Shown: one piece after another, positions 1-64,000 of the stretch
How positions within the stretch are numbered: position 1 is the first letter of the stretch
Layout of the letters: each line of letters begins with the position of its first letter
From: Candidatus Cloacimonadales bacterium
GTDB lineage: Bacteria; Cloacimonadota; Cloacimonadia; Cloacimonadales; DAONDQ01
DNA length: 64,000 nt
Assembly: GCA_963662275.1 (NCBI GenBank)
Contig: OY759316.1
Coordinates: 2,848,001 to 2,912,000, forward strand
Direction: 5' to 3'
Position numbers and translations under genes: made by a program
The notes under the pieces: model-generated
Database searches by the model: none
What the model saw: only the letters and a program-made list of their open reading frames with translations
Told to the model about the DNA's origin: nothing

Positions 1-281
1 TGTGCTTTATCCAGAAAATATGAAACTTCGGCAGAATGAGAGAAGCTTTTCATTGGAATAAAGTGTTTCAGCAGGGCAAAACCTACAACCATCCCTTCAT
101 CAGTTTCTGCAACATAGAAGCCATCATTCTTCACCTGGCTTTTCAGGAGAGCAAAGGCTTGAAGGGGAACCGGGCTATCCGGATAAGCTGCAAAGCTGTT
201 TTCCACATAATAATTGAAGATCTTGATAATCGCTTCATCATCTTGATCCCGTACTTTTCTGATTCCATAACTGATCATCAT
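1..281 (-). CDS. GNAT N-acetyltransferase (YncA/phosphinothricin acetyltransferase-like), 3' end outside the window
   Basis: Not in ORF track. Manual minus-strand translation from ATG at 281 gives MMISYGIRKVRDQDDEAIIKIFNYYVENSFAAYP...FYVAETDEGMVVGFALLKH...HSAEVSYFLDKA, open to the window edge. Confidence 0.8.
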   Translation of the reverse strand, partial: MMISYGIRKVRDQDDEAIIKIFNYYVENSFAAYPDSPVPLQAFALLKSQVKNDGFYVAETDEGMVVGFALLKHFIPMKSFSHSAEVSYFLDKA

Positions 282-293
282 AAACCTGCCTTG

Positions 294-1508
294 CTATTGA
301 TCAATTTCTTTCATTTTTGAGATTAATTTTTTCGGTTGATCTGTATCATACTGGAGAGTTTCACAGTTATTGAAGAGTCTGAAATGATGCAATGATTTTC
401 CTAAAGCTTTTGACAGATCATTGGTAATTGTGGTTTTCTCTTCCAAGTGGAGATTACGAATAATCAGGGCTTTTGATTTCCGATCCGCTTTCAGATCAAT
501 TCTTCCTATAAAGTTCCCTTTCCAAAGCATGGGTAAACTCCAATATCCATATATTCGTTTAGCACTGGGTACATAACATTCGATTGTGTAATCGAAATTG
601 AACAATCTTTTCAAACGAGGACGTAAAATTACCAGATTGTCAAATGGAGATAATAGAAAAACCTGATGAGGATGATTGGTAACAATGTTTACATGATCTT
701 GACAAAGAGGATACATATAATGAATTTGTTCTAATCCACTAACTCTTATTGGGATTATTTCTTTGTTATCCACCATTTTATTCAGAGCTGCCTTGATGTC
801 TTTTCCATCTCTTGTATGCATATGGTTTAAGATATCCCATTCTGAAGAAATTCCCTGTGCCAGGATAGCTCTTTGCACATAAAATTCACCGAGTTCAAGA
901 GGAGTTGGCATTGTTGTATCAATATAAGAAGGAAGAATTCTTTCAGTCAGATCGTAAATCCGCTGGAAATTATGACGCTCTGTTACCATCAGTTCTCCTT
1001 TCCACATCAGTAATTCCAACACAACCTTCGCAGGTTTCCATTCCCACCAGCCCTGTTGCTTTTGCCCTTGACGAGTGTCTTCAAAATCGGAAGCACCCAA
1101 GGGTCCTTCATCTTTGATTCTTTGCAGAATAGCATCACCTAATTTGTGATGTTTCATCCAAAAATCCTTTTCCCAAGGACTAGATTCAGGAAAACGCTTC
1201 ATACGAGGTAGAAAAAAACGATAGTCTGTCATAGGTAAATAGCTGGCGGCATGACCCCAGAATTCAAAGATAGTGCGATCCTTTGCGAGTAAAGTATGTA
1301 ACCAAGACTGGTCATAATTGGGCATCCTCGACCAAATTGTATGATGATGCGCTCGTTCGATGACAGAAACTGTATCGATTTGGATGTAACCAAGTTCATT
1401 GATCATCTTCAATAAGCCTTCTTTATCGCTTGTATCAAGAAAACGATAAAGCTGATTCTCCAAGGCAATTCGACAGGCAGTGAAGATGTCTATTTCCTGA
1501 TATATCAT
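294..1508 (-). CDS. ycaQ: YcaQ/AlkZ-family (HTH_42) crosslink-repair DNA glycosylase
   Basis: IQID (QxD) motif, FEFWGHAAS, LLSPFDNL, Y.IECYVP..KR.YGY. Confidence 0.85.
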   Translation of the reverse strand: MIYQEIDIFTACRIALENQLYRFLDTSDKEGLLKMINELGYIQIDTVSVIERAHHHTIWSRMPNYDQSWLHTLLAKDRTIFEFWGHAASYLPMTDYRFFLPRMKRFPESSPWEKDFWMKHHKLGDAILQRIKDEGPLGASDFEDTRQGQKQQGWWEWKPAKVVLELLMWKGELMVTERHNFQRIYDLTERILPSYIDTTMPTPLELGEFYVQRAILAQGISSEWDILNHMHTRDGKDIKAALNKMVDNKEIIPIRVSGLEQIHYMYPLCQDHVNIVTNHPHQVFLLSPFDNLVILRPRLKRLFNFDYTIECYVPSAKRIYGYWSLPMLWKGNFIGRIDLKADRKSKALIIRNLHLEEKTTITNDLSKALGKSLHHFRLFNNCETLQYDTDQPKKLISKMKEIDQ

Positions 1509-1604
1509 AAAGCTTCCTTGTAGTACTTCTATTCATAGTTAGAGCAAAGAGTCAAGACAAACCTTGTCGTATTTTAGGGAAATTCAATTTTGTAATAAAT
1601 TTAG

Positions 1605-1634
1605 TTGACCAATTTTTAGGTAATTACATAAAAT
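1605..1634 (+). promoter_or_regulatory. Candidate sigma70 promoter for the adhesin gene array
   Basis: TTGACC-18 nt-TAAAAT upstream of the ATG at 1723. Confidence 0.35.
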
Positions 1635-1722
1635 GGAACAAAATTGATATGTGAAAAACAGATATAGTTTTATCTGAGAGACAAAAAATATGTACGAAAT
1701 CCATTAATAAGGGGGACTTATT

Positions 1723-4700
1723 ATGAATCCGTTGAAGAAAATTCTGATGCTCATGTTAATATTGAGCACAGTTGCGTCTATCATGGCAACCACCGTCACA
1801 ATTGGGACGGGGACATCATCTCAATATTATCCGATAGACAGGCTTTACAACTACAGTGCAGCGGAAATTGTCTATCTGCAGAGTGAGATTGGCATGTCAG
1901 GAAGTATTAATCGTCTTGCTTTTCAAAAAGTGTCTGGCACTGATATTAATCCTATCCTCGATGTTTCAATCTATATGAAGCAAACTACTGCCACAACCCT
2001 AGCTACGGGTGATTACTCCACTGCTGATTATACATTAGTCTACACTGGACCATTCACCAATACTGCAACAACCGGATGGATGGAAGTAACTCTCACAACA
2101 CCATACACATATTCTAATACTCAGAGTTTGTCCATTCTTGTGGTGAAAGGATTTCAGCAATGGACATCCTCTTGTCCTTATTGGGGCTATACGGCAACTA
2201 CAGATAGCAAATTTAGATATGATTATGATGATGATGCTGCTCCAACAACGCTAACACAATCTCTTAATCGACCGAATATCCAGTTGAACATCGTACCTTT
2301 GGAAGGTCCTGCAGTATTTGCTATGAGTCATAGCGCGATCAATTTCGGAACTTGCTTCATTAATGTGACTACATCAGCAACGACTGTCACTGTTTCCAAT
2401 AATGGTGGAACCCCGATGCATATCACTTCAGCCATACTTGGTGGTGCAAACGCAAGTGTTTTCACTAAAACTGATACTAACACTTATCCGGTTACACTTG
2501 CTGCCGGCGGAAGTATGAGTTTTACCGTGTCTTTCCTGCCACTTCTCGCACAACAATATAATGCTACCGTAACAGTCACTGATGATCTCGCACGTACACC
2601 TCATATACTCACTTTGACAGGTTTAGGTTTTGATAACAACATCACAACTTTCCCCTATGTCAACAGTTTCGATGAAACTGCTTTTCCACCGATTGGGTGG
2701 ACAAATCAAAGAATCGTAGGTACCTATACACCCGGTATCTGGGCAGGTTCAGCAACTGGTGTTAATCCTCCCTGCACACCGCACAGCGGTACGACAATGG
2801 CGTATTATAACAGTTACTCAATATCCGCAAACGTCCACACTGTTCTCTCAACGCCACCATTAACGCTTCCCGGAAATAACTACCGAGTTTCTTTCTGGAT
2901 GTATCGTGATATAAGTACTGCGTATAACACACCCAAATATAGCGATGAAGGTATCAGTGCCTGGTTTGGTACATCTCCGACTGATACTACTTTAGCTGTT
3001 AACTTAGGTTTTATACCACGCGATGCTGTTTTTGCACCTGTTGTAGCAGCCAATGGCTGGTACAAATATGGATTTAATTTTCCTGCAAATTCAGCAGGAG
3101 CTGCTAAATATGTGATTTTAAAAGTTAAAAGTCAATTTGGTAACAACATATTCCTGGATGATGTAACCATCGAATTGCAGCCAACAGGCGTACCCTTGCC
3201 TGCAATGGTTTCATCACCAGCAAATAATGTTATTGATCAGTTCCCAACAATCAGCTTGAATTGGCTGCCTGATGGAACTGGTCCGGCAACCTTGGGATAC
3301 CGTTTATCCTTCGGAACAGACAATCCACCCACAAACGTACTGAATAATAGCGATGTTGCTCTAGTTGCTACTTATACACCAACCTTGCAATTTGGTACAA
3401 CGTACTATTGGAAGGTTGTACCTTATAATGCTCTTGGTAATGCAACCGATTGTCCGATTTGGACATTCACAACTATGGCAGACCCAACTGTGACTACTTT
3501 CCCTTATCTTCAGAACTTTGATAGCGTCACAATTCCTGCCATCCCTGTGGGTTGGTCAAAAATGATAGTATCATCCAGTACAGCGGCTATTACCACGAGT
3601 ACATCTACTCCTAACTCTGCACCGAATAATGTTTTAATAAGCAATTCCGGTGATGCAAATGCAAATGTGGTTCTTGTTTCACCTCCAACCCCTAATGTGG
3701 GTTTGACCCGAATTCGTTTCTGGGCAAAAGGTGCAGCAAATTACGTACTATTAGTGGGAACAGTTACAAATCCCGCAGATCCAACATCATTCTCGGAATT
3801 CCAGACAATTAATCTAACTGCCACATATGCCGAGTACTCGGTTTCTTTCGCCGGCTATGCAGGTCAAGCTCATTATATTGGTTTTAAACATGGACTTGGC
3901 ACAGCATATCAAAGCATCTACCTTGATGACTTCTCTTGGCTCTTGATTCCTACAGGTCCTCAGGTGGAAGTGAATGTGACTAATCTTGCTTACGGTGATA
4001 TTTATAATAATTCCACACCTGTTCGAGTTGTTCAGATAAATAATTCAGGTTTAGCAGATCTCAGCTTTACTGTTGCTACATCTGGACAAACAGTAACAAC
4101 GAACTTAACAGGTACTCAAACGCTTACACCTGGTTCTTCCGTGTCTTGTAATGTGACACTTCACCCGATAGCTGAAGGTGCCTTAACAGGTTCAATTACA
4201 ATCAACTCGAATGATCCACTGACACCGGCTCTTCTAATACCTCTGTCTGCAACAGTGCTTCCTGCACTTGCTCCCGGTTTGATAGAAGTAGGGAACGGGT
4301 CTCTTGTTGAAATAAGTCTTCCTGTCGAACCATATTACAATCATAGTTTTTCTCAAACCATTTATTTGCAAACTGAATTGAATCAGCCAAATAGCAGTAT
4401 CAATTCAATTTTCTATAAATTCAATGGTGCAAGTGCATGGTCTGATACAATGCTAGTATATTTGGGACAAACAACTCGTTCTTCTTTCACAAGCACAACT
4501 GATTATGTTCCAGCAACTGAATTAACACTCGTTTATTCTGGATTACTGACTGTCACGGCTGAGGCAGGTTGGGTTGAAATTCCTCTTGATACCCCTTATA
4601 CTTATGACAACGTCTCTAATCTGGTTGTATGTATCGACAAAGATACACCTTATCATCCAAATGCGAATGATTTCTACTGCGCTGCTGTAACAACAAATCG

Positions 4701-6855
4701 CAGTCTCGAACAACATGCTGATGCAGCGACAAGCAACAGTAATGTTAACAATCCATTAGCCGGAACCTTGAAAATGAATATTCCTGATACTCGGTTCCAA
4801 TTCCATACTTTATCCACTATTCCATTATTTTCCGCGATTCCATCTGTTGTGACTTTTGGACAAGTGAATGTTGACAATACATCAACACCAATCAATGTCC
4901 AAGTTCGTAACGCTGGTGGCGGTACATTAATAATTACTCAACCTATCACATTAACAGGTGTTGATGTTGGTCAATTTGCAATGACAGATACACATACTTA
5001 TCCAGTATCATTAAATGCCGGTCAAAGTATCACTGTCTCTGTTACATTCACTCCAAACAGTGCTGGTGTAAAGAGCGCTCAATTGAATATTACTGATAAT
5101 TTAGTATCTGCCCGTAAAGCAACCCTGAAGTCGTACAAATCTGCTGAGTCTGAACGGTTACTACATGTCATACCTATTTCCGGTTCAGGCAATGACGGTG
5201 TGATACATACATTCCCTTATTCACAGGGATACGAAGAAGAAGCTTTCCCTGCTGGTACGGGTTGGGTAGTAGCTGATGGTGCAAATCCAGGACAAGGATG
5301 GCGTCGTAGAGCAACTGCCGGAAATTCACACAACGGAACAGGTTATGCAGTTGTGGGAACTCTTGCAGGTAATCATTGGATGATGACACCGAAATTCGAA
5401 ATCGGAGCTCAGAGTAATACTTTACGTTATTGGATCAAGGACAGTACAGATACTCCAGATTCAGCAGCAACTTCTGTTGGAGAATATCTGAAAGTACTTG
5501 TTTCAACGACGAATGCTGATTCTTCAAGTTTCGTAACACAATTACATAATTATACGAATTATGATCTTCCATCAACATATCAGGAAATGACATTAGATTT
5601 AACCCCATTTAACGGGCAAAATATTTATCTTTGTTTCCTTAGACACTCAACTGGTGGAAAATTCATTTATGTAGATGATTTCTCTGTCGCTGCTGCTTCA
5701 GGTGTCTTAAATCCACCGACAAACCTGACTTACCAGGTCATTAATGAAAATAATGTCACACTCACTTGGGTTGCTCCTGTACCTGCTACAGGAACAACAT
5801 TAACAGGCTACAAAGTCTATCGGAATGATGCAGCACTTCATACAATCACGGATCCATTAATAGTAACTGATACAGATATTTCTGTTGCATCTGGAACTTA
5901 TACATATAAAGTCAGTGCATTATATCTGCAAGGTGAATCAGGATTTACGGATCCTGTTAGTGTTTCAATCACAGGTGGAAATCCGAATGAACTCATCAAC
6001 GATGGTTTCGATTTCTATCCTGATTTTGCGTTGAACTTCGGATATTGGACAAACCGTGATGTAGATCAGCAAAATACATATAATTTTGCAAATACCACAT
6101 ATCCGAATCTGAATTCACACAAAGCATTCATGGTATTTAATCCTAGTGCAGCAGTACCTCCATTAACAAATCCGATAGCTCATTCCGGGAATAAAATGCT
6201 GGCTGCTTTTGATACACAAGCAGGTTCAAATAATGATTGGTTAATCACACCCAGGCTTCTTCTAGGTGAAGATTCATCCATCAATTTCTGGGCAAAATCA
6301 TATAATGACTTGTTTGGATTGGAACAGTTCACTGTGGCAATTTCTACTACAGACAACAACGCTGCCAGTTTCACAAATGTCATTACTGGTCTAAACCCAG
6401 TATCTGTACCCGCTACTAGTTGGACATATTATGATTACGATTTGTCCAACTATGATGGTCAACATGTCTATATTGCCTTCAGATGTGTTTCAACAAGCTG
6501 TCTTGCCTTACTCCTGGATGATTACAAGGTCATTACTACTAATGGAGTGGGTAATGATGATCCGGCACCTTTACCTACAAATACAGTATTGCTGAGTAAT
6601 TATCCAAACCCATTCAATCCTGAAACGATAATTCGTTATGCGATGAAAGATAAGGGTAATGTATTGATTGAAGTCTATAATACAAGAGGACAGAAAGTAA
6701 CAACTCTTGAAAACAGTGTTCGCAATGCTGGCAACTACTCTGTAAAATGGAGTGGTAAGGATCAGTATGGACATTCTGTTGGCAGTGGTGTTTATTTCTA
6801 TAGGATGAAAACAGGTTCCTATACCAGCACGAAGAAAATGATTCTTCTGCGATAA
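1723..6855 (+). CDS. Large secreted multidomain adhesin-like protein (Ig-like/choice-of-anchor D, FN3, cleaved-adhesin/choice-of-anchor J, C-terminal FlgD/T9SS-type sorting domain)
   Basis: Signal peptide; repeated FPY..SF/GF modules; NNDWLITP...INFWAKS...YIAFR...LDD cleaved-adhesin motif; NYPNPFNPET...KKMILLR C-terminus. Confidence 0.85.
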   Translation: MNPLKKILMLMLILSTVASIMATTVTIGTGTSSQYYPIDRLYNYSAAEIVYLQSEIGMSGSINRLAFQKVSGTDINPILDVSIYMKQTTATTLATGDYSTADYTLVYTGPFTNTATTGWMEVTLTTPYTYSNTQSLSILVVKGFQQWTSSCPYWGYTATTDSKFRYDYDDDAAPTTLTQSLNRPNIQLNIVPLEGPAVFAMSHSAINFGTCFINVTTSATTVTVSNNGGTPMHITSAILGGANASVFTKTDTNTYPVTLAAGGSMSFTVSFLPLLAQQYNATVTVTDDLARTPHILTLTGLGFDNNITTFPYVNSFDETAFPPIGWTNQRIVGTYTPGIWAGSATGVNPPCTPHSGTTMAYYNSYSISANVHTVLSTPPLTLPGNNYRVSFWMYRDISTAYNTPKYSDEGISAWFGTSPTDTTLAVNLGFIPRDAVFAPVVAANGWYKYGFNFPANSAGAAKYVILKVKSQFGNNIFLDDVTIELQPTGVPLPAMVSSPANNVIDQFPTISLNWLPDGTGPATLGYRLSFGTDNPPTNVLNNSDVALVATYTPTLQFGTTYYWKVVPYNALGNATDCPIWTFTTMADPTVTTFPYLQNFDSVTIPAIPVGWSKMIVSSSTAAITTSTSTPNSAPNNVLISNSGDANANVVLVSPPTPNVGLTRIRFWAKGAANYVLLVGTVTNPADPTSFSEFQTINLTATYAEYSVSFAGYAGQAHYIGFKHGLGTAYQSIYLDDFSWLLIPTGPQVEVNVTNLAYGDIYNNSTPVRVVQINNSGLADLSFTVATSGQTVTTNLTGTQTLTPGSSVSCNVTLHPIAEGALTGSITINSNDPLTPALLIPLSATVLPALAPGLIEVGNGSLVEISLPVEPYYNHSFSQTIYLQTELNQPNSSINSIFYKFNGASAWSDTMLVYLGQTTRSSFTSTTDYVPATELTLVYSGLLTVTAEAGWVEIPLDTPYTYDNVSNLVVCIDKDTPYHPNANDFYCAAVTTNRSLEQHADAATSNSNVNNPLAGTLKMNIPDTRFQFHTLSTIPLFSAIPSVVTFGQVNVDNTSTPINVQVRNAGGGTLIITQPITLTGVDVGQFAMTDTHTYPVSLNAGQSITVSVTFTPNSAGVKSAQLNITDNLVSARKATLKSYKSAESERLLHVIPISGSGNDGVIHTFPYSQGYEEEAFPAGTGWVVADGANPGQGWRRRATAGNSHNGTGYAVVGTLAGNHWMMTPKFEIGAQSNTLRYWIKDSTDTPDSAATSVGEYLKVLVSTTNADSSSFVTQLHNYTNYDLPSTYQEMTLDLTPFNGQNIYLCFLRHSTGGKFIYVDDFSVAAASGVLNPPTNLTYQVINENNVTLTWVAPVPATGTTLTGYKVYRNDAALHTITDPLIVTDTDISVASGTYTYKVSALYLQGESGFTDPVSVSITGGNPNELINDGFDFYPDFALNFGYWTNRDVDQQNTYNFANTTYPNLNSHKAFMVFNPSAAVPPLTNPIAHSGNKMLAAFDTQAGSNNDWLITPRLLLGEDSSINFWAKSYNDLFGLEQFTVAISTTDNNAASFTNVITGLNPVSVPATSWTYYDYDLSNYDGQHVYIAFRCVSTSCLALLLDDYKVITTNGVGNDDPAPLPTNTVLLSNYPNPFNPETIIRYAMKDKGNVLIEVYNTRGQKVTTLENSVRNAGNYSVKWSGKDQYGHSVGSGVYFYRMKTGSYTSTKKMILLR

Positions 6856-6871
6856 GGAATAACTAATTAAT

Positions 6872-6908
6872 AAAAAAACGGCGTTCTTTAACCGGGACGC
6901 CGTTTTTT
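6872..6908 (+). terminator. Intrinsic terminator, possibly bidirectional
   Basis: AAAAAAACGGCGTTC...GGGACGCCGTTTTTT hairpin with flanking A and T tracts. Confidence 0.85.
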
Positions 6909-6967
6909 ATCAATCCCAAAATAAATGCGGTTTAAATGAACTTGAAACTGAATACCGATAAAACATT

Positions 6968-9019
6968 ATGAAAACATACATAACGATTGTCTGGCTGCTG
7001 TGTATAATGATTCCAGCCTTTTCTATGATGGTTTCAGAAAGAACGGGTTTACTAAGTATATCACCTTCTCAGATAACATATTTGCCCCAAGTTATCTTTA
7101 CTATCTCAGATCCTATAACAGTATCCGTTTCTAATATCGGGGATTCATCCATGCAGATTACTTCAGTTATGTTAAGTGGAACAAATCCTGAAGGATTTAT
7201 TCTGAATGATACAAATCGCTATCCTGCTACCCTTGCTGCAGGTTCAACCATGTATTTTACTGTCACTTTCCATCCGACTGTTATACTGCAGTATGAAGCT
7301 GAAATATTAATCAGTGATGATCTTACCAGAATTTACCATTCACTGCCTTTGTCAGGTTCAGGGAATCATGTTTTTATTGATGATTTTCCTTATTCAGTTG
7401 GTTTTGAGAGTACTTCTTTTCCTCCCGTCGACTGGTCTGTTGCTAATTCTGCAAACTCTCAATATGGCTGGAGGCGATCTACCTATGGAAATGCCCATAC
7501 CGGGAGTACTTATGCAGCAGCAGGTTTAAGACCTGGCAATCATTGGTTAGTTACACCATCATTTATTGTAACTTCTCAGAGTAACACATTGCATTTTTGG
7601 ATTGAGAATGGTATCGAAACACCTGATTCTGCGGCAACATCAATTGATGAATACTTGGATGTGCTTCTTTCTACCTCCACAGCAGATACTTCAAGTTTTC
7701 AACCATTTCTTCATTATACGAATTTCACTATACCCGAAACTTACCTGGAAGTAATCCATGATTTAAGCAGCTATTCAGGAACACTTGTCCGTTTAGCTTT
7801 CATGATGCATTCAACAAATGGAAAATATATATATTTAGATGATTTATCTATTTCTGGTCCTCCTGCTGGAACACTGAATCCACCAACTAATCTCAATGCT
7901 GAAGTTGAAACAAACAAAGTGTATCTGACTTGGCAGGTTCCTTCACATACAATTGAAGAACATCTGAATGGATATAAGATTTATCGGAATAACATTCTTC
8001 TCCAATCAACGAATACACCTCAGTCTGTTACCTATACAGATTCAACTGTTGCATATGGATTCTACACTTATAAAGTGAGTGCATTATATGGATCAATAGA
8101 ATCCGTTTTTTCAAATTCTGTTGGTATCGATGTTTCTTTTGGATATCCGAATCTTATCCTGGCGGATTCATTTGACAGTTATCCTGATTTTACTACTTCT
8201 CTGGGACAATGGACTAACCTTGACCTTGACCAAAGCAACACTTTCAATTTTGATGAGATTACATATCCGAATATGACGATTCCCAAGGCATTTGTGATTT
8301 TTAATCCTACTGAGACTGACCCTCCAATGACTTATCTTTCCGCACATTCAGGAAATAAGTTATTGGCATGCTTTGATAGCTCGAATCCTCCCAATAATGA
8401 TTGGTTAATTTCTCCACGCTTAAGTTTAGGAACGAATTCTTCCATCAATTTCTGGGCTAAATCCTATACTGCTTATTACGGATTGGAAAAATTTAATCTG
8501 TTAGTTTCACTGACAGGTATGAATCCCGAAAACTTCATCAGTATCACAGGTGCTGATACAGTACATGTACCTGCTGTTCAATGGGTTTTACTAAATTATG
8601 ATCTTTCCATGTTCAATAATCGTACAGTATATTTGGCAATTCAATGTGTTTCAGATTTTGCTGTAGCATTACTTATCGATGATTTAAAGATTATCAGTAC
8701 AGGAGGATCTGTCGATATTGAAGATCATGTTGTACCGACTAGCCAAACAACATTACTTGGAAATTATCCGAATCCTTTTAACCCTGAAACGACGATTAAG
8801 TTTATCCTAAAAGAGAAACAGCAAGTATCTATCGATATATTCAATACTCGCGGTCAGAAGGTAAAGACACTCATGGAAGAAACTCGGAATCCAGGAATTC
8901 AAACAGTTATGTGGAATGGGAAGGACAATGAAGATCATTCTGTAGCAACTGGAGTTTATTTCTATCAAATGAAATCTGGTAGTTATTCTCAAACTAAAAA
9001 GATGATTTTACTGAAATAA
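6968..9019 (+). CDS. Shorter paralog of the flanking adhesins (Ig-like, FN3, cleaved-adhesin, sorting domain)
   Basis: Signal peptide; C-terminal part closely resembles 9396..14525 (e.g. ACFDSSNPPNNDWLI, ISITGADTV); NYPNPFNPET C-terminus. Confidence 0.85.
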   Translation: MKTYITIVWLLCIMIPAFSMMVSERTGLLSISPSQITYLPQVIFTISDPITVSVSNIGDSSMQITSVMLSGTNPEGFILNDTNRYPATLAAGSTMYFTVTFHPTVILQYEAEILISDDLTRIYHSLPLSGSGNHVFIDDFPYSVGFESTSFPPVDWSVANSANSQYGWRRSTYGNAHTGSTYAAAGLRPGNHWLVTPSFIVTSQSNTLHFWIENGIETPDSAATSIDEYLDVLLSTSTADTSSFQPFLHYTNFTIPETYLEVIHDLSSYSGTLVRLAFMMHSTNGKYIYLDDLSISGPPAGTLNPPTNLNAEVETNKVYLTWQVPSHTIEEHLNGYKIYRNNILLQSTNTPQSVTYTDSTVAYGFYTYKVSALYGSIESVFSNSVGIDVSFGYPNLILADSFDSYPDFTTSLGQWTNLDLDQSNTFNFDEITYPNMTIPKAFVIFNPTETDPPMTYLSAHSGNKLLACFDSSNPPNNDWLISPRLSLGTNSSINFWAKSYTAYYGLEKFNLLVSLTGMNPENFISITGADTVHVPAVQWVLLNYDLSMFNNRTVYLAIQCVSDFAVALLIDDLKIISTGGSVDIEDHVVPTSQTTLLGNYPNPFNPETTIKFILKEKQQVSIDIFNTRGQKVKTLMEETRNPGIQTVMWNGKDNEDHSVATGVYFYQMKSGSYSQTKKMILLK

Positions 9020-9395
9020 ACTAAATCCGGTTTAACCCCGAGCCTCTTTTGCCAGATTAAATACAATTAGCACTTTTTTTATTCTCAACTCAATGCTTAG
9101 TGAAAGCATCAAGTTAATCATTTAATTATCGAAAATATTAATTGCCTAGATGGATTTATATTGACCTTATATGTAAACGCATTTATCTGTATTCAGAATA
9201 AATTCCGAAGTAAATTAGATTTGTTTATTACATAGGTTTGAACTTCCCTGATAAGTATTTTCGCTACCGAGGATGAAAGGTCGTATCAATGAAGTCCACT
9301 TGCCCTTTTAGCTACTTTCTCATCGAAATTTATCTAGGGCAAATGAACTCCAGATACTCAGCATTCTTGTAAAGTCATACAAAAGGAGACCTTAG

Positions 9396-12300
9396 ATGAA
9401 TATCTTTAAAAAACTCCTGATGCTTATACTATTTATTAATTTATTTGTGTCTATCTTCGCAACAACAATTACAATCGGAACAGGAACGACAATATCCAGG
9501 CGCCCTTTAGCCTGTTATTATGGTTATGAACGAAGTGCAAATCTGTTTCTCGCTTCGGAAATTGGTATGACTGGATACATCACTGACCTGGCATGGTATG
9601 CAACATTAAACCAATCCATTTCGATTCCAACTAAAATATATTTAAAAACGATTACGGATACTACACTGACATCTGTTTCCTGGGCGACGCTAATTTCTGA
9701 TGCAACTCTTGTTTTTGATAGTAATGTTCGTGATTTTACAGCGAATACCTGGAAAGTTGTTGATATCAATGACTGGACATTGACGGTAGGGAATCTCTTG
9801 GTTCTTACAGAATGCAATTATGGGGAAGAGGGTACAGGTAGCAGTAATGGAGCTGGTTTTACGAATACAACGATGTCTTCTAATCTTACTTCTTTCTTAT
9901 ATCAAGATGATTATTTACCTTCAGGCAATATGAGTCTATCTCATGTTCGTCCGAATATCAGAATGAATATTTCTACTCAAATATGTCCTGCAGTATTCAG
10001 TATGTATCCTACAGCGATTGATTATGGGCAGGGCTTTTTGAATCTGACTTCATCTCCCACAAACGTTTTCGTAACTAATAGTGGTGGAACTGCTATGACC
10101 ATCGTTTCTGCTGTATTAGGAGGGGAAACACCCAGTGGTTTCATTGTGAATGATTCCAACACTTATCCGGTTACTCTTAATCCTGGAAGCAGGATGAGTT
10201 TTACTATCCAGTTCAGCCCAACGATAGCTCAGCAATATTCAGCTTCAATAACATTCATCGATGATCAAAGCCGAACATCACATATACTCCCTTTAAACGG
10301 TATGGGTTTAGATGTTTCCATTAACACATTTCCCTATACTGAAAACTTCGATGGAACTATATTTCCTCCTCTTGGCTGGACAAATTATCGGGTACAGGGC
10401 TTAAGTGAACCAGGCACTTGGGAACGCCAGATTCATGGCACTTATCCGACTTGTCTTCCTCATTCGGGAACAGGAATGGCTCTTTATCGTTGTTATTCCT
10501 TGTCAAATGATAACCAGGGTGCATTAGTATCACCACCACTCAATCTCCCTGGTAATAATTACCGTGTAAAATTCTGGATGTATCGTGATGATAATTTACC
10601 TGAGACGATGTATGATAATGAAATGGTCAGTGTTTGGCTGAATTCAGCGCCTGATATGATTGGAGCTGATTCCCTTGGTGTAATTCACCGGAGACTTGAT
10701 CTGTCACCTGTAGAATCTGTAAATGGCTGGTATGCGTATACCCTGAGTTTCCCCCCTACAGCCACAGGCACAAAATACGTGATCTTTAAAGGGCATAGCT
10801 GCACCGGTTATAATATATATATTGATGATGTAACCTTCGAAGTGCAGCCTATAGGTTCTCCATTTCCTGCTACTTTGATTGCACCCTTGAATGGATCGGT
10901 AAATCAAGAAATAACGACTACTCTTAATTGGTGGGCTGATGGTTCTGGACCATCACCGACTTCATTCCGTTTATCGATCGGAACTGACAACCCTCCTACT
11001 AACCTTCTCAATAATTATAATGTCTCATATACAATGTCCTATTCACCAACCCTGCAATATGAAACTACTTATTACTGGCAGGTTATACCATGTAATGCCG
11101 TAGACCAAGCTGCGAATTGTCCTGTATGGTCATTTACTACAATTGCTGATCCAACAGTCACGAATTTCCCTTACTTCCAGAATTTCGATGGAGTCGAAGC
11201 CCCAGAGCTTCCGGAAGGTTGGTCAAAGATACTAGTTTCACCCAGTCCTAATGCACAACTTGAGACAATTATCAATGGGAATCCTCATTCTTATCCCAAC
11301 CATGTTTATTTTCGCACTTCTGGTGATTCTACCGCTAGTCTAATTCTAGTTTCACCTCCAACACCAAACCTGGTATCTACCAGGATACGATTTTGGGCTT
11401 ACGGTTCGGATGGAATTAACCTTATTGTTGGAACAATGTCAAATCCAGCAAATCCTTCATCATTTACTCCTTTTCAAACGATTACATTACATCAGTGTTA
11501 CAGAGAATATAACTTATCTTTTAACGGATATAATGGGTCTGATAGATATATCGGGTTCAAACCTGGTAATCCAGGTATATTTGAAGAAGTATTATTAGAT
11601 GATTTTACTTGGCAATTAATACCTACCGGATCTGAAATCGAAGTGGATCAGGAATGGATTAATTACAGCTTAGTCCATGCAAATGCAACTGCAACAAAAC
11701 CGCTCATAATCAGAAATACAGGTTTGAGTAATTTAAGCTTTTCTGTATCAACCACCTATCCTACAATTACTACAGATTGTGTCGGAACACAAACTCTTTC
11801 ACCAGACAGTTCACAGATATGCGACATCACCATACATCCTACTCTCGAAGGCGATTTTTACGGATCAATCCACATTAATTCCAATGATTCACAAAATCCT
11901 AACCTGGAAATACCTATCGGCGCCACAATACTCCCTGCACTGCCACCAGGTATAGTTGAAGTGGGGGTTGGGACTCTCGAGAATTTAAGTATCCCTACCG
12001 ATGAATATAGCAATCATAGCTTTTCCCAAACGATTTATCTGCAACAGGAATTGAACCAACCGAATAGCCAAATTAATTCTGTGTTCTATCAATATGATGG
12101 TGTCTCTTCATGGGCTGATTCCATAAGAATTTTCATGGGGCATACGACACAAGCACAATTTTTATCCTCAACTGACTGGATACCTGAAAGTGAATTGACG
12201 CTTGTTTATTCAGGATTGTTGCAAGTCTCGTGTTATCAGCTCGGGTGGGTTGAATTACCACTCCAGGATCCATTTATCTATGACAATGTGAGTAACCTCG

Positions 12301-14525
12301 TCATTTGCGTTGATAAGGATATGGGGCATCATCATTTTTATTATGATACTTTTTTTTGTACTGACACAGTATCAAATCGAAGTCTTGAACAGCATTCAGA
12401 TTATGATAACAGTTCAGTCATAGCTCCTTTCGCGGGTAATTTGAGAATGGCGGTTCCTAATACACGTTTATTGTTCCAGGTTTTGACTAATGAACCTATA
12501 ATCTCACTGGCACCTTCTACAGTGAATTTCGGGCAAGTGAATGTGAATAGCGCATCTGAACCAATCGATATTCGGATCAAGAATATTGGTGGTGGAGCAT
12601 TGACAATTACACAACCTGTTACTCTAGCAGGAGTGGATGAAGCTCAGTTTACTTTGACAGATACAAATACTTATCCCCAGATATTGGGGCGGGGACAAAG
12701 CTGTTTAGTGTCAGTCACATTTCAGCCTACAACAGAAGGTTCTAAGAATGCTGAATTGAATGTAACTGATGACTTAAGAACATCTCGCAACTCCATCCAA
12801 TCATTCAGCAGACAGCAAAATATGAACAGATTACTTCATTCGATACCAATATTCGGTTTAGCTGGTATTGACATCATTACAGAATTCCCCTATACTCAGG
12901 GTTTTGAAGATGTAACTTTTCCGGATAACCCTTGGAGGGTAGACAATGAAGCTAATCCTGAACAGGGATGGCGTAGAGAGTCAATTGTTGGAAGTAGCCA
13001 CAATGGGGAAGCATATGCTATAACAGGTACGATGCCTGGAAATCACTGGCTCATTACCCCCCCTTTCCTGGTTACAACGGAGAGCAATACCTTGCGTTTT
13101 TGGCTAAAAAATGACACAGAGACTCCTGATGATGCGGAATCATCCGTTACGGAATATATGGATGTCTTACTCTCTACTTGCACTTCAGATACGGCTAGTT
13201 TTAATACATCCTTGATGCAGTTTACGAACTTCAACATTCTTGAAACCTACCAGGAATTTTTAGTGGATTTGAATAATAATATAGGAAATGTGGTTCGTGT
13301 TGCATTTATGAGACATTCGACAAATGGCAAATTAGTTTTTCTTGATGATTTTTCAATTTCCATGCCACCACCCGCTGCATATAATCCACCTACTAATCTG
13401 AGTGCTTTATTAGAAATAAACAATGTTCACTTATCCTGGCAAATTCCTGTGCATCAGATTAGTGATCATCTTTCAGGATACAAAATCTACAGGAATGATG
13501 TTCTCCTGGATACGCTGATGAATCCACTTGCGGTTTCATATACGGATTCAACTGTATCTTACGGATTCTACACATATAATGTGAAGGCAATCTATGGACA
13601 AACAGCATCAGTGTATTCAAATTCATTTAGCCTGGATGTGACTTTTGGCTATCCTAATCTTATCTTTGCTGATTCATTTGATAGTTATCCCGATTTTTCA
13701 ATGTCCTTCGGACGATGGAGTAATGTAGATGTTGATCAGAGTAACACCTTCAATTTTGATCAAATATCATATCAGAATATGACAATTCCCAAGTCATTTA
13801 TGGTGTTTAATCCTAACGCTACAAGCCCCCAGATGAGCTATCTGTCACCCCATTCAGGGTATAAGATGCTGGCATGTTTTGATAGTTCTAATCCTCCGAA
13901 TAACGATTGGTTAATTACACCACACGTTCGGTTGGGCACAAATTCATCTATCTCTTTTTGGGCAAAATCTTATACTGCTTTTTACGGATTGGAAAAATTC
14001 AATTTCCTTATTTCCCAGTCAGATATGAATCCGGCAAGTTTTATCAGCATCACAGGAGCTGATACTGTGAGTGTACCTGCTAATCAATGGGTTCTATATA
14101 ATTATGATCTTTCCTTATATAACAACCGCTCCGTGTATATTGCAATTCAGTGCGTATCAGATTTCGCGGCAGCATTACTGATTGATGATGTCAAGATTGT
14201 CAGTAACGGCGGATTTGTGGGTACTGATGATCCTGTCGTACCGGTAAATAAATTAGCATTACTTGGCAATTACCCAAATCCCTTTAATCCTGAAACGACA
14301 ATTAAGTTTACTCTTAGAGAGAAAAGAAAAGTATCTATCGATATCTTCAATACACGTGGACAAAAGGTGACAACGCTCCTGGATGAAGTTCGGAATGCGG
14401 GAAATCAATCTGTCATTTGGAACGGGAAAGATGAATATGGACATCCAGTTGCCAGTGGAGTCTATTTCTACCAGATGAAAGCCGGAATCTTTTCACAAAC
14501 GAAGAAGATGGTGCTTCTTAAATAA
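9396..14525 (+). CDS. Large secreted multidomain adhesin-like protein, collinear paralog of 1723..6855
   Basis: 1709 vs 1710 aa with the same domain order; AAGGAG Shine-Dalgarno; sorting domain at the C-terminus. Confidence 0.85.
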   Translation: MNIFKKLLMLILFINLFVSIFATTITIGTGTTISRRPLACYYGYERSANLFLASEIGMTGYITDLAWYATLNQSISIPTKIYLKTITDTTLTSVSWATLISDATLVFDSNVRDFTANTWKVVDINDWTLTVGNLLVLTECNYGEEGTGSSNGAGFTNTTMSSNLTSFLYQDDYLPSGNMSLSHVRPNIRMNISTQICPAVFSMYPTAIDYGQGFLNLTSSPTNVFVTNSGGTAMTIVSAVLGGETPSGFIVNDSNTYPVTLNPGSRMSFTIQFSPTIAQQYSASITFIDDQSRTSHILPLNGMGLDVSINTFPYTENFDGTIFPPLGWTNYRVQGLSEPGTWERQIHGTYPTCLPHSGTGMALYRCYSLSNDNQGALVSPPLNLPGNNYRVKFWMYRDDNLPETMYDNEMVSVWLNSAPDMIGADSLGVIHRRLDLSPVESVNGWYAYTLSFPPTATGTKYVIFKGHSCTGYNIYIDDVTFEVQPIGSPFPATLIAPLNGSVNQEITTTLNWWADGSGPSPTSFRLSIGTDNPPTNLLNNYNVSYTMSYSPTLQYETTYYWQVIPCNAVDQAANCPVWSFTTIADPTVTNFPYFQNFDGVEAPELPEGWSKILVSPSPNAQLETIINGNPHSYPNHVYFRTSGDSTASLILVSPPTPNLVSTRIRFWAYGSDGINLIVGTMSNPANPSSFTPFQTITLHQCYREYNLSFNGYNGSDRYIGFKPGNPGIFEEVLLDDFTWQLIPTGSEIEVDQEWINYSLVHANATATKPLIIRNTGLSNLSFSVSTTYPTITTDCVGTQTLSPDSSQICDITIHPTLEGDFYGSIHINSNDSQNPNLEIPIGATILPALPPGIVEVGVGTLENLSIPTDEYSNHSFSQTIYLQQELNQPNSQINSVFYQYDGVSSWADSIRIFMGHTTQAQFLSSTDWIPESELTLVYSGLLQVSCYQLGWVELPLQDPFIYDNVSNLVICVDKDMGHHHFYYDTFFCTDTVSNRSLEQHSDYDNSSVIAPFAGNLRMAVPNTRLLFQVLTNEPIISLAPSTVNFGQVNVNSASEPIDIRIKNIGGGALTITQPVTLAGVDEAQFTLTDTNTYPQILGRGQSCLVSVTFQPTTEGSKNAELNVTDDLRTSRNSIQSFSRQQNMNRLLHSIPIFGLAGIDIITEFPYTQGFEDVTFPDNPWRVDNEANPEQGWRRESIVGSSHNGEAYAITGTMPGNHWLITPPFLVTTESNTLRFWLKNDTETPDDAESSVTEYMDVLLSTCTSDTASFNTSLMQFTNFNILETYQEFLVDLNNNIGNVVRVAFMRHSTNGKLVFLDDFSISMPPPAAYNPPTNLSALLEINNVHLSWQIPVHQISDHLSGYKIYRNDVLLDTLMNPLAVSYTDSTVSYGFYTYNVKAIYGQTASVYSNSFSLDVTFGYPNLIFADSFDSYPDFSMSFGRWSNVDVDQSNTFNFDQISYQNMTIPKSFMVFNPNATSPQMSYLSPHSGYKMLACFDSSNPPNNDWLITPHVRLGTNSSISFWAKSYTAFYGLEKFNFLISQSDMNPASFISITGADTVSVPANQWVLYNYDLSLYNNRSVYIAIQCVSDFAAALLIDDVKIVSNGGFVGTDDPVVPVNKLALLGNYPNPFNPETTIKFTLREKRKVSIDIFNTRGQKVTTLLDEVRNAGNQSVIWNGKDEYGHPVASGVYFYQMKAGIFSQTKKMVLLK

Positions 14526-14556
14526 AAATTAAAAATTAAAGATTAAAAATTGGCAG
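14526..14556 (+). repeat. AT-rich 7-mer tandem array ending in TGGCAGA
   Basis: aaattaaaaattaaagattaaaaattggcaga directly after the stop codon at 14525. Confidence 0.7.
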
Positions 14557-14962
14557 AAGAAGAGAAGAAGGAAAAAGAACTGATCCAGAATAGTCGTATC
14601 TGTTTCCTGGGAACCAATCATAACGACGGTTATCCTCGCATGAAAGCTATGCTCAACACAAAACATGAAGGTATCGAAAAAATCTGGGTACTCACCAATA
14701 CCGGTTCAAAACGCGTAGCTCAATTGCGTGATGACACAAAGGCTTCCATCTACTTTATGGATGAAACAAGGTTCATGGCTTACTCCTGGTTAGTGATATC
14801 ACCTTACGGTTCGATCGGGAAGCTCGGAAAATGATGTGGAAGCCCGGTTATACCATGTAATATCCCCAGGGAATCGATGACCCTGATTATGCAGTTCTTG
14901 AGTTTACCACCCGCCTGGGGAACTACTACCATGGCTTGACCAATGTGGATTTCACTATGTAA
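14550..14962 (+). pseudogene. Pyridoxamine 5'-phosphate oxidase-like (general stress protein 26-type) pseudogene
   Basis: N-half GYP..KAM...IW..TNTGSKRV.Q; frameshift near 14777; continuation GLLLVSDI...MMWKPGYTM*YPQGIDDPDYAVLEF..GNYYHG with in-frame TAA at 14858-14860. Confidence 0.8.
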
Positions 14963-14992
14963 TTCGATTCTTCAGCCATGCAATCCTTCTGA

Positions 14993-15130
14993 TCTGCCAA
15001 TCTTCCATCTTCCATCTTCCATCTTCCATTCTGCTGGCCCTGATCTGCCAATCTTCCATCTTCAAACTTCAATCTTCAATTCTTGAACTCTACTCTGCCA
15101 TTTTAATTTTGAATTTTTAATTTTTAATTC
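14993..15130 (-). repeat. Three consecutive 7-mer tandem modules, each beginning with TCTGCCA on the + strand
   Basis: tctgccaa(tcttcca)x4; tctgccaa tcttcca tcttcaa acttcaa tcttcaa; tctgcca ttttaa ttttgaa tttttaa tttttaa. Confidence 0.8.
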
Positions 15131-15175
15131 TCATCACTCCCCTTTTCCACTTGAATCGCTCTTTTAACAGAACAA

Positions 15176-15219
15176 CAGCACAACCGCTACACTACCGCAG
15201 GACCACCGCAGCAGAACCG
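15176..15219 (+). repeat. 4 x 11-mer degenerate tandem array
   Basis: cagcacaaccg ctacactaccg caggaccaccg cagcagaaccg. Confidence 0.7.
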
Positions 15220-15404
15220 CAGGGAGGAGCGGTTGTGTTTTGTTTGTTTGGTGGTTTTTGTCTGTACTATTACGGTGGTATTAAAAGACACTTATGAGGG
15301 GTTATCTTAAGCCAGAAAATAGCATGGAGTGAGGAAATTAGATGGAGATTTGTGAAGCTGCTGAGGCAATAGTGTACTTTGTAGGGATTGGTGGCAAGGG
15401 AAGA

Positions 15405-15535
15405 TGGCTATGCTTCTGCTGGAACGCTTAATTCATTAGGCTGATTTCGAAGTTCGATGTGCGAAGTACGAAGTTCGAAGTTGCAGATGCATAGCCGGTT
15501 GAAAACGGCGTTCCAACCGCGTAAATGCGGAGCTA
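15405..15535 (+). repeat. Uninterrupted copy of a dispersed palindromic intergenic repeat; empty-site homolog of the IS110 insertion
   Basis: ggaacgcttaattcattaggctgatttcgaagttcg...gcagatgcatagccggttgaaaacggcgttcc...gcgtaaatgcggagc aligns in reverse complement to 35021-35153 plus 36895-36917. Confidence 0.85.
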
Positions 15536-15540
15536 CGGCG

Positions 15541-16470
15541 CTACACGGTAATCGCCACTCCCCCACGTTTATGTCCTTGTTCCACATACCTGGTTGCTTC
15601 GACGATCTGTTCCAGGAGATAGTTTCTATCGAGAACAGGTTTGAAATACCAGGCAATGATCATCTGATTCAGGAAAGCAAGTCTTTCGGATTTGAGTTCA
15701 AGTTTCCCATCATCGATCGAAGTGTATATTCCACCTGGGTTTAAAGCTTTCCTGCACGCTCTTTTCAATTCAGAAGTTCTCCGTTTGCCCACTGCATCAA
15801 GTATAAAATCATAATGTTCTCCAGGTTTGAATGAATTCACTTTCGTGTAATCGATGACTTTATCAGCTCCCAGTGCTTTCACAAATTCCAGGTTCTTCGT
15901 ACTGCAGATTCCGGTCACTTCTGCCCCCATATATTTGGCTATCTGCACTGCTGTTGTACCTGTAGTGCTGGAAGCTCCGTAGATCAGTACTTTTTGTCCG
16001 GATTTGATATTTCCCTTTTCCATCTGCTGAAGAGCTAAGAGTCCCCCATAGCCGGCAGCAGTTGCTTCTTCAAAAGTGATATTAGTTGGTTTTATACCCA
16101 GACAGCCGTAGGTTGAATCGGTTGCTTTCATGCATTTATACTCTGCATAGCCACCGAACCCAAAGCCTGTCAGACCATATACCTGGTCGCCTGGTTTGAA
16201 TCTTGAGACATCTTTACCTACAGATTCAATTTCTCCAGCCAGCACTTCACCCAGGATAGGTTGTCTCGGTTTGAAAAAACCCAGCATCAGTCGCATGGGA
16301 ATCCAATATTGAATCGATATTTTAGAGCCCCGAACGAAGATATCACTATCGGTTACTGCTGTCGCTTTGATTTTGATGCATACTTCATCATTACGGGGGA
16401 TGGGCTTTTTCACTTCTTTGATTTGCATAACTTCGGGTGGACCATATTTAGTGTAGATGACGGCTTTCAT
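15541..16470 (-). CDS. NAD(P)-dependent alcohol dehydrogenase / quinone oxidoreductase-like (MDR family)
   Basis: MKAVIYTKYGPPEV, GEIESVGKDVSRFKPGDQV, GGYAEY, KVLIYGAS, LGADKVIDY. Confidence 0.9.
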   Translation of the reverse strand: MKAVIYTKYGPPEVMQIKEVKKPIPRNDEVCIKIKATAVTDSDIFVRGSKISIQYWIPMRLMLGFFKPRQPILGEVLAGEIESVGKDVSRFKPGDQVYGLTGFGFGGYAEYKCMKATDSTYGCLGIKPTNITFEEATAAGYGGLLALQQMEKGNIKSGQKVLIYGASSTTGTTAVQIAKYMGAEVTGICSTKNLEFVKALGADKVIDYTKVNSFKPGEHYDFILDAVGKRRTSELKRACRKALNPGGIYTSIDDGKLELKSERLAFLNQMIIAWYFKPVLDRNYLLEQIVEATRYVEQGHKRGGVAITV

Positions 16471-16480
16471 GAATCACTCC

Positions 16481-16519
16481 AATTAAAAATTAAAAGTTAA
16501 AAATTAAAAGTTGGCAGAG
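16481..16519 (+). repeat. AT-rich 7-mer tandem array ending in TGGCAGA
   Basis: aattaaa aattaaa agttaaa aattaaa agttggcagag. Confidence 0.75.
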
Positions 16520-16581
16520 CTTGCATAAATTAAGAATTAAAAATTGAAGAGAAGAAGCGTACGAAGCCCTGAGTTCTTCAA

Positions 16582-17208
16582 TTAATCCGTGTTTGCAGTT
16601 GCTAATTTCCTGGCAAATACCTCAGCCTGCTCCAGGTCATTTTTGTTCGGTCTGCCCTTGTTCATTCCGCCAAACAGTTTCAGGAAACTGTTGTCATTGA
16701 ATCCCGGGCAATTGAATTCACTAACCACCTTATAGCCTTTGGCTTGCAGCTTATCACGTAACGCATTATGCGGATCATCGATCTTATTACGCATTGTGAT
16801 AGCCCTTGAAATACCGCTGGTGGAGAAGAGGAATACCTTTTTCCCCTTGCCATTGGAAAATGAATCGGCAAGTGTCAGAAGACTGGCGTGATGCTTCTGA
16901 TCGTAAATACCGGAACCGAACCCGATAAGATCGTATTGCTGCAAGTCTTCAGGCTTCACTTCCCTGGGGGATTTGACATCTGCATTTAGCACTTCCGCAA
17001 GGACATCGGCAACTTTAGCGGTATTCCCATGGAACACCGAAATCAGTATGATCAAGGTTTTCTGTTCTCCATGCTTCATATCTCCTCCCTTTGATTGAAC
17101 TATTGTTTTTCCTGTGTTATTCTCCGCAGCGATAAGTATCGAAGGAAATGATAAAAGACAAAATAGACCCGCAAGTAAGAGCATTATGCTTGAGCTGTGC
17201 CGGTTCAT
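16582..17208 (-). CDS. Flavodoxin family protein, with an N-terminal signal peptide if the 17208 start is used
   Basis: S..HGNTAKVA, DLIGFGSGIY, FLFSTSG, EFNCPG, NKGRP motifs; alternative start at 17079 has a strong GGAGG Shine-Dalgarno. Confidence 0.8.
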   Translation of the reverse strand: MNRHSSSIMLLLAGLFCLLSFPSILIAAENNTGKTIVQSKGGDMKHGEQKTLIILISVFHGNTAKVADVLAEVLNADVKSPREVKPEDLQQYDLIGFGSGIYDQKHHASLLTLADSFSNGKGKKVFLFSTSGISRAITMRNKIDDPHNALRDKLQAKGYKVVSEFNCPGFNDNSFLKLFGGMNKGRPNKNDLEQAEVFARKLATANTD

Positions 17209-17446
17209 ATACTTTTCCCCTTGAGTGTTCTGGTAGTTTGTTTCTTCTCTTTCATATGTAACCTCGCATAATTTCTTCACCAACCTGAAATGTAGTAACA
17301 AAAGTTTATAAAGTCACCAGTCTTTCATTCCTGCTTCGTTTTGTTTGGAAAGCCGGCGTACCTGCATTAAGCAAGTAGAAGTCTTTATCGTGTTGGTGTT
17401 ATAGTCAAGTAATACAGTACCACAAAAAGAGTCAAGATTTATTTTG

Positions 17447-17494
17447 TTCTGGCACCTAGAACCTATCACCTAACACCTAATCTCCAGCACCTAA
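17447..17494 (-). repeat. 7-mer (CACCTAA-type) tandem array next to TCTGG
   Basis: tctgg cacctag aacctat cacctaa cacctaa ... cacctaa. Confidence 0.7.
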
Positions 17495-17577
17495 TCCCTT
17501 CTGCACAAACATTTCTCTTGCCTATTTCATTTTCATTGTTAAATTGGATATATAGAAACAATTAAAGAGAGGTAATC

Positions 17578-18366
17578 ATGGAAAAGATAATGGTCACAGT
17601 TGCACAATATGACTCAGTTTTTGAAGCCGACTTAGCTCGTTCATTTTTAGCTGAGAATGATATCGAATCGTTTGTTTTAAATGAAAACATGAGCCAGATA
17701 TTTCCAATGATCACGAATGATATGTTTCCTGTAGAATTACAGGTTAACCAGGAAGATGAAGAAAAAGCGCTGCATATCCTGGAAGCAGTCACGGATGCTT
17801 ATTATACTCAGAAAATCTTGGAAGAAGCAGGAGCCTTATTGAGTGGGCATTTTTGTTTAACATCAGGGCTACACAGTGATAAGTATGTGGAAAAAATAAA
17901 AATCATCAATGATCCTATCAAGGTAATCGGTTTATGTCAGAAACTTTCTGTCAGGTTGCAGGATATTGAAGCAGATGTGGTGATCGGACCAGCCTACGGC
18001 GGTATTGTACTTGCTTACGAAGTGGCAAAGCAGTTGGGTAAGAAATTTGCCTTCACGCAGCGGGAAAATGACAAAATGATTTTACGCAGTGGTTTTACAA
18101 TGAAGCACGGTATACGGGCAATTGTGATTGAAGATATCATGACAACAGGCGCAAGTGTCTTAGAAGTCATAGAAGCCCTCAAGGAAAATTATGTCGATGT
18201 AGTAGCATTGGGTGTGATTGTTGATCGTTCCCATGGTAAAGCTACTTTCGGTGTACCTGTTGAATCCTTGCTAACACTCGATTTAGAAACATATGAACCT
18301 GCCTCTTGTCCACTTTGTTCCCAAGGTGTGGTACTAGTAAAACCAGGCAGCAGCGATAAGAAATGA
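17578..18366 (+). CDS. pyrE: Orotate phosphoribosyltransferase with an N-terminal DUF2007-like domain
   Basis: GHFCLTSGLHSDKY, VIGPAYGGI, PRPP loop IVIEDIMTTGAS; N-terminal EA.LARS.L.ENDIESF...V..ED.EKA..IL. Confidence 0.9.
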   Translation: MEKIMVTVAQYDSVFEADLARSFLAENDIESFVLNENMSQIFPMITNDMFPVELQVNQEDEEKALHILEAVTDAYYTQKILEEAGALLSGHFCLTSGLHSDKYVEKIKIINDPIKVIGLCQKLSVRLQDIEADVVIGPAYGGIVLAYEVAKQLGKKFAFTQRENDKMILRSGFTMKHGIRAIVIEDIMTTGASVLEVIEALKENYVDVVALGVIVDRSHGKATFGVPVESLLTLDLETYEPASCPLCSQGVVLVKPGSSDKK

Positions 18367-20087
18367 GAGTTCTGTCAATTACAACGGGTGATCCGGCAGG
18401 GATTGGACCCGAGATCACTGTAAAAGCGCTTCAATTTCATCGGCTTCTTCCCGGATTAGCATATGTTGTCTATGGAAGATATCCTTTCCTTAACCAGGGT
18501 CATAGCATTAAACAGATCAATGATATTTCGGAAGTTGAAGCACCCGGATTGTATCATATTCTCATAGATGATGCATCTATTGTACCGGGATTTCCATCCT
18601 TCACTTCAGGAAAAATTGCCCTCGATATTCTAAAAAGAGTTGCTTCCGACATCAATTCTCAGCAGGTTCATGCAGTTCTCACGGCTCCGGTTTCCAAGGA
18701 ATGGATTCGACATACAGATGCTCATTTCATAGGACATACAGAATTCTTTGCTGAGGAAAGTAATGTCTCTGAAGTAATAATGAGCTTTTGGGGACCTACA
18801 TTCAATCTATCACTGCTAACAACCCACTTGCCTATAGAAGAGATCAGTCAGCATATACAACCTGATTTTCTTCGAAAGAAATTGAAACTGATTGTGAAAG
18901 AAACAATTAAATTATTGCCCAAAGCCAAATTTGCTATACTGGGTGTTAATCCTCATGCAGGGGAAAATGGTGCATTTGGTTCAGAAGATCAAACCATTAG
19001 CATGATTTTAGCTGAATTAAAGGAAACCGATAATATCGTTATTGATGGACCTTTCCCTGCTGATACTTTCTTTAACTCTAAGTATGAGCAATACCAGATG
19101 ATAATTTCTGCTTATCACGACCAAGGGCTGGTGCCATTCAAACTTCTGTCATTTAACCGAGGAGTCAATGTTACTTTAGGTTTACCCTATTTCAGAGCCT
19201 CTGTAGACCACGGAACTGCATTTGATATTGCTGCTTCTTTCCAGGCAAATCATACCAGTATGTCAACGGCTCTGCAATTCCTGGAAAATCGATTAACACA
19301 AAACGTTAAAGTAACTTCTTCCTATGGCGTTTTTGCTGAATTCTATGATCATTATATGCAGCATGTTCAATATGATGATTGGGTTGAATTCATTCTAACT
19401 CAATTTACTTTTTTGAAAAAGAGAAATCCGCATCGCATCCTGGAAATAGCTTGCGGAACTGCCAATATTGCCACCCGGATGAAAAGAAAAGGTCTCAACG
19501 TCACCGCGTGTGATCTTTCTGAAGACATGCTTTCCGTCGCTGCTGCCAAAGCAAATAAGCCTGACCTATACCAAGCAGATATGGTTGATCCTATTGCTGA
19601 AGAAAAATACGACCTTATTATCTGTCTTTTCGATAGTATCAATTATCTGGTAGATGAGCAGAAGGTGCTGACGATGCTGCAGCATGTGAAAAGTGGTTTA
19701 ATGTCCGGAGGAATCTTTATTTTCGATATCTCAACACATTTGAATAGCCTAGATTATTTCGATGATTATCTGAATGTTGATGAAGACCCTGGTAATGTAG
19801 TTATTCATCGTGCCAATTTTGATAACAATACCTGGATGCAGTATAATGATTTATCACTCTTCGTAAAGAAAAACAACATCTTTTTCCGCTTCCGTGAAAA
19901 ACATGAACAACGTATCTATAAAACGAAGGAAATCTTGGAAATGGTGGAAAAATCAGGAATGAAACTCCTGGGTATTTACGGAGGCTTGATTCCCAAGAAT
20001 CTGAAGAATCATAACCCGGGAAAGTTAGATCATTATTATACACGCATCTTCTTTATGCTGCAAAAGCCTGATACTCTAAAAAAATGA
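18363..20087 (+). CDS. pdxA: PdxA (4-hydroxythreonine-4-phosphate dehydrogenase family) fused to a class I SAM methyltransferase
   Basis: TGDPAGIGPE, GHTE, NPHAGE.G, GPFPADT, YHDQGL, SVDHGTAFDIA, then FAEFYD...ILEIACGTA...CDLSEDML...DSINY. Confidence 0.88.
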   Translation: MRVLSITTGDPAGIGPEITVKALQFHRLLPGLAYVVYGRYPFLNQGHSIKQINDISEVEAPGLYHILIDDASIVPGFPSFTSGKIALDILKRVASDINSQQVHAVLTAPVSKEWIRHTDAHFIGHTEFFAEESNVSEVIMSFWGPTFNLSLLTTHLPIEEISQHIQPDFLRKKLKLIVKETIKLLPKAKFAILGVNPHAGENGAFGSEDQTISMILAELKETDNIVIDGPFPADTFFNSKYEQYQMIISAYHDQGLVPFKLLSFNRGVNVTLGLPYFRASVDHGTAFDIAASFQANHTSMSTALQFLENRLTQNVKVTSSYGVFAEFYDHYMQHVQYDDWVEFILTQFTFLKKRNPHRILEIACGTANIATRMKRKGLNVTACDLSEDMLSVAAAKANKPDLYQADMVDPIAEEKYDLIICLFDSINYLVDEQKVLTMLQHVKSGLMSGGIFIFDISTHLNSLDYFDDYLNVDEDPGNVVIHRANFDNNTWMQYNDLSLFVKKNNIFFRFREKHEQRIYKTKEILEMVEKSGMKLLGIYGGLIPKNLKNHNPGKLDHYYTRIFFMLQKPDTLKK

Positions 20088-20725
20088 ATCAGCTTTTTCA
20101 GAATGATCAAGAACTGAAAATGCAATTTCCGATCATCGCCGGTATTGATGAAGCTGGTAGAGGTCCGTTAGCCGGTCCGGTTGTGATTGCAGCAGTTATT
20201 CTCCAAGATAATTATGAACATCCATTGATTAACGATTCCAAGAAATTGACTGAAAAGGTACGAGAACTTCTTTATCATGAAATTCAACAGCATTCGGTCG
20301 CTTATCACATTGAAGTTATTTCACCACAAGTAATTGATTCCATGAATATCCTCCAAGCAACATTATTGGGGATGAGGTTGTGTGCTGAGAATTTACAGAT
20401 AACACCTGATCTGTGTCTGGTTGATGGTAACAAACTTCCCAGGAATATGCCATATCCGAGCCAGGCGGTAGTCAAGGGAGATGGTCTGCATGCCTGTATC
20501 GCTGCAGCTTCTATCTTGGCTAAAGTAACTCGAGACAGGATCATGATCGATATGGATACTAAGCATCCCGGTTACGGATTTGCTCACAATAAAGGTTATC
20601 CTACAAAAGAGCATCTTCAGGCAATCGAAAAGCTGGGTATTCTGAAAGATCATCGGCTAACTTATAGACCAATAGAGCAGTTAACGTTTAGATTCAATAT
20701 TTTCATTGACTCGGAAAAGAAATAG
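20084..20725 (+). CDS. rnhB: Ribonuclease HII
   Basis: GIDEAGRGPLAGPV, DSKKL, IAAASILAKVTRD, KGYPT. Confidence 0.97.
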   Translation: MNQLFQNDQELKMQFPIIAGIDEAGRGPLAGPVVIAAVILQDNYEHPLINDSKKLTEKVRELLYHEIQQHSVAYHIEVISPQVIDSMNILQATLLGMRLCAENLQITPDLCLVDGNKLPRNMPYPSQAVVKGDGLHACIAAASILAKVTRDRIMIDMDTKHPGYGFAHNKGYPTKEHLQAIEKLGILKDHRLTYRPIEQLTFRFNIFIDSEKK

Positions 20726-20772
20726 TTTATACTTCCTTATATCTGAATTAAAACTTCTATGGAGGCTTCACT

Positions 20773-23262
20773 ATGAAACGAGATGAAAAATTCTATGAAC
20801 ATAACGCCCTCAATGAAGAAGGACTGGAGAATTCTCCCCAGCATATTATCGATTCTTATTATAATCATTTACATTATACCCTGGCGAAGGATACCTATTC
20901 ATATACAATTCGAGATGCTTATATGAGTATCGCATATACAATCAGGGATCAATTGATTGCCAATTGGCTGAAAACACAACAGCAATATTATACAGATGAT
21001 GCGAAGCGCGTCTATTATTTATCTATGGAATTCCTGATGGGGAAGACACTCAACAACAGCCTTATCAATCTAGGGATTTTGCATAACGTACAGGATGCTC
21101 TTCATCAAATGGATCTTTCTCTTGAGGAAATCGAAGAGCTGGAAATAGATGCCGGTTTGGGTAATGGTGGCTTAGGAAGGCTTGCTGCATGTTATCTGGA
21201 TTCTATGGCAACCTTACAACTACCTGGTTTTGGTTATGGTATCCGTTATGAATATGGAATCTTCTTTCAGCATTTCTATCATGGCTGCCAAGTGGAAACA
21301 CCTGATAATTGGCTTCGATATGGAAATCCGTGGGAAATAGCCAGGCCGGAAGTACTGTTCCCTGTCAGATTTGGTGGACAGGTTTCCATCACATTTGATA
21401 AGGAAAAATGTCCACATTATCACTGGAAGGATTCAGAAATCGTCATGGCGATGGCATATGATATTCCTATTCCTGGTTATGGAAATAAAACTGTTAATAC
21501 GTTGCGTTTATGGTCAGCAAAATCTTCTCGTGATTTGAATCTCGATTCGTTCAACGAAGGATTGTATATAGATGCTGTTCAGCAAAAAGATTTATCGGAA
21601 TCGATCTCCAAAGTTCTTTATCCAAACGATAAGACAACAGAAGGAAAAGAACTTAGATTACGCCAGGAATATTTCTTCGTTTCAGCAACCTTGCAGGACA
21701 TATTTAGGAGATTCGAGAAATCTCAAACCGATTATGAGATATTCCCAGAGAAGATAGCCATCCATCTCAATGATACTCACCCTTCTCTTGCCATTGCTGA
21801 TCTGATGCGCATCTTTATGGATGAAAAAGGATTATCCTGGGATACTGCCTGGGGTATAACATCCAAAGTATTTGCCTATACAAATCATACGCTTCTACCG
21901 GAAGCCTTGGAACATTGGAATTCAGATCTGATGCAGCGTTTACTTCCCCGTCACCTGGATATTATCAACGAGTTAAATAAACGTTTCCTGGATCGGGTGA
22001 TTCATTTGAATCCGAACGATCCGGACAAAATACACAGGCTTTCCATCGTTAGCGATGGCCCATCTGCCTCGATTCAGATGGCAAAGCTGGCAATTATTGG
22101 TAGTCATTCAGTCAATGGTGTTTCCGTGTTGCATTCAGAACTTCTTAAAACTAAACTATTTAAAGATTTTAACGAACTTGCTCCTGAGAAATTCACTAAT
22201 ATCACGAATGGTATTACTCAACGCAGGTGGCTTCTGTTGTGTAATCCACGTCTTTCAAACCTGATTACTTCAACGATCGGGGATAAATGGATTACCGATT
22301 TAAGCAAACTAACCGAATTGCTTCCCTATATTGATAATCAAACGTTTATTAAAGCATGGCAGGAAATTAAGAATGCCAATAAAGCGGAATTCAATCATTG
22401 GTTAAAAGATAAATTGAATATAGTAGTCCAGGAAGATAGTATGATGGATTTCCAGGTGAAACGGATACATGAATATAAACGACAATTATTGAATATTCTC
22501 CATGCAATTCATCTGTATTGTAAGATTCTGAAAAATCCGACCGCAGATATGATATCCAGGACAGTGATCTTTGCAGGTAAAGCTGCCCCCGGTTATGACA
22601 TGGCAAAGCTCATCATACATTTCATTAATTCAGTAGCGCAAGTCATAAATCATGAACCTTTAATGAAGAACAAACTACGAATTATTTTCATTCCGAATTA
22701 CGAAGTTTCCATGGCTGAAAGAATATTCCCGGCTGCTGATCTTTCCGAGCAGATATCGACCGCTGGAATGGAAGCATCTGGAACTGGAAATATGAAATTC
22801 TCCCTGAATGGAGCGTTAACAATTGGAACCCTGGATGGTGCTAATATCGAAATTCGGGAAGCAGTAGGTGCTGATAATTTCTTTCTTTTTGGTATGACTG
22901 CCCAGGAAATCCAGGATTTACAGACTCAGCATTACAATTCCAGGTCATATTATATAAATAATCCCGATATCAGAGAAGTACTGGATATGATTAATTCGGG
23001 TCATTTTGATTTGGGAAACCCAAAAGTCTTTTATCCTATTCTTGATTCTCTCTTAAACCAGGGTGATCAATATTACATTTTAGCTGATTTTGCTTCCTAT
23101 GCTGCCTGCCAGGAACGAGTCGCTTTAGAATTCAAGGATCAAGATACCTGGACGCGAAAATCAATTATTAATGTTGCCAACATGGGTGTTTTTTCCTCTG
23201 ATCGTGCTATTCAAGAATATGCTGAGAAAATCTGGAAATTACCCTCAATTCCGATTCGATGA
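20773..23262 (+). CDS. glgP: Glycogen/starch/alpha-glucan phosphorylase
   Basis: GLGNGGLGRLAAC, LNDTHP, KRIHEYKRQ, PLP-binding EASGTGNMK. Confidence 0.97.
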   Translation: MKRDEKFYEHNALNEEGLENSPQHIIDSYYNHLHYTLAKDTYSYTIRDAYMSIAYTIRDQLIANWLKTQQQYYTDDAKRVYYLSMEFLMGKTLNNSLINLGILHNVQDALHQMDLSLEEIEELEIDAGLGNGGLGRLAACYLDSMATLQLPGFGYGIRYEYGIFFQHFYHGCQVETPDNWLRYGNPWEIARPEVLFPVRFGGQVSITFDKEKCPHYHWKDSEIVMAMAYDIPIPGYGNKTVNTLRLWSAKSSRDLNLDSFNEGLYIDAVQQKDLSESISKVLYPNDKTTEGKELRLRQEYFFVSATLQDIFRRFEKSQTDYEIFPEKIAIHLNDTHPSLAIADLMRIFMDEKGLSWDTAWGITSKVFAYTNHTLLPEALEHWNSDLMQRLLPRHLDIINELNKRFLDRVIHLNPNDPDKIHRLSIVSDGPSASIQMAKLAIIGSHSVNGVSVLHSELLKTKLFKDFNELAPEKFTNITNGITQRRWLLLCNPRLSNLITSTIGDKWITDLSKLTELLPYIDNQTFIKAWQEIKNANKAEFNHWLKDKLNIVVQEDSMMDFQVKRIHEYKRQLLNILHAIHLYCKILKNPTADMISRTVIFAGKAAPGYDMAKLIIHFINSVAQVINHEPLMKNKLRIIFIPNYEVSMAERIFPAADLSEQISTAGMEASGTGNMKFSLNGALTIGTLDGANIEIREAVGADNFFLFGMTAQEIQDLQTQHYNSRSYYINNPDIREVLDMINSGHFDLGNPKVFYPILDSLLNQGDQYYILADFASYAACQERVALEFKDQDTWTRKSIINVANMGVFSSDRAIQEYAEKIWKLPSIPIR

Positions 23263-23540
23263 GAAATAACCTCTCTCGTTGAAATGGATACAACACCCGA
23301 TCCTAACTGAATAAAGTGACATCGATAATACGGGCAAAGCTGTTTTTTGCTTCTCGTATTAAGCCTCTAATTCATTTTCTTAAACTATTTTAGTAATCAG
23401 TTAATGTTATATAATTATTTGCATCTGGAACTATAATAATTGTATATTTTAAAAAGCTTGACACAGGATAGAGCTATATATTAAAATTGAATTATTCGAA
23501 AATAGATTCTATTCAGTCATTCAACAAAAAGGGGGAAACT

Positions 23541-25772
23541 ATGGAAAAACGTTGGTCATTATTGATTGTTTTTATGATTCTTGCTTGGGGCTCTGTTATG
23601 GCTCAGGATGGAAATTGGATTAGCTACACATGTGGAAAAACTGTCTCTAGTCAAGTTGTTGAAGGTGATTACATTTGGCTATGTACGGAAGGTGGACTGG
23701 TCAAAATGAATCGAACTACAGGTGCTGTCACTTACTATAACGGTTCGAATTCAGGTTTACCCAGCAACAAATTGAGCTGTATTGCTCTGGATTCTTCAAA
23801 CAATAAGTGGATTGGCACAACCGCAGGTGAACTCGTCCGTTACGATGGAACCACTTGGACAGTTTACAATCACGAAAATTCGGGAATGCCGGATAATAGC
23901 ATCACATGTTTGGCTGTTGATAACCTGAATGTGAAGTGGATTGGTACACTAACCAAAGGTGTTGTCAAGTTCAATGGAATAAGTTGGTCTATCTACAATA
24001 ACACTAATGCACCGTTGCCAGGTGGAGATTTTACTTCCGTGAACTGTATTACTGTTGATTCTTCAAATAATAAATGGATTGGTGCTTATACTGGACAATA
24101 TGGCAGCGGTGGTGTTTTTAAATTTGATGGTACTACCTGGACGGTATATAACGAACAAAACACAAGTATGGGGCTATCTAATGATGTACGTTGTATTGCC
24201 ATTGATCATCAAAATATTGTTTGGGCGGGAGCCCATTATGGACTCCACAAGTTTGACGGAACTACATGGACTTGGTACTATAGTGGTAATAGTGCTATTC
24301 CGGAAGAATATATCAAGTGTATAGCAATTGACTCGGATAACAACAAGTGGCTCGGGACAAATAGCCGCGGGCTGGTCAAGTACGATGGAACAAACTGGAC
24401 GACATATAACCAAAGCAATTCAGGTATTCCTGGAGATTGGTTAGTTAATCTTACTATCGATTCCTCAGGGAACAAGTGGATTGGGATCCCTGATAAAGGA
24501 ATCACCCGTTTCAATGGCACCACATGGTCTCTATTCAATACAACTAACTCAGGGATGTCTTCCAACTATATCAATTGTATTAAATTTGATACGCAAGGCA
24601 ATCAATGGATTGGAACTTCAGGGGGAGGAGTGGTCAAATATGACGGAACAAACTGGACTGTTTATAATACTTCGAATTCAGGATTGCCAAATAATGATGT
24701 TAACTGTCTGAATGTAGATTCCCAGGGAACCAAATGGATTGGCACTAATGGGGGTTTAGCCAAGTTCAACAATACTTGGACGGTTTATAATGAAGGGAAT
24801 TCGGGCATAACATCGAATATAGTTTACCAAATTGATTTCGATGCAAGTGGGCAGGTAATCATTGGGACTTATGATGGACTTTGTCTATTTGATGGTACAA
24901 ATTGGTCTTATGGGATGTCAGGTGTTGTGATAACAGCACTTGCTGTGGATGCTACAAACACTACATGGATGGGTTCCTGGAATTATAACACAAATACTGG
25001 GAAACTATGGTGGTGGAATGACTCCAATTCAGGTTTTTTTGATACAGGTAATTCAGCTCTTCAGTCTAATCATATAACCTCAATAGCTTTCGATTCGCAG
25101 GGTCATAAGTGGATCGGAACAGTTGGACTTTATAATAACAATGATGATGAAATAGGTGGATTAGCTCATTATGACGGAACATCTTGGACCGTTTATGACA
25201 GTCTCAATTCAGGGATGCATTATAATGCAGTAAGTGATTTAGTGATAGGTCCACAGGATCAAATATGGATGTCAAATTATGCTAACCACAACTGGGTGAA
25301 TACAGGTGGTATCTCTATGTTCAATGGTACTAACTGGTATTCATTATCTCCATCTAATTCTTCTATGCCCTATTATAAGGCTAATTGCATAGCAATAGAT
25401 TCACAAGGCAGAAAATGGGTAGGGTTTTATGACAATGGATTAGCCCTCTATACCGGTGATATAACTCCAATTGATGATCAGATAGCTGCATCTATTTCAT
25501 CATTAACTCTATCCAATTATCCAAATCCATTCAATCCCTCAACCACCATACAATATTCATTACCAAAGACTAGCCATGTTCGGCTTAATATTTACAATAT
25601 CAAAGGACAATTAGTGAAAACCCTGGTAGATGAATTTAAAACTACTGGTAATTACACTGTTACCTGGCATGGAACAGACTTGAACCGAAAATCAGTTGCG
25701 AGTGGAGTTTATTTCCTTCATTTGGAAACCGCTGAAAGAACACTAATCAATAAGGTTATTCTATTGAAGTAA
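23541..25772 (+). CDS. Secreted beta-propeller (Reg_prop/PorZ-like repeats) protein with C-terminal sorting domain
   Basis: ATG at 23541 after GGGGG; repeated NSGLP.N.V..IA.D..N.KWIGT..G...FDGT.W; NYPNPFNP C-terminus. Confidence 0.85.
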   Translation: MEKRWSLLIVFMILAWGSVMAQDGNWISYTCGKTVSSQVVEGDYIWLCTEGGLVKMNRTTGAVTYYNGSNSGLPSNKLSCIALDSSNNKWIGTTAGELVRYDGTTWTVYNHENSGMPDNSITCLAVDNLNVKWIGTLTKGVVKFNGISWSIYNNTNAPLPGGDFTSVNCITVDSSNNKWIGAYTGQYGSGGVFKFDGTTWTVYNEQNTSMGLSNDVRCIAIDHQNIVWAGAHYGLHKFDGTTWTWYYSGNSAIPEEYIKCIAIDSDNNKWLGTNSRGLVKYDGTNWTTYNQSNSGIPGDWLVNLTIDSSGNKWIGIPDKGITRFNGTTWSLFNTTNSGMSSNYINCIKFDTQGNQWIGTSGGGVVKYDGTNWTVYNTSNSGLPNNDVNCLNVDSQGTKWIGTNGGLAKFNNTWTVYNEGNSGITSNIVYQIDFDASGQVIIGTYDGLCLFDGTNWSYGMSGVVITALAVDATNTTWMGSWNYNTNTGKLWWWNDSNSGFFDTGNSALQSNHITSIAFDSQGHKWIGTVGLYNNNDDEIGGLAHYDGTSWTVYDSLNSGMHYNAVSDLVIGPQDQIWMSNYANHNWVNTGGISMFNGTNWYSLSPSNSSMPYYKANCIAIDSQGRKWVGFYDNGLALYTGDITPIDDQIAASISSLTLSNYPNPFNPSTTIQYSLPKTSHVRLNIYNIKGQLVKTLVDEFKTTGNYTVTWHGTDLNRKSVASGVYFLHLETAERTLINKVILLK

Positions 25773-25914
25773 GAGTAAACAGCTTACAACCTCTAATTAC
25801 TAGAAGCAAAAGGTTGAGAAATGTGTTGAAAAATATCAACAACTAGAGCGTATTTATATGCTACTAATTCCTTGAAGCACATACTATTGATAAAAAAATA
25901 CTCATATTAAGTAT

Positions 25915-25943
25915 TTGACACTATCAACTATTCAGATTATACT
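25915..25943 (+). promoter_or_regulatory. Sigma70-type promoter
   Basis: TTGACA-17 nt-TATACT upstream of the glutaredoxin gene. Confidence 0.65.
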
Positions 25944-25973
25944 ATGGAAAGAAAGTATTACAAGGAGTTAGTT

Positions 25974-26210
25974 ATGAAAAATGTAGTTGTCTTTTCCACA
26001 CCCACATGCCCCTGGTGCACAAAGGTTAAACAATATCTGAAAGCCAAGGAAATCCCTTTTAAGGATTTAGATGTTTCAATGAATTCACGCGCAGCACAAG
26101 ATATGATTCGTAAATCAGGTCAGACAGGAGTACCACAGATTTGGGTTGATTCACAAGCTGTTGTTGGTTTTGACAAAGCGAAACTTGATCGCTTGCTTGA
26201 AATCTCATGA
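25974..26210 (+). CDS. Glutaredoxin-like protein (NrdH/YruB type)
   Basis: FSTPTCPWC, GQTGVPQI, VGFDK; AAGGAG before ATG 25974. Confidence 0.9.
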   Translation: MKNVVVFSTPTCPWCTKVKQYLKAKEIPFKDLDVSMNSRAAQDMIRKSGQTGVPQIWVDSQAVVGFDKAKLDRLLEIS

Positions 26211-26395
26211 TGAAAATCATTATTTATGTTACCAGTTCGGTTTTAGGAGCTAGTATTGGATTCTTAATTTATAAATATATCGGATGTCGATCCGGTTCCT
26301 GCCCAATCACTTCAAATCCGTACTTAAGTATGATATTTGGTATGCTTTTTGCCATTACTTTGGCATCTGTATTTGTTGACAAATTAGTTAAATAA
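26207..26395 (+). CDS. Small membrane protein with GC.SG.CPITSNP motif (DUF6132-like)
   Basis: Two hydrophobic helices flanking YIGCRSGSCPITSNPY; ATGA overlap with the glutaredoxin gene. Confidence 0.8.
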   Translation: MMKIIIYVTSSVLGASIGFLIYKYIGCRSGSCPITSNPYLSMIFGMLFAITLASVFVDKLVK

Positions 26396-26409
26396 GATCT
26401 CTCAAACCG

Positions 26410-26441
26410 GGAATCCCTGAATACCAGGGGTTCCTTTTTTT
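26410..26441 (+). terminator. Intrinsic terminator
   Basis: GGAATCCCTG/CAGGGGTTCC hairpin followed by a T tract. Confidence 0.8.
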
Positions 26442-26572
26442 CCTTATCCTTATTTTTTATAGTAATCTTTAGCATCTTGTTGAGGCATTTACACAAAATT
26501 GATTTGACAATATTACACTAGCCTTTTATATAAATCCATAATTATGTTGTTTATTCTTGGGAGGAACAGATA

Positions 26573-27820
26573 ATGAATAAATTGTACATTATGATTGTAT
26601 CCATCATACTTTTTGTGCAAGTTTCTGCATTTGGTACAACGGCATCAAGATTAGAGCAAATATACAGTATGAACTACGCCGGGTCTTTATCTGTTCCAGG
26701 CAGTGCAAATATAACTACGGGTTATCATTATAATCCTGACTTTTTTCTTGATTTGCATGGCATAAGTACACGTAGGGTTTCAGTTGATGAAATGGGAAAT
26801 ATCCATGAATACAATACGAACGAAACCTGTGAGACTGATACAATCTTCACAGATGGTCTCTTAACAATTACCATATCCCATTATGATAGCTTGGATACTT
26901 ATAAAGGTAGGGAAATTCGAGTTCTTGATTATCTGGGACGCAAAATCTCATATGAAAATTATGGAAGCGGAGATGAACTGAATTATGGGGAATATATATA
27001 CTATGACTCACATTCACAGCCGGATTACATCCAGTACAACCAAGGACTAAGCTCTGAATATAATCGACGCTACATTATGAGTTACGATAATTTTGACCGA
27101 AAAACTGCAGTGGAGGTATATTACATTCTTAATGATGCCTGGGTATTTGAAGGTCGCTACGATATTTCTTACCTTTCCCAATTTGGATATACTTTGGATT
27201 TGTCATATCCTGATGGACCTTCACTTAATTCATATACTGATTATAACAGGCTTCTTAGGACTATATTCGATAATAAATGGCAGTTTAATGATATCACATA
27301 TACTCCCGCAGGAGGTTCAGCGGAGTTGCAGCCTTGGTCTTGTGTAGTCAATGACAGTATTACAATCAAATATAATTATACTGTTATGTATAATGAAACA
27401 CAATCTTTTACTTTCCAGAGTGACGGAAAATTGAAGCAAAACTATTTCAATCATGTAGAAGGTCATTATGGATCAACAATTTATACTTATTATACTTGGG
27501 AATCAGGCGTTCCGATAAATGATCCGATCGCTACTCCACATTACTGCAGTTTGGAACAAAACTACCCCAATCCATTTTCTGGAACTACCAACATCAAATA
27601 TACACTGAATGAAGCAATGCCGGTCACCTTAAACATCTATAATATAAAAGGGCAATTTGTACATACAATCTTCAAAGGGTTTATGACTCCTGCTGAGTAC
27701 ACATTGGAATGGCAGGGAACGGATGCAGATAATCATAGACTTCCCTCAGGTATCTACCTTCTGCGTTTAAAGGCAGGTATTGAAACAGTAACCAGAAAGG
27801 TTGTCTTACTGAAAAACTGA
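26573..27820 (+). CDS. Secreted hypothetical protein with C-terminal sorting domain
   Basis: GGAGG Shine-Dalgarno, signal peptide, QNYPNPF...RKVVLLK. Confidence 0.85.
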   Translation: MNKLYIMIVSIILFVQVSAFGTTASRLEQIYSMNYAGSLSVPGSANITTGYHYNPDFFLDLHGISTRRVSVDEMGNIHEYNTNETCETDTIFTDGLLTITISHYDSLDTYKGREIRVLDYLGRKISYENYGSGDELNYGEYIYYDSHSQPDYIQYNQGLSSEYNRRYIMSYDNFDRKTAVEVYYILNDAWVFEGRYDISYLSQFGYTLDLSYPDGPSLNSYTDYNRLLRTIFDNKWQFNDITYTPAGGSAELQPWSCVVNDSITIKYNYTVMYNETQSFTFQSDGKLKQNYFNHVEGHYGSTIYTYYTWESGVPINDPIATPHYCSLEQNYPNPFSGTTNIKYTLNEAMPVTLNIYNIKGQFVHTIFKGFMTPAEYTLEWQGTDADNHRLPSGIYLLRLKAGIETVTRKVVLLKN

Positions 27821-27923
27821 TATTACTGCTATCTCTGTGCAAGTCAACAGGTGATATCAATTCTTGCTGGGAAAATCATCGCAGAATATGCTTACTACGT
27901 TCAATTAGATTAATGCTTTCAGG

Positions 27924-28424
27924 TTATAACCTTACAGAAATACCAATCTTTCCAGCAGAAAATGCATTTCCTCCACCAAATTCAAGATTCAAGCCAACAC
28001 TATCCGTGAAGTAGAAACGTCCACCTATTTGGGCACTCAAACCTAAACCGGAAGAATGATCACCGTGATAGTCATTCGGTGAATGCCAGACATAAAAACC
28101 GACGTTAAGCCCAGCATAAAAATCCCAATTACGGGGAATATTCAGGATATGATTGAAGTGATAATTGCCATTACCCGAAATTCCAGTTATCGAATGATCG
28201 TAGTAATGATGCTGATAATCTTCACGATAAGAATTGAATGATATTTCTCCACCTAAAGTAAAATTTTGAGCGACCCCATAATCCAAGCCAATGTAAACTG
28301 GAACACCCCAGTCTGAGAAACCAACACCAGCGTTGAACTGGGCTTGACCTTCAGCAATTGGACATTGAGCAAAAATAGCTGTAGCAGCAACAAGCAGGAT
28401 TATAACTAAAAGATTCGTTTTCAT
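27924..28424 (-). CDS. Small outer-membrane beta-barrel protein
   Basis: Signal peptide MKTNLLVIILLVAATAIFA; alternating aromatic strands (WDFYAGLNVGF, QIGGRFYFT). Confidence 0.8.
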   Translation of the reverse strand: MKTNLLVIILLVAATAIFAQCPIAEGQAQFNAGVGFSDWGVPVYIGLDYGVAQNFTLGGEISFNSYREDYQHHYYDHSITGISGNGNYHFNHILNIPRNWDFYAGLNVGFYVWHSPNDYHGDHSSGLGLSAQIGGRFYFTDSVGLNLEFGGGNAFSAGKIGISVRL

Positions 28425-28706
28425 CTTGTTTCCTTTGTATGTATTTATTATATAGCAAAGCTTCGAGAAGAAGATCATGCGCCTAGTTCAATCGATTCTT
28501 TTTTGCGGTTCATCTATTTGAAATAAATATAATAGTGCGATTGTAAAGGATAGCAAGGAATATTAGGTATCAGGTTTCACGAGAGGAAGAGCATGAGATT
28601 ATCATTAAATAAATACTTGACTTAAACGATATATACGTAATGTAGATAATGATTAGTGTTTATTGATAAAGAATAATTTAATGATTTGATTGTATAAGGA
28701 GTCATT

Positions 28707-29069
28707 ATGAGTTTCAAAACGATTATCATTATTGCTGTCGTATTAGGCGTTGGGTACTGGTGTTATAGTGAATTCGCCGATGTAGCAAGTCTTATCAATG
28801 AATGGGATATTACGGATCTCATTGATGCGAATATCAGACCTGATTGGATCAATTCAAATCTTGATATCAAACACATCATTGTTGAATCTGCCAAGTCTTC
28901 GAATTGGAAGGTAATCGATAAGCAAGAGAAAATCTATACTTGTGATGTTTTGATCAAAGGGACTTATATTTTAGAAAAACCTACTGATAAAGGATGGATC
29001 CCATTTGAAGTTACCCATAAAGTAGAAGTTACCAAAGCAATACCCAAGAGTATTCGTTTACTTGACTAA
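28707..29069 (+). CDS. Hypothetical protein with an N-terminal membrane anchor
   Basis: AAGGAG Shine-Dalgarno; hydrophobic N-terminus; 120 aa. Confidence 0.7.
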   Translation: MSFKTIIIIAVVLGVGYWCYSEFADVASLINEWDITDLIDANIRPDWINSNLDIKHIIVESAKSSNWKVIDKQEKIYTCDVLIKGTYILEKPTDKGWIPFEVTHKVEVTKAIPKSIRLLD

Positions 29070-29335
29070 TCCAATCTGACCTGACCGAATGATGATAATA
29101 TTCTCCGATAGCTTAGCAATGAATATCATAGCACTGTATCCTAATCATAATAGTATTAGTGTCGTATACTTGTTAATGGGAAAAGCCTTCCTGAACCATT
29201 CTGGTGATGGGAGCTATCGTACTAGTAGGACAGAAAGGAGATGAATACCTTCTTTATGAAATTTACTTACCATGTTTATCTCGTCAACAGTATATATTGA
29301 ATAATAATAACAAAGAACAAACAGGAGAGATAACT

Positions 29336-29896
29336 ATGGCATCAAAGGAAGTGAATGACCGCATCATGGAACTCAATCATGAGATCACTAAGCTCAAGCA
29401 GGAAATGTACAAGTTGAGCAAAGCGGATGCGGGACGTGAAGTACTCGATCATGAATTTACTAACCGCTTAGGAAGGAAAGTACATCTGTCAGATCTGTTT
29501 GGAGATAAAAAAGAATTGATTGTAGTGCATAATATGGGGCATACATGTCCATGGTGTACGATGTGGGCAGATGGTTTCAATGGCTTGACCCGGCATATTG
29601 AATCCAGAGCTGGATTTGTGATCTCCACACCTGACCCCGTATCTGTGATAAACTCATTTGCAAGGGAAAGGCATTGGGAATTCAATATGGTTTCCACATT
29701 AGGTACCAGTTTCAAGAAAGACTTCGGTTTTGAGTTCGAGGATGGGACTGTCATGCCGGGAGTCTCCACTTTTGCTCGTACTGAAGATGGAAAGATTCAC
29801 CTGATAGGCAGCATGTTCTTTGGTCCGGGAGATGACTTCTGTGCCACGTGGTATTTCTTTGATCTTTTGGAAAATTCCGAACAGGATCAGCAATAA
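29336..29896 (+). CDS. DUF899-family thioredoxin-like protein
   Basis: V.LSDLFGDKKELIVVH.M...CPWCTMWADG, PGVSTF; AGGAG before ATG 29336. Confidence 0.85.
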   Translation: MASKEVNDRIMELNHEITKLKQEMYKLSKADAGREVLDHEFTNRLGRKVHLSDLFGDKKELIVVHNMGHTCPWCTMWADGFNGLTRHIESRAGFVISTPDPVSVINSFARERHWEFNMVSTLGTSFKKDFGFEFEDGTVMPGVSTFARTEDGKIHLIGSMFFGPGDDFCATWYFFDLLENSEQDQQ

Positions 29897-30146
29897 ACCA
29901 TATTTCATAATTTCATCACACTATACTAAACAGATAAAACTACGTGACATGGTATCTATAAGAGTCAAGATATTTCACAATAATTATGTACTGTTCATTT
30001 CTAAAAACTATGACAACTGATACACAGTTGGGAGGATTAATATTACTGTAAGTTGTGATTGCTCAAGAAATGAAATAGATGTGAGAAATATTCTCTTTAC
30101 AACAATAGCGTATTCAGCGCAATTTGTACAAAAATAGGAGAATTTC

Positions 30147-30623
30147 ATGAAAAGAATCCTGGTAGTTTTGGTTTTCCTGATTCTGCTTCTACCACTCATG
30201 GCTTCCGGTTTACAAAAGGCTGTAAATGACATGTATTCCTATGGCAAGAATACTCAAATTGAAGATAACAAGGTTTTCATGTCATCTACGTATTGGACAG
30301 ACAAATACTATCAAGAGAGCGGAGCTCTAGATTTTGTGGCTCTTGCAGCATATTACTTCCTGGCTGTACATCATAAGTGGGATACGATGTCGGATGAAGA
30401 TCTGGTGAGTAAAATGGAAAGTACAGATTGCATTGGCTGTCCCTGGACAAATGGTTATGGTGAAGCTTTGTTTATTATGCAGTTGAGCGAAATATATAGC
30501 AATTTTAGTTCTAATTCCTATGATGAAATGGGGGAAACCGATCTCAGGGCTGCGATTCGGACTTTTGTTAGTGGAAATGCAGACCGGGAAAGCATAACTT
30601 ATGGTGAGGAAGATGAAGAATAA
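30147..30623 (+). CDS. Secreted hypothetical protein
   Basis: AGGAG Shine-Dalgarno, signal peptide, acidic mature part. Confidence 0.7.
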   Translation: MKRILVVLVFLILLLPLMASGLQKAVNDMYSYGKNTQIEDNKVFMSSTYWTDKYYQESGALDFVALAAYYFLAVHHKWDTMSDEDLVSKMESTDCIGCPWTNGYGEALFIMQLSEIYSNFSSNSYDEMGETDLRAAIRTFVSGNADRESITYGEEDEE

Positions 30624-30625
30624 TT

Positions 30626-31606
30626 ATGCCCGGATATACGCCTAGAATTAAGAGTCCTGGGAAAAACAGCATAGCTGATCTTATTAAATTGAATTTCGGG
30701 AATTCAGAGCAATGGATACTGATTCGTTCAGAAAACACGGATAATTCAATATTATTGTATGTGCATGGAGGTCCTGGAACATCGGAACTGTCTTTGAATC
30801 GGAAAGATACTCAACCTCTGGAAAAGCACTTCATCGTAGTGAATTGGGATCAGAGAGGAGCAGGGAAGTCATATCAAGCCATTAAAGATAAAAGTAGGAT
30901 GAACGTCGAACAGTTTGTATCTGATATCCATGAACTGTCAGAATATCTGGGGAAACGATTCAACAAAGAGAAGATCATCCTGGTTGGTCATTCCTGGGGA
31001 AGCTCTATCGGGATGCTGGCTGTGTCTCGAAGACCGGATTTGTACAGTGCCTACATCGGTATCGGTCAGACATCCAATAACCTCGAAAGTGAGAAGATCT
31101 CCTATCAATGGACTCTTGAACAGGCGCAGAAAGCAAATGATCAAGCTTCTATTAAGCAACTGACAGAGATGGGAGCATTCCCATATTCAGGGAACTGGCA
31201 GAAGAAGTTCATGACCCAACGCCAGATTCTTGGTAAGTTCGGTGGTGAGTACCATAATAGTAAGATAGGGGCTTTCGGTGCTGTGATGAAGAGCTGGCTA
31301 TTCTCTCCTGAATATACTTTCATGGATAGGATCAACTTCTTTAGGGGGATATTCGAGTCAGTTGCACTGCTCTTCCCTGAATATCTAAAGATCAATTTGT
31401 TTGAACAGGTTCCTGAAGTAAACGTACCCGTCTGGTTTATGCTGGGAAGATACGATTATGAGGTTCCTTCCATTCTTGCTGAACAGTACTTTAATGCTTT
31501 AATTGCGCCTTCCAAAACACTGCATTGGTTTGAAAATTCAGCTCATCTGCCAAATAACGAAGAAAGAGATCTGTTTAATCAGATATTGGTGGAAGAATGC
31601 TTATAA
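30626..31606 (+). CDS. Alpha/beta hydrolase (proline iminopeptidase-like)
   Basis: HGGPG, WDQRGAGKS, nucleophile GHSWG, GRYD, FENSAH. Confidence 0.9.
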   Translation: MPGYTPRIKSPGKNSIADLIKLNFGNSEQWILIRSENTDNSILLYVHGGPGTSELSLNRKDTQPLEKHFIVVNWDQRGAGKSYQAIKDKSRMNVEQFVSDIHELSEYLGKRFNKEKIILVGHSWGSSIGMLAVSRRPDLYSAYIGIGQTSNNLESEKISYQWTLEQAQKANDQASIKQLTEMGAFPYSGNWQKKFMTQRQILGKFGGEYHNSKIGAFGAVMKSWLFSPEYTFMDRINFFRGIFESVALLFPEYLKINLFEQVPEVNVPVWFMLGRYDYEVPSILAEQYFNALIAPSKTLHWFENSAHLPNNEERDLFNQILVEECL

Positions 31607-31630
31607 CTATGTTTTATGCTTCTGAGAAAC

Positions 31631-32803
31631 CTATTTAATCAATGTAATTTTCCTGCTCATGCTGACATCTTTGCCCTTCAGGTTACAGATATATACACCG
31701 TTGGGAACTTCAGAACCAGTATCCGTCCTGCCGTCCCAGGCAACTTGATGAACTTCCTCACTTACTTGATTAACTTCCAAACTGCGTATCTTCTGTCCCT
31801 TCAGATTATATATAGACAAAGATATGTTTGAATCATGAGGCACTTTATAACTAATGGTAGAACTGTTGTTAAAAGGATTGGGATATGTCCTGAGGCTCAT
31901 ATCTTGAGAAACTGCCACCTGGTCATTTATCGGAACTGCTGTCCAGACGAGTGTTCCATTTATCCATACCTGGTTACCATCTGTATCCAGTACTATATCA
32001 TCATTATCAGTTATATCATTTGAGCCATTTCCTGCCCATGTGTTCCAATCATCTGCTGTAGAAAAAATCTGTGAGCCTATTTCAGTCAGCATATCCGTTA
32101 CTGTATAACTTGGATGTCCATAACTGTTATTACCGGATAAGATGACTGATATGGCAGGTGTTGCTTCAGCCAGGAAAGCAGTTGTTGTACCCGTGGTTGA
32201 GCCATGATGACTCACTTTGAGAACATCGATATTCATATCATAGGTGTTGAGAATACGCGTAATCGTTGAAGATTCCATGTCCCCTGTAAAGAGGAAGCTG
32301 ATATTTCCGAAAATCATCTTCAATACAATTGAATTATTGTTTGTACTACCTGTAGCACTCGGTAAAGGATTGAGTATTTGCGTATCCACTGCCCAATTAA
32401 GTGTTGAATCTGTATTCACTACCTGTACAGGAATGTGCAATGTATCGATCAGTGTCATCAAATCCAAACCTGCCTGGCTTGTGAAATCATCACTATTTTT
32501 GATGAACTTGTCTATCGTGACATAATTAGACAGTATCAGGTCTTCAAATTCACCTGTATGATCTATATCAGGATGAGACATCATACAAGCATTCAAATGA
32601 GTGATATGATGGATAAACAGATAGACTTGAAGTTTATCGCTGGACTGGCTTTTGCCTGAATCGATGAGGTAATTGGAACTATCTCTTTGAATGAGGATTG
32701 CATCTCCCTGGAGCACATCAATGAAAGTAACTTTCATCATCTCAGCAGAAAGAGAACTTAAAAACAGGACAAAGATCAGAATTAGCGTTCGTTTATTAAT
32801 CAT
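31631..32803 (-). CDS. Secreted ComEC/Rec2-type metallo-beta-lactamase-fold hydrolase with C-terminal sorting domain
   Basis: FIDV.QGDA, SHPDIDH, NNNSIV, LFTGD, LKVSHHGS, N.YGHP; YPNPFN C-terminus. Confidence 0.88.
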   Translation of the reverse strand: MINKRTLILIFVLFLSSLSAEMMKVTFIDVLQGDAILIQRDSSNYLIDSGKSQSSDKLQVYLFIHHITHLNACMMSHPDIDHTGEFEDLILSNYVTIDKFIKNSDDFTSQAGLDLMTLIDTLHIPVQVVNTDSTLNWAVDTQILNPLPSATGSTNNNSIVLKMIFGNISFLFTGDMESSTITRILNTYDMNIDVLKVSHHGSTTGTTTAFLAEATPAISVILSGNNSYGHPSYTVTDMLTEIGSQIFSTADDWNTWAGNGSNDITDNDDIVLDTDGNQVWINGTLVWTAVPINDQVAVSQDMSLRTYPNPFNNSSTISYKVPHDSNISLSIYNLKGQKIRSLEVNQVSEEVHQVAWDGRTDTGSEVPNGVYICNLKGKDVSMSRKITLIK

Positions 32804-33160
32804 GGAAGTTTCCTTTATCAAATATCTCCATCATAAAATAGGGATTGTTTTTGTGAAGAGAAAGTTTTGATGAATATTAGAATAGCACGAAAGGAGCCCT
32901 TTTTCGGAACTGTAATGACAAGTTTGTAGCACTACCTTCAGACGGTTTATTTATACACCAATCTTTCCTGAGGTTCACACCTTAGGCTGAGATTTCACAT
33001 CTTCGATGTTAAAGACAATTCCACCCATCCTCAATCTTTAATTCTGCTCTCCTGAACATTTCGATACAATTTCATTCAAGCTTAACTCATCCCCAGCCCT
33101 TCTTTTGTTCCATATGAGGGTAGCAAAGTATGTAACCATTTTTACAGAATTCTGAAGAGC

Positions 33161-33209
33161 ATCAAACTCTCCGACCTAAAGGTCACCTCCCTTCATCTGA
33201 AGGGAGGAA
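33161..33209 (+). repeat. REP-like palindromic repeat, copy 1
   Basis: atcaaactctccgac...cacctcccttcatctgaagggaggaa; second copy at 41607-41657. Confidence 0.8.
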
Positions 33210-33235
33210 TGGGTCTGCAGATGAGGCTATAAGCT

Positions 33236-33265
33236 TCTGCAATTTTTAACTTTTAATTTTTAATT
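33236..33265 (-). repeat. AT-rich 7-mer array after TCTGC, abutting the ettA stop codon
   Basis: tctgcaa tttttaa cttttaa tttttaa tt. Confidence 0.65.
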
Positions 33266-34943
33266 ATATGCGGTTGATTTTCCTATATGTAATCCGTTTT
33301 GGTATCAGGGCTTTCTCACCCAGTCGCATTAGCTTGTTTTCCTCATAATCACTGAAGTTACCTTCATACCATTTGACAGTACTATCGCCTTCGAAAGCAA
33401 GGATATGGGAGCAAACTCTATCCAGGAAATAGCGGTCATGGCTGATTACCACAGCACACCCTGCGAATTCCAGCAATGCTTCTTCTAAAGCATGGATTGT
33501 ATAAACATCCAGGTCATTAGTGGGTTCGTCCAACAGCAGGACATTGCCTCCAGTCTGCAAGGTCAGAGCCAGGTATGCACGATTCTTTTCTCCACCGCTA
33601 AGGACATTGACCGGCTTGATATGTTCACGTGAAGTAAAGTTGAATTTGCTGAGATACTCACGAACATTGATTTCCCTATCTCCCAGCTTCATTATGTCTC
33701 TTCCTTCACCGATCAGGTCAAGCAATGATTTTGTTTCATCCATCAACCTGGACTGATCCACATAGGAGAACTTCACCGTCTCACCGATAGTGAAAGACCC
33801 GCTATCCGGCTGTATTCTTCCCAGGATCATGTTGAAGAGAGTTGTTTTGCCAGCACCATTAGCTCCGATGACTCCGATGATACCACCGGCAGGTAGGTTG
33901 AATTCCAGGTTTTCATAGAGCAGCTTATCACCAAAGGCTTTGGAGATACCGTTTGCTTTGATGACATTATGACCCAGGTGCGGTCCCTTAGGGATGATCA
34001 TCTGGTCAGTGGTGTTTTCCCGTTTATATTCTGCAGAAGCCATCTTTTCATAGTTCACGATCCTGGCTTTGCTCTTTGCCTGGCGTGCTTTAGGACTACT
34101 GCGAATCCATTCCAATTCCTCTGCCAGGGCTTTCTGGCGTTTGCTTTCGCCTTTGGTCTCAATCGCAAGCCTGGCTTGTTTCTGTTCCAGCCAGGAGGAA
34201 TAGTTACCCTGGTAAGGTATGCCCTCTCCCCTGTCCAATTCCAATATCCAGCCAGCCACGTTATCGAGGAAATACCTGTCATGGGTAATGGCAATGACTG
34301 TGCCTTTGTAATTGAGAAGATAGTGCTCCAGCCACAGGATCATCTCAGCATCCAAGTGGTTGGTGGGTTCATCTAATAGCAATATATCCGGCTCCTGCAG
34401 CAGGAGACGACACAGGGATACCCGACGCCTTTCACCACCGGAGATCACACTGACATCCATATTGGGCGGAGGACAACGCAAAGCTTCCATCGCCTGTTCC
34501 AAGCGGCTGTCCAAATCCCAGGCATTGGTGGCATCCAACTTATCCTGCACCTTGCCCTGCTCCTCCAGGAGGTTATTCATCTCATCGTCACTCATGGGTT
34601 CGCTGAATTGATTATTTATCTCTTCATACCTGGCAAGTAATGCAACTACATCCGCTACAGCCTCACTGACTGTTTCCAGCACTGTCTTACCGGGTGTAAG
34701 CTGAGGATCTTGTTCCAAATAACCGATTGTGTAACCTTTAGACATCGACACCTCACCGAGGTAGTCCTTATCAATACCTGCCATGATCTTAAGCAGGGAG
34801 CTTTTACCTGAACCATTCAGACCCACTACTCCTATCTTTGCCCCATAATAATAACCAAGATAGATATCCTTAAGAATCTGTTTATTACCATCCACTACTT
34901 TACCGATGCCGTTCATCGAATAGATTACTTTATTCTCTTCCAT
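33264..34943 (-). CDS. ettA: Energy-dependent translational throttle protein EttA (ABC-F)
   Basis: GAKIGVVGLNGSGKS, SGGERRRV, linker ELEWIRSSPKARQAKSKAR, two ABC domains, 559 aa. Confidence 0.95.
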   Translation of the reverse strand: MEENKVIYSMNGIGKVVDGNKQILKDIYLGYYYGAKIGVVGLNGSGKSSLLKIMAGIDKDYLGEVSMSKGYTIGYLEQDPQLTPGKTVLETVSEAVADVVALLARYEEINNQFSEPMSDDEMNNLLEEQGKVQDKLDATNAWDLDSRLEQAMEALRCPPPNMDVSVISGGERRRVSLCRLLLQEPDILLLDEPTNHLDAEMILWLEHYLLNYKGTVIAITHDRYFLDNVAGWILELDRGEGIPYQGNYSSWLEQKQARLAIETKGESKRQKALAEELEWIRSSPKARQAKSKARIVNYEKMASAEYKRENTTDQMIIPKGPHLGHNVIKANGISKAFGDKLLYENLEFNLPAGGIIGVIGANGAGKTTLFNMILGRIQPDSGSFTIGETVKFSYVDQSRLMDETKSLLDLIGEGRDIMKLGDREINVREYLSKFNFTSREHIKPVNVLSGGEKNRAYLALTLQTGGNVLLLDEPTNDLDVYTIHALEEALLEFAGCAVVISHDRYFLDRVCSHILAFEGDSTVKWYEGNFSDYEENKLMRLGEKALIPKRITYRKINRI

Positions 34944-35020
34944 GCGTTCCTCTGTATCTTATTGTAGATTAAATTGGAGCATTTTTGGATATGGGTTTGG
35001 TGTCAAGATGCAAACAAGTG

Positions 35021-35153
35021 GCTCCGCATTTACGCTGTTGGGTGCTGCTGACTTCAGCCGGTTTGGAACGCTGTTTTCTATTGGAACGTTGTTTTCAAAT
35101 GGCTATGCATCTGAAACTTCGAACTTCGTACTTCGTATATCGCACTTCGAAAT
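35021..35153 (-). repeat. Left part of the dispersed repeat split by IS110; the remainder is at 36895-36917
   Basis: ttggaacgttgttttcaaatggctatgcatctgaaacttcgaacttcgtacttcgtatatcgcacttcgaaat matches the reverse complement of 15444-15516. Confidence 0.85.
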
Positions 35154-35238
35154 AGCTTACTATAGGAAGGTTAGAAAATTAAGGTAGAAAAACCTCCCTC
35201 GTTGATATACATAGATCAAATCAACAAAGGAGGTAACA

Positions 35239-36516
35239 ATGATTACCACATCAAAATCTAACCCAAAGAGGTTTTTTGTCAACTCAGAAATGATGCTTGT
35301 TGGCATTGATATCAGCAAGCACAAACACAGTGTGTATTTTTGTGATTTTACAGGTGAACGGAAGCGTAAGCCATTTTTTATTACAAACAATCATGATGGT
35401 TTTCAGTATCTGCTAAAAGAAGCAGAACAGCAAAAGCGTTTGTGGAATCTGAACGAGATTGTATTTGGAATGGAACCAACAGGTTCATATGTAAAGCCAC
35501 TCCAGTACTTCTTGGAAGAACGCTGCTATCAAATCCAAAGCATCAACCCATTACACACTAAAAGATGGAAGGATATTGAAGATAATCATCCATCCAAGAA
35601 TGATTTGAAAGACAGTATTATCATTACCTCTCTGTTAAGAATGGGCAAGAGCATCCATCATCGGAGACCTGAAGGTGTTTTCGCGGAGTTGAACAACTAT
35701 GCAGCTTATTATCACCAGTTAATCACAGATATTCGCAGGCAGAGGAACTATCTGGAAGCCTCTTATGCCTGTTACTTTCCTGAATTGAGTAACTTTTTCA
35801 AATTTAACAGTACGGGAGTAATGTATATCATGGAGTGTTTTCCTCTTCCTCAGGATATCGTAAATGCAGGATATGAGAATTTTCTGAAGATTATGAAAAC
35901 AAAAAGCAAAGGGTGCATAGCTACAGAGAAGCTTCACAGTTTATATCAGGTATCTCTAACAAGTATTGGCATGAGTCAGGGAGCGGATAGTGCGAGAGTG
36001 GTCATAAATGCGATCTATGAGGATATCAGCTATAAACAATACCATCTCAAACAAATCAAAACAGCAATCATGACATGTGTAGATAAAATCAGTTATGGAT
36101 CGTTATTGGTGACAATACCTGGTTTGAGTAAAGTATCAGTGGGGTTAATTCTGGCGGAGACTGGAGATATCAATCAATATGGTCGATATCAGGATTTAGT
36201 CAAACTTGCCGGATTGAGTTTAAAACACAATCAATCAGGAGAATACCATGGGCAATATCATATCTCTAAGGTAGGAAGAGTAAGGTTGCGAAGGATCTTG
36301 TATATGCTTACTCTGGAAATGATTATAAACAATCAATTAATCAATCAGATATATAATTATCAAGTAAAAAAGCGAGGTAATAACAAGGTCAAAACTATCG
36401 TTTCTTTGAGCAGTAAATTACTGGGAATCATGTACTCAATGGTTAAATATGAAAGGTCGTTTGATCCTGAACAGCGAAAGCTATATGCAGGTTATTTAAC
36501 TGAAAATAATCAGTGA
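35239..36516 (+). CDS. IS110-family transposase/recombinase
   Basis: DEDD residues in VGIDISK, GMEPTG and KNDLKDS; C-terminal TIPG..., LAGL....QSG....HISKVG..RLR; AAGGAGG Shine-Dalgarno. Confidence 0.95.
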   Translation: MITTSKSNPKRFFVNSEMMLVGIDISKHKHSVYFCDFTGERKRKPFFITNNHDGFQYLLKEAEQQKRLWNLNEIVFGMEPTGSYVKPLQYFLEERCYQIQSINPLHTKRWKDIEDNHPSKNDLKDSIIITSLLRMGKSIHHRRPEGVFAELNNYAAYYHQLITDIRRQRNYLEASYACYFPELSNFFKFNSTGVMYIMECFPLPQDIVNAGYENFLKIMKTKSKGCIATEKLHSLYQVSLTSIGMSQGADSARVVINAIYEDISYKQYHLKQIKTAIMTCVDKISYGSLLVTIPGLSKVSVGLILAETGDINQYGRYQDLVKLAGLSLKHNQSGEYHGQYHISKVGRVRLRRILYMLTLEMIINNQLINQIYNYQVKKRGNNKVKTIVSLSSKLLGIMYSMVKYERSFDPEQRKLYAGYLTENNQ

Positions 36517-36559
36517 GCCAAGAAAAAAAAGTAGTCAAAAAATAATGGAGGTGTTTAGA

Positions 36560-36732
36560 TTGGTTCACTCGCCGGATGATGTAGTCATTAGGCACTAAGG
36601 CTTGTTTACAAGACCTTCTACCATAGCTCATTATAGCACACCGGCGGGTATTATCTCAGATAGGATAAAGTAAGAATAGGATACCATCAGAAGGTAATCC
36701 AGTATATCAGCAAGATCGGGATGTAGAACCAA
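36560..36732 (+). ncRNA. Predicted bridge/seek RNA of the IS110 element
   Basis: Manual fold: basal stem TTGGTTC/GAACCAA closes two stem-internal loop-hairpin arms; loops contain CATTAGGC, ATAGC, AGTAAG and TATATCAGC matching the target and donor junctions. Confidence 0.75.
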
Positions 36733-36791
36733 GAGAGCTTTGATAAGTAATATTCGATTTAATCATAGAATTCAGATCGAAAATCAGCGTC

Positions 36792-36846
36792 TCTGGAACC
36801 CTGCAATGACGCTTCGGTACCCTACGCGTCATTGCAGGGTTCCAGA
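36792..36846. repeat. Perfect 21-bp inverted repeat inside the IS110 right end
   Basis: TCTGGAACCCTGCAATGACGC - 13 nt loop - GCGTCATTGCAGGGTTCCAGA. Confidence 0.9.
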
Positions 36847-37006
36847 AAGCCAAGTACTATGAATATATTATAATATATAACTATCTAACTATATCAGCCT
36901 AATAAATAAAGCGTTCCGGCCTTTGAAAAGAGTGATCCAAGTCCCTAATCTGTTAAAATAGCTCTTCTCTGCAATCCCTAAAGTCTACTAGCTATACTCT
37001 ATAAGC

Positions 37007-37044
37007 TTCTGCCATGCCAATTCGTAATTCGTAATTCTTAATTT
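37007..37044 (-). repeat. 7-mer (TTCGTAA-type) array after TCTGCCA
   Basis: tctgccatgccaa ttcgtaa ttcgtaa ttcttaa tt. Confidence 0.65.
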
Positions 37045-37232
37045 ATCCCCCCATGACACATAATTTCCTCAGCAGTTTGAACTTATCTCCATCCAATTTA
37101 CCAGTACACCACGCTTTTTTTAGCAAAAGAGCACAATAGATAACCTCTTAAACCCTCTCATAATCCTCTTAATTAATACCAGGTTATATCCAAGTTTAAT
37201 CTCAGTCTAATCCTATCTCATACCAATTTCTC

Positions 37233-37298
37233 GAAACAGGAATGAAACAGGTATGAAACAGGTATGAAACAGGATTGAAACAGGTATGAAATAGGATT
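37233..37298 (+). repeat. 6 x 11-mer tandem array
   Basis: gaaacaggaat gaaacaggtat gaaacaggtat gaaacaggatt gaaacaggtat gaaataggatt. Confidence 0.9.
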
Positions 37299-37477
37299 GA
37301 ACTTGGTACAATACATGTGGACTGAACGCTGTTTCCAAACGGCTATACAATATTTACACTTGACTTTGGGCAATTGTTGGAACATTATTTTCAAACGGTT
37401 ATGCTGGTTTCACTGGCTAGTACTTCAAATACCAGCATTATCCTGTTATTTTTAAAATATTATAGAAGCATCTATAT

Positions 37478-37510
37478 AAAAGGAAGCCAGGTTATAAAAC
37501 CTGGCTTCCT
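37478..37510 (-). terminator. Intrinsic terminator of 37534..38553
   Basis: 13-bp stem AGGAAGCCAGGTT/AACCTGGCTTCCT with a T tract on the minus strand. Confidence 0.85.
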
Positions 37511-37533
37511 ATGATAAAAAAGTTGCTTTGATA

Positions 37534-38553
37534 CTACTTTACAATCATCATTTTCTTTGTTATTGTTGTGCTGGGTGAATCAAATCGATAGAAATAGATA
37601 CCGCTTCCACATGTCGAACCTTGTTCATCTCGTCCATCCCAGGTTATTGTGTATGAGCCTTCTGTGCGAGTGAATGTCTTCACTTTCTGTCCAAGAATAT
37701 TATAAACAGAAAGAGTAGCATTTTCCCCTGTCTTTACATCTATTTCAACTTTTGTTGATGCATTTGCATGGAAAGGATTGGGATAAGCACTTTTCATGTT
37801 CGTTGTACTGGGGATTACTGGTAAATCACTTCCGGTATTCACTGAAACAACATTACTGAAGCTGCTGGAACCATCAAAGTTCACAATCTCCAGCCAATAA
37901 TAATAACTGGTGATTCCAGTATCAATTTCGTGATCTTCGAAATGATAACTATGTGAAGAAGAAGTGTTTGTACCTGCGATGAGATCAATATTAAGCTTTC
38001 TCGCAGTGAGAATATTACTCTCGTTGGAACGGTAGATATTGAAACCAAGATTACTAGTTTCTGATTGGGTAATCCATTGCAAATCAACTAGCGTCTCAGC
38101 AGCTAAAACTGCATTAAAGCTGCTAAGTTCCACCGGCAGAGTGGGCATATAAGGATTATGCAAAGATGAGCTTGCATTCCATTGCCAACTTAAATTATTT
38201 GCCGCTACATAGGCGATGTAGTCTTTAGCTGGATCAAGCACCAATGGATGATCAAACTTGTAAACTCCCGGGGATTCAATCCAGTTTCCCAGAGGACCAT
38301 CGTAACCCGGCAGAAGACCACTGTTCCAGGGCGGTTCTTCACTGCCTGTGAATGGGGGATTATAAATCCTGTCTGTTGAAGCTAAACAAATGTAATAAAG
38401 ATCAACATATAAGGATGGTTCTGCTGACCATCTTACGGTTCCGGTGGTTGGTGTAGTACGTTCGAAAGTTACCCAATCCGGTCCACTCGGAATTTGAGCC
38501 AGACATAAACTAGCGACAAGCAATAAGCCAAGAACCAGTAATGTTCTTTTCAT
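37534..38553 (-). CDS. Secreted protein with an LPVELSSF Ig-like domain and C-terminal sorting domain
   Basis: Signal peptide; TLPVELSSF...W.TQSET.N.GFNIYRS; AYPNPF...KKMMIVK. Confidence 0.88.
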   Translation of the reverse strand: MKRTLLVLGLLLVASLCLAQIPSGPDWVTFERTTPTTGTVRWSAEPSLYVDLYYICLASTDRIYNPPFTGSEEPPWNSGLLPGYDGPLGNWIESPGVYKFDHPLVLDPAKDYIAYVAANNLSWQWNASSSLHNPYMPTLPVELSSFNAVLAAETLVDLQWITQSETSNLGFNIYRSNESNILTARKLNIDLIAGTNTSSSHSYHFEDHEIDTGITSYYYWLEIVNFDGSSSFSNVVSVNTGSDLPVIPSTTNMKSAYPNPFHANASTKVEIDVKTGENATLSVYNILGQKVKTFTRTEGSYTITWDGRDEQGSTCGSGIYFYRFDSPSTTITKKMMIVK

Positions 38554-38610
38554 TTTGTTACCTCTCTTTTAGTTAATACTCATGTGGTATTTCATCGAAT
38601 CAATAATAAG

Positions 38611-38625
38611 GCAATGCCTGTTCCA
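38611..38625 (-). promoter_or_regulatory. Sigma54 -24/-12 promoter
   Basis: Minus strand TGGAACAGGCATTGC (GG-N10-GC), about 60 nt upstream of ATG 38553 and near a GAFTGA activator gene. Confidence 0.75.
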
Positions 38626-38731
38626 AAACTATCATCGTATAAGTAAAATATGTATCTATTCATATATCAATAACATACATAAGCGATAGATAGAAATGTT
38701 GGAGTACATTTCATTAAAACAAAGCGTGAAA

Positions 38732-38750
38732 TTGCAAAATTGCAATGCAA
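38732..38750. promoter_or_regulatory. Candidate upstream activator site TTGCA-N9-TGCAA; second copy at 39136-39154
   Basis: Palindrome about 110 bp upstream of the -24 box, with the same arms and spacing at both sites. Confidence 0.5.
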
Positions 38751-38781
38751 TAATGAAATCGACATTGTCGTAGAATTACTC

Positions 38782-39099
38782 CTAATGATTTTTAAGATAC
38801 CTTTTATGCATAGCCTGGATTCGGATAGTAACATCATAATAATTGAAGGGATTGTAGTCTATCACTACATTTTCAATTCTGCCATCGGGATATGTGACAA
38901 TGAATCCCTGATACCCAGTACCGTCAGGAGGATAGGTAACAGTTTCGAATATTTCACTCACTTGAAGAGCAGATTCAAGACGTTGTTTTCTCATAACAGG
39001 ATTTATAAGCAAAGATAAAGCCAAAAAAGGATATTATGGGATTGTAATCTAAGTTGCTGTGACAGTATTCATTATGACAAAGACGGAGAAAATCTTCAT
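38782..39099 (-). pseudogene. Possible degraded small gene, or a 16-aa peptide ORF followed by an 80-aa ORF
   Basis: AAGGAG plus ATG 39099 is in frame with ORF 38782..39024 but interrupted by TAG (39049-51) and TAA (39034-36). Confidence 0.4.
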
Positions 39100-39167
39100 C
39101 TTAAATATACTCCTTTTACCAATGCAATTGCACACTTGCATTCCGAAAATGCAATTATATGTGCTTC

Positions 39168-41420
39168 TTACATTTTTTGAATACCAAGCTTTTTAATCCT
39201 GCGACATAGGGTGCTTTCTGTCATCTTCAATAACCGGGCAGCATCTTTTTGGATCCAACCACACTGATCAAGAGCATTGATGATGATATCGCTTTGCTGT
39301 TGATTGATATGGACAGTAAAAGAAACATCAGAAGACTTATGAGGAGTACAAGACGGTATCAGTCCTTCAACAAGGGTAGCAGTCCATACAGCTTGGGGTT
39401 TGAGAATAAATATACGTTCAATAATGTTCATAAGTTCGCGCACGTTACCCGGAAAAGAATACCGACGCAGGCAATCATAAAACTCTTCACTTAGCTTTGG
39501 TAGTGGTAAACCAAGTTCTTTGGAAAAGCGTTTAACAAAGTGCTCGCAAAGCAGTTCCAAATCGCTGAGTCGTTCCCGAAGAGGAGGAAGATATATTTCA
39601 ACTTTATTTATTCGATGGTACAAGTCCAATCGAAACTTATTTTCGCGTATCAAGTCAGACATCTTACTGTTGGTTGCACAAATTATTCTGCACCTGACGG
39701 TAATTTCCTTATCACTGCCAACCGGAGTTATACTCTGATTCTCTATAGCCCGCAGCAGTTTTGCCTGGCATTCAATCGGCATCTCAGAAATCTCATCCAA
39801 AAACAAAGTACCGTTGTTTGCGAGCAGGAATTTACCTTTTTGTTCATTTGTTGCTCCTGTGAAAGCCCCTTTTACGTGTCCAAATAGCTCGCTTTCGATC
39901 AGAGTTTGAGTAATAGCAGAAGTATTTAAAGCTACCAAAGGTTTTTTTTCCTGACTTGTATTGTGGATAATTCTGGCTATGATTTCCTTGCCAGTTCCTG
40001 ATTCACCAGAGATTAAAACATTTACAAAAGGGTGTTGTGCTGCCAATAAAGAATCGACAAGTGCTTTCTTTATGGCAGGATGCTCTCCGACCATTTCGGG
40101 ATGAAAGCTAGAGCTGGATACAAGCTCAAGGTCATGGCAGCGATGCTTCATCTTCAGGAATTCATTACGGAGTTCTTCTATGCGTTTACTATATTTCTTT
40201 GCTTGTTTATTAAAATTGTCATTGAAATATCTGCTGCTTACCTGATCAAGCTCTTCCATGCTATTGAATGCCGATTGATAATCCTCTTTGGCTTCGTTAA
40301 GTCGTGCTTCACAGAGATAACAATTCTGAAGGAAATTGTATTGCTTGCTGGTGCTAAAAAATTTAATAGCTTCCGTGATAAGTGCTTCTGCTTTTTCGTA
40401 TTCTTTCATTTCAATCAGGACATCTGCCAGATTGACATGCAGTATATATCTATCTTGTTCGTTCCCGACGGCTATTGCTTTTTCTATCAGATGATAATGA
40501 AGTTGTTTCGATTGTTCCAATTCACCGCATGATGCCAGGGCATTGGCTTTATTACACATCACTTTTGCCATCAGCTTCGGATGCAGGCTTTCTTCATTAA
40601 TCATCAACGCTATAGACTTGTCATACATGGCAATGCCCGTCAGGATATCACCATACCTTGTCAAACCTATTCCCAAATTGATATAGATTTGGGTAAGCAA
40701 CGCTGTATAACCTTTCGCCTGAGCAATTTCAATGGCTTGTTCAAGAGCTGCTTTTGCTTGCTGGTATTGCTTGACCACCATCAGAATAACTCCCTGTTGA
40801 TTCAGCATCTGAGCGTATTTATTGGGAGACCGGCTCTGATCAATGAATTCCTGGATAAGCATTAATTCACGATTTGCCATATCCGGCAAATTATGCATAT
40901 GATAGATTTGAATATAAGCAATATACACATCCAGCATCAATTCTATGTAATTACATTCGCTTGCTGCCTGCATCGCTTCCTGAAGCATATCTTCACTTTG
41001 TGTGATCTCCCGATCAGACATCCCGGATAGACATTTAGCAACAAGCACCATACATGCCAAGGATGGAACACGATGCAGTTGCCAATGCTTTTCTGCAGCT
41101 TCAAGCGCTTTACCGGCTCTTTCCTTGCCAGTATCTGAATAGGATGAGATTTGATATTGCAATAGGTTGTAACGGCATAGGCAGAAGTGATTCATTGACT
41201 TATCGAGTTCAGGCTTGATCTGGTCCAGTGTTTCCTGAGCTTTCTTGTATTGTCCCAAGGCTAAATATGCAGTAACCAAATTTAAAGAAATGACAACTCT
41301 TGGCAATTGCATGTTGTTTTTTGTATGAGGTAATGATGAAATAAACTCACGTGGTGAGTTTATTGCCTGAGATTCCATCTCAAAAAACTTGTCTTCAGTA
41401 AAGTTATAGCCCATATTCAA
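39168..41420 (-). CDS. Sigma54-dependent enhancer-binding protein with N-terminal TPR sensor and Fis-type HTH
   Basis: [53 protein letters not shown]-like helices over roughly the first 400 aa. Confidence 0.92.
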
Positions 41421-41606
41421 AATATCTCTTCGTTTATTTTTTTCTAAATATATTGCTTTTTACAACCATCTTTGTCAAGATATTTTACCATCCATCATGT
41501 ACACCCACATTCAATTATGCAAAGTTATCTTCTAGATGCTCTGTAGGAGCGAAATCCATTAAAATTCTCGCCAAGAAAATACACAAGTCTAGAGGAGAAG
41601 AGTAGA

Positions 41607-41657
41607 ATCAAACTCTCCGACACTGAAGTGCCACCTCCCTTCATCTTAAGGGAGGAA
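41607..41657 (+). repeat. REP-like palindromic repeat, copy 2, abutting the IS left end
   Basis: atcaaactctccgac...cacctcccttcatcttaagggaggaa. Confidence 0.8.
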
Positions 41658-43520
41658 GAGACTGTTCAGGCAGTTATTCATAAGATACAACAATTTAGGA
41701 AGTATCAAGTTGAAAAAAGTGGTCGAAACGGTCATAATTTAACATACCTTCCAGAATTGACAGATAAGCTCTGCTAAGGACACCAAATCACAAGTTAAGC
41801 TTTTTGACTAAAAATATCAAACACGCGAGTATAAGTAATTTCTCGAAGTCGTTTCTGACTATAAGTGTATCTAAAATCATATAAAATAGTTCTTTACATG
41901 TTTATTGCTATAGCTTCAATGGCATTTGTTACCTGGTAACAAAAGGGAGGATATTATGACAAAAAAACACTCCAATTCAAGAAGCTGTAAGTGTCAGTCA
42001 TGAAAGTAACCAATACTATGTAAGTATTAACGTACCATGTTCATTTTGTTTGCCTGAAACGACATCCAACCACAAGTTCTTAATAGCGTTTCTACGCTTA
42101 TTAGTAGGAATAGGCGGAGACAACCTCCTTACACTTCAGCAAATAGCTGATCTGTTTAACTACGCAGACCGCAGGAATGTACATAATTTCTGGCAAGAGT
42201 TTGAGCAGCATGGTCATGATATCCTGGCATATTTAAGCCGGAAAGTTGACCTGCTGGAGTGTATTCCTCAGATCGAGAATTTTGTTATCAATAACCTGCT
42301 TTTACCTTTAAATGTCATGTATCAGGAGTTCATCAGCCATCATGATTTTAAAATGTCCTATACCACTTTCTGCAAATATGCTTCTCAGGTCAATTCTCTG
42401 TCTGTAGTTAAGCAAGCTCAGAAGCTTCTTCTGAAAAAGACAGTAGGCGGTGATGCTGTACATCTGCTGAAACTGCTTGCCGGTCAGCAGAATACACCTG
42501 TTATCTGTGACAGACTCCTGGAACAAATGAAGACTGCTAAAGGCAATACATCCCATAGAACCGCCGATGCAAAGCCGTTCCATAGTCTGGAACGCAAGAA
42601 CCTGTGTCTGCTGGTACATTACCTGGTTGGAAGCGGTATGAACTTCGAGACGATAGCTTTGCTGCTCAACACCTGTAAAGCTACAGTCTCAAATCTCTGG
42701 CATGAAATCGCTGACCTGCAGAGCCTGATTCTGAACTCAATCGGTAAGTGGAGCGGAAAGATCAGCATTGATGAGAAATATGTGAAGATCAAAGGTATTC
42801 CGTACTATGTCATCAGTATTGTTGATTTTGTGACTCACATCCCTCTGTTTTGTGAGTTGTATCCTGACACAAAGAAAGAATCATTCGAAGCATGTTTCAG
42901 AACCTTCAGACAGCTCTACAGGAAAGATCCAACCCTGATTGTCAGTGATGGCAGTAAATCGTTAGCAGTTGCAAGAAAAACAGTGTTTCCAAAAGTCCAT
43001 TACCAACTCTGTAAGTTCCATAAGATACGAAATCTCTTCAAAAGAATCAGTCAATGTCATCTCCCTGAAGACAGGGACAAGTTCTTTAAGAAGAGGATTA
43101 TGAAAGCTTTCCGAAGAGAAACGGCGGGCGGAAGGAAAAAGGGTATCGCAAGCCTGACAGCTATTACTCCCCCAACCGCCGCCGAATACATCAAAAGCAA
43201 TATCATTAGTGATTGGAGACACCTCAGCAAAGGTTTGACTTCCAATGTCTCTGAACGCTGGAACCGCAAAATCAAGAAGGTGACATCCGGTAGATTTGGA
43301 CTAAAATCTGAAGAAACCACCCGCAACCTTGTGTTTTCGCTTTGGTTCAAAGAACTGGTCGATAAAGGTCAACCAATCATGCGTCAGGAATCACTTTTAG
43401 CAAGTTTAAATATCTCCCGCATATGTCAAGAAAATGTGGATTGGTCGCACTTAGACCACTTTTTCTCTGTCACTACCAATAAGGCTGCGTAAAATGGAGG
43501 TTAATTTTGAACAGTCTCTT
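41656..43520 (+). mobile_element. IS256/Mutator-like insertion sequence
   Basis: Perfect 13-bp terminal inverted repeat AAGAGACTGTTCA (41656-68) / TGAACAGTCTCTT (43508-20) enclosing a DDE transposase; no target duplication seen. Confidence 0.75.
42050..43492 (+). CDS. DDE transposase with Mutator-type CxxH motif; true start probably ATG 41956, out of frame by one base
   Basis: SIDEKY, IVSDG, QLCKFHK, TSNVSERWN; reading frame open back to 41960. Confidence 0.85.
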   Translation: MPETTSNHKFLIAFLRLLVGIGGDNLLTLQQIADLFNYADRRNVHNFWQEFEQHGHDILAYLSRKVDLLECIPQIENFVINNLLLPLNVMYQEFISHHDFKMSYTTFCKYASQVNSLSVVKQAQKLLLKKTVGGDAVHLLKLLAGQQNTPVICDRLLEQMKTAKGNTSHRTADAKPFHSLERKNLCLLVHYLVGSGMNFETIALLLNTCKATVSNLWHEIADLQSLILNSIGKWSGKISIDEKYVKIKGIPYYVISIVDFVTHIPLFCELYPDTKKESFEACFRTFRQLYRKDPTLIVSDGSKSLAVARKTVFPKVHYQLCKFHKIRNLFKRISQCHLPEDRDKFFKKRIMKAFRRETAGGRKKGIASLTAITPPTAAEYIKSNIISDWRHLSKGLTSNVSERWNRKIKKVTSGRFGLKSEETTRNLVFSLWFKELVDKGQPIMRQESLLASLNISRICQENVDWSHLDHFFSVTTNKAA

Positions 43521-43774
43521 AAAAAGGCATTGCGCTCTTTGAAATATTAATCTTGACACAATGTTGAAACAAATCCATTTGAGATGTAGAGAGCAAATAT
43601 ACATAACTGAAGAATCTTTTGGTTTGAGAGAAAATCAAAAAAGGAACTTTATGAAAACTACGATTTGTAGTTATTGTGTTTTATTGTATTTGCTTTTCAT
43701 CATATTGAATTGCATTATACTTATTTTCTCAAATTTACAGTTCATCCTTCATTTATCACATATTAGGAGCATAT

Positions 43775-45421
43775 ATGCGTAACTATTCTTCTGCCCTTCT
43801 TGCCTTCCTGTTTTTCTGCTCAATTCTCACTGCCCAGAACCACATGGATATTATGACCACTATGACAGGGGAACATGATCATTCTTCGATGGGCAGACTC
43901 ATGACTACTCTCGACTGGAATGGAGATGGCAATGATGATTTAATTATAACTTCACCTAATTGGGATCCCAGAGGTTATACACCTTCTTATCCACCATACC
44001 CATATGGTAAACTATACATTTATTTTGGCGGTCCCAATTTTGATAATGTTCCGGAAATGGAAATCACCGGTCACCATGAGATAGAATATGGACTTTCATA
44101 CTCCATGTGCAATGCGGGCGATATGAATGGTGATGGGATAGATGACCTGGCTTTGTTTAGGGCGACGATGTATGAAGAGAATATTGAGCAGTTCTATGAC
44201 TTGCAGCTCTGCGTCTTTTACGGCGGTGCGAATCCCGATACTGTCCCCGATTATGTGCTCACTTTCCCGAGGGAGGAATGGGATAATACCTTTTGTCACG
44301 TTCGTGGTTTAGGTGATATCAATCACGATGGTTATAATGATATTGGATACATTATAGGTAAAAATTATCCTATTGCTTCTTACACATTTGGAATCGTAAA
44401 CGGTGATAGTATGATTGGTACAGCTTTTATAGAAGCTGGTACAACACTGGATTGGGCTGATATTTGCGGAGTGGGTGATGTCAATGCAGATGGTGTTGAT
44501 GATTTTTGCCTGGGTTATAAATATAAAATAAACAATGTAAGATATTCCAAAGTAATTCTATATTATGGGAATCCATCTGACGTTTATAGTGACAGTCTTG
44601 TGATTTGTGATGGTTCAAATTTCAGAATTCCTTTCGCTTATCCCGCAGGTGATATAAATGGCGATGGTTATTCAGACTTTGTCAGCTCATTTACTATGAC
44701 AGAAGCTAAAATATATTTCGGAGGACCTGGTTTTAACGGAACCAATTGTGTAAACATTGCTCCTCCCTATAATGGAGGCAATTGGGAAAATGGCTTTGAT
44801 CACGGCGATGTGAATGGTAATGGCACAGATGATCTGATGGGCACCAATGTTACCCAGTTTAGCGGTTATGGAGACGCCTACCTGTGGATAGGAGGCATTC
44901 CTATGAACGGAGGTCCCGATCTGCATTTGACACCACCATATCTTGATGTGGAAACTGACATGTATGGCTTCTGCCTGACCATGGGCGATTATAACGGTGA
45001 CGGCTGCTGCGATGCTGCCATTTCGGCACCGTTTGATTATGCAGCTTTTCCTACACCTGGTCGTGTATTTGTCTATGCCGGAAACACGCAACTGGATGAT
45101 CCAACCCCCAATGCTGATGAAACAAATACTCCCGCTATCTCCAAACTGCAGTTGTACCCCAATCCGCTGCAGTCTTGGAATTCTGAACTTAATGTCAGAT
45201 TCACTGTTGACCCCCCTACCCCCCTTCCCAAGGGGGGAGCTTCTACCTTCGAAATCTATAATATCCGGGGACAGAAAGTCAAGTCGTTTACTATGAATGC
45301 AGAGCAAGCCAAATCCGGTTCTGCAACTTACAATTTAAATGATCTTTCATCAGGGGTTTATGTGTGTGTATTCACCAGCGGTGAAGCACAGCAGAAAAAG
45401 AAGATGACGGTGATTCGGTAG
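43775..45421 (+). CDS. Secreted FG-GAP/integrin-alpha-like beta-propeller protein with C-terminal sorting domain
   Basis: Seven D.NGDG.DD-type Ca-binding repeats; LYPNP...IYNIRGQKV...SGVY. Confidence 0.9.
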   Translation: MRNYSSALLAFLFFCSILTAQNHMDIMTTMTGEHDHSSMGRLMTTLDWNGDGNDDLIITSPNWDPRGYTPSYPPYPYGKLYIYFGGPNFDNVPEMEITGHHEIEYGLSYSMCNAGDMNGDGIDDLALFRATMYEENIEQFYDLQLCVFYGGANPDTVPDYVLTFPREEWDNTFCHVRGLGDINHDGYNDIGYIIGKNYPIASYTFGIVNGDSMIGTAFIEAGTTLDWADICGVGDVNADGVDDFCLGYKYKINNVRYSKVILYYGNPSDVYSDSLVICDGSNFRIPFAYPAGDINGDGYSDFVSSFTMTEAKIYFGGPGFNGTNCVNIAPPYNGGNWENGFDHGDVNGNGTDDLMGTNVTQFSGYGDAYLWIGGIPMNGGPDLHLTPPYLDVETDMYGFCLTMGDYNGDGCCDAAISAPFDYAAFPTPGRVFVYAGNTQLDDPTPNADETNTPAISKLQLYPNPLQSWNSELNVRFTVDPPTPLPKGGASTFEIYNIRGQKVKSFTMNAEQAKSGSATYNLNDLSSGVYVCVFTSGEAQQKKKMTVIR

Positions 45422-45510
45422 CTGCCAAACTGCATAGCCGTTTGAAAACAGCGTTCCGAAAAGCAAGGTGAACCATGCTGCCACGATTCCTGAAGTAATC
45501 ACCACAGGTG
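45421..45510 (+). repeat. Duplicated 3' flank containing the GCATAGCCGTTTGAAAACAGCGTTCC repeat core; second copy at 47295-47384
   Basis: About 90 nt nearly identical after both FG-GAP genes; the core also occurs at 15489-15514, 35073-35108 and, degenerate, at 37325-37403. Confidence 0.9.
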
Positions 45511-45636
45511 CAACGCTGATTGTTTATCTAATAAAAAATAATTTGTATTACTTGCATATTAGAGTATTATACAAATATGTCCTTAATAAGATTCATTATA
45601 AGTTACTCTATTAATTTAAATTGATATGGAGAATTT

Positions 45637-47295
45637 ATGACTAAACATATTCTATTTTTTCTCGCTTTACTTCTTTTCACAGGAATTCTCTCTGCCCAAA
45701 ACCACATGGATATTATGACCACCATGACAGGGGAATTTGATTTTGCAGAAATGGGTTGGATCATGACCACACTCGACTGGAATGGTGATAATTATGATGA
45801 TCTTGTTATTATGGAAAGTGGTTGGCGACCACCTGAACATGTTGGAGACCCAACAGTAAAATCATATGGAAAACTGAATTTCTATTTGGGAGGACCAGAC
45901 TTTGATAATATACCTGAAATAACATTGCCCGGCAGTTATGAACGTGAGTATTGGGCAACCTATTCCATGTGCAATGCGGGCGATATGAATGGTGATGGGA
46001 TAGATGACCTGGCATTGTTTAGGGCAACGATGTATGAAGAGAATATAGATCAGTACTATGACTTGCAGCTCTGCGTCTTTTACGGCGGTGCGAATCCCGA
46101 TACTATCCCCGATTATGTGCTCACTTTCCCGAGGGAGGAATGGGATAATACCTTTTGTCACGTTCGTGGTTTAGGTGATATCAATCACGATGGTTTCGCG
46201 GATATCGGATATATTTCGCTAAGACATGGTTATCCATATCAGATCCAGATTGGTATTACCTATGGTGGAGGTATGTTAAATACAGTATTTGATGAAATTA
46301 GTAATGTCCAGGATAACGCTGATATCTGCGGAATAAGTGATGTCAATGCAGATGGTATAGATGACTTTTATCTCGGATATGGATATGGTTCAAACAGTAA
46401 TCCAACTCATAGGATTGTTCTTTATTATGGCAATTTATCAGGAATATATAGCGATAGTTTAGTGATCGCAGATGATTCAAATCTGAGGAATTCTTTCGCC
46501 TATCCAGCAGGTGACGTAAATGGCGATGGTTATGCAGATATTGTGACCGCATTTAGAGGTTCGAATGCCATACTAGTTTTTGGGGGACCTGGTTTTAATG
46601 GAACAAACTATGTGAATATATCACCACCTTATAACGGAGATGCTGGTGGTGAGGGTTTTGGTCATGGTGATGTGAATGGTAATGGCACAGATGATCTGAT
46701 GGGCACAAATGTTACCCAGTTTAGCGGTTATGGAGACGCCTACCTGTGGATAGGAGGCATTCCTATGAACGGAGGTCCTGATCTGCATTTGACACCACCT
46801 GATCTGCCTTGGCCATTGGAAGTTGATTTGGAGATGTTTGGTTTCTGCCTGACTATGGGCGATTACAATGGCGATGGCTGTTGCGATGCTGCCATTTCGG
46901 CACCTTTTGATTATGCTGGTTTTGCAACTCCTGGACTGGTATTTGTCTATGCCGGAAACACGCAACTGGATGACCCAACCCCCATCTCTGATTATACAAA
47001 TACTCCAGCAATCTCTAAACTGCAGTTGTACCCCAATCCGCTGCAGTCTTGGAATTCTGAACTTAATGTCAGATTTACGGTTACCCCCCCTACCCCCCTT
47101 CCCAAGGGGGGAGCTTCTACCTTTGAAATTTATAATATCAGGGGACAGAAAGTCAAGTCGTTTACTATGAACGCAGAACAAGCCAAATCAGGTTCTGCAA
47201 CTTACAATTTAAATGATCTTTCATCAGGGGTTTATGTGTGTGTTTTCACAAGCGGTGAAGCACAGCAGAAACAGAAGATTACGGTGATTCGGTAG
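45637..47295 (+). CDS. Tandem paralog FG-GAP beta-propeller protein with C-terminal sorting domain
   Basis: Same architecture as 43775..45421, with near-identical DNA blocks. Confidence 0.9.
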   Translation: MTKHILFFLALLLFTGILSAQNHMDIMTTMTGEFDFAEMGWIMTTLDWNGDNYDDLVIMESGWRPPEHVGDPTVKSYGKLNFYLGGPDFDNIPEITLPGSYEREYWATYSMCNAGDMNGDGIDDLALFRATMYEENIDQYYDLQLCVFYGGANPDTIPDYVLTFPREEWDNTFCHVRGLGDINHDGFADIGYISLRHGYPYQIQIGITYGGGMLNTVFDEISNVQDNADICGISDVNADGIDDFYLGYGYGSNSNPTHRIVLYYGNLSGIYSDSLVIADDSNLRNSFAYPAGDVNGDGYADIVTAFRGSNAILVFGGPGFNGTNYVNISPPYNGDAGGEGFGHGDVNGNGTDDLMGTNVTQFSGYGDAYLWIGGIPMNGGPDLHLTPPDLPWPLEVDLEMFGFCLTMGDYNGDGCCDAAISAPFDYAGFATPGLVFVYAGNTQLDDPTPISDYTNTPAISKLQLYPNPLQSWNSELNVRFTVTPPTPLPKGGASTFEIYNIRGQKVKSFTMNAEQAKSGSATYNLNDLSSGVYVCVFTSGEAQQKQKITVIR

Positions 47296-47404
47296 CAGCC
47301 AAATTGCATAGCCGTTTGAAAACAGCGTTCCGAAAAGCAAGGTGAACCATGCTGCCACGATTCCTTAAGTAATCACCACAGGTGCTGCGTTCTAAGGAGG
47401 ACAC

Positions 47405-50400
47405 GTGAAAAAGCTACTTATATTTTTGTTAGTTTGTCTTTGTTTGTCTATTTCTATATATGCCCAGAATACCTATGACTTCATCATTGGTGCCGATGCT
47501 ATAGTGAATGGACCTTATGGCTTAGATGTACTGCCGATAATCAAGGATGCTAATTATAATTGCTTAGAAGCTGTTAATTTTAACCATAATGATTTTCCAG
47601 CTATATATAACGCTCTCATGAAAAATGGTTTCAAAGCTAATGTGAATGACCGATTGGATTATGACTTAAATGGAGGCAGAGGCATCGAATTCCTCACCAG
47701 CAGTAATTATTTCCGGTTTGAATCGGAATATAGTACTGTGAATACGGAAGTGAACCTGGGTGATTTGAATGCAGATACTCTTTTTTATCGCTTTCAAAGA
47801 GATGCTGGGCATGTGGGTTTATTTGATCAAAATGTATCAAATAAACGATCCTGGGTTTGTGATTATAATCCAGTCAACGATAGCACCTGGAAGGTCATCT
47901 CCGGTGACATGTACTGGCGCTGGTATTCACCGCCTGATACGCATGACTTTGATTGCGTCTCGCATATCTGTAAATTCAGCAAGGATTGGAACGGTAATAA
48001 TAACGATTACATACAGCAGCAATATCTTAATGACGATAGTCTGTACATCAGTATTGCCCTGAATTGGACGTCCTTGCCGGATACTTCTTCTCATTATAAT
48101 GATGAATTAATTCAGATCGATTTCTTTGGTTATAATTACAGAGCACCTGATGTGAATGATGCGGATGCGGACACCTTACATAATATCAACTTCCAGGGAT
48201 TTCATGGTAAATATTCTACGACTCTCAAGATCTCGGACTGGCGGTTTGGAACACAGATACTCAATACTGATTTCCGAACCTTCACTTATGGCATCAGTTT
48301 AGCAGAACTTGACAAGCCAATACAAAATTCACCAGTCACTTTACTGGGAGGCAGATATGCTTTAGATTATCTGGTTCCTATCATTAAGTGGAATCAGAAT
48401 CATACAGTATCACTGGACTATATAGAATACGAGGATAACATCCATCGCAAGATGCGGGATCAAAACATACTTGATGCATGGATTGCTGAAAGATTAGAAG
48501 ATCAGTATTCTAGTTACCCGCAAACCAGCATCTTATCCTATATGGGTGTGAATGAGGCATATTACGGCAATTTTGATTCGTGCAAGCGTGTAAATGACTA
48601 TCTCATACATTCAGCATCTCCAGCAGCCCATCCATTGGTTACCAATTATATTCCGGGGTATAATGGGCTGTTTGAGAGAAAAAAAGCCAATGGTAAAAGC
48701 TTCTCCTTAACGAAAGTCTTCAACACTAAAGCAAAACCGTCGATTCAGAAATTTCATTATTATCCCATTCGATATAATACCAGTTTTAATGATACGACCA
48801 GCAGCACTTTTATCCAAAAGAATTTAGATACCATGCTGGAGAAATATCAGTTTGCCAAGGAAACGGGTTTACCATTCTATCCGGTAGTCCAGACTTATGG
48901 GGATTGGGACATTAATGATCAACAATGGTGGGGAGCTATGTATCCGGATTCAACATCACAAAAATGTCTGCAATATTTGCCTTTATGCTACGGACCTTCA
49001 GGTATCCTCAATTATACCGTTTATAAAGGTGATAATAAGGAACCGGCACTGATTAATCCAGATGGTTCACTAGCGCCTAATTACAATATAATCAAGGCAG
49101 CAAATAAGAAAATTGAAGTCTATGGACCTTATGTTAAGCAAAATGGAGCCTGGTATGGGTCTGAATGTATAAAGACACCATTAACATCCTACCCTGATTT
49201 TTCTATTGCAGGTCACCCTGGTCAGCGGTTAATGGATATCAGCTTGCCTTTTCCAGACTCTACAAATAATGATATATATGATGGTTATATTCAATGCGGT
49301 TACTATCATACTGGTCAGGATAATTATTATATGCTGGTTAATCGGAGAACATCTCGGGTCTTCAATAGTGCAATTCCTTTAACAACCGCTTATACAGATT
49401 ACGAAAACACCTATGCTCCGTATGGTCCGCAGACTGTCAGGTTTTCACTTCTCCAGAATGCACGCAATCTGTATGGTTCTAATCCGGGATTATATGATCC
49501 CTATTCTCACGATCTCCGGATGCTTACAAATGATTATATTGATATAACATTGCAGCCAGGAGATGCAAGCCTTTGGCAGCTTGTAAGTGTCTTGCCACCA
49601 AGTATAAACACAAATTACACAGCAACTCGTGATGTTTGCATGCAGGGAGATTTGCATATTAACGATGGTGTGAGCGTTACCATCCCGGCAGGGAAAACCT
49701 TAAATATCCTGGAAAGTGGAAGAATTTATGTTACTGATTGTTCATCTCTCAATATAGAGGGTAACCTCACGGCAAATGCCTTTAGTAAAATCTATGTGTC
49801 CCAGGGAAGTTCATTACATATCAGCAATGCCACTTGTAACATGGGTGATTCCACATTGATCAAAATAAGCGATGGTAATTTAGTAATGTCACATTCCACT
49901 TTTCAAACAAAAAATGGGACTATCTGGTACGGTTTTAATTGCCTGCGAAGTACAATCACTGTTGCTGATTGTGACGCTTATAATGCTAAAACAGCAATTG
50001 AACTGAATGCTACGAGTTTCAACATGGTGAACAGTAAACTATATGTTCCCGCATATGGAACAGGAATCTGCATTACTGCTCGTAATTCAACAGATGCTGT
50101 GAATCTTATCGGTTTTGAGGATAATACAAATCTCATAAAATGCATTGCAACGCCAAACACTCATTCAACTGGAATCTCAATGAAAAGCCGAGAAAATCCA
50201 CTTAGCTGTAATTGGTCAATCTTCGAGAATCTGGCAACAGGAATTGATTATTCTTTGTCTGTTGATAAAGCAGATTCTGTATCCAATTGCACATTTAATG
50301 GTTGTAATACAGGAATTTGCGTAACCGGTAGCGAAGGTTTAGAAAAAATAAGAGAATGCAAATTTACGATTCAAATTTCTCAAAAGGGAATAGACACAAG

Positions 50401-51847
50401 CACATATATTCCGCTTATTGATAAGTGCGAATTTTCCTCTACTCACGCAACTTCTTCTGCTGGGATATATCTTGATTTAGCCCAAGGTGGTTATCTTATG
50501 AATCTTGAAAATCGGGTGAGAGAAAATATCAGGAATTGCAAATTCACAGGTTTATACAAAGGAATTGAGAGCCGGGTTTCATCTGCAAGACTGAAAGAAA
50601 ACGAGTTTACTCTGAATACCATGGGTATTCTGATTCGGCAGAACTCATTTATTGATTGCAGTGATAACGCTAAAAATTCTTTTCGTAACACACAAGCTAA
50701 TTTTGCACTATATCCTATTAATTCTATTGTTGTAGATTCAGCATTTTATACTATTCAGCTAATAGCAGGGCATAATAATATTTATCATGACTTTCACTTA
50801 TGTAATGATTTTCTCTTTAATATTTCTGATCCGACACAGATAAATTCCGGTACTATTGATGCTTCCGGTAATTTTTGGGCAGAAACAATAGGCTCTCATA
50901 CTGATTACACTGCAAAGGTATACCCCAGAACCCCATTATTCGCTCATGTAGTTGATGTAGGTATTTGTGATACCCTTCCTAATGTTCCAGATCTACAAAA
51001 TGCTATGATCATGCCTCAGAACAGATATGAAGAAGCCCTTTCTTTGGAAGAGTTAGGAGATTTTACAGTTGCTTATATGCTTTACAGGCAGATATTGAGT
51101 GACCAGTTAATTGAAGAAAAGGACTTCTGGGGTTTCTGCGTACCAAGCATCTATCGAATTGCAAAAAGCTGTAATCTTGATATGAATGAATTAATAATGA
51201 ATTATGACATGGAACTTGCAGATACTTCAATGGTTGATCAACAACAACTGATGTACCTGATCAGGTCATATATTGTGAATGCCTATTTATCGGAAAATGA
51301 TTATCAGTCAGCAGCAGATCTCATCAGTGAAAGAATTAATAAGCCTATTTCTGAAATAGATTCCCTGAATGCTGTCTTGGACTTGGAAATTGTATATATG
51401 CTGCGTGATTTGGATGTTTCCAAAAAACCATTAACAACTATGTACTCCCGGTATCATTATCCTGATCTTCCGACATACAAAATCAAGCATGAGGATAACA
51501 GGTTAAAGCTGGAAGCCCTGATGAACAAATTACTGGAAAATGGAGAAGAAACGCCGTCCCCTATCCCGACGGCTGTATTTTTGAACAGGAATTATCCGAA
51601 CCCGTTCAATCCCACGACCACGATAGAATTTGGAGTACCTAAAGCAACGAAGGTATCGATCAGGATTTACAATATCCGTGGGCAGCTTGTGAAAGAGCTG
51701 GTGAATCAGAAATATGAACCGGGTAAATTCAAAGTCGTATGGGAAGGTAAAAATTCATTTGGCAAACCTGTAGCAACAGGTGTGTATTTCTATCGCCTGG
51801 AGGCAGGAGGTAAGTGCTTTACACATAAGATGCTGATGCTGAAATAG
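47405..51847 (+). CDS. Large secreted protein: uncharacterised N-terminal region, parallel beta-helix-like repeats, helical region, C-terminal sorting domain
   Basis: GTG start after AAGGAGG; signal peptide; repeated I..C.F / GI motifs; NYPNPFNPTT...KMLMLK. Confidence 0.8.
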   Translation: MKKLLIFLLVCLCLSISIYAQNTYDFIIGADAIVNGPYGLDVLPIIKDANYNCLEAVNFNHNDFPAIYNALMKNGFKANVNDRLDYDLNGGRGIEFLTSSNYFRFESEYSTVNTEVNLGDLNADTLFYRFQRDAGHVGLFDQNVSNKRSWVCDYNPVNDSTWKVISGDMYWRWYSPPDTHDFDCVSHICKFSKDWNGNNNDYIQQQYLNDDSLYISIALNWTSLPDTSSHYNDELIQIDFFGYNYRAPDVNDADADTLHNINFQGFHGKYSTTLKISDWRFGTQILNTDFRTFTYGISLAELDKPIQNSPVTLLGGRYALDYLVPIIKWNQNHTVSLDYIEYEDNIHRKMRDQNILDAWIAERLEDQYSSYPQTSILSYMGVNEAYYGNFDSCKRVNDYLIHSASPAAHPLVTNYIPGYNGLFERKKANGKSFSLTKVFNTKAKPSIQKFHYYPIRYNTSFNDTTSSTFIQKNLDTMLEKYQFAKETGLPFYPVVQTYGDWDINDQQWWGAMYPDSTSQKCLQYLPLCYGPSGILNYTVYKGDNKEPALINPDGSLAPNYNIIKAANKKIEVYGPYVKQNGAWYGSECIKTPLTSYPDFSIAGHPGQRLMDISLPFPDSTNNDIYDGYIQCGYYHTGQDNYYMLVNRRTSRVFNSAIPLTTAYTDYENTYAPYGPQTVRFSLLQNARNLYGSNPGLYDPYSHDLRMLTNDYIDITLQPGDASLWQLVSVLPPSINTNYTATRDVCMQGDLHINDGVSVTIPAGKTLNILESGRIYVTDCSSLNIEGNLTANAFSKIYVSQGSSLHISNATCNMGDSTLIKISDGNLVMSHSTFQTKNGTIWYGFNCLRSTITVADCDAYNAKTAIELNATSFNMVNSKLYVPAYGTGICITARNSTDAVNLIGFEDNTNLIKCIATPNTHSTGISMKSRENPLSCNWSIFENLATGIDYSLSVDKADSVSNCTFNGCNTGICVTGSEGLEKIRECKFTIQISQKGIDTSTYIPLIDKCEFSSTHATSSAGIYLDLAQGGYLMNLENRVRENIRNCKFTGLYKGIESRVSSARLKENEFTLNTMGILIRQNSFIDCSDNAKNSFRNTQANFALYPINSIVVDSAFYTIQLIAGHNNIYHDFHLCNDFLFNISDPTQINSGTIDASGNFWAETIGSHTDYTAKVYPRTPLFAHVVDVGICDTLPNVPDLQNAMIMPQNRYEEALSLEELGDFTVAYMLYRQILSDQLIEEKDFWGFCVPSIYRIAKSCNLDMNELIMNYDMELADTSMVDQQQLMYLIRSYIVNAYLSENDYQSAADLISERINKPISEIDSLNAVLDLEIVYMLRDLDVSKKPLTTMYSRYHYPDLPTYKIKHEDNRLKLEALMNKLLENGEETPSPIPTAVFLNRNYPNPFNPTTTIEFGVPKATKVSIRIYNIRGQLVKELVNQKYEPGKFKVVWEGKNSFGKPVATGVYFYRLEAGGKCFTHKMLMLK

Positions 51848-51879
51848 CAGGGCAGAAGAGACTAAAAGTTGGAAATAAA

Positions 51880-51908
51880 AACGGGTTACTCATTGTGGGT
51901 AGCCCGTT
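51880..51908. terminator. Terminator-like hairpin
   Basis: AACGGGTTACTCA/TGGGTAGCCCGTT stem after the stop at 51847. Confidence 0.65.
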
Positions 51909-52149
51909 ATAGTATCTTCAACAGATTATCATGGAATGTAACTACAACCCATAAAATGATTTAACTTAGAGTGTTAGAGCACCACCTGAATACTAACCAC
52001 CACAGAGGAATGATATAGAGGGGGATAAATAAATTCTTGACTTCAATTGGCAAGCCTCGTGTTTACTACTATTAAGCAATCCAGGTGATATTGGATGAAT
52101 ATGAAAGGCAGGATAAACAGAATTTGAGAGACTCGATTCCTAATCGGAT

Positions 52150-55100
52150 ATGAAGAAAAAACACTTCTTTCTCATGTGCTTTGTGATACTGATGGCAGGT
52201 TTGAATGGCTATACTTTTTATTCACCGACCATCAGGGCAGAATATTTGCGTGTTTTGGATGAACAAACTACTTGGAATTTACAAAATCAACCCATTATTA
52301 TTCAATCCGAGAAAGTGGTTCAGGATTCAGCGATATTACAGAAAGATATTGATTACTCGATTAACTACCAAACCGGACTACTGAAACTGAAAAAAGTACT
52401 ACCTGTGAATACACTGCTTGAAGTTCAGTACCAAATCTATCCTCCTTTCCTGTTGCAGAAATTCTATACGTACCAGGTTTTGAATTATTCAGATTCTTTG
52501 AAAATAAAAGAAATCAAGAGCAGGAATCCATTTCAGTCATCCGGTGAAAAAATCAATCTAACCGGTTCAAAGACGATATCTATCTCAATTGCCAATAACG
52601 AGGATTTTGACTTAAAACAATCCTTATTTTTGAAACTGGATGGAGAGCTTAGTGCCGATATGAAGATAGAAGCTCAATTATCAGATAGTCAATCCCCGAT
52701 AACACCGGAAGGTGATTCTCGTGAATTGAGCAGTCTTGACCAAGTGTTTATCCGACTTTATGGAAAGCATTATGAGTTTGCCTTTGGTGATTTGGAAATG
52801 AATTTCACAAATACGCGGATGATTAATTATAATCCAAAGTTTGAAGGTCTGAAGGTTAGTTATTTTGCCAAAAACAGCTTCGCCAGTGCATATGCTTTAT
52901 CCAAGGGAAAAAAGGCAGATATGAGTTTCCTGGGAGTGGAAGGAAAGCAAGGACCATATTACCTGACAGTTTCCAATAGTCCTCAGGGTGTTTTAATAGT
53001 TCCCGGGAGTGAAGAGGTATTCTTAGATGGAATCCAGGTACAGCGAGGTTCAGAATATACAATCGATTACAGTGAAGGAACGATAACCTTTAAATCGCTG
53101 ATTACTTCAAATACAAAAGTACTCGTGCATTTTCAATATTCAGATGCATTCTACAGACAGAATCTGTTTCTGAACTCTTCCGCCTGGAAAATTACAGATC
53201 ATTTACTAGTTACGGATCATCTGATTATGCAGACCGATGACAGGAAAAATCCAATAGAACAGAACCTGACTCCTGATGATATTCGTATCCTGAAAGAAGC
53301 AGGAGATAATCAGGCACATGGGAAAGGCATCTTCCAAGTCAATCCGGGAGAGGGATTATATGTAACAGTAAATCATGATTCAACAGATTCCTTAACTTTG
53401 GATACTGAAATTATCTATCAATATGTTGGTCCTAATAAAAATGGAGATTACCTGCTCTATTTCAGTTATGTTGGTGTCGGAAATGGAGATTATCAGCAGG
53501 TTGCACCTTCACAATATGAATGGGTGGGGCATAACAACGGTGAATGGATGCCCTGGAAGAACTTGCCATCTCCGCAATCCCAAGCTAATTATGATCTTCA
53601 ATTTGTCTATGACAGGGATACTTGGAAATTCGACATGGAAGGTTTATTCACTAATTATGATCAAAATACTTTTTCTTCTCAAGATGATGGTGATAATACC
53701 GGATTTGTGGGGCATTTCAATTTCCTTCTTAAACCTGATTATGATAAAGTGAATCCAGAGCTTGAAGCCTACTACCGTAAGAAAACAAGTAATGTGAAAG
53801 CATTCGGTGTTTTAACAGATGCCCAGGATGATTATGATCTTGTACAAGTACCGACTGCTGATTCTCTTGCCAGTGATGAATATGGAACTAAATTCCAATT
53901 GAATTTTCCTAATCTTTTTACTCCAATGTTTCGATATCGTTATCAATCAGTCAAAAATACATACACCCAGAATTACGGTTCATTCACCGGGAGCTTGAAG
54001 CAGAAATGGCTATTGCCAGAAACTTATTATCGTATCGTATATACGAAACAGGATTTTCAGGATAATACATTGTTACAATCAATTATCAATCGACAGGATT
54101 TCCGGGAAAGCCATCAAGTGAGTATCTTCCATTTTGGCTCACAATTCCAGAGATACATTTACGAGAATCACTATTTATACAATTCTAAGAATGGAACTCT
54201 TTTTTCCCAGGATGGCTACTTTGTCGGTTTAAATAAACAGAAGCTTTATTCAGCACAAGTCACTTATGGCAATGATAAAAACTCTGTTGAAAACGGAACA
54301 TCAAACCATTGGGTCAAACAGAAGCAGTCCAATACTGTAACAGTCAACCAGGTACTGAATACAAGCAATCATACTTTACGGCTTGATTATACGCATCGTC
54401 GTTCTCAGACAACCCTGGAAGAAGAAGAGGATCAGAAGTATGATCTAGTTGAATTACACAGTACTCATAATCTGGTAAAACACGCAATTACCGGTACAAC
54501 AAGTTACCAAGTGAATAACCTCGAGTTTTATCCAAAGGTCAGGAAGCTGGTATACATTGGTAATGATCTTGGTTCCTATGATAGTACAGGTGTTTTTGTT
54601 TCAAATGGTGATTACAACTATGACATGGTGAATGTGGGGAAAGCAGAACTCTCCACTGAAGTGAATACTGAGGCAACTGTTAATATCACTCCTATTGAGA
54701 TACCCGGGATTCAGAAGAATAGCTTTTTTGCCAAAATGCAATCAGAAACATATACGCAGATAAACGAGAATTCACGTTCTGCAACCAAGGTTCCGATTTA
54801 CCTTATGAATCCTGAATACCTGATGAACCAGAAGTATACGATCTATGGAAAGCAGATATTTCGGCAAACCTTATGGTATAATCTGATACCAAAAACAAGT
54901 TTGACTAAATTGAAATATCAAAGGGAACGAAGCCTGGATAATCGTTATAATGAGAATAGTTGGAATAGTAAGGTTTTCTGGGAAAGCATGCTCCGTTATA
55001 ATCATTTAATCGGGGCTGACTGGGAACTTACAGGCGAATGGAATCACGAGCTGGATTCAAGATACAAATCAGATATCAGGATTCAGCGTATGGGACTTGA

Positions 55101-55473
55101 TATCCGACAAAGGAAATCCAATCAATTGATCTTGGAAACGGACTTCACTTTTAGTGAAGAAAATGGACAAGGAGTCGGACTTACAACGAATTATCATCTT
55201 ACAGGTATCGGAGCTTCAGAGTCTGTAACGCTATTCTGGAAGCAGAATTACCGCATCTTCAGTAAAATTGATATACGCCATAATCAACGTTCAGGCTCCA
55301 GTTATCTTGGTTTCCTTCCTGAAAAAAAAGCAGGTATGATCATATTATGGAATCTTTCAATCAATTATAAAATGAATAGCTATACAACAGCAGCCTTGGA
55401 TTATGCTGGTAATCAATATCCTAATCAACAGGTCATTCATAAGGCAACGATGGAGCTGAGAGCAGAGTTCTAG
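52150..55473 (+). CDS. Large predicted outer-membrane beta-barrel protein of unknown function
   Basis: Signal peptide; DYSINYQTG and EYTIDYSEG repeats; GVEGKQGPY; amphipathic strands; terminal Phe (ELRAEF). Confidence 0.75.
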   Translation: MKKKHFFLMCFVILMAGLNGYTFYSPTIRAEYLRVLDEQTTWNLQNQPIIIQSEKVVQDSAILQKDIDYSINYQTGLLKLKKVLPVNTLLEVQYQIYPPFLLQKFYTYQVLNYSDSLKIKEIKSRNPFQSSGEKINLTGSKTISISIANNEDFDLKQSLFLKLDGELSADMKIEAQLSDSQSPITPEGDSRELSSLDQVFIRLYGKHYEFAFGDLEMNFTNTRMINYNPKFEGLKVSYFAKNSFASAYALSKGKKADMSFLGVEGKQGPYYLTVSNSPQGVLIVPGSEEVFLDGIQVQRGSEYTIDYSEGTITFKSLITSNTKVLVHFQYSDAFYRQNLFLNSSAWKITDHLLVTDHLIMQTDDRKNPIEQNLTPDDIRILKEAGDNQAHGKGIFQVNPGEGLYVTVNHDSTDSLTLDTEIIYQYVGPNKNGDYLLYFSYVGVGNGDYQQVAPSQYEWVGHNNGEWMPWKNLPSPQSQANYDLQFVYDRDTWKFDMEGLFTNYDQNTFSSQDDGDNTGFVGHFNFLLKPDYDKVNPELEAYYRKKTSNVKAFGVLTDAQDDYDLVQVPTADSLASDEYGTKFQLNFPNLFTPMFRYRYQSVKNTYTQNYGSFTGSLKQKWLLPETYYRIVYTKQDFQDNTLLQSIINRQDFRESHQVSIFHFGSQFQRYIYENHYLYNSKNGTLFSQDGYFVGLNKQKLYSAQVTYGNDKNSVENGTSNHWVKQKQSNTVTVNQVLNTSNHTLRLDYTHRRSQTTLEEEEDQKYDLVELHSTHNLVKHAITGTTSYQVNNLEFYPKVRKLVYIGNDLGSYDSTGVFVSNGDYNYDMVNVGKAELSTEVNTEATVNITPIEIPGIQKNSFFAKMQSETYTQINENSRSATKVPIYLMNPEYLMNQKYTIYGKQIFRQTLWYNLIPKTSLTKLKYQRERSLDNRYNENSWNSKVFWESMLRYNHLIGADWELTGEWNHELDSRYKSDIRIQRMGLDIRQRKSNQLILETDFTFSEENGQGVGLTTNYHLTGIGASESVTLFWKQNYRIFSKIDIRHNQRSGSSYLGFLPEKKAGMIILWNLSINYKMNSYTTAALDYAGNQYPNQQVIHKATMELRAEF

Positions 55474-55511
55474 GAAGTACGAAGTTCGAATTACGAAGTA
55501 CGAAGTTGCAG
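55474..55511 (+). repeat. 7-mer (CGAAGTA-type) array ending in TGCAGA, at the junction of two convergent genes
   Basis: gaagtac gaagttc gaattac gaagtac gaagttgcaga; same unit type as 15447-15486; overlaps the stop of 55491..56420. Confidence 0.8.
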
Positions 55512-56420
55512 AGCATGCAGATTGCGTAGGATATGACCATGCAATTCTGGAAAACCAAATTGTTCAAAACGTACTTTCAGAGAATCAGGCAATTCGTTGA
55601 ACTCGTTAGTGTTTAAAAGAATCTCAGTTTCAGTTTCATCGAAACCTGGTAAAGATTCAGTATCATTCACAAATTGACTGTTAGCAGGACAGATATCCTG
55701 GCATTTAATGCAACCCAGCCAGCAGTTATGCCATTCTGGTTTAATCCAATCAGGAAAGACACCAGGATTGCGATTAAAATATGTAAGACATTTCTCTCCA
55801 TGGATGAGAATCCTGTCATCACTGATTGCTTCAGTAGGGCAGTTTGCAATGCACGACCTGCAGTTCGTGCATTCTTGCATCAGTTCCGCTTCCTGCCAGT
55901 AATCCTGTTCATAAGGCAGGTCTGTGATAAAAGAACCCAGGAAATGATGACTTCCGAAGCCTTCTACATAAGATATATTATTTCTGCCATACTTCGCAAG
56001 TCCTGTTCTTGCAGCTAACAACTTAACAGAAACGATAATTCGTTCGCATTTGTATCCCAACGGAGCTAGGGTTTCCCCAATAGTTCTTTGCAAATTGACC
56101 TGCTTACTGCGGAACTTCACATATCCGGGGGGAAGCAATACTTCATGATTCTTTCCTCTATATCGAAAATTCACTCTATGGCAGGGATTATACTGAGAAG
56201 CAACGATGACTGATTTCATCTCAGGGAACTTGTCCAGTAATTGAAAATTATATGCATAAGCTACATATTCAGCAAAATCACTGTCTGAAATATCTTTTTC
56301 AAGAGTATTGTTTATTTGGTCAGCCAATTCCTGTAATCGTGTAATTTGTACGATTCGATATAGAATACCATGTTTATTCATTTCTGATGCGAATTGCTCT
56401 TGCTTTTCCTTAATTATCAT
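55491..56420 (-). CDS. Epoxyqueuosine reductase (QueG)-like 4Fe-4S double-cluster protein
   Basis: KLLAARTGLAKYGRN, CTNCRSCIANCP, KCLTY, GCIKCQDICP.N. Confidence 0.8.
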   Translation of the reverse strand: MIIKEKQEQFASEMNKHGILYRIVQITRLQELADQINNTLEKDISDSDFAEYVAYAYNFQLLDKFPEMKSVIVASQYNPCHRVNFRYRGKNHEVLLPPGYVKFRSKQVNLQRTIGETLAPLGYKCERIIVSVKLLAARTGLAKYGRNNISYVEGFGSHHFLGSFITDLPYEQDYWQEAELMQECTNCRSCIANCPTEAISDDRILIHGEKCLTYFNRNPGVFPDWIKPEWHNCWLGCIKCQDICPANSQFVNDTESLPGFDETETEILLNTNEFNELPDSLKVRFEQFGFPELHGHILRNLHALQLRTS

Positions 56421-56459
56421 TTGAATTATTCCTTTTGTAATTAGATAATAGCTACCATG

Positions 56460-57356
56460 TTATCCATTTGGCAACTTGGCATGTTTTTCCGTGATTTTGA
56501 ATCTTTCTTTAAACAAGATATATCCATCCTCGAAAGTGCAGGGAAAACCAATGAAGGAATCCATCATTAAACCTATGGGGCATCTTTTGAAATAGAGCAT
56601 TGCTCTTTGCAGCAGATGCTCATCTTTTTCACCGTTATACAGATCGAAAACACGATTGGTGAAATCAGTTCCATAGCATAATAAGCTGGCAAAATCTATT
56701 GCCGGGTCTCCGTATGAACAATCTGAAAAATCTATGATATTAATTTGTTTCTGCTTAGAATCCCACAGTATATGCTCATCTGTCAGGTCATTGTGAACAA
56801 GTGATTTAGAATAGATATAATCAAGAGAGCCTTTTAGTTCAGTAAAATATTCTTCGATTAACTGTATATCTTCTTTTGCTAACTTGGGTAGAAGTATCTT
56901 TCGGATATCTCGAAGAAATGCATCATAATGTTTCTTTGGATCACCAATTTCTATCTTGCACCTGTTTATTATTTCTCGTGGAGTCGCATGAAGAGTGTTT
57001 ATAAATTCAGCAATTTGTTTAGCTACCGATTCTTTATCCGTGATAGTTAATCTCTTGAATAGGGAAACATTAAGCTCCTTGCCTTTTAAAATATCATAGC
57101 CGGCGAGAGAATGATCTTTTGAGAAAAATCTATATTCAGGAATACTGACCTTGAGTTTGGGTTTCAGATAATTCAGTAATTCAATTTCACTTGTGAAGTA
57201 ATTTTGATAATGCACATCCTTTGAAGCACGGATGACTATCTTTTCATCAAGAATAATAACGTCATGATCCCAACCATTAGTTAGATATTGATAACTTTTC
57301 CACTCGATTTCAGGAAATTCGTCTCTGATTCGTTGTAAGTAGAAATCAATTTTCAT
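56460..57356 (-). CDS. Aminoglycoside phosphotransferase (APH/kinase-like) family protein
   Basis: GWD, LVHNDL..EHIL, IIDFSD..YGDPA.D. Confidence 0.85.
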   Translation of the reverse strand: MKIDFYLQRIRDEFPEIEWKSYQYLTNGWDHDVIILDEKIVIRASKDVHYQNYFTSEIELLNYLKPKLKVSIPEYRFFSKDHSLAGYDILKGKELNVSLFKRLTITDKESVAKQIAEFINTLHATPREIINRCKIEIGDPKKHYDAFLRDIRKILLPKLAKEDIQLIEEYFTELKGSLDYIYSKSLVHNDLTDEHILWDSKQKQINIIDFSDCSYGDPAIDFASLLCYGTDFTNRVFDLYNGEKDEHLLQRAMLYFKRCPIGLMMDSFIGFPCTFEDGYILFKERFKITEKHAKLPNG

Positions 57357-59080
57357 AAAATACTACCATCTAAAGCTTTTTTTCCTTCAGCGAGTACAAA
57401 ATACATCTTCATTTTCCCCTTGCCTTTGATCTCAGATTCAGAACGTTCTTCACAAATGAAATCATCCTTGATTAGCTGGTACACATCTTCGCTGATGTTG
57501 ATATAATTCACTTCTGAATTTGATTCCATTCGACTGGCAGTATTGATAGTATCACCAAATACATCGTAGATATACTTCTTGATACCGACAATTCCTCCAA
57601 CCACAAAGCCAGTATGCATGCCGATGCGGATATTCCATTTTCGCTCATTGTTTGAATTTCTTTCCTCAAGGTATGACAATATTCCTATGGCAACTTTGGT
57701 CATTCTGATAGCATGGTCAGGTTGTGTGATAGGTAAACCGCAAACGGCAAGATATGCATCTCCAATTGTCTTAATACGTTCACAGCCAAATTCTTCCACA
57801 AGGTTATCGAAAGCTGTAAATATCTCTGAAAGATCTGCTATCAACTCTGCGGGGTCAATCGTGGAAGACATATTTGTAAAGTTCGCAAAGTCGGAAAACA
57901 ATACAGTTACATTCTTGAAAGTCTGAGGCGTAGCTTTACCAAATCTTTTCAGTTCCCTGGCAACTTGGCGAGGAAGGATGTTGAGTAAGAGCTTCTCTGA
58001 TTTGCGTTTTTCCTTCACAATAAAGAAAGTTGCTATCAAACCTAACAGGATAAAGGCAACCAATCCTGCTAGCTGCATTCTTTGCTTCTGAAGATTCAAT
58101 CTGAGTATGCGATTTTCCAATTCTTGCTTCTCAACGGCAAATTGCGTTTGCAGGTTAGCAATATTACGGTTGGTTTCTTCATTGGAAAGGCTATCTCTTA
58201 CGTCTGTATAAAGCTTATAAAACTGAAGCGATTTTAAAGTATTACCCTGCTGCTTATAAATCAGATAACGGTTAAAATAGATATCCCTGGCAACACTAGG
58301 TGCACCAACTTTACGAGAAAGCGTATAAGCTTCATTATAATAATCCAGGGCTGTTGGAATGTTCTGCTTCAATTGGTACAAATATCCTACAATAAGAAGG
58401 TTGACTGCCACTCGCATATCATCATTGTTTGAACGATACAATGCCAATGACTGAAGATTATAGACCAGTGAAGAATCGATTTCTGATTGCATGAGGAAAT
58501 AATTTCCAATATTGTTGAGAGAGTGTGCCTCACCTTCAGTATATTTTACTGTTCTGCACAAAGTAAGAGCTTGTTGATAATAATTATATGCCTTAACAGG
58601 ATTTTTCAGATAATGCAAAGTGAAAATACCTATGTTATTCAACGCATCTGCCAGAGCTTTCTTATCACCCGATTGCCGTCTCAGTTGAAGTGATTGGGTA
58701 AAGTATTCTTTTACTTTATCACCGCTTTGCAGCCTTAAGTAAATATAGCCCATCTGTTCTAAAGCATCTGCCTTACCCTTATTATCATGCGTTGCTTCAA
58801 ATCCCTGTAGTGCCTGGTGACATCGTTCCAGAGCCTTATCATTGGCACCGGCTTTAAAATATCCCTTTGAAAGATAAAGCTGTGCCTTTGCTACTGCATT
58901 GGTATTGTTCTCTTGCTGTGCCAAGAGCAGTGCTTTCCCGGCATAATCCATAGCTTTATCAACAGATTGCTTCAGATTTTGATCTGCCAAAGTTAACAAT
59001 CCGCTGATTTCAGAAGATTTGTCAGCAGTTAAAAACAGACAACGACATAGTAATAGACAGATAAGCAAGTATTTATTCAT
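57353..59080 (-). CDS. Membrane-bound class III adenylate/guanylate cyclase with an extracytoplasmic TPR sensor
   Basis: Signal peptide, TPR repeats, one TM helix, LLLNILP, VLFSDF, IKTIGDAY, RIGMHTG, YDVFGDTINTASRMES, IKGKG. Confidence 0.92.
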   Translation of the reverse strand: MNKYLLICLLLCRCLFLTADKSSEISGLLTLADQNLKQSVDKAMDYAGKALLLAQQENNTNAVAKAQLYLSKGYFKAGANDKALERCHQALQGFEATHDNKGKADALEQMGYIYLRLQSGDKVKEYFTQSLQLRRQSGDKKALADALNNIGIFTLHYLKNPVKAYNYYQQALTLCRTVKYTEGEAHSLNNIGNYFLMQSEIDSSLVYNLQSLALYRSNNDDMRVAVNLLIVGYLYQLKQNIPTALDYYNEAYTLSRKVGAPSVARDIYFNRYLIYKQQGNTLKSLQFYKLYTDVRDSLSNEETNRNIANLQTQFAVEKQELENRILRLNLQKQRMQLAGLVAFILLGLIATFFIVKEKRKSEKLLLNILPRQVARELKRFGKATPQTFKNVTVLFSDFANFTNMSSTIDPAELIADLSEIFTAFDNLVEEFGCERIKTIGDAYLAVCGLPITQPDHAIRMTKVAIGILSYLEERNSNNERKWNIRIGMHTGFVVGGIVGIKKYIYDVFGDTINTASRMESNSEVNYINISEDVYQLIKDDFICEERSESEIKGKGKMKMYFVLAEGKKALDGSIL

Positions 59081-59289
59081 GAAATAAAACTATTAATTTT
59101 CAAGCTTCTCGTCAACAAAATAAACAGGGAACAGAATAAAAAGCTTATAGCTAGGCACGAAAATCTCTTCTCTAAGGGAGGAGTGGCAGTATATCAAAGA
59201 CATAATAACTTCCTTAAACTGCAAGAAATGTATCTACAGCGTATAGAATAAAAAAACGAAATAATAAAAGAGATTTGCACTTTCAAAGG

Positions 59290-59333
59290 ATGCTGTATGG
59301 ATACTTTATCGATGCTTTATGCATGCTGTATGA
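59290..59333 (+). repeat. 4 x 11-mer tandem array inside an imperfect hairpin
   Basis: atgctgtatgg atactttatcg atgctttatgc atgctgtatga, flanked by aaaagagatttgcac and gtgcaa...gtctctttt. Confidence 0.75.
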
Positions 59334-59626
59334 ATCCAAAATATTACATGTGCAAGTTAAGTCTCTTTTCAAGATTCTACCGTGAATGATCTGCCCCCGT
59401 AGAGCCAGTTAAAACTATATTCTAGCACTGAACAAATCTGTGGATGAGTGAAAGTCCAAACAGTTCTAACAATACTGTGAAAACAATTTGTATGCAATCA
59501 CAAAAAATATATTTTTAATTCTTGACTTAAAATAATAACATAGGTAAATACTGAATCATATTCATTTATTAAATCCTATGTGGGTTTTATACAATTATGA
59601 CTACAATAACTACCGGGAGGTGTTGT

Positions 59627-62600
59627 GTGAAGAACATTCTTTGTGTTTTGGTTTTCATTATTTTGTGTTGTATGAATTGCTTCTGTTTTGGCGCGAATAA
59701 GGTCTCAAAAACTAATTTGTCAAATCATAAACAAATAGCCATTCCACAAATAGGACAATTCAATAAAACAGATTTCAGGGATGCAAATCCCCCTAGTGAT
59801 GTAACGATTTCTGTCAATGCAGGGATTGTCACTTTATCTTGGTCAGCAGTTTTTAATGCTGCCAGTTATAAAGTAGAAGCTTCGAATACAAATAATCGAG
59901 GTTTTACTGATGTTACTACATCGGGGACATTCAATATTCAAACCGGCATTATTAGTTGGTCAAAATCTGTTACGGAAGATTATGCATTTTTTAGAATTAG
60001 ATCTTTTACCAGTCCGATTCCAAGTAATTTTGTTTTGGTTCAGCGCGGTACTTTTTTTAATGGAACATCTGATGTGACAATTTCATCATTCTATATGAAT
60101 AAATATGAAATTACACAGTCTGAATTCATGGCTGTAATGGGGATGAATCCCTCAAGTTATTATGGGATTTATGGAATAGGAGATGATTTTCCCGTTTACA
60201 ACATCACTTGGGCAAATGCAATCGTTTATTGCAACAAGAGAAGTATTAGCGAAGGATTGACTCCATGTTATAGCTATACAGAACCATATGATGGAACAAA
60301 TTATGGGTCAAATCCCACTAGTTGGCCAACGGATTGGTATTTGGAGGTTTGGATTCCTGAGACCCCCCCTATACCTTCATATTCGTATCAGAAATCCTGG
60401 GGCTTAGCATGTAATTGGGAAGCAAATGGTTATCGCTTACCAACAGAAATGGAGTGGATGTTTGCTGCACGAGGAGGAAATTTATCTCATGACTATTTCT
60501 ATAGTGGAGGAAATGAAATAGATTCTGTTGCCTGGTGGGGAGGAACTAACTTTGGAGGTAATTCTTCTGATTCGATACATGTAGTAGGAACAAAATCTCC
60601 AAATGAACTGGGTCTCTATGATCTGAGTGGTAACGTTAATGAATGGTGTTGGGATATGTACGATATCTATCCAGCAGGAGCACAAGTCAATCCCCATGGA
60701 CCGACATTGCAGAATACTCGTGTCTTCCGAGGTGGTTGCTGTGAAAGTGCGGCATCGAATTGCTTAGTTTCATATCGTAATGACAATTCAATCGATGGAA
60801 ACGTTTCTGAAATCGGCTTCCGAATCTGTCTGAATGATCCAAATACGGTCCTGCCTCCCACGTTTTCTCCTGTTACAGGGACATACTTAATTCCCCAAAA
60901 TGTGAGTATTACTTCAAATACTTTCGGTGCAACTATTCGCTACACAATCGATGGTTCTACACCTTCTACCACAACTGGCATGATTTACAGCTCTCCTATC
61001 CTGGTGGATCATACACTTTCGATCAAAGCAATTGCATATAAAAGCGGATATACTACTTCCGAAATAACCAGTGCTTTGTATACGATCAATCTCACAGTAA
61101 CGAAACCGACCTTCTCTCCTCCCGGCGGACAGTATAGCAGTTCCCAATCAGTTAGTATCATATGTCCGATTACTGGGGCTCAGATCAGATATACGACAGA
61201 TGGCAGCAATCCTACTGAAAGCTCGAGCCTGTATCAAAATCCTATTAGTGTGAATCAGTTCACGACCATTAAAGCCAAGGCATACAAAACGGGATGGACT
61301 GCATCTCAAATATCGACAGCAGTCTATACATTCAGTTCTGACTTTGCGCTTGTGACAGGGGGCATCTATAATACTGGATTGGGCACCATTACTGTTCCAA
61401 GTTTCTATGTGGAAAAACATGAAATTACTAAAGATGAATATGAAGCTATTATGTTTTACAGTTCCTCTGTTTTCACTGGAGTTCTTAATGGACCTGTAAA
61501 TAATGTCACATGGTTCAACGCAATTGAGTATTGTAATAGAAGAAGTATTCAAGAAGGACTTACTCCTTGCTACAGTTTCAATAATGGAACAGATTATGGA
61601 ACGAATCCTTCCTATTGGCCTCTGGATTGGAACCAGGAATGGTATGAAGAAGGATATTCTGAAGTCCGTAATTACTCCATGTATGTGTTATGCAATTGGA
61701 ATGCCAGTGGTTATCGTCTTCCATCAACTTCTGAATGGGTTTTTGCATCCCGTGGTGGAAACCTGACTCATAATTATTCCTTCAGTGGAAGCAACACAAT
61801 TGGAGATGTTTCCTGGTATCTAACGAATTCCATTAACACAACACATAGTGTAGGCTTAAAAACAGCCAATGAGCTTGGCATATTCGATATGTCGGGCAAC
61901 GTCTGGGAATGGTGTTGGGATGCATATTTTGATGAAATGAACATGACTCCCAGTATGGGTGAAAGTCATTATCTTGAAGGTGGAAGCTGGAATAGCGAAA
62001 GCTACAACATGTATTCATCTTGGGATAATGCTTTGAGTTATAATAATTATTCCGGTTTCAGGATATACCGTCGCGATCCTAATATGGTGGCAATTCCATC
62101 ATTTTCACCTGCCGGAGGGGCATACTCGAGTACACAGACAGTAAGTATCTCATGTACAATTCCCGGAGTACAGATACGTTATACAACCAATGGTACAGAA
62201 CCAACTGAATCCTCTTCACTATATAATTCAGCACTCACGATTTCTCAGACGACAATCTTAAAAGCAAGAGCTTTTAAATCAGGTTTTACACCTTCGGAAA
62301 TCAAGGCAGCAGGATATGTAATTGGTTCTCCATCCTCACAAATGGTAACAGTTACGGGAGGAACATTCAACAACGGATTTGAGGATGTCACAATCTCTAC
62401 TTTCATGATGAATAAATATGAAGTTTCTCAAGCTTCATTCCTGGCAGTGATGGGATATAACCCATCGTATTGTTATGGTGTCAGTGCCAACTATCCCGTT
62501 TATTACATCACCTGGTTCAATGCAATTGAGTATTGCAACAAACGCAGCATAACTGAAGGTTTGACTCCTTGCTATCGTTTTAATAACGGTACTGATTATG

Positions 62601-64000
62601 GTACTGATCCAAACAACTGGCCTTCTTCATGGACAGCTATGTGGAATATGCCTGGTATGTGGTTTCCAAATAATAATTCGACTAGCATATTTTATAATTC
62701 CCTGGCGAACGGTTATCGCTTGCCCTCTAGATCTGAATGGATGTTTGCTGCACGCGGTGGGAACCTGACTCATAATTATACATACAGCGGCAGCAATACC
62801 ATTGGAAATGTAGCCTGGTATAGTACAAATTCAAGTTCTGCAGTTCACCAGGTAGGGACAAAAACAGCAAATGAGCTTGCTCTCTACGATATGACAGGCA
62901 ATGTAAGCGAATGGTGCTCAAATAATCCTGATTATGATCCTTTGATGCCTCCGTGGATCATGTGGGAAGAATATCAATACAGCCGTAATATCGTAGGTGG
63001 CAGTTGGAGTAGCCCTGATACAGATTGTGCAGTAGCTTCACAACTCGGCTACAGCCATACTTCATATACGTCAAATTCATATGGCTTCCGGGTTTGCAGA
63101 TTTGAATTCGAAACAGTTGCCCCACCTGTGCTTTCTCCTGTTGGTACAACCTATAACAATACCCAGTCTGTATCCATCTCTACAGCAACAATCGGTGCAA
63201 CAATACGATATACAACGAATGGATCAACACCTTCCACGACCGTAGGTACGATTTATAGCAGTCCGATTAGTGTTACAACCAGCCAGACCATCAAGGCTAT
63301 AGCTTATAAAACCGGTTGTATAACTTCAACAATAGCCTCAGAGACCTATAGTTTAGTAGTTGATGTACCTGTCTTTTCTCTTCTGCCGGGAACCTACCTT
63401 TCTTCACAGACTACCACTATCACGACCAACACTACGGGAGCATCCATCAGATATACTACTGATGGTTCAACACCAACTTCTACAACAGGCACTCTTTATT
63501 CATCTCCTATCAGTATCAATTCGAGTCAAACAGTGAAAGCCATTGCCTATAAAACCGGTATGGTCTCATCAAATGTAATCTCTTCTGTATATACAGTAAA
63601 CCTGACAGTTAGCAGCCCTACTTTTTCCCATGCCAGCGGTGCTTATACGAACGCTATTACGGTGGCTATCAACTGTTCTACTTCCGGGTCTACGATTAGA
63701 TATACTCTCGATGGCAGTGAACCTACCATTTCATCTCAACAAAGTTATGGTTCAGTTTACATAAATGCTACTCGAATCCTCAAAGCAAAAGCTTTTAAAA
63801 CGGATTGGACCGCTTCTGCAACTTCCACAGCTCTATATTCTTTTATTAGCTCTCAGTCGGAAATGGTCTATATCGCAGGGGGAACATTCAATAATGGTAC
63901 ATCGAATGTCACATTATCTTCCTTCTATATCGATAAATATGAATGCACCCAGGTTGATTATCAATCAGTCATAGGCAGTAATCCTTCATCACAATTTGGA
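59627..64000 (+). CDS. Giant secreted protein with at least four FGE-sulfatase (SUMF1/CLec-like) domains separated by chitobiase/Fn3-associated Ig-like repeats; 3' end outside the window
   Basis: Absent from the ORF track, which is expected if there is no stop before the edge. GGGAGG plus GTG 59627; signal peptide; KYE.T..., GYRLP...EW.FA.RGG, NELG.YD..GNV.EWC and GFR motifs; six P.FS...IRYT.DGS.P-type repeats; still in frame at 64000 (1458 codons). Confidence 0.9.
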   Translation, partial: MKNILCVLVFIILCCMNCFCFGANKVSKTNLSNHKQIAIPQIGQFNKTDFRDANPPSDVTISVNAGIVTLSWSAVFNAASYKVEASNTNNRGFTDVTTSGTFNIQTGIISWSKSVTEDYAFFRIRSFTSPIPSNFVLVQRGTFFNGTSDVTISSFYMNKYEITQSEFMAVMGMNPSSYYGIYGIGDDFPVYNITWANAIVYCNKRSISEGLTPCYSYTEPYDGTNYGSNPTSWPTDWYLEVWIPETPPIPSYSYQKSWGLACNWEANGYRLPTEMEWMFAARGGNLSHDYFYSGGNEIDSVAWWGGTNFGGNSSDSIHVVGTKSPNELGLYDLSGNVNEWCWDMYDIYPAGAQVNPHGPTLQNTRVFRGGCCESAASNCLVSYRNDNSIDGNVSEIGFRICLNDPNTVLPPTFSPVTGTYLIPQNVSITSNTFGATIRYTIDGSTPSTTTGMIYSSPILVDHTLSIKAIAYKSGYTTSEITSALYTINLTVTKPTFSPPGGQYSSSQSVSIICPITGAQIRYTTDGSNPTESSSLYQNPISVNQFTTIKAKAYKTGWTASQISTAVYTFSSDFALVTGGIYNTGLGTITVPSFYVEKHEITKDEYEAIMFYSSSVFTGVLNGPVNNVTWFNAIEYCNRRSIQEGLTPCYSFNNGTDYGTNPSYWPLDWNQEWYEEGYSEVRNYSMYVLCNWNASGYRLPSTSEWVFASRGGNLTHNYSFSGSNTIGDVSWYLTNSINTTHSVGLKTANELGIFDMSGNVWEWCWDAYFDEMNMTPSMGESHYLEGGSWNSESYNMYSSWDNALSYNNYSGFRIYRRDPNMVAIPSFSPAGGAYSSTQTVSISCTIPGVQIRYTTNGTEPTESSSLYNSALTISQTTILKARAFKSGFTPSEIKAAGYVIGSPSSQMVTVTGGTFNNGFEDVTISTFMMNKYEVSQASFLAVMGYNPSYCYGVSANYPVYYITWFNAIEYCNKRSITEGLTPCYRFNNGTDYGTDPNNWPSSWTAMWNMPGMWFPNNNSTSIFYNSLANGYRLPSRSEWMFAARGGNLTHNYTYSGSNTIGNVAWYSTNSSSAVHQVGTKTANELALYDMTGNVSEWCSNNPDYDPLMPPWIMWEEYQYSRNIVGGSWSSPDTDCAVASQLGYSHTSYTSNSYGFRVCRFEFETVAPPVLSPVGTTYNNTQSVSISTATIGATIRYTTNGSTPSTTVGTIYSSPISVTTSQTIKAIAYKTGCITSTIASETYSLVVDVPVFSLLPGTYLSSQTTTITTNTTGASIRYTTDGSTPTSTTGTLYSSPISINSSQTVKAIAYKTGMVSSNVISSVYTVNLTVSSPTFSHASGAYTNAITVAINCSTSGSTIRYTLDGSEPTISSQQSYGSVYINATRILKAKAFKTDWTASATSTALYSFISSQSEMVYIAGGTFNNGTSNVTLSSFYIDKYECTQVDYQSVIGSNPSSQFG

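Follow-up and report, generated by a model that had tools for sequence, protein, structure and literature searches.

An IS110-family element interrupts a REP-like repeat

The window, that is, the whole 64-kb stretch of DNA that was analysed, carries a 1742-bp IS110-family element at positions 35154-36895, designated IS-A, which interrupts a REP-like repeat. The element consists of a single transposase/recombinase gene between an 85-bp left end and a 379-bp non-coding right end (36517-36895; 382 bp counting AGC), in agreement with the approximately 85 and 380 bp proposed in the first-pass annotation of this DNA. An uninterrupted paralog of the repeat is present in the same window. The features of the locus are as follows.

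35021-35153, plus strand: split REP-like repeat, left half; two REP-like left arms followed by CTTCGNA heptads, finishing ..CGAAAT
35154-36895, plus strand: IS-A, 1742 bp including the left AGC (35154-35156), terminating ...CTATATC; delimited by its copies, their junctions and empty-site paralogs
35154-35238, plus strand: left end, 85 bp; right-donor half AGC-TTACTATAG and ribosome-binding site; CTTACT complementary to the right donor guide
35239-36516, plus strand: transposase/recombinase gene, 425 aa; identified by Pfam, NCBIfam, conserved residues and distant structure matches
36896-36898, plus strand: second AGC; the 3 nt common to donor and target, here in the copy belonging to the target; a single AGC without preceding C in uninterrupted paralogs
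36899-36917, plus strand: split repeat, right half; right arm following AGC (CTAATAAATAAAGCGTTCC)
15421-15540, minus strand: uninterrupted repeat paralog, ..CGAAATCAGCCTAATG..; one C more than other family members

The window copy is flanked by ...CACTTCGAAAT on the left (up to 35153) and by CAGCCTAATAAATAAAGCGTTCC on the right (from 36895). Both halves of the split repeat align to 15421-15540: the right half agrees with 15421-15443, read in reverse complement, at 21 positions out of 23, and the left half (35081-35153) matches 15444-15516 at 89% over 73 nt, with similarity that goes on upstream with gaps. A search of the 64-kb window with the 23-mer of the right half, allowing up to 3 mismatches, returned just these two sites. 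The alignment thus bears out two proposals of the first-pass annotation, namely, that the element inserted into a dispersed REP-like repeat and that a homolog of this repeat lies in the same window.

The 425-aa product matches Pfam DEDD_Tnp_IS110 (PF01548; E 4e-26, residues 21-180) and Transposase_20 (PF02371; E 9e-16) and scores 177.2 bits against NCBIfam NF033542 ('IS110 family RNA-guided transposase'; cut-off 140), which confirms the family originally assigned to it. D24, E79, D122, and D125 are invariant in a four-sequence alignment of relatives and, judged by motif position, probably form the DEDD tetrad. Q332-S333-G334 is likewise invariant in this alignment; the SG motif (S333-G334) reads GLSLKHNQSG, with L at the position of P in a published consensus, G--P----SG (PMC11187229). 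Structure searches matched ISCro4 and IS621, both distantly.

The genome contains six copies of IS-A, all 100% identical, and the junctions are the same in all six, with AGC at either end; copies with differing ends, a case that had been considered beforehand, were not seen. The subterminal inverted repeat (CTATA / TATAG) is perfect over 5 bp only, as judged by eye, and a longer match requires a 4-nt gap; this comparison is weak either way because the sequence is AT-rich. In four assembled contig sets, we found no joint, circle junction, or empty-site contig for the window copy. The sole contig in these sets that continues past 35156 is the paralog at C1:1218119.

The right end of IS-A is predicted to encode a two-loop guide RNA

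The 379-nt right end is predicted to adopt a two-loop fold like that of bridge RNAs and seekRNAs (36568-36723). The features below include a consensus with IS-B, a relative of IS-A from another genome of the same order.

36568-36648, plus strand: predicted target-binding module; closing stem 36568-75 / 36641-48, internal loop, apical hairpin 36597-36617; from the IS-A/IS-B consensus fold, scaffold kept in IS-B
36586-36593, plus strand: right target guide CATTAGGC; complements the top strand of core and right flank GCCTAATG
36621-36627, plus strand: left target guide CCATAGC; same sense as left flank and core, pairs with the bottom strand
36652-36723, plus strand: predicted donor-binding module; closing stem, internal loop, apical hairpin 36679-36700; from the consensus fold
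36669-36674, plus strand: right donor guide AGTAAG; complements CTTACT at the left terminus of the element
36703-36711, plus strand: left donor guide TATATCAGC; equals the element's last 6 nt plus AGC (36890-36898)
36791-36846, plus strand: palindromic hairpin, perfect over 21 bp, apical part conserved

With wobble (G:U or G:T) allowed, the right target guide forms 5-8 contiguous pairs and the left target guide 5-7 at all six insertion sites; at some of the occupied sites the pairing is short, and at copy 3 that of the right guide comprises 4 Watson-Crick pairs and one wobble. The two target guides overlap exactly on GC, which suggests that GC is the core dinucleotide. The right donor guide pairs with the second core base only, in IS-A and IS-B alike, and no sense repeat within the right end is longer than the left donor guide (TATATCAGC, 9 nt). 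The top-strand complement (36586-36593) lies 5' of the bottom-strand one (36621-36627), an order repeated in the donor loop. At each of five predicted stem pairs, at least one of the two elements has G:U on the plus strand, and the RNA would therefore be read on the transposase strand.

The guide matches were only moderately significant in a shuffle test, in which 35 of 2000 shuffled sequences reached the target score and 55 of 2000 the donor score. A promoter/terminator scan for the RNA gave nothing exceeding shuffle expectation and no T-run terminator. No Rfam family fitted the right end at or near threshold, the only hits being to microRNA models, which were driven by the hairpin and fell far short of their gathering scores; over the six loci, the sole near-threshold Rfam match was Acido-Lenti-1, upstream of copy 3.

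The relative IS-B combines a similar scaffold with other guides and another target

IS-B is present in seven copies in its genome (G040), and its transposase is 52% identical to that of IS-A. The two elements share their architecture, the CTATATC-AGC-TT termini, the RNA scaffold, and a 21-bp palindrome with a conserved apex, whereas the guides differ, as does the target, which for IS-B is (T)GT-AGC-ATAGG, lying within a REP-like hairpin unit. Outside the guide columns, the RNA scaffolds are 80% identical (93/116 columns), as against 64% in the guide columns (25/39). In the palindromic hairpin, 10 of the 23 predicted pairs are changed on both sides between the two elements and none is broken. 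The right guide of IS-B is TCCTATGT and its right flank (A/G)CATAGGA; the left guide is ATGTAGC, and the left flanks finish GTAGC at six of seven copies. The right donor guide is GCAAG, against CTTGC at the left terminus, and the left donor guide is ATATCAGC. The same genome contains eight uninterrupted GTAGCATAG-hairpin-CTGTTG sites, and a reversed control pattern gave 0. The guide changes of IS-B thus appear to track its own target and terminus, a covariation drawn from two elements only, and the pair can be regarded as a small natural reprogramming experiment, with one scaffold, other guides, and another target.

Relatives are rare. A search of 232 genomes of the phylum (E 1e-60 or better) yielded only G040 and one 31% match in a further genome, G179. 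Among genome contigs, a single-protein query found no relative and an alignment query only the G040 copies; of two scans of metagenome contigs, the first was empty and the second gave a single locus at 25% identity, and no relatives were found among viral contigs. A search of 5.8 billion proteins returned two proteins at 49-56% identity, the other 16 being at 33% or less.

Paralogs of several insertion sites and the guides support an AGC register

The first-pass annotation allowed two registers, an AGC overlap that fits the RNA guides and an AT core that matches the in-window paralog exactly. The register was fixed as AGC because uninterrupted paralogs of three insertion sites carry AGC without a preceding C. 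The array around copy 3 has four more full units, with left flanks showing 100% identity across 100 nt, and a fifth, partial unit identical across the junction-proximal 26 nt; all of its units read on from ..GATCAT into AGCCTGTAGTGG, with AGC not preceded by C. For copy 2, ..ACAC continues into AGCCTAAAGG in 15 of 17 paralogous units among those listed. In the family of copy 1, the extra C is absent from the 10 other intact members whose junction is of the AGC type, 7 of these 10 uninterrupted members read TAGCC, and TCAGCC is found only in the in-window paralog, which alone in the family reads ..AAATCAGCC. The guide pairing agrees with this register as well.

The AT register would imply a 1741-bp element (AGCTTAC...CTATAT) with an AT core and with CAGCCTAA wholly belonging to the target; its circle junction would read ..AACTATAT-AGCTTAC... 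This reading, which rested on the in-window paralog, where ..GAAAT runs exactly into CAGCCTAATG, also draws on left flanks that finish in AT at five of the six copies, but we regard it as scarcely credible. It is contradicted by the paralogs of copies 2 and 3, whose identity reaches 100% over 100 nt, by the TAGCC members of copy 1's own family, and by the left flank of copy 2, which finishes AC rather than AT. Moreover, the donor guide includes TATATCAGC, and the C therefore belongs to the element, and IS-B shares the CTATATC-AGC terminus while its empty sites read GT-AGC-ATAG. A further reading would discount the RNA itself: the guide-like matches would be due to chance, the right-end fold would do another job (terminator, mRNA stability), and the protein would read DNA. 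The single-element shuffle (p about 0.02-0.03) and the lack of a fitting Rfam family for the right end leave some room for it; however, the guide positions of IS-B shift with its target and terminus while the scaffold is retained, and the architecture and guide order agree with published seekRNAs and bridge RNAs (PMC11187229, PMC11208160), which makes such a coincidence very unlikely.

The extra C of the in-window paralog was also considered as an excision scar, because the last base of IS-A is C. This was unsupported: precision would be expected of an excision directed by guides, and a single base agrees with the last base of IS-A by chance in 1 of 4 cases. A nearby 'empty-site homolog' can be one base off, and since a single one can mislead in this way, the register should be fixed from several paralogs together with the guides.

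IS-A occupies short guide-matched sites in different non-coding repeats

Two of the six copies (the window copy and C1:188264) lie in the same REP-like family, at the same position of the composite repeat. Of the other four, one lies in a 110-bp tandem array, two in members of a distinct family of two-hairpin repeats, and one at a paralog-less junction. All six locations are non-coding, and the feature that the sites have in common is 9-11 bp of pairing with the IS-A RNA guides, roughly ATA-GC-CTAAT. By guide pairing, the in-window paralog is a good and still unoccupied target. We counted 26 exact ATAGCCTAA sites that were left empty, 18 of which lie in open frames of at least 150 aa, as do 85% of 500 random positions.

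The first-pass annotation held the repeat family to be the safe-harbour target of the element. The part of this claim that stands is the presence of two of the six copies inside the family, at one position of the composite repeat; as stated it fails, because the other four sit in sequence unrelated to the family beyond about 10 bp. Four of the eight empty non-coding ATAGCCTAA sites also belong to this REP-like family, but about 10 intact members are still unoccupied, and we consider it unlikely that the family itself, by sequence or fold, is a dedicated safe harbour. Somewhat less improbable, though still doubtful, is that a DNA hairpin beside a guide-matched site acts as a second specificity determinant, as for ISPpu10 (bioRxiv 10.64898/2026.03.19.712850), and that only non-coding palindromic repeats would therefore be occupied. 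All six copies are non-coding against the 18 of 26 empty 9-mer sites in open frames, the right flank of copies 2, 3, and 4 is the 5' arm of a hairpin (by eye), folding predicts a flank hairpin at copies 3 and 4, and the targets of IS-B are hairpin units. However, folding energies of 93-nt windows do not separate occupied sites (mean -6.8 kcal/mol) from empty 9-mer sites (-6.1) or random windows (-6.6), selection against gene disruption accounts for the non-coding bias without a gate, and the sample is six sites only.

A model for RNA-guided insertion of IS-A

Taken together, these results make it very probable that IS-A is an active IS110-family element that picks its landing site through its own non-coding RNA. 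A structured RNA of approximately 160 nt with two internal-loop modules would be encoded downstream of the gene for the 425-aa DEDD/serine recombinase. Two guides in the first module would read the target, together over about 9-11 bp around ATA-GC-CTAAT, and the second module would read the joined ends of the element (AGUAAG against CTTACT, UAUAUCAGC against TATATCAGC). The element would be excised as a circle with the junction ..CTATATC-AGC-TTACTATAG.., whose loop-matched part is TATATCA-GC-TTACT; the predicted junction from 36895 to 35154 reads ..AACTATATC-AGC-TTACTATAGG... The recombinase-RNA complex would then pair the circle junction with the target, and strand exchange would take place at the common GC, with the top strand, by analogy with IS621, probably cut 3' of the core. 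Insertion would occur without true duplication, AGC merely showing at both junctions. The window copy would have landed in the right arm of the REP-like composite repeat, at an original site predicted as ..CGAAAT-AGC-CTAATAAA.., with no extra C, and the other copies at the short guide-matched motif wherever it is present in non-coding DNA.

IS-A insertion accounts for the interruption of several unrelated intergenic repeats at the same short motif, and for annotation, exact ends are now defined for six copies. RNA-guided transposition can be seen here in a clean natural case from beyond the usual model phyla, with occupied sites, empty paralogs, guides, and donor ends united in one genome.

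Comparison with known IS110-family systems

IS-A adds one more member to a kind of mobile element that is already known. In the broad sense, it has the hallmarks of the IS110 family: a DEDD domain, Transposase_20 with an SG motif, an NF033542 score above cut-off, oriented site-specific insertion with no real duplication and a short common core, and RNA loops supported by sequence, predicted fold, and IS-B covariation. In the published accounts, bridge RNAs have two loops with the core as part of each pairing (PMC11208160), and IS1111-type seekRNAs have the top-strand complement 5' of the bottom-strand one and a non-coding region downstream, a region also described in some IS110-family members (Siddiquee et al., PMC11187229).

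IS621 and the other IS110-group bridge-RNA elements (Durrant 2024, PMC11208160; Hiraizumi 2024, PMC11208158) resemble IS-A in having a DEDD and serine recombinase, an RNA built of two modules whose loops serve the target and the donor, respectively (predicted in IS-A), a left guide for the bottom strand and a right guide for the top strand that overlap on a 2-nt core, no true target duplication, and a short inverted repeat (CTATA / TATAG in IS-A) around a programmable donor. As in IS621, the first core base is variable in IS-B (G or A) and the second fixed. In contrast, the RNA of IS-A would lie downstream of the gene, in the 379-nt right end, whereas that of IS621 lies in the left end; the guide order in each loop is reversed, the core is GC rather than CT, and the protein has 425 aa as against 326-341 aa, with only distant similarity (E about 1e-11).

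The IS1111-group elements ISEc11, ISPa11, and ISKpn4 (Siddiquee 2024, PMC11187229) share with IS-A a long downstream non-coding region, and the IS1111-group seekRNA a top-strand complement placed 5' and two matches that overlap in the target. However, IS1111 transposases are reported at 330-350 aa against 425 aa in IS-A, and subterminal inverted repeats at 7-17 bp against 5 perfect bp (PMC11187229); the donor loop of IS-A is a simple internal loop, whereas many IS1111 members are described with a multi-loop (Durrant et al., PMC11208160).

ISPpu9 and ISPpu10 of Pseudomonas putida (PMC12288879; bioRxiv 10.64898/2026.03.19.712850) are like IS-A present in multiple copies in repetitive extragenic palindromic sequence, and the ISPpu9 transposase is followed downstream by a gene for a small RNA, as predicted for IS-A. 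They keep to one repeat family, whereas the six copies of IS-A span at least four kinds of sequence, and the stem-loop requirement reported for ISPpu10 was unsupported for IS-A in our crude folding-energy test.

Group placement was judged by protein length, layout, guide order, and terminal repeats. IS-A has the long downstream non-coding region and the top-strand complement first, as in the IS1111 group, and lacks subterminal repeats of 7-17 bp and a 330-350 aa transposase (judged by length). With the IS110 group in the narrow sense it shares the 395-455 aa length class (425 aa) and short or absent subterminal repeats (5 bp); an upstream RNA with the bottom-strand guide first is lacking, the left end being just 85 bp. 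Tentatively, the rare clade formed by IS-A, IS-B, and the two metagenome proteins at 49-56% identity could be a natural IS110/IS1111 intermediate with an extra cis palindrome, although we hold this to be the less probable case. The palindrome, whose stem has been rebuilt by 10 double changes between IS-A and IS-B, may in that case have a role in RNA 3'-end formation or in assembly of the recombination complex. Such an intermediate would have a long recombinase and a minimal subterminal repeat of the IS110 type, together with a downstream RNA and a guide order of the IS1111 type, while its donor loop would be a simple internal one, unlike that of many IS1111 members.

Copies, ends and insertion register of IS-A

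The 425-aa product of IS-A, the element that splits the repeat (35154-36895, + strand, 1742 bp), contains both IS110-family Pfam domains and exceeded the cut-off of the NCBIfam model "IS110 family RNA-guided transposase", which bears out its earlier assignment to this family.

Coding region of IS-A and parts of the composite repeat
35239-36516: transposase open reading frame, 425 aa, between the two repeat halves
Composite repeat, part 1: REP-like left arm (GGAACGCTGTTTTCAAACGGCTATGC), 58 copies at ≤5 mismatches
Composite repeat, part 2: centre, variable
Composite repeat, part 3: right arm, partly complementary to the left arm

The left flank of IS-A ends with ..CACTTCGAAAT at 35153, and the right flank begins with CAGCCTAATAAATAAAGCGTTCC at 36895. 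The right part is identical to the reverse complement of 15421-15443 at 21/23 positions, and the left part (35081-35153) is 89% identical to 15444-15516 over 73 nt, with a gapped match further upstream; the first-pass annotation was thus right that a repeat is interrupted and that a paralog lies in the same window. Of the 58 left arms, 11 have a right arm no more than 110 nt further on. The left arm, which is REP-like and 26-28 nt long, contains a small hairpin of its own (GCTGTTT-TC-AAACGGC) and is found at 58 places genome-wide; eight copies are arranged head to tail, with a period of 31 nt, at G000:C1:1345267-1345513. About seven tandem copies of an 11-nt unit (GAAACAGGTAT) lie at 37233-37309 of the window, 340 nt downstream of IS-A.

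Alignment of all genomic copies, a check proposed earlier, recovered six, all 100% identical and with the same junctions (6/6), in a genome of one 4.38-Mb contig (window, C1:2848001-2912000). The left flanks end in AT (5/6) or AC (1/6), followed by AGCTTACTATAGG, and the right end reads ..CTATATC-AGC, then CTAA (four copies), CTGT (one), or TTAA (one). Two registers, AGC and AT, had been offered for the boundary between element and target. We compared the 100-nt flanks of each copy with the genome and inspected the matches that reach the junction. Copy 3 lies in a tandem array with four further full units, whose left flanks are 100% identical over 100 nt, and a fifth, partial unit that is identical over the 26 junction-proximal nt; all uninterrupted units continue from ..GATCAT into AGCCTGTAGTGG. 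Copy 2 lies in a 110-bp tandem array, where, among 17 listed paralogous units, ..ACAC is followed by AGCCTAAAGG in 15. The empty sites of both copies contain a single AGC without a preceding C; therefore, the C at 36895 is part of the element, while element and target have AGC in common, as the AGC register has it. In the same comparison, copy 4 had related units only, none identical, and no junction-reaching paralog was found for copies 5 and 6.

For the repeat family of the window copy, the right arm was searched at ≤3 mismatches, which gave 20 matches, two of them the split copies. The right arm is preceded by TAGCC in seven uninterrupted members and by TAGCT, TAGCA, or AAGCC in three more; TCAGCC was found in the in-window paralog (15421-15540, - strand) only. 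The AT register rests on this extra base and is an artefact of it. The presumed "empty-site homolog" is therefore a true paralog with a one-base difference right at the junction. These comparisons establish how many copies of IS-A there are, where they end, and which register applies, and the original observation, read in the AGC register, was correct.

A predicted RNA with candidate guides in the right end

The right end of IS-A folds much more strongly than its shuffles (z = -6.2), and its scaffold is conserved in an alignment with that of IS-B, a relative with seven copies in genome G040. Two modules make up the consensus fold, and both comprise a closing stem, internal loop, and apical hairpin. 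On the + strand, five of the predicted pairs are G:U in one or both elements; therefore, the RNA would have the same sense as the transposase gene.

Candidate guides of IS-A
36586-93: module 1, 5' side (right target guide), CATTAGGC, reverse complement of GCCTAATG
36621-27: module 1, 3' side (left target guide), CCATAGC, identical to left flank plus GC
36669-74: module 2, 5' side (right donor guide), AGTAAG, reverse complement of CTTACT, left terminus
36703-11: module 2, 3' side (left donor guide), TATATCAGC, identical to right terminus plus AGC

TATATCAGC is the longest sense repeat within the right end. With G:U or G:T wobble allowed, 5-7 contiguous pairs form with the left target guide and 5-8 with the right one at 6/6 sites; the two overlap on GC, so that each site would be read over 9-11 bp. 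Of the two core bases, only the C is covered by the right donor guide, in IS-A and IS-B alike. Shuffle tests of the IS-A matches gave 35/2000 for target and 55/2000 for donor, only modest support for the guides from IS-A by itself. By analogy with the IS110-type families named below, IS-A would be excised as a circle and its RNA expressed and processed; by analogy with IS621, GC would be the core dinucleotide at which strands are exchanged.

Some 50 nt from the right end there is a perfect palindrome of 21 bp (IS-A, 36791-36846; IS-B locus L018, 3016-3070). Of the 23 predicted pairs of its stem, 10 have changed on both sides between the elements and all remain paired, and the apex TGACGCT(T/C)CGGTACCCT(A/C)CGCGTCA is kept; it has no G:U pairs, and no T-run follows.

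The candidate guides change together with the target and ends of IS-B

The IS-B transposase is 52% identical to that of IS-A, and its termini are as in IS-A (right, CTATATC-AGC; left, AGC-TTGCTATATT), with the target (T)GT-AGC-ATAG(G). Its right target guide, TCCTATGT, differs from that of IS-A at 5/8 positions, and every change suits the right flank (A/G)CATAGGA; in the left target guide, ATGTAGC, an A-to-G change suits the GTAGC of 6/7 left flanks; and in the right donor guide, GCAAG, a U-to-C change suits CTTGC, which replaces CTTACT. The two elements are identical at 25/39 guide columns and at 93/116 of the remaining structured columns. In G040, GTAGCATAG-N9-CTGTTG hairpin units occur uninterrupted eight times, compared to zero for the reversed control pattern, and the empty site carries a single AGC. 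This co-change with target and ends is the strongest evidence, drawn from sequence comparison, that the loops act as guides.

Two of the seven IS-B copies (L018 and L020) have the right junction ..TATATC-AAC-ATAG and the left junction GT-AGC-TT, and a nearby inverted REP unit within L020 reads GTAAC. This suggests that a site with an AC core was used, wobble making up for the different first base; it would parallel the relaxed first core base described for IS621 (PMC11208158). A third copy (L014) reads ..TTAGGTT before GTGCTATATT instead of ..GTAGC before TTGCTATATT; this end may have decayed or been rearranged. In runs X1, X3, X4, and X5, where contigs have loose ends against IS-A at 36585 and 36413, contigs depart from IS-A where the right target guide begins and go on with the IS-B guide sequence; therefore, an IS-B-like element co-occurs in those samples.

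Insertions are confined to non-coding DNA

Sites of the six IS-A copies
2/6 (window and C1:188264): right arm of the composite repeat
1/6: 110-bp tandem array
2/6: a different two-hairpin repeat
1/6: sequence without a paralog at the junction

All six copies share the same ends, as had been expected, but four lie outside the composite repeat, and the proposal of one repeat family as a safe harbour was too narrow. The exact 9-mer ATAGCCTAA has 26 further occurrences, compared to about 52 expected from composition, and 18 of these 26 are within open frames of at least 150 aa. No frame longer than 87 aa is present at any of the six insertions, whereas long frames cover 85% of 500 random positions; the copies are thus confined to non-coding DNA. 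The simplest reason is selection against gene disruption. Insertion could also be limited by a structural gate on the target, as described for ISPpu10 (bioRxiv 10.64898/2026.03.19.712850), but a crude folding comparison was unsupportive of this possibility (occupied sites -6.8, empty 9-mers -6.1, and random -6.6 kcal/mol). Judged by predicted pairing (9 nt with the right guide and 4 nt with the left, one wobble included), the in-window paralog is a good, so far unoccupied target.

The array around copy 2 (G000:C1:2347890-2354363) is long, and its repeat length of ~110 bp is not divisible by 3; a weak target site, ..CCACAC-AGC-CTAAAGGAGTTGCCAC.., is present in every unit, and only one is occupied. 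Upstream of copy 3 (G000:C1:1702344-1703248), the array units are 173-187 bp, with flanks 100% identical over 100 nt, and the IS target of each is flanked by two hairpins. In related units that occur singly elsewhere, the first hairpin has changed in a compensating way (ATCTC/GAGAT, ACATC/GATGT, and ATCCT/AGGAT), which hints at a structured repeat family. An Rfam Acido-Lenti-1 RNA match was found at L003 101-146 (minus strand; G000:C1:1701849-1701894), with 36.8 bits (E 4e-05) against a gathering score of 37.

Rarity of the clade and comparison with known systems

The clade of IS-A and IS-B looks rare. In a search of 5.8 billion proteins, which required shared 5-residue words and can therefore miss relatives, two of 18 matches were 49-56% identical to the IS-A protein and the other 16 ≤33%. 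Among 232 genomes of the phylum, a close relative was found in G040 only; the nearest plasmid-borne relatives are IS110-family genes of Firmicutes (~27-33% identity). A full-text literature search for IS110 in this lineage turned up a single paper, an unrelated one. More distant IS110-family relatives on short contigs (L015 in G017, L016 in G057, and L028 in G179; 28-31% identity) also have a long downstream non-coding region, and the elements themselves begin with (A)AGC(T/A)T... The downstream region contains antisense matches to left-terminus positions 4-10, of 6 nt in L016 and 7 nt in L028, at the position expected for a putative right donor guide.

Similarity of the IS-A protein to the recombinases of ISCro4 and IS621, whose structures are solved, is only distant (E 6e-12 and 1.3e-11). 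For IS621, the core is described as part of every pairing and the top strand as cut 3' of the core (PMC11208160, PMC11208158). IS-A shows both the downstream RNA and the "top-strand complement first" order of the IS1111/seekRNA pattern, as outlined in PMC11187229; however, IS1111 transposases are 330-350 aa compared to 425 aa in IS-A, and this length, together with the 5-bp repeat (CTATA/TATAG) on either side of the donor core, fits the IS110 group. Since some IS110-family members are described as having a downstream non-coding region (PMC11187229), the arrangement of IS-A is not new in kind. The guide complementarity, the co-change with IS-B, and the non-coding insertion bias are established here, and IS-A can be counted as a well-resolved addition to the RNA-guided IS110 family in the broad sense; the element itself mixes IS110-group and IS1111-group features.

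Follow-up and report, generated by a model that had tools for sequence, protein, structure and literature searches.

Bridge recombinases are under development as programmable tools for DNA insertion, excision and inversion. Guide RNAs of this kind, called bridge RNAs or seekRNAs, are established for the IS110 as well as the IS1111 group. Elements of the IS1111 group carry their bridge RNA in the right end, where it has been predicted for 93% of the IS1111 elements in ISfinder (Durrant et al. 2024, PMC11208160); their subterminal inverted repeats are given as 7-17 bp in the same work. IS1111-type transposases measure 330-350 aa and those of the IS110 subgroup reach up to 395-455 aa (PMC11187229). 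The order in which matches to the top strand and to the bottom strand occur is reversed in IS1111-type relative to IS110-type seekRNAs (Siddiquee et al. 2024, PMC11187229), and IS110-type clades with a downstream non-coding region are already mentioned in section 6 of that paper. A handshake rule has been described for the guides of bridge RNAs (PMC11208158).

The locus considered here lies in a stretch of 64,000 nucleotides of a Candidatus Cloacimonadales bacterium (contig OY759316.1, assembly GCA_963662275.1), called the window in what follows. Positions 36560-36732 very probably specify a bridge RNA (seekRNA) that belongs to an active insertion sequence of the IS110 family. The boundaries of the element, the predicted fold, the matches between guides and sites, and their co-variation in an ortholog can be read from the sequence and from comparisons. 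The coordinates of all features are collected in Table 1.

Table 1. Features of the insertion sequence in window coordinates, with the counterparts of the guides in the ortholog
Feature	Position	Strand	Description	Comparison with the ortholog
Left flank AAAT	35150-53	+	complement of the right target	
Left AG core	35154..35155	+	CT on the guide-top strand; boundary shared by six copies; uninterrupted paralogue with one AG	
Left end	35156..35165	+	CTTAC 35156-60, complement of the left-donor half-site GTAAG	
Subterminal inverted repeat, 5 bp	TATAG 35161-65 with CTATA 36889-93	+	flanks the 9-bp donor core region	
Left-end hairpin	35192..35233	+	CCTCCC paired with the GGAGG ribosome-binding site of the transposase gene; MFE and centroid folds, z only -1.4	
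Transposase/recombinase gene	35239..36516	+	425 aa; DEDD RuvC-like domain and Tnp domain	
Predicted bridge RNA (seekRNA)	36560..36732	+	closing stem P1, target-binding arm and donor-binding arm	
P1	36560-66/36726-32	+	closing stem	
P2	36567-75/36641-49	+	arm-1 outer stem	
Left target guide AUUAGGC	36587..36593	+	equals left target and first core base, guide-top strand	window CAUUAGGC, ortholog CCUAUGUU; ortholog left target CTATG
P3	36597-605/36608-17	+	arm-1 hairpin; one bulged A	
Right target guide CAUAG	36622-26 (feature 36622..36628)	+	complementary to core CT and AT(G)	window CAUAGC, ortholog UGUAGC; ortholog right target ACA
P4	36652-61/36715-23	+	arm-2 outer stem; one bulged A	
Left donor guide AGUAAG	36669..36674	+	sequence of the left donor half-site	window AGUAAG, ortholog GGCAAG; matches the ortholog's CTTGC left end
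P5	36679-85/36693-700	+	arm-2 hairpin; one bulge	
Right donor guide UAUAUCAGC	36703..36711	+	complementary to last left-donor base, core CT and right donor GATATA; 9-nt match	window UAUAUCAGC, ortholog CAUAUCAGC; nearly unchanged, like the right end; 8-nt match in ortholog
Long hairpin	36792..36846	.	perfect 21-bp stem 36792-812/36826-846, 13-nt loop TTCGGTACCCTAC; between RNA and right end	
Right end	36889..36897	+	CTATA (subterminal repeat), TC (complement of right donor GA), right AG core 36896-97	
Right flank CCTAATA	36898..36904	+	complement of the window copy's left target TATTAGG	

The insertion sequence within the window has a length of 1742 bp, with one AG core counted. Six full copies, 100% identical, are present in the host genome, which consists of one 4.38-Mb contig. 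Their comparison places the left boundary at AG followed by CTTACTATAG and the right boundary at CTATATC followed by AG and then CCTAA-like flanks, and it confirmed the ends reconstructed in the original prediction. Because the sequence common to the copies begins directly after AG and finishes with AG, the element extends from 35154/56 to 36895/97. Its non-coding ends comprise 85 bp on the left (core to start codon) and 381 bp on the right (stop codon to core). A separate element contig of 1747 nt was found in two public runs, at a depth about 5 times that of the flanks. An uninterrupted paralogue elsewhere in the genome reads cgaaat-AG-cctaataaat, contains a single AG and is identical to the two flanks of the window copy. 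The second uninterrupted site, again with a single AG, is a tandem repeat of the target of copy L004 and lies 30 nt downstream of that copy. From the six identical copies, the sharp shared boundaries, the own contig and the uninterrupted paralogues with a single AG, the element is judged to be mobile and recent. Joints representing the empty site or the circle junction were not seen among the contigs of four runs over 34700-37350, although contigs cannot show absence. An orthologous empty site was sought in a genome of the same genus, where the neighbouring ABC-F gene is kept (82% identity) and the intergenic region is not conserved.

Two of the six copies, the window copy (flanks 35085-35153 and 36898-36925) and L002, are located inside a dispersed intergenic repeat. 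In this repeat, tandem ACTTCG(N) units precede AAATAGCCTAATAAAT(T/A)AAGCGTTCC; it is present in about a dozen partial copies. It also occurs near positions 4123162, 1218105 and 2863444 of the host contig (G000:C1), the last of these being window 15444-15496. One uninterrupted copy holds the exact target, and another has an extra C at the insertion point. At window 37192-37350 all four runs show a summed contig depth 10-80 times that in adjacent bins; the raised depth, together with many short contigs of 90-95% likeness, indicates a highly repeated sequence just downstream of the element. Loose contig ends were observed at window 36585 and 36413 (runs X1, X3, X4 and X5).

The transposase gene encodes a protein with matches to the Pfam families PF01548 (N-terminal DEDD domain, 4e-26) and PF02371 (C-terminal Tnp domain, 9.4e-16). 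The NCBIfam model NF033542, "IS110 family RNA-guided transposase", gave 177.2 bits against a cut-off of 140. With phmmer, the protein aligned over parts to the IS621 chain 8wt6_A (E 1.3e-11), and to the ISCro4 recombinase with E 6e-12. Counted along the alignment, D24, D122, D125 and S333 correspond to D11, D102, D105 and S241 of IS621 (chain numbering +2). E79, in the sequence MEPTG, falls opposite the IEATG motif and is regarded as equivalent to IS621 E60, a position taken without counting. Across 18 relatives D24, E79, D125 and the pair S333-G334 are invariant, and D122 is nearly so. The two protein hallmarks of the IS110 family are thus present: a DEDD domain with four acidic residues, and a Tnp domain with the catalytic serine in an SG motif. 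The closest database proteins (P0001 and P0002) share 56% and 49% identity and all others at most 34%, which makes the lineage rare in the protein database searched. The nearest annotated proteins are "IS110 family transposases" of Bacillota, about 400-430 aa long and 27-33% identical. Among 232 genomes of the phylum, 11 gave a protein match, the window's own included, and a close relative was present in one other only; a scan of metagenome contigs returned a single distant relative (24% identity) and no close ones. Upstream of the gene, the predicted left-end hairpin, which covers the ribosome-binding site, would keep read-through transcripts from being translated. Pairs of the CCTCC...GGAGG kind are also visible by eye in a relative with 31% protein identity (L035).

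The sequence strings from which the RNA had been drawn are present base for base: TTGGTTC at 36560-66, GAACCAA at 36726-32, CATAGC at 36622-27, CATTAGGC at 36586-93, AGTAAG at 36669-74 and TATATCAGC at 36703-11. The predicted architecture is a closing stem and two arms that each hold an internal loop, all 41 pairs over the five stems being canonical or G.U. The transcript is predicted on the + strand, since the G.U pairs of P2 and P4 would become A-C mismatches on the other strand. The computed MFE fold of 36540-36790 contains P1, P2 and P3 as well as the larger part of P5, but its outer portion of arm 2 departs from the original prediction. This fold has a z-score of -2.5, and one of 200 shuffles folded equally well. 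A structured two-loop non-coding RNA in one end, as is typical of the IS110 family, is predicted, and its fold is kept in the ortholog. A permissive Rfam search of 34900-37100 returned no bridge-RNA family. Its sole matches were to miRNAs on the long hairpin, which were rejected as due to chance, all below the gathering scores. No intrinsic terminator was found after the RNA or after the long hairpin. Among the negative results counted against the bridge-RNA reading, no promoter-like site was seen directly upstream of the RNA, and no RNA run holding the element was present among the public sequencing runs listed.

The agreement between guides and sites was scored as the exact, core-touching matches between a loop strand and a site, without credit for G.T wobble, and 200,000 random CT-centred sites of the same genome served as background. 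Against arm 1 the six real targets scored 13, 7, 13, 10, 12 and 11, values equalled or exceeded by fractions of 2e-4, 0.21, 2e-4, 0.009, 8e-4 and 0.003 of the random sites in the same order; the random sites themselves had a median of 5 and a 99th percentile of 9. The joined ends, which form the donor, scored 15 against arm 2 (random fraction about 7e-5). Cross-controls stayed at background, with 6-8 for the targets against arm 2 and 5 for the donor against arm 1. The guides match their sites far better than expected by chance, with each arm specific to its own site. The left target guide alone matches exactly over 7, 6, 6, 7 and 4 nt at five sites and, with one G.T wobble, at the sixth. It had been proposed that other insertions of the element should share flanks that fit the arm-1 loop. 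This was largely borne out, as five of the six sites reach scores found in only the highest-ranking 1% of random CT sites, the sixth remaining at background unless the wobble is credited. At this weak site (score 7, flank CTTAAT) one position departs from the guide, an RNA G facing a DNA T. A second near-copy, TATAGC at 36632-37 in the 3' strand of arm 1, raised the score of one site by one base. Since this near-copy does not change with the target in the ortholog, CAUAG at 36622-26 is taken as the guide. The genome also contains 26 unoccupied TTAGGCTAT sites. The left donor guide does not pair with the core, and this was counted against the bridge-RNA reading. In the random-site test and the cross-controls, the loop strands match target and donor on both strands at the shared core dinucleotide, a property characteristic of the family.

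A genome scan (one genome per species) with a three-protein query found matches only in the seven copies of one Candidatus Cloacimonadaceae MAG (G095), of the same order as the window genome. The element in this MAG is 53% identical, and six of its seven copies have clean ends. The exception, L025, has an altered left end. It has a diverged transposase gene and a left boundary without the AG-CT of the other copies, and it lies about 3.8 kb from copy L030. On the guide-top strand the target of the ortholog is CTATG-CT-ACA. Its left end reads CTTGC where the window element has CTTAC; the right ends of the two do not differ. On its own sites each RNA reaches scores of 8-13 (7 at the window wobble site), and on those of the other element 6-8. 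Three of the four guides have changed together with their sites, and the fourth is constant along with the constant right end (Table 1); co-variation of the guides with target and donor is supported by this comparison with one ortholog lineage. In L026 and L031, two of the six clean copies, AA replaces AG at the right junction only, the left keeping AG. The AA fits the UU found at the core position of the ortholog's left target guide, a hint that the core base adjoining the left target is supplied by the target. In the public runs with loose contig ends (X1, X3, X4 and X5), contigs agree with the conserved 5' portion of the RNA and change to the ortholog sequence exactly at the left target guide, so that both element types are present in those samples.

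The fold was also compared between the two elements. RNAalifold, run unaided on the two sequences, recovered P2, P3, P4 and P5 with a short extension of P2 and two compensated pairs. On the MAFFT alignment it did not recover P1, which was counted against the bridge-RNA reading. In the register adopted here, P1 of the ortholog pairs TATAGTC with GACGATA through six pairs and one A-G mismatch, with its bases at the positions of the window RNA. Standard pairs fill 91.9% of the pair cells in the model-fitted alignment, and 35-48% once the partners are slid by 1-3 columns. Three compensated pairs are found, one each in P1, P3 and P4, a count reached by 13 of 500 shuffles. The fold is kept, and with two independent lineages its covariation is supportive rather than conclusive. 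In the relative L035, the covariance model gave a match directly after the stop codon (rough E about 0.019), and the MFE fold of this region alone again consists of a closing stem and two arms; the L035 contig does not extend far enough for its flanks to be read. Among the 10 distant loci searched with this model (R1), L035 was the sole plausible match, the others being at noise level. Three Bacillota plasmid loci gave no match with E of 0.1 or less, and 80 viral loci gave nothing convincing (best E 0.24). A conserved 15-nt motif of the RNA had at least 119 exact matches in viral contigs and was dismissed, this number being in line with the chance expectation (own estimate about 100). In L036 and L037 (28-29% identity) the downstream regions share the motifs GTGGCGATCCCGTATTT ... 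GGGCA(A)TGACCC ... GGGAC(C/T)CACA. This motif set suggests a second RNA type in a sister clade.

In a rival reading, arm 1 alone would work as a short target-selecting seekRNA. The RNA would then be processed into pieces, and the arm-2 matches and the closing stem would be unused as parts of one bispecific molecule. Short seekRNAs of 82-96 nt predominate, with only target matches described, in section 9 of Siddiquee et al. (PMC11187229), and in CazIS110-1 a target-loop-only RNA makes up 90.4% of transcripts (bioRxiv 10.1101/2025.10.25.684509). However, excision and integration of CazIS110-1 still required the full-length RNA (bioRxiv 10.1101/2025.10.25.684509). In the present element no match is stronger than that between arm 2 and the donor junction (15 nt, 7e-5), the left end and the left donor guide co-vary, and the closing stem, which unites both arms, recurs in the 31%-identity relative. 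Use of arm 1 alone is accordingly held to be improbable, and one RNA with two arms is preferred.

The long hairpin between this RNA and the right end is a further conserved part of the element. Compared with the ortholog (L026, about 3016-3070), 10 of its 21 pairs have changed on both sides and still pair, and none is broken. The loop T(T/C)CGGTACCCT(A/C)C is nearly invariant and holds the palindrome GGTACC, and the six closing pairs are conserved. No T-run follows the hairpin on either strand, and no copies were found outside the element. As a cis element, it might serve in transcript termination or processing, in loop-to-loop RNA pairing, or as a landing site of the recombinase. The element, its Cloacimonadales relatives and perhaps the Bacillota transposases of about 400-430 aa could tentatively be seen as a separate lineage, defined by a long IS110-type recombinase, a downstream three-way-junction RNA, inverted sites and the extra conserved 21-bp hairpin, but such a grouping is rather doubtful.

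The hairpin has no G.U pairs and could act as DNA, and TATATCAGC forms a direct DNA repeat, being present at 36703-11 and again at the right end (36890-98). Both observations would suit a model in which the repeats of end and target sequences in the right end act as DNA, for example as internal protein-binding copies, the fold being incidental. Such a model explains neither the target half-sites inside the element nor their change with the target of the ortholog. Moreover, compensated changes preserve pairing in the stems of the predicted RNA, whose G.U pairs suit just one strand, and the use of RNA is documented for the family (PMC11208160, PMC11187229). A role of these sequences as DNA sites is very unlikely. 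Least probable of all is a chance resemblance inside some structured 3' untranslated region or terminator that belongs to the transposase gene. In its favour, chance should yield a single match of 6-7 nt between a site of 26 nt and an element of 1.7 kb (about 3 per site by own estimate), and the z-score of the fold is no more than moderate. Against it, the four matches sit in four loop strands in the register of the family, the random fraction is 0.009 or lower for five of six sites and 7e-5 for the donor, each set of matches is specific to its ortholog, no site resembling a terminator was seen, and the ortholog comparison already contradicts it.

Under the preferred reading of a bispecific bridge RNA, the 425-aa DEDD/serine recombinase would bind the RNA. 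The arm-1 loop would pair with both strands of the target (A)TTAGG-CT-AT(G), read opposite the transposase gene, and the arm-2 loop with both strands of the joined ends of the excised circle, (A)GTAAG-CT-GATATA. The element would thus pass through a circular intermediate, and recombination at the shared CT core would insert it, one core copy being left per junction. The strand-exchange chemistry is proposed by analogy with IS621. The literature's default, a joint transcript with the transposase gene that is later processed, is considered probable here because no separate promoter was seen. Over the circle junction of the window element no TTGACA/TATAAT-type pair (at least 8 of 12 matches) was found, and the junction of the ortholog contains weak ones only; this consensus may not be that of the host.

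The handshake rule described for bridge-RNA guides (PMC11208158) appears to apply to these RNAs. CU at 36627-28 may be read as standing at the handshake position; it is complementary to the AG that ends the left donor. For the target-loop CU of the ortholog, pairing would be with the left-donor AG and not with the target TG, and for its donor-loop CA with the target TG and not with the donor AG. In the window RNA, the CU would pair with the donor AG, and with the target GG through one wobble, and the donor-loop CA would pair through C only. Handshake bases would thus be complementary to the non-cognate DNA in three of four cases, which suggests a shared strand-exchange mechanism.

The original reading of the locus as an IS110-family recombinase-RNA pair is supported by both Pfam domains, by NF033542, by the IS621-like loop layout and by the co-variation of the guides. 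Its words "RNA" and "programmable" are to be taken as describing a candidate deduced from DNA sequence. On these grounds, the pair is regarded as a genuine uncharacterised bridge-RNA system of an established family, with a readable guide code. No paper that mentions IS110 in Cloacimonadota was found by full-text search of the collection covered. A catalogued relative of the clade may exist in the table of RNA locations by ISfinder element of Durrant et al. The general picture of how IS110-family elements work is unchanged by this element, which indicates that a long IS110-like recombinase can use an IS1111-like downstream arrangement, in Cloacimonadota. A natural recombinase-RNA pair with guides, target and donor readable from the genome is a ready candidate for testing, and the six natural insertions, the ortholog of different specificity and the clear bases at the handshake position offer a compact, internally controlled start.

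Several described systems resemble the window element in part. ISPpu9 and ISPpu10 of Pseudomonas putida also have AG at both sides and insert into repeated extragenic sequences, and for ISPpu9 a junction promoter is described as absent (PMC12288879). They differ in their unrelated hosts and targets, and the extra small RNAs Asr9 and Ssr9 are theirs (PMC12288879). The IS110-family relatives on Bacillota plasmids have, at all three loci inspected, a downstream gap of about 460-480 nt and an upstream gap of about 170-250 nt, so the longer gap is downstream as in the window. At 27-33% identity they are too divergent for their RNAs to be recognized by the covariance model, and no description of the RNAs of these elements of about 400-430 aa was found in the excerpts of the literature examined.

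IS621 (PDB 8wt6) shares with the window element a DEDD and serine recombinase, a CT core, and an RNA with the target loop ahead of the donor loop. In both, the 5' strand of a loop, with the sequence of left half-site and core, pairs with the bottom strand, and the 3' strand, which complements core and right half-site, with the top strand (PMC11208160); the guide lengths are comparable. The proteins are only distantly related (328 aa in IS621, 425 aa here). The RNA of IS621 lies upstream of the gene, whereas that of the window element lies downstream, with the sites read on the opposite strand relative to the gene. This inversion relative to IS621, put forward in the original prediction, is real, but it has already been published as the arrangement of IS1111-type seekRNAs (PMC11187229). 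All four guides of IS621 pair with the core, whereas the left donor guide of the window element does not reach it.

The IS1111-type seekRNAs of ISEc11, ISKpn4 and ISPa11 lie downstream, as in the window element, and have the same order of strand matches (PMC11187229, PMC11208160). The long non-coding region with its predicted RNA follows the transposase gene, and the match complementary to the top strand lies 5' of the one for the bottom strand: 36587-93 complements the transposase-sense strand, and 36622-26 agrees in sequence with it. Insertion is likewise into a sequence-specific target with no duplication beyond the core. Donor-binding bases, too, are noted for many IS1111 orthologues, in multi-loop structures (Durrant et al., PMC11208160). 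As a difference, both guide pairs of the window RNA are in simple internal loops of two arms with a common closing stem. The transposase of 425 aa is set apart from IS1111 by the published range of 330-350 aa, and the repeat of 5 bp (4-5 bp in the ortholog) compares with 7-17 bp. A very short repeat and a long transposase agree with the IS110 group in the narrow sense, but the region upstream of the gene has only 85 bp, which hold the donor half-site and the ribosome-binding-site hairpin. As read from these features, the element is mixed, IS1111-like in its downstream RNA and reversed strand order, and IS110-like in its long transposase and 5-bp repeat.
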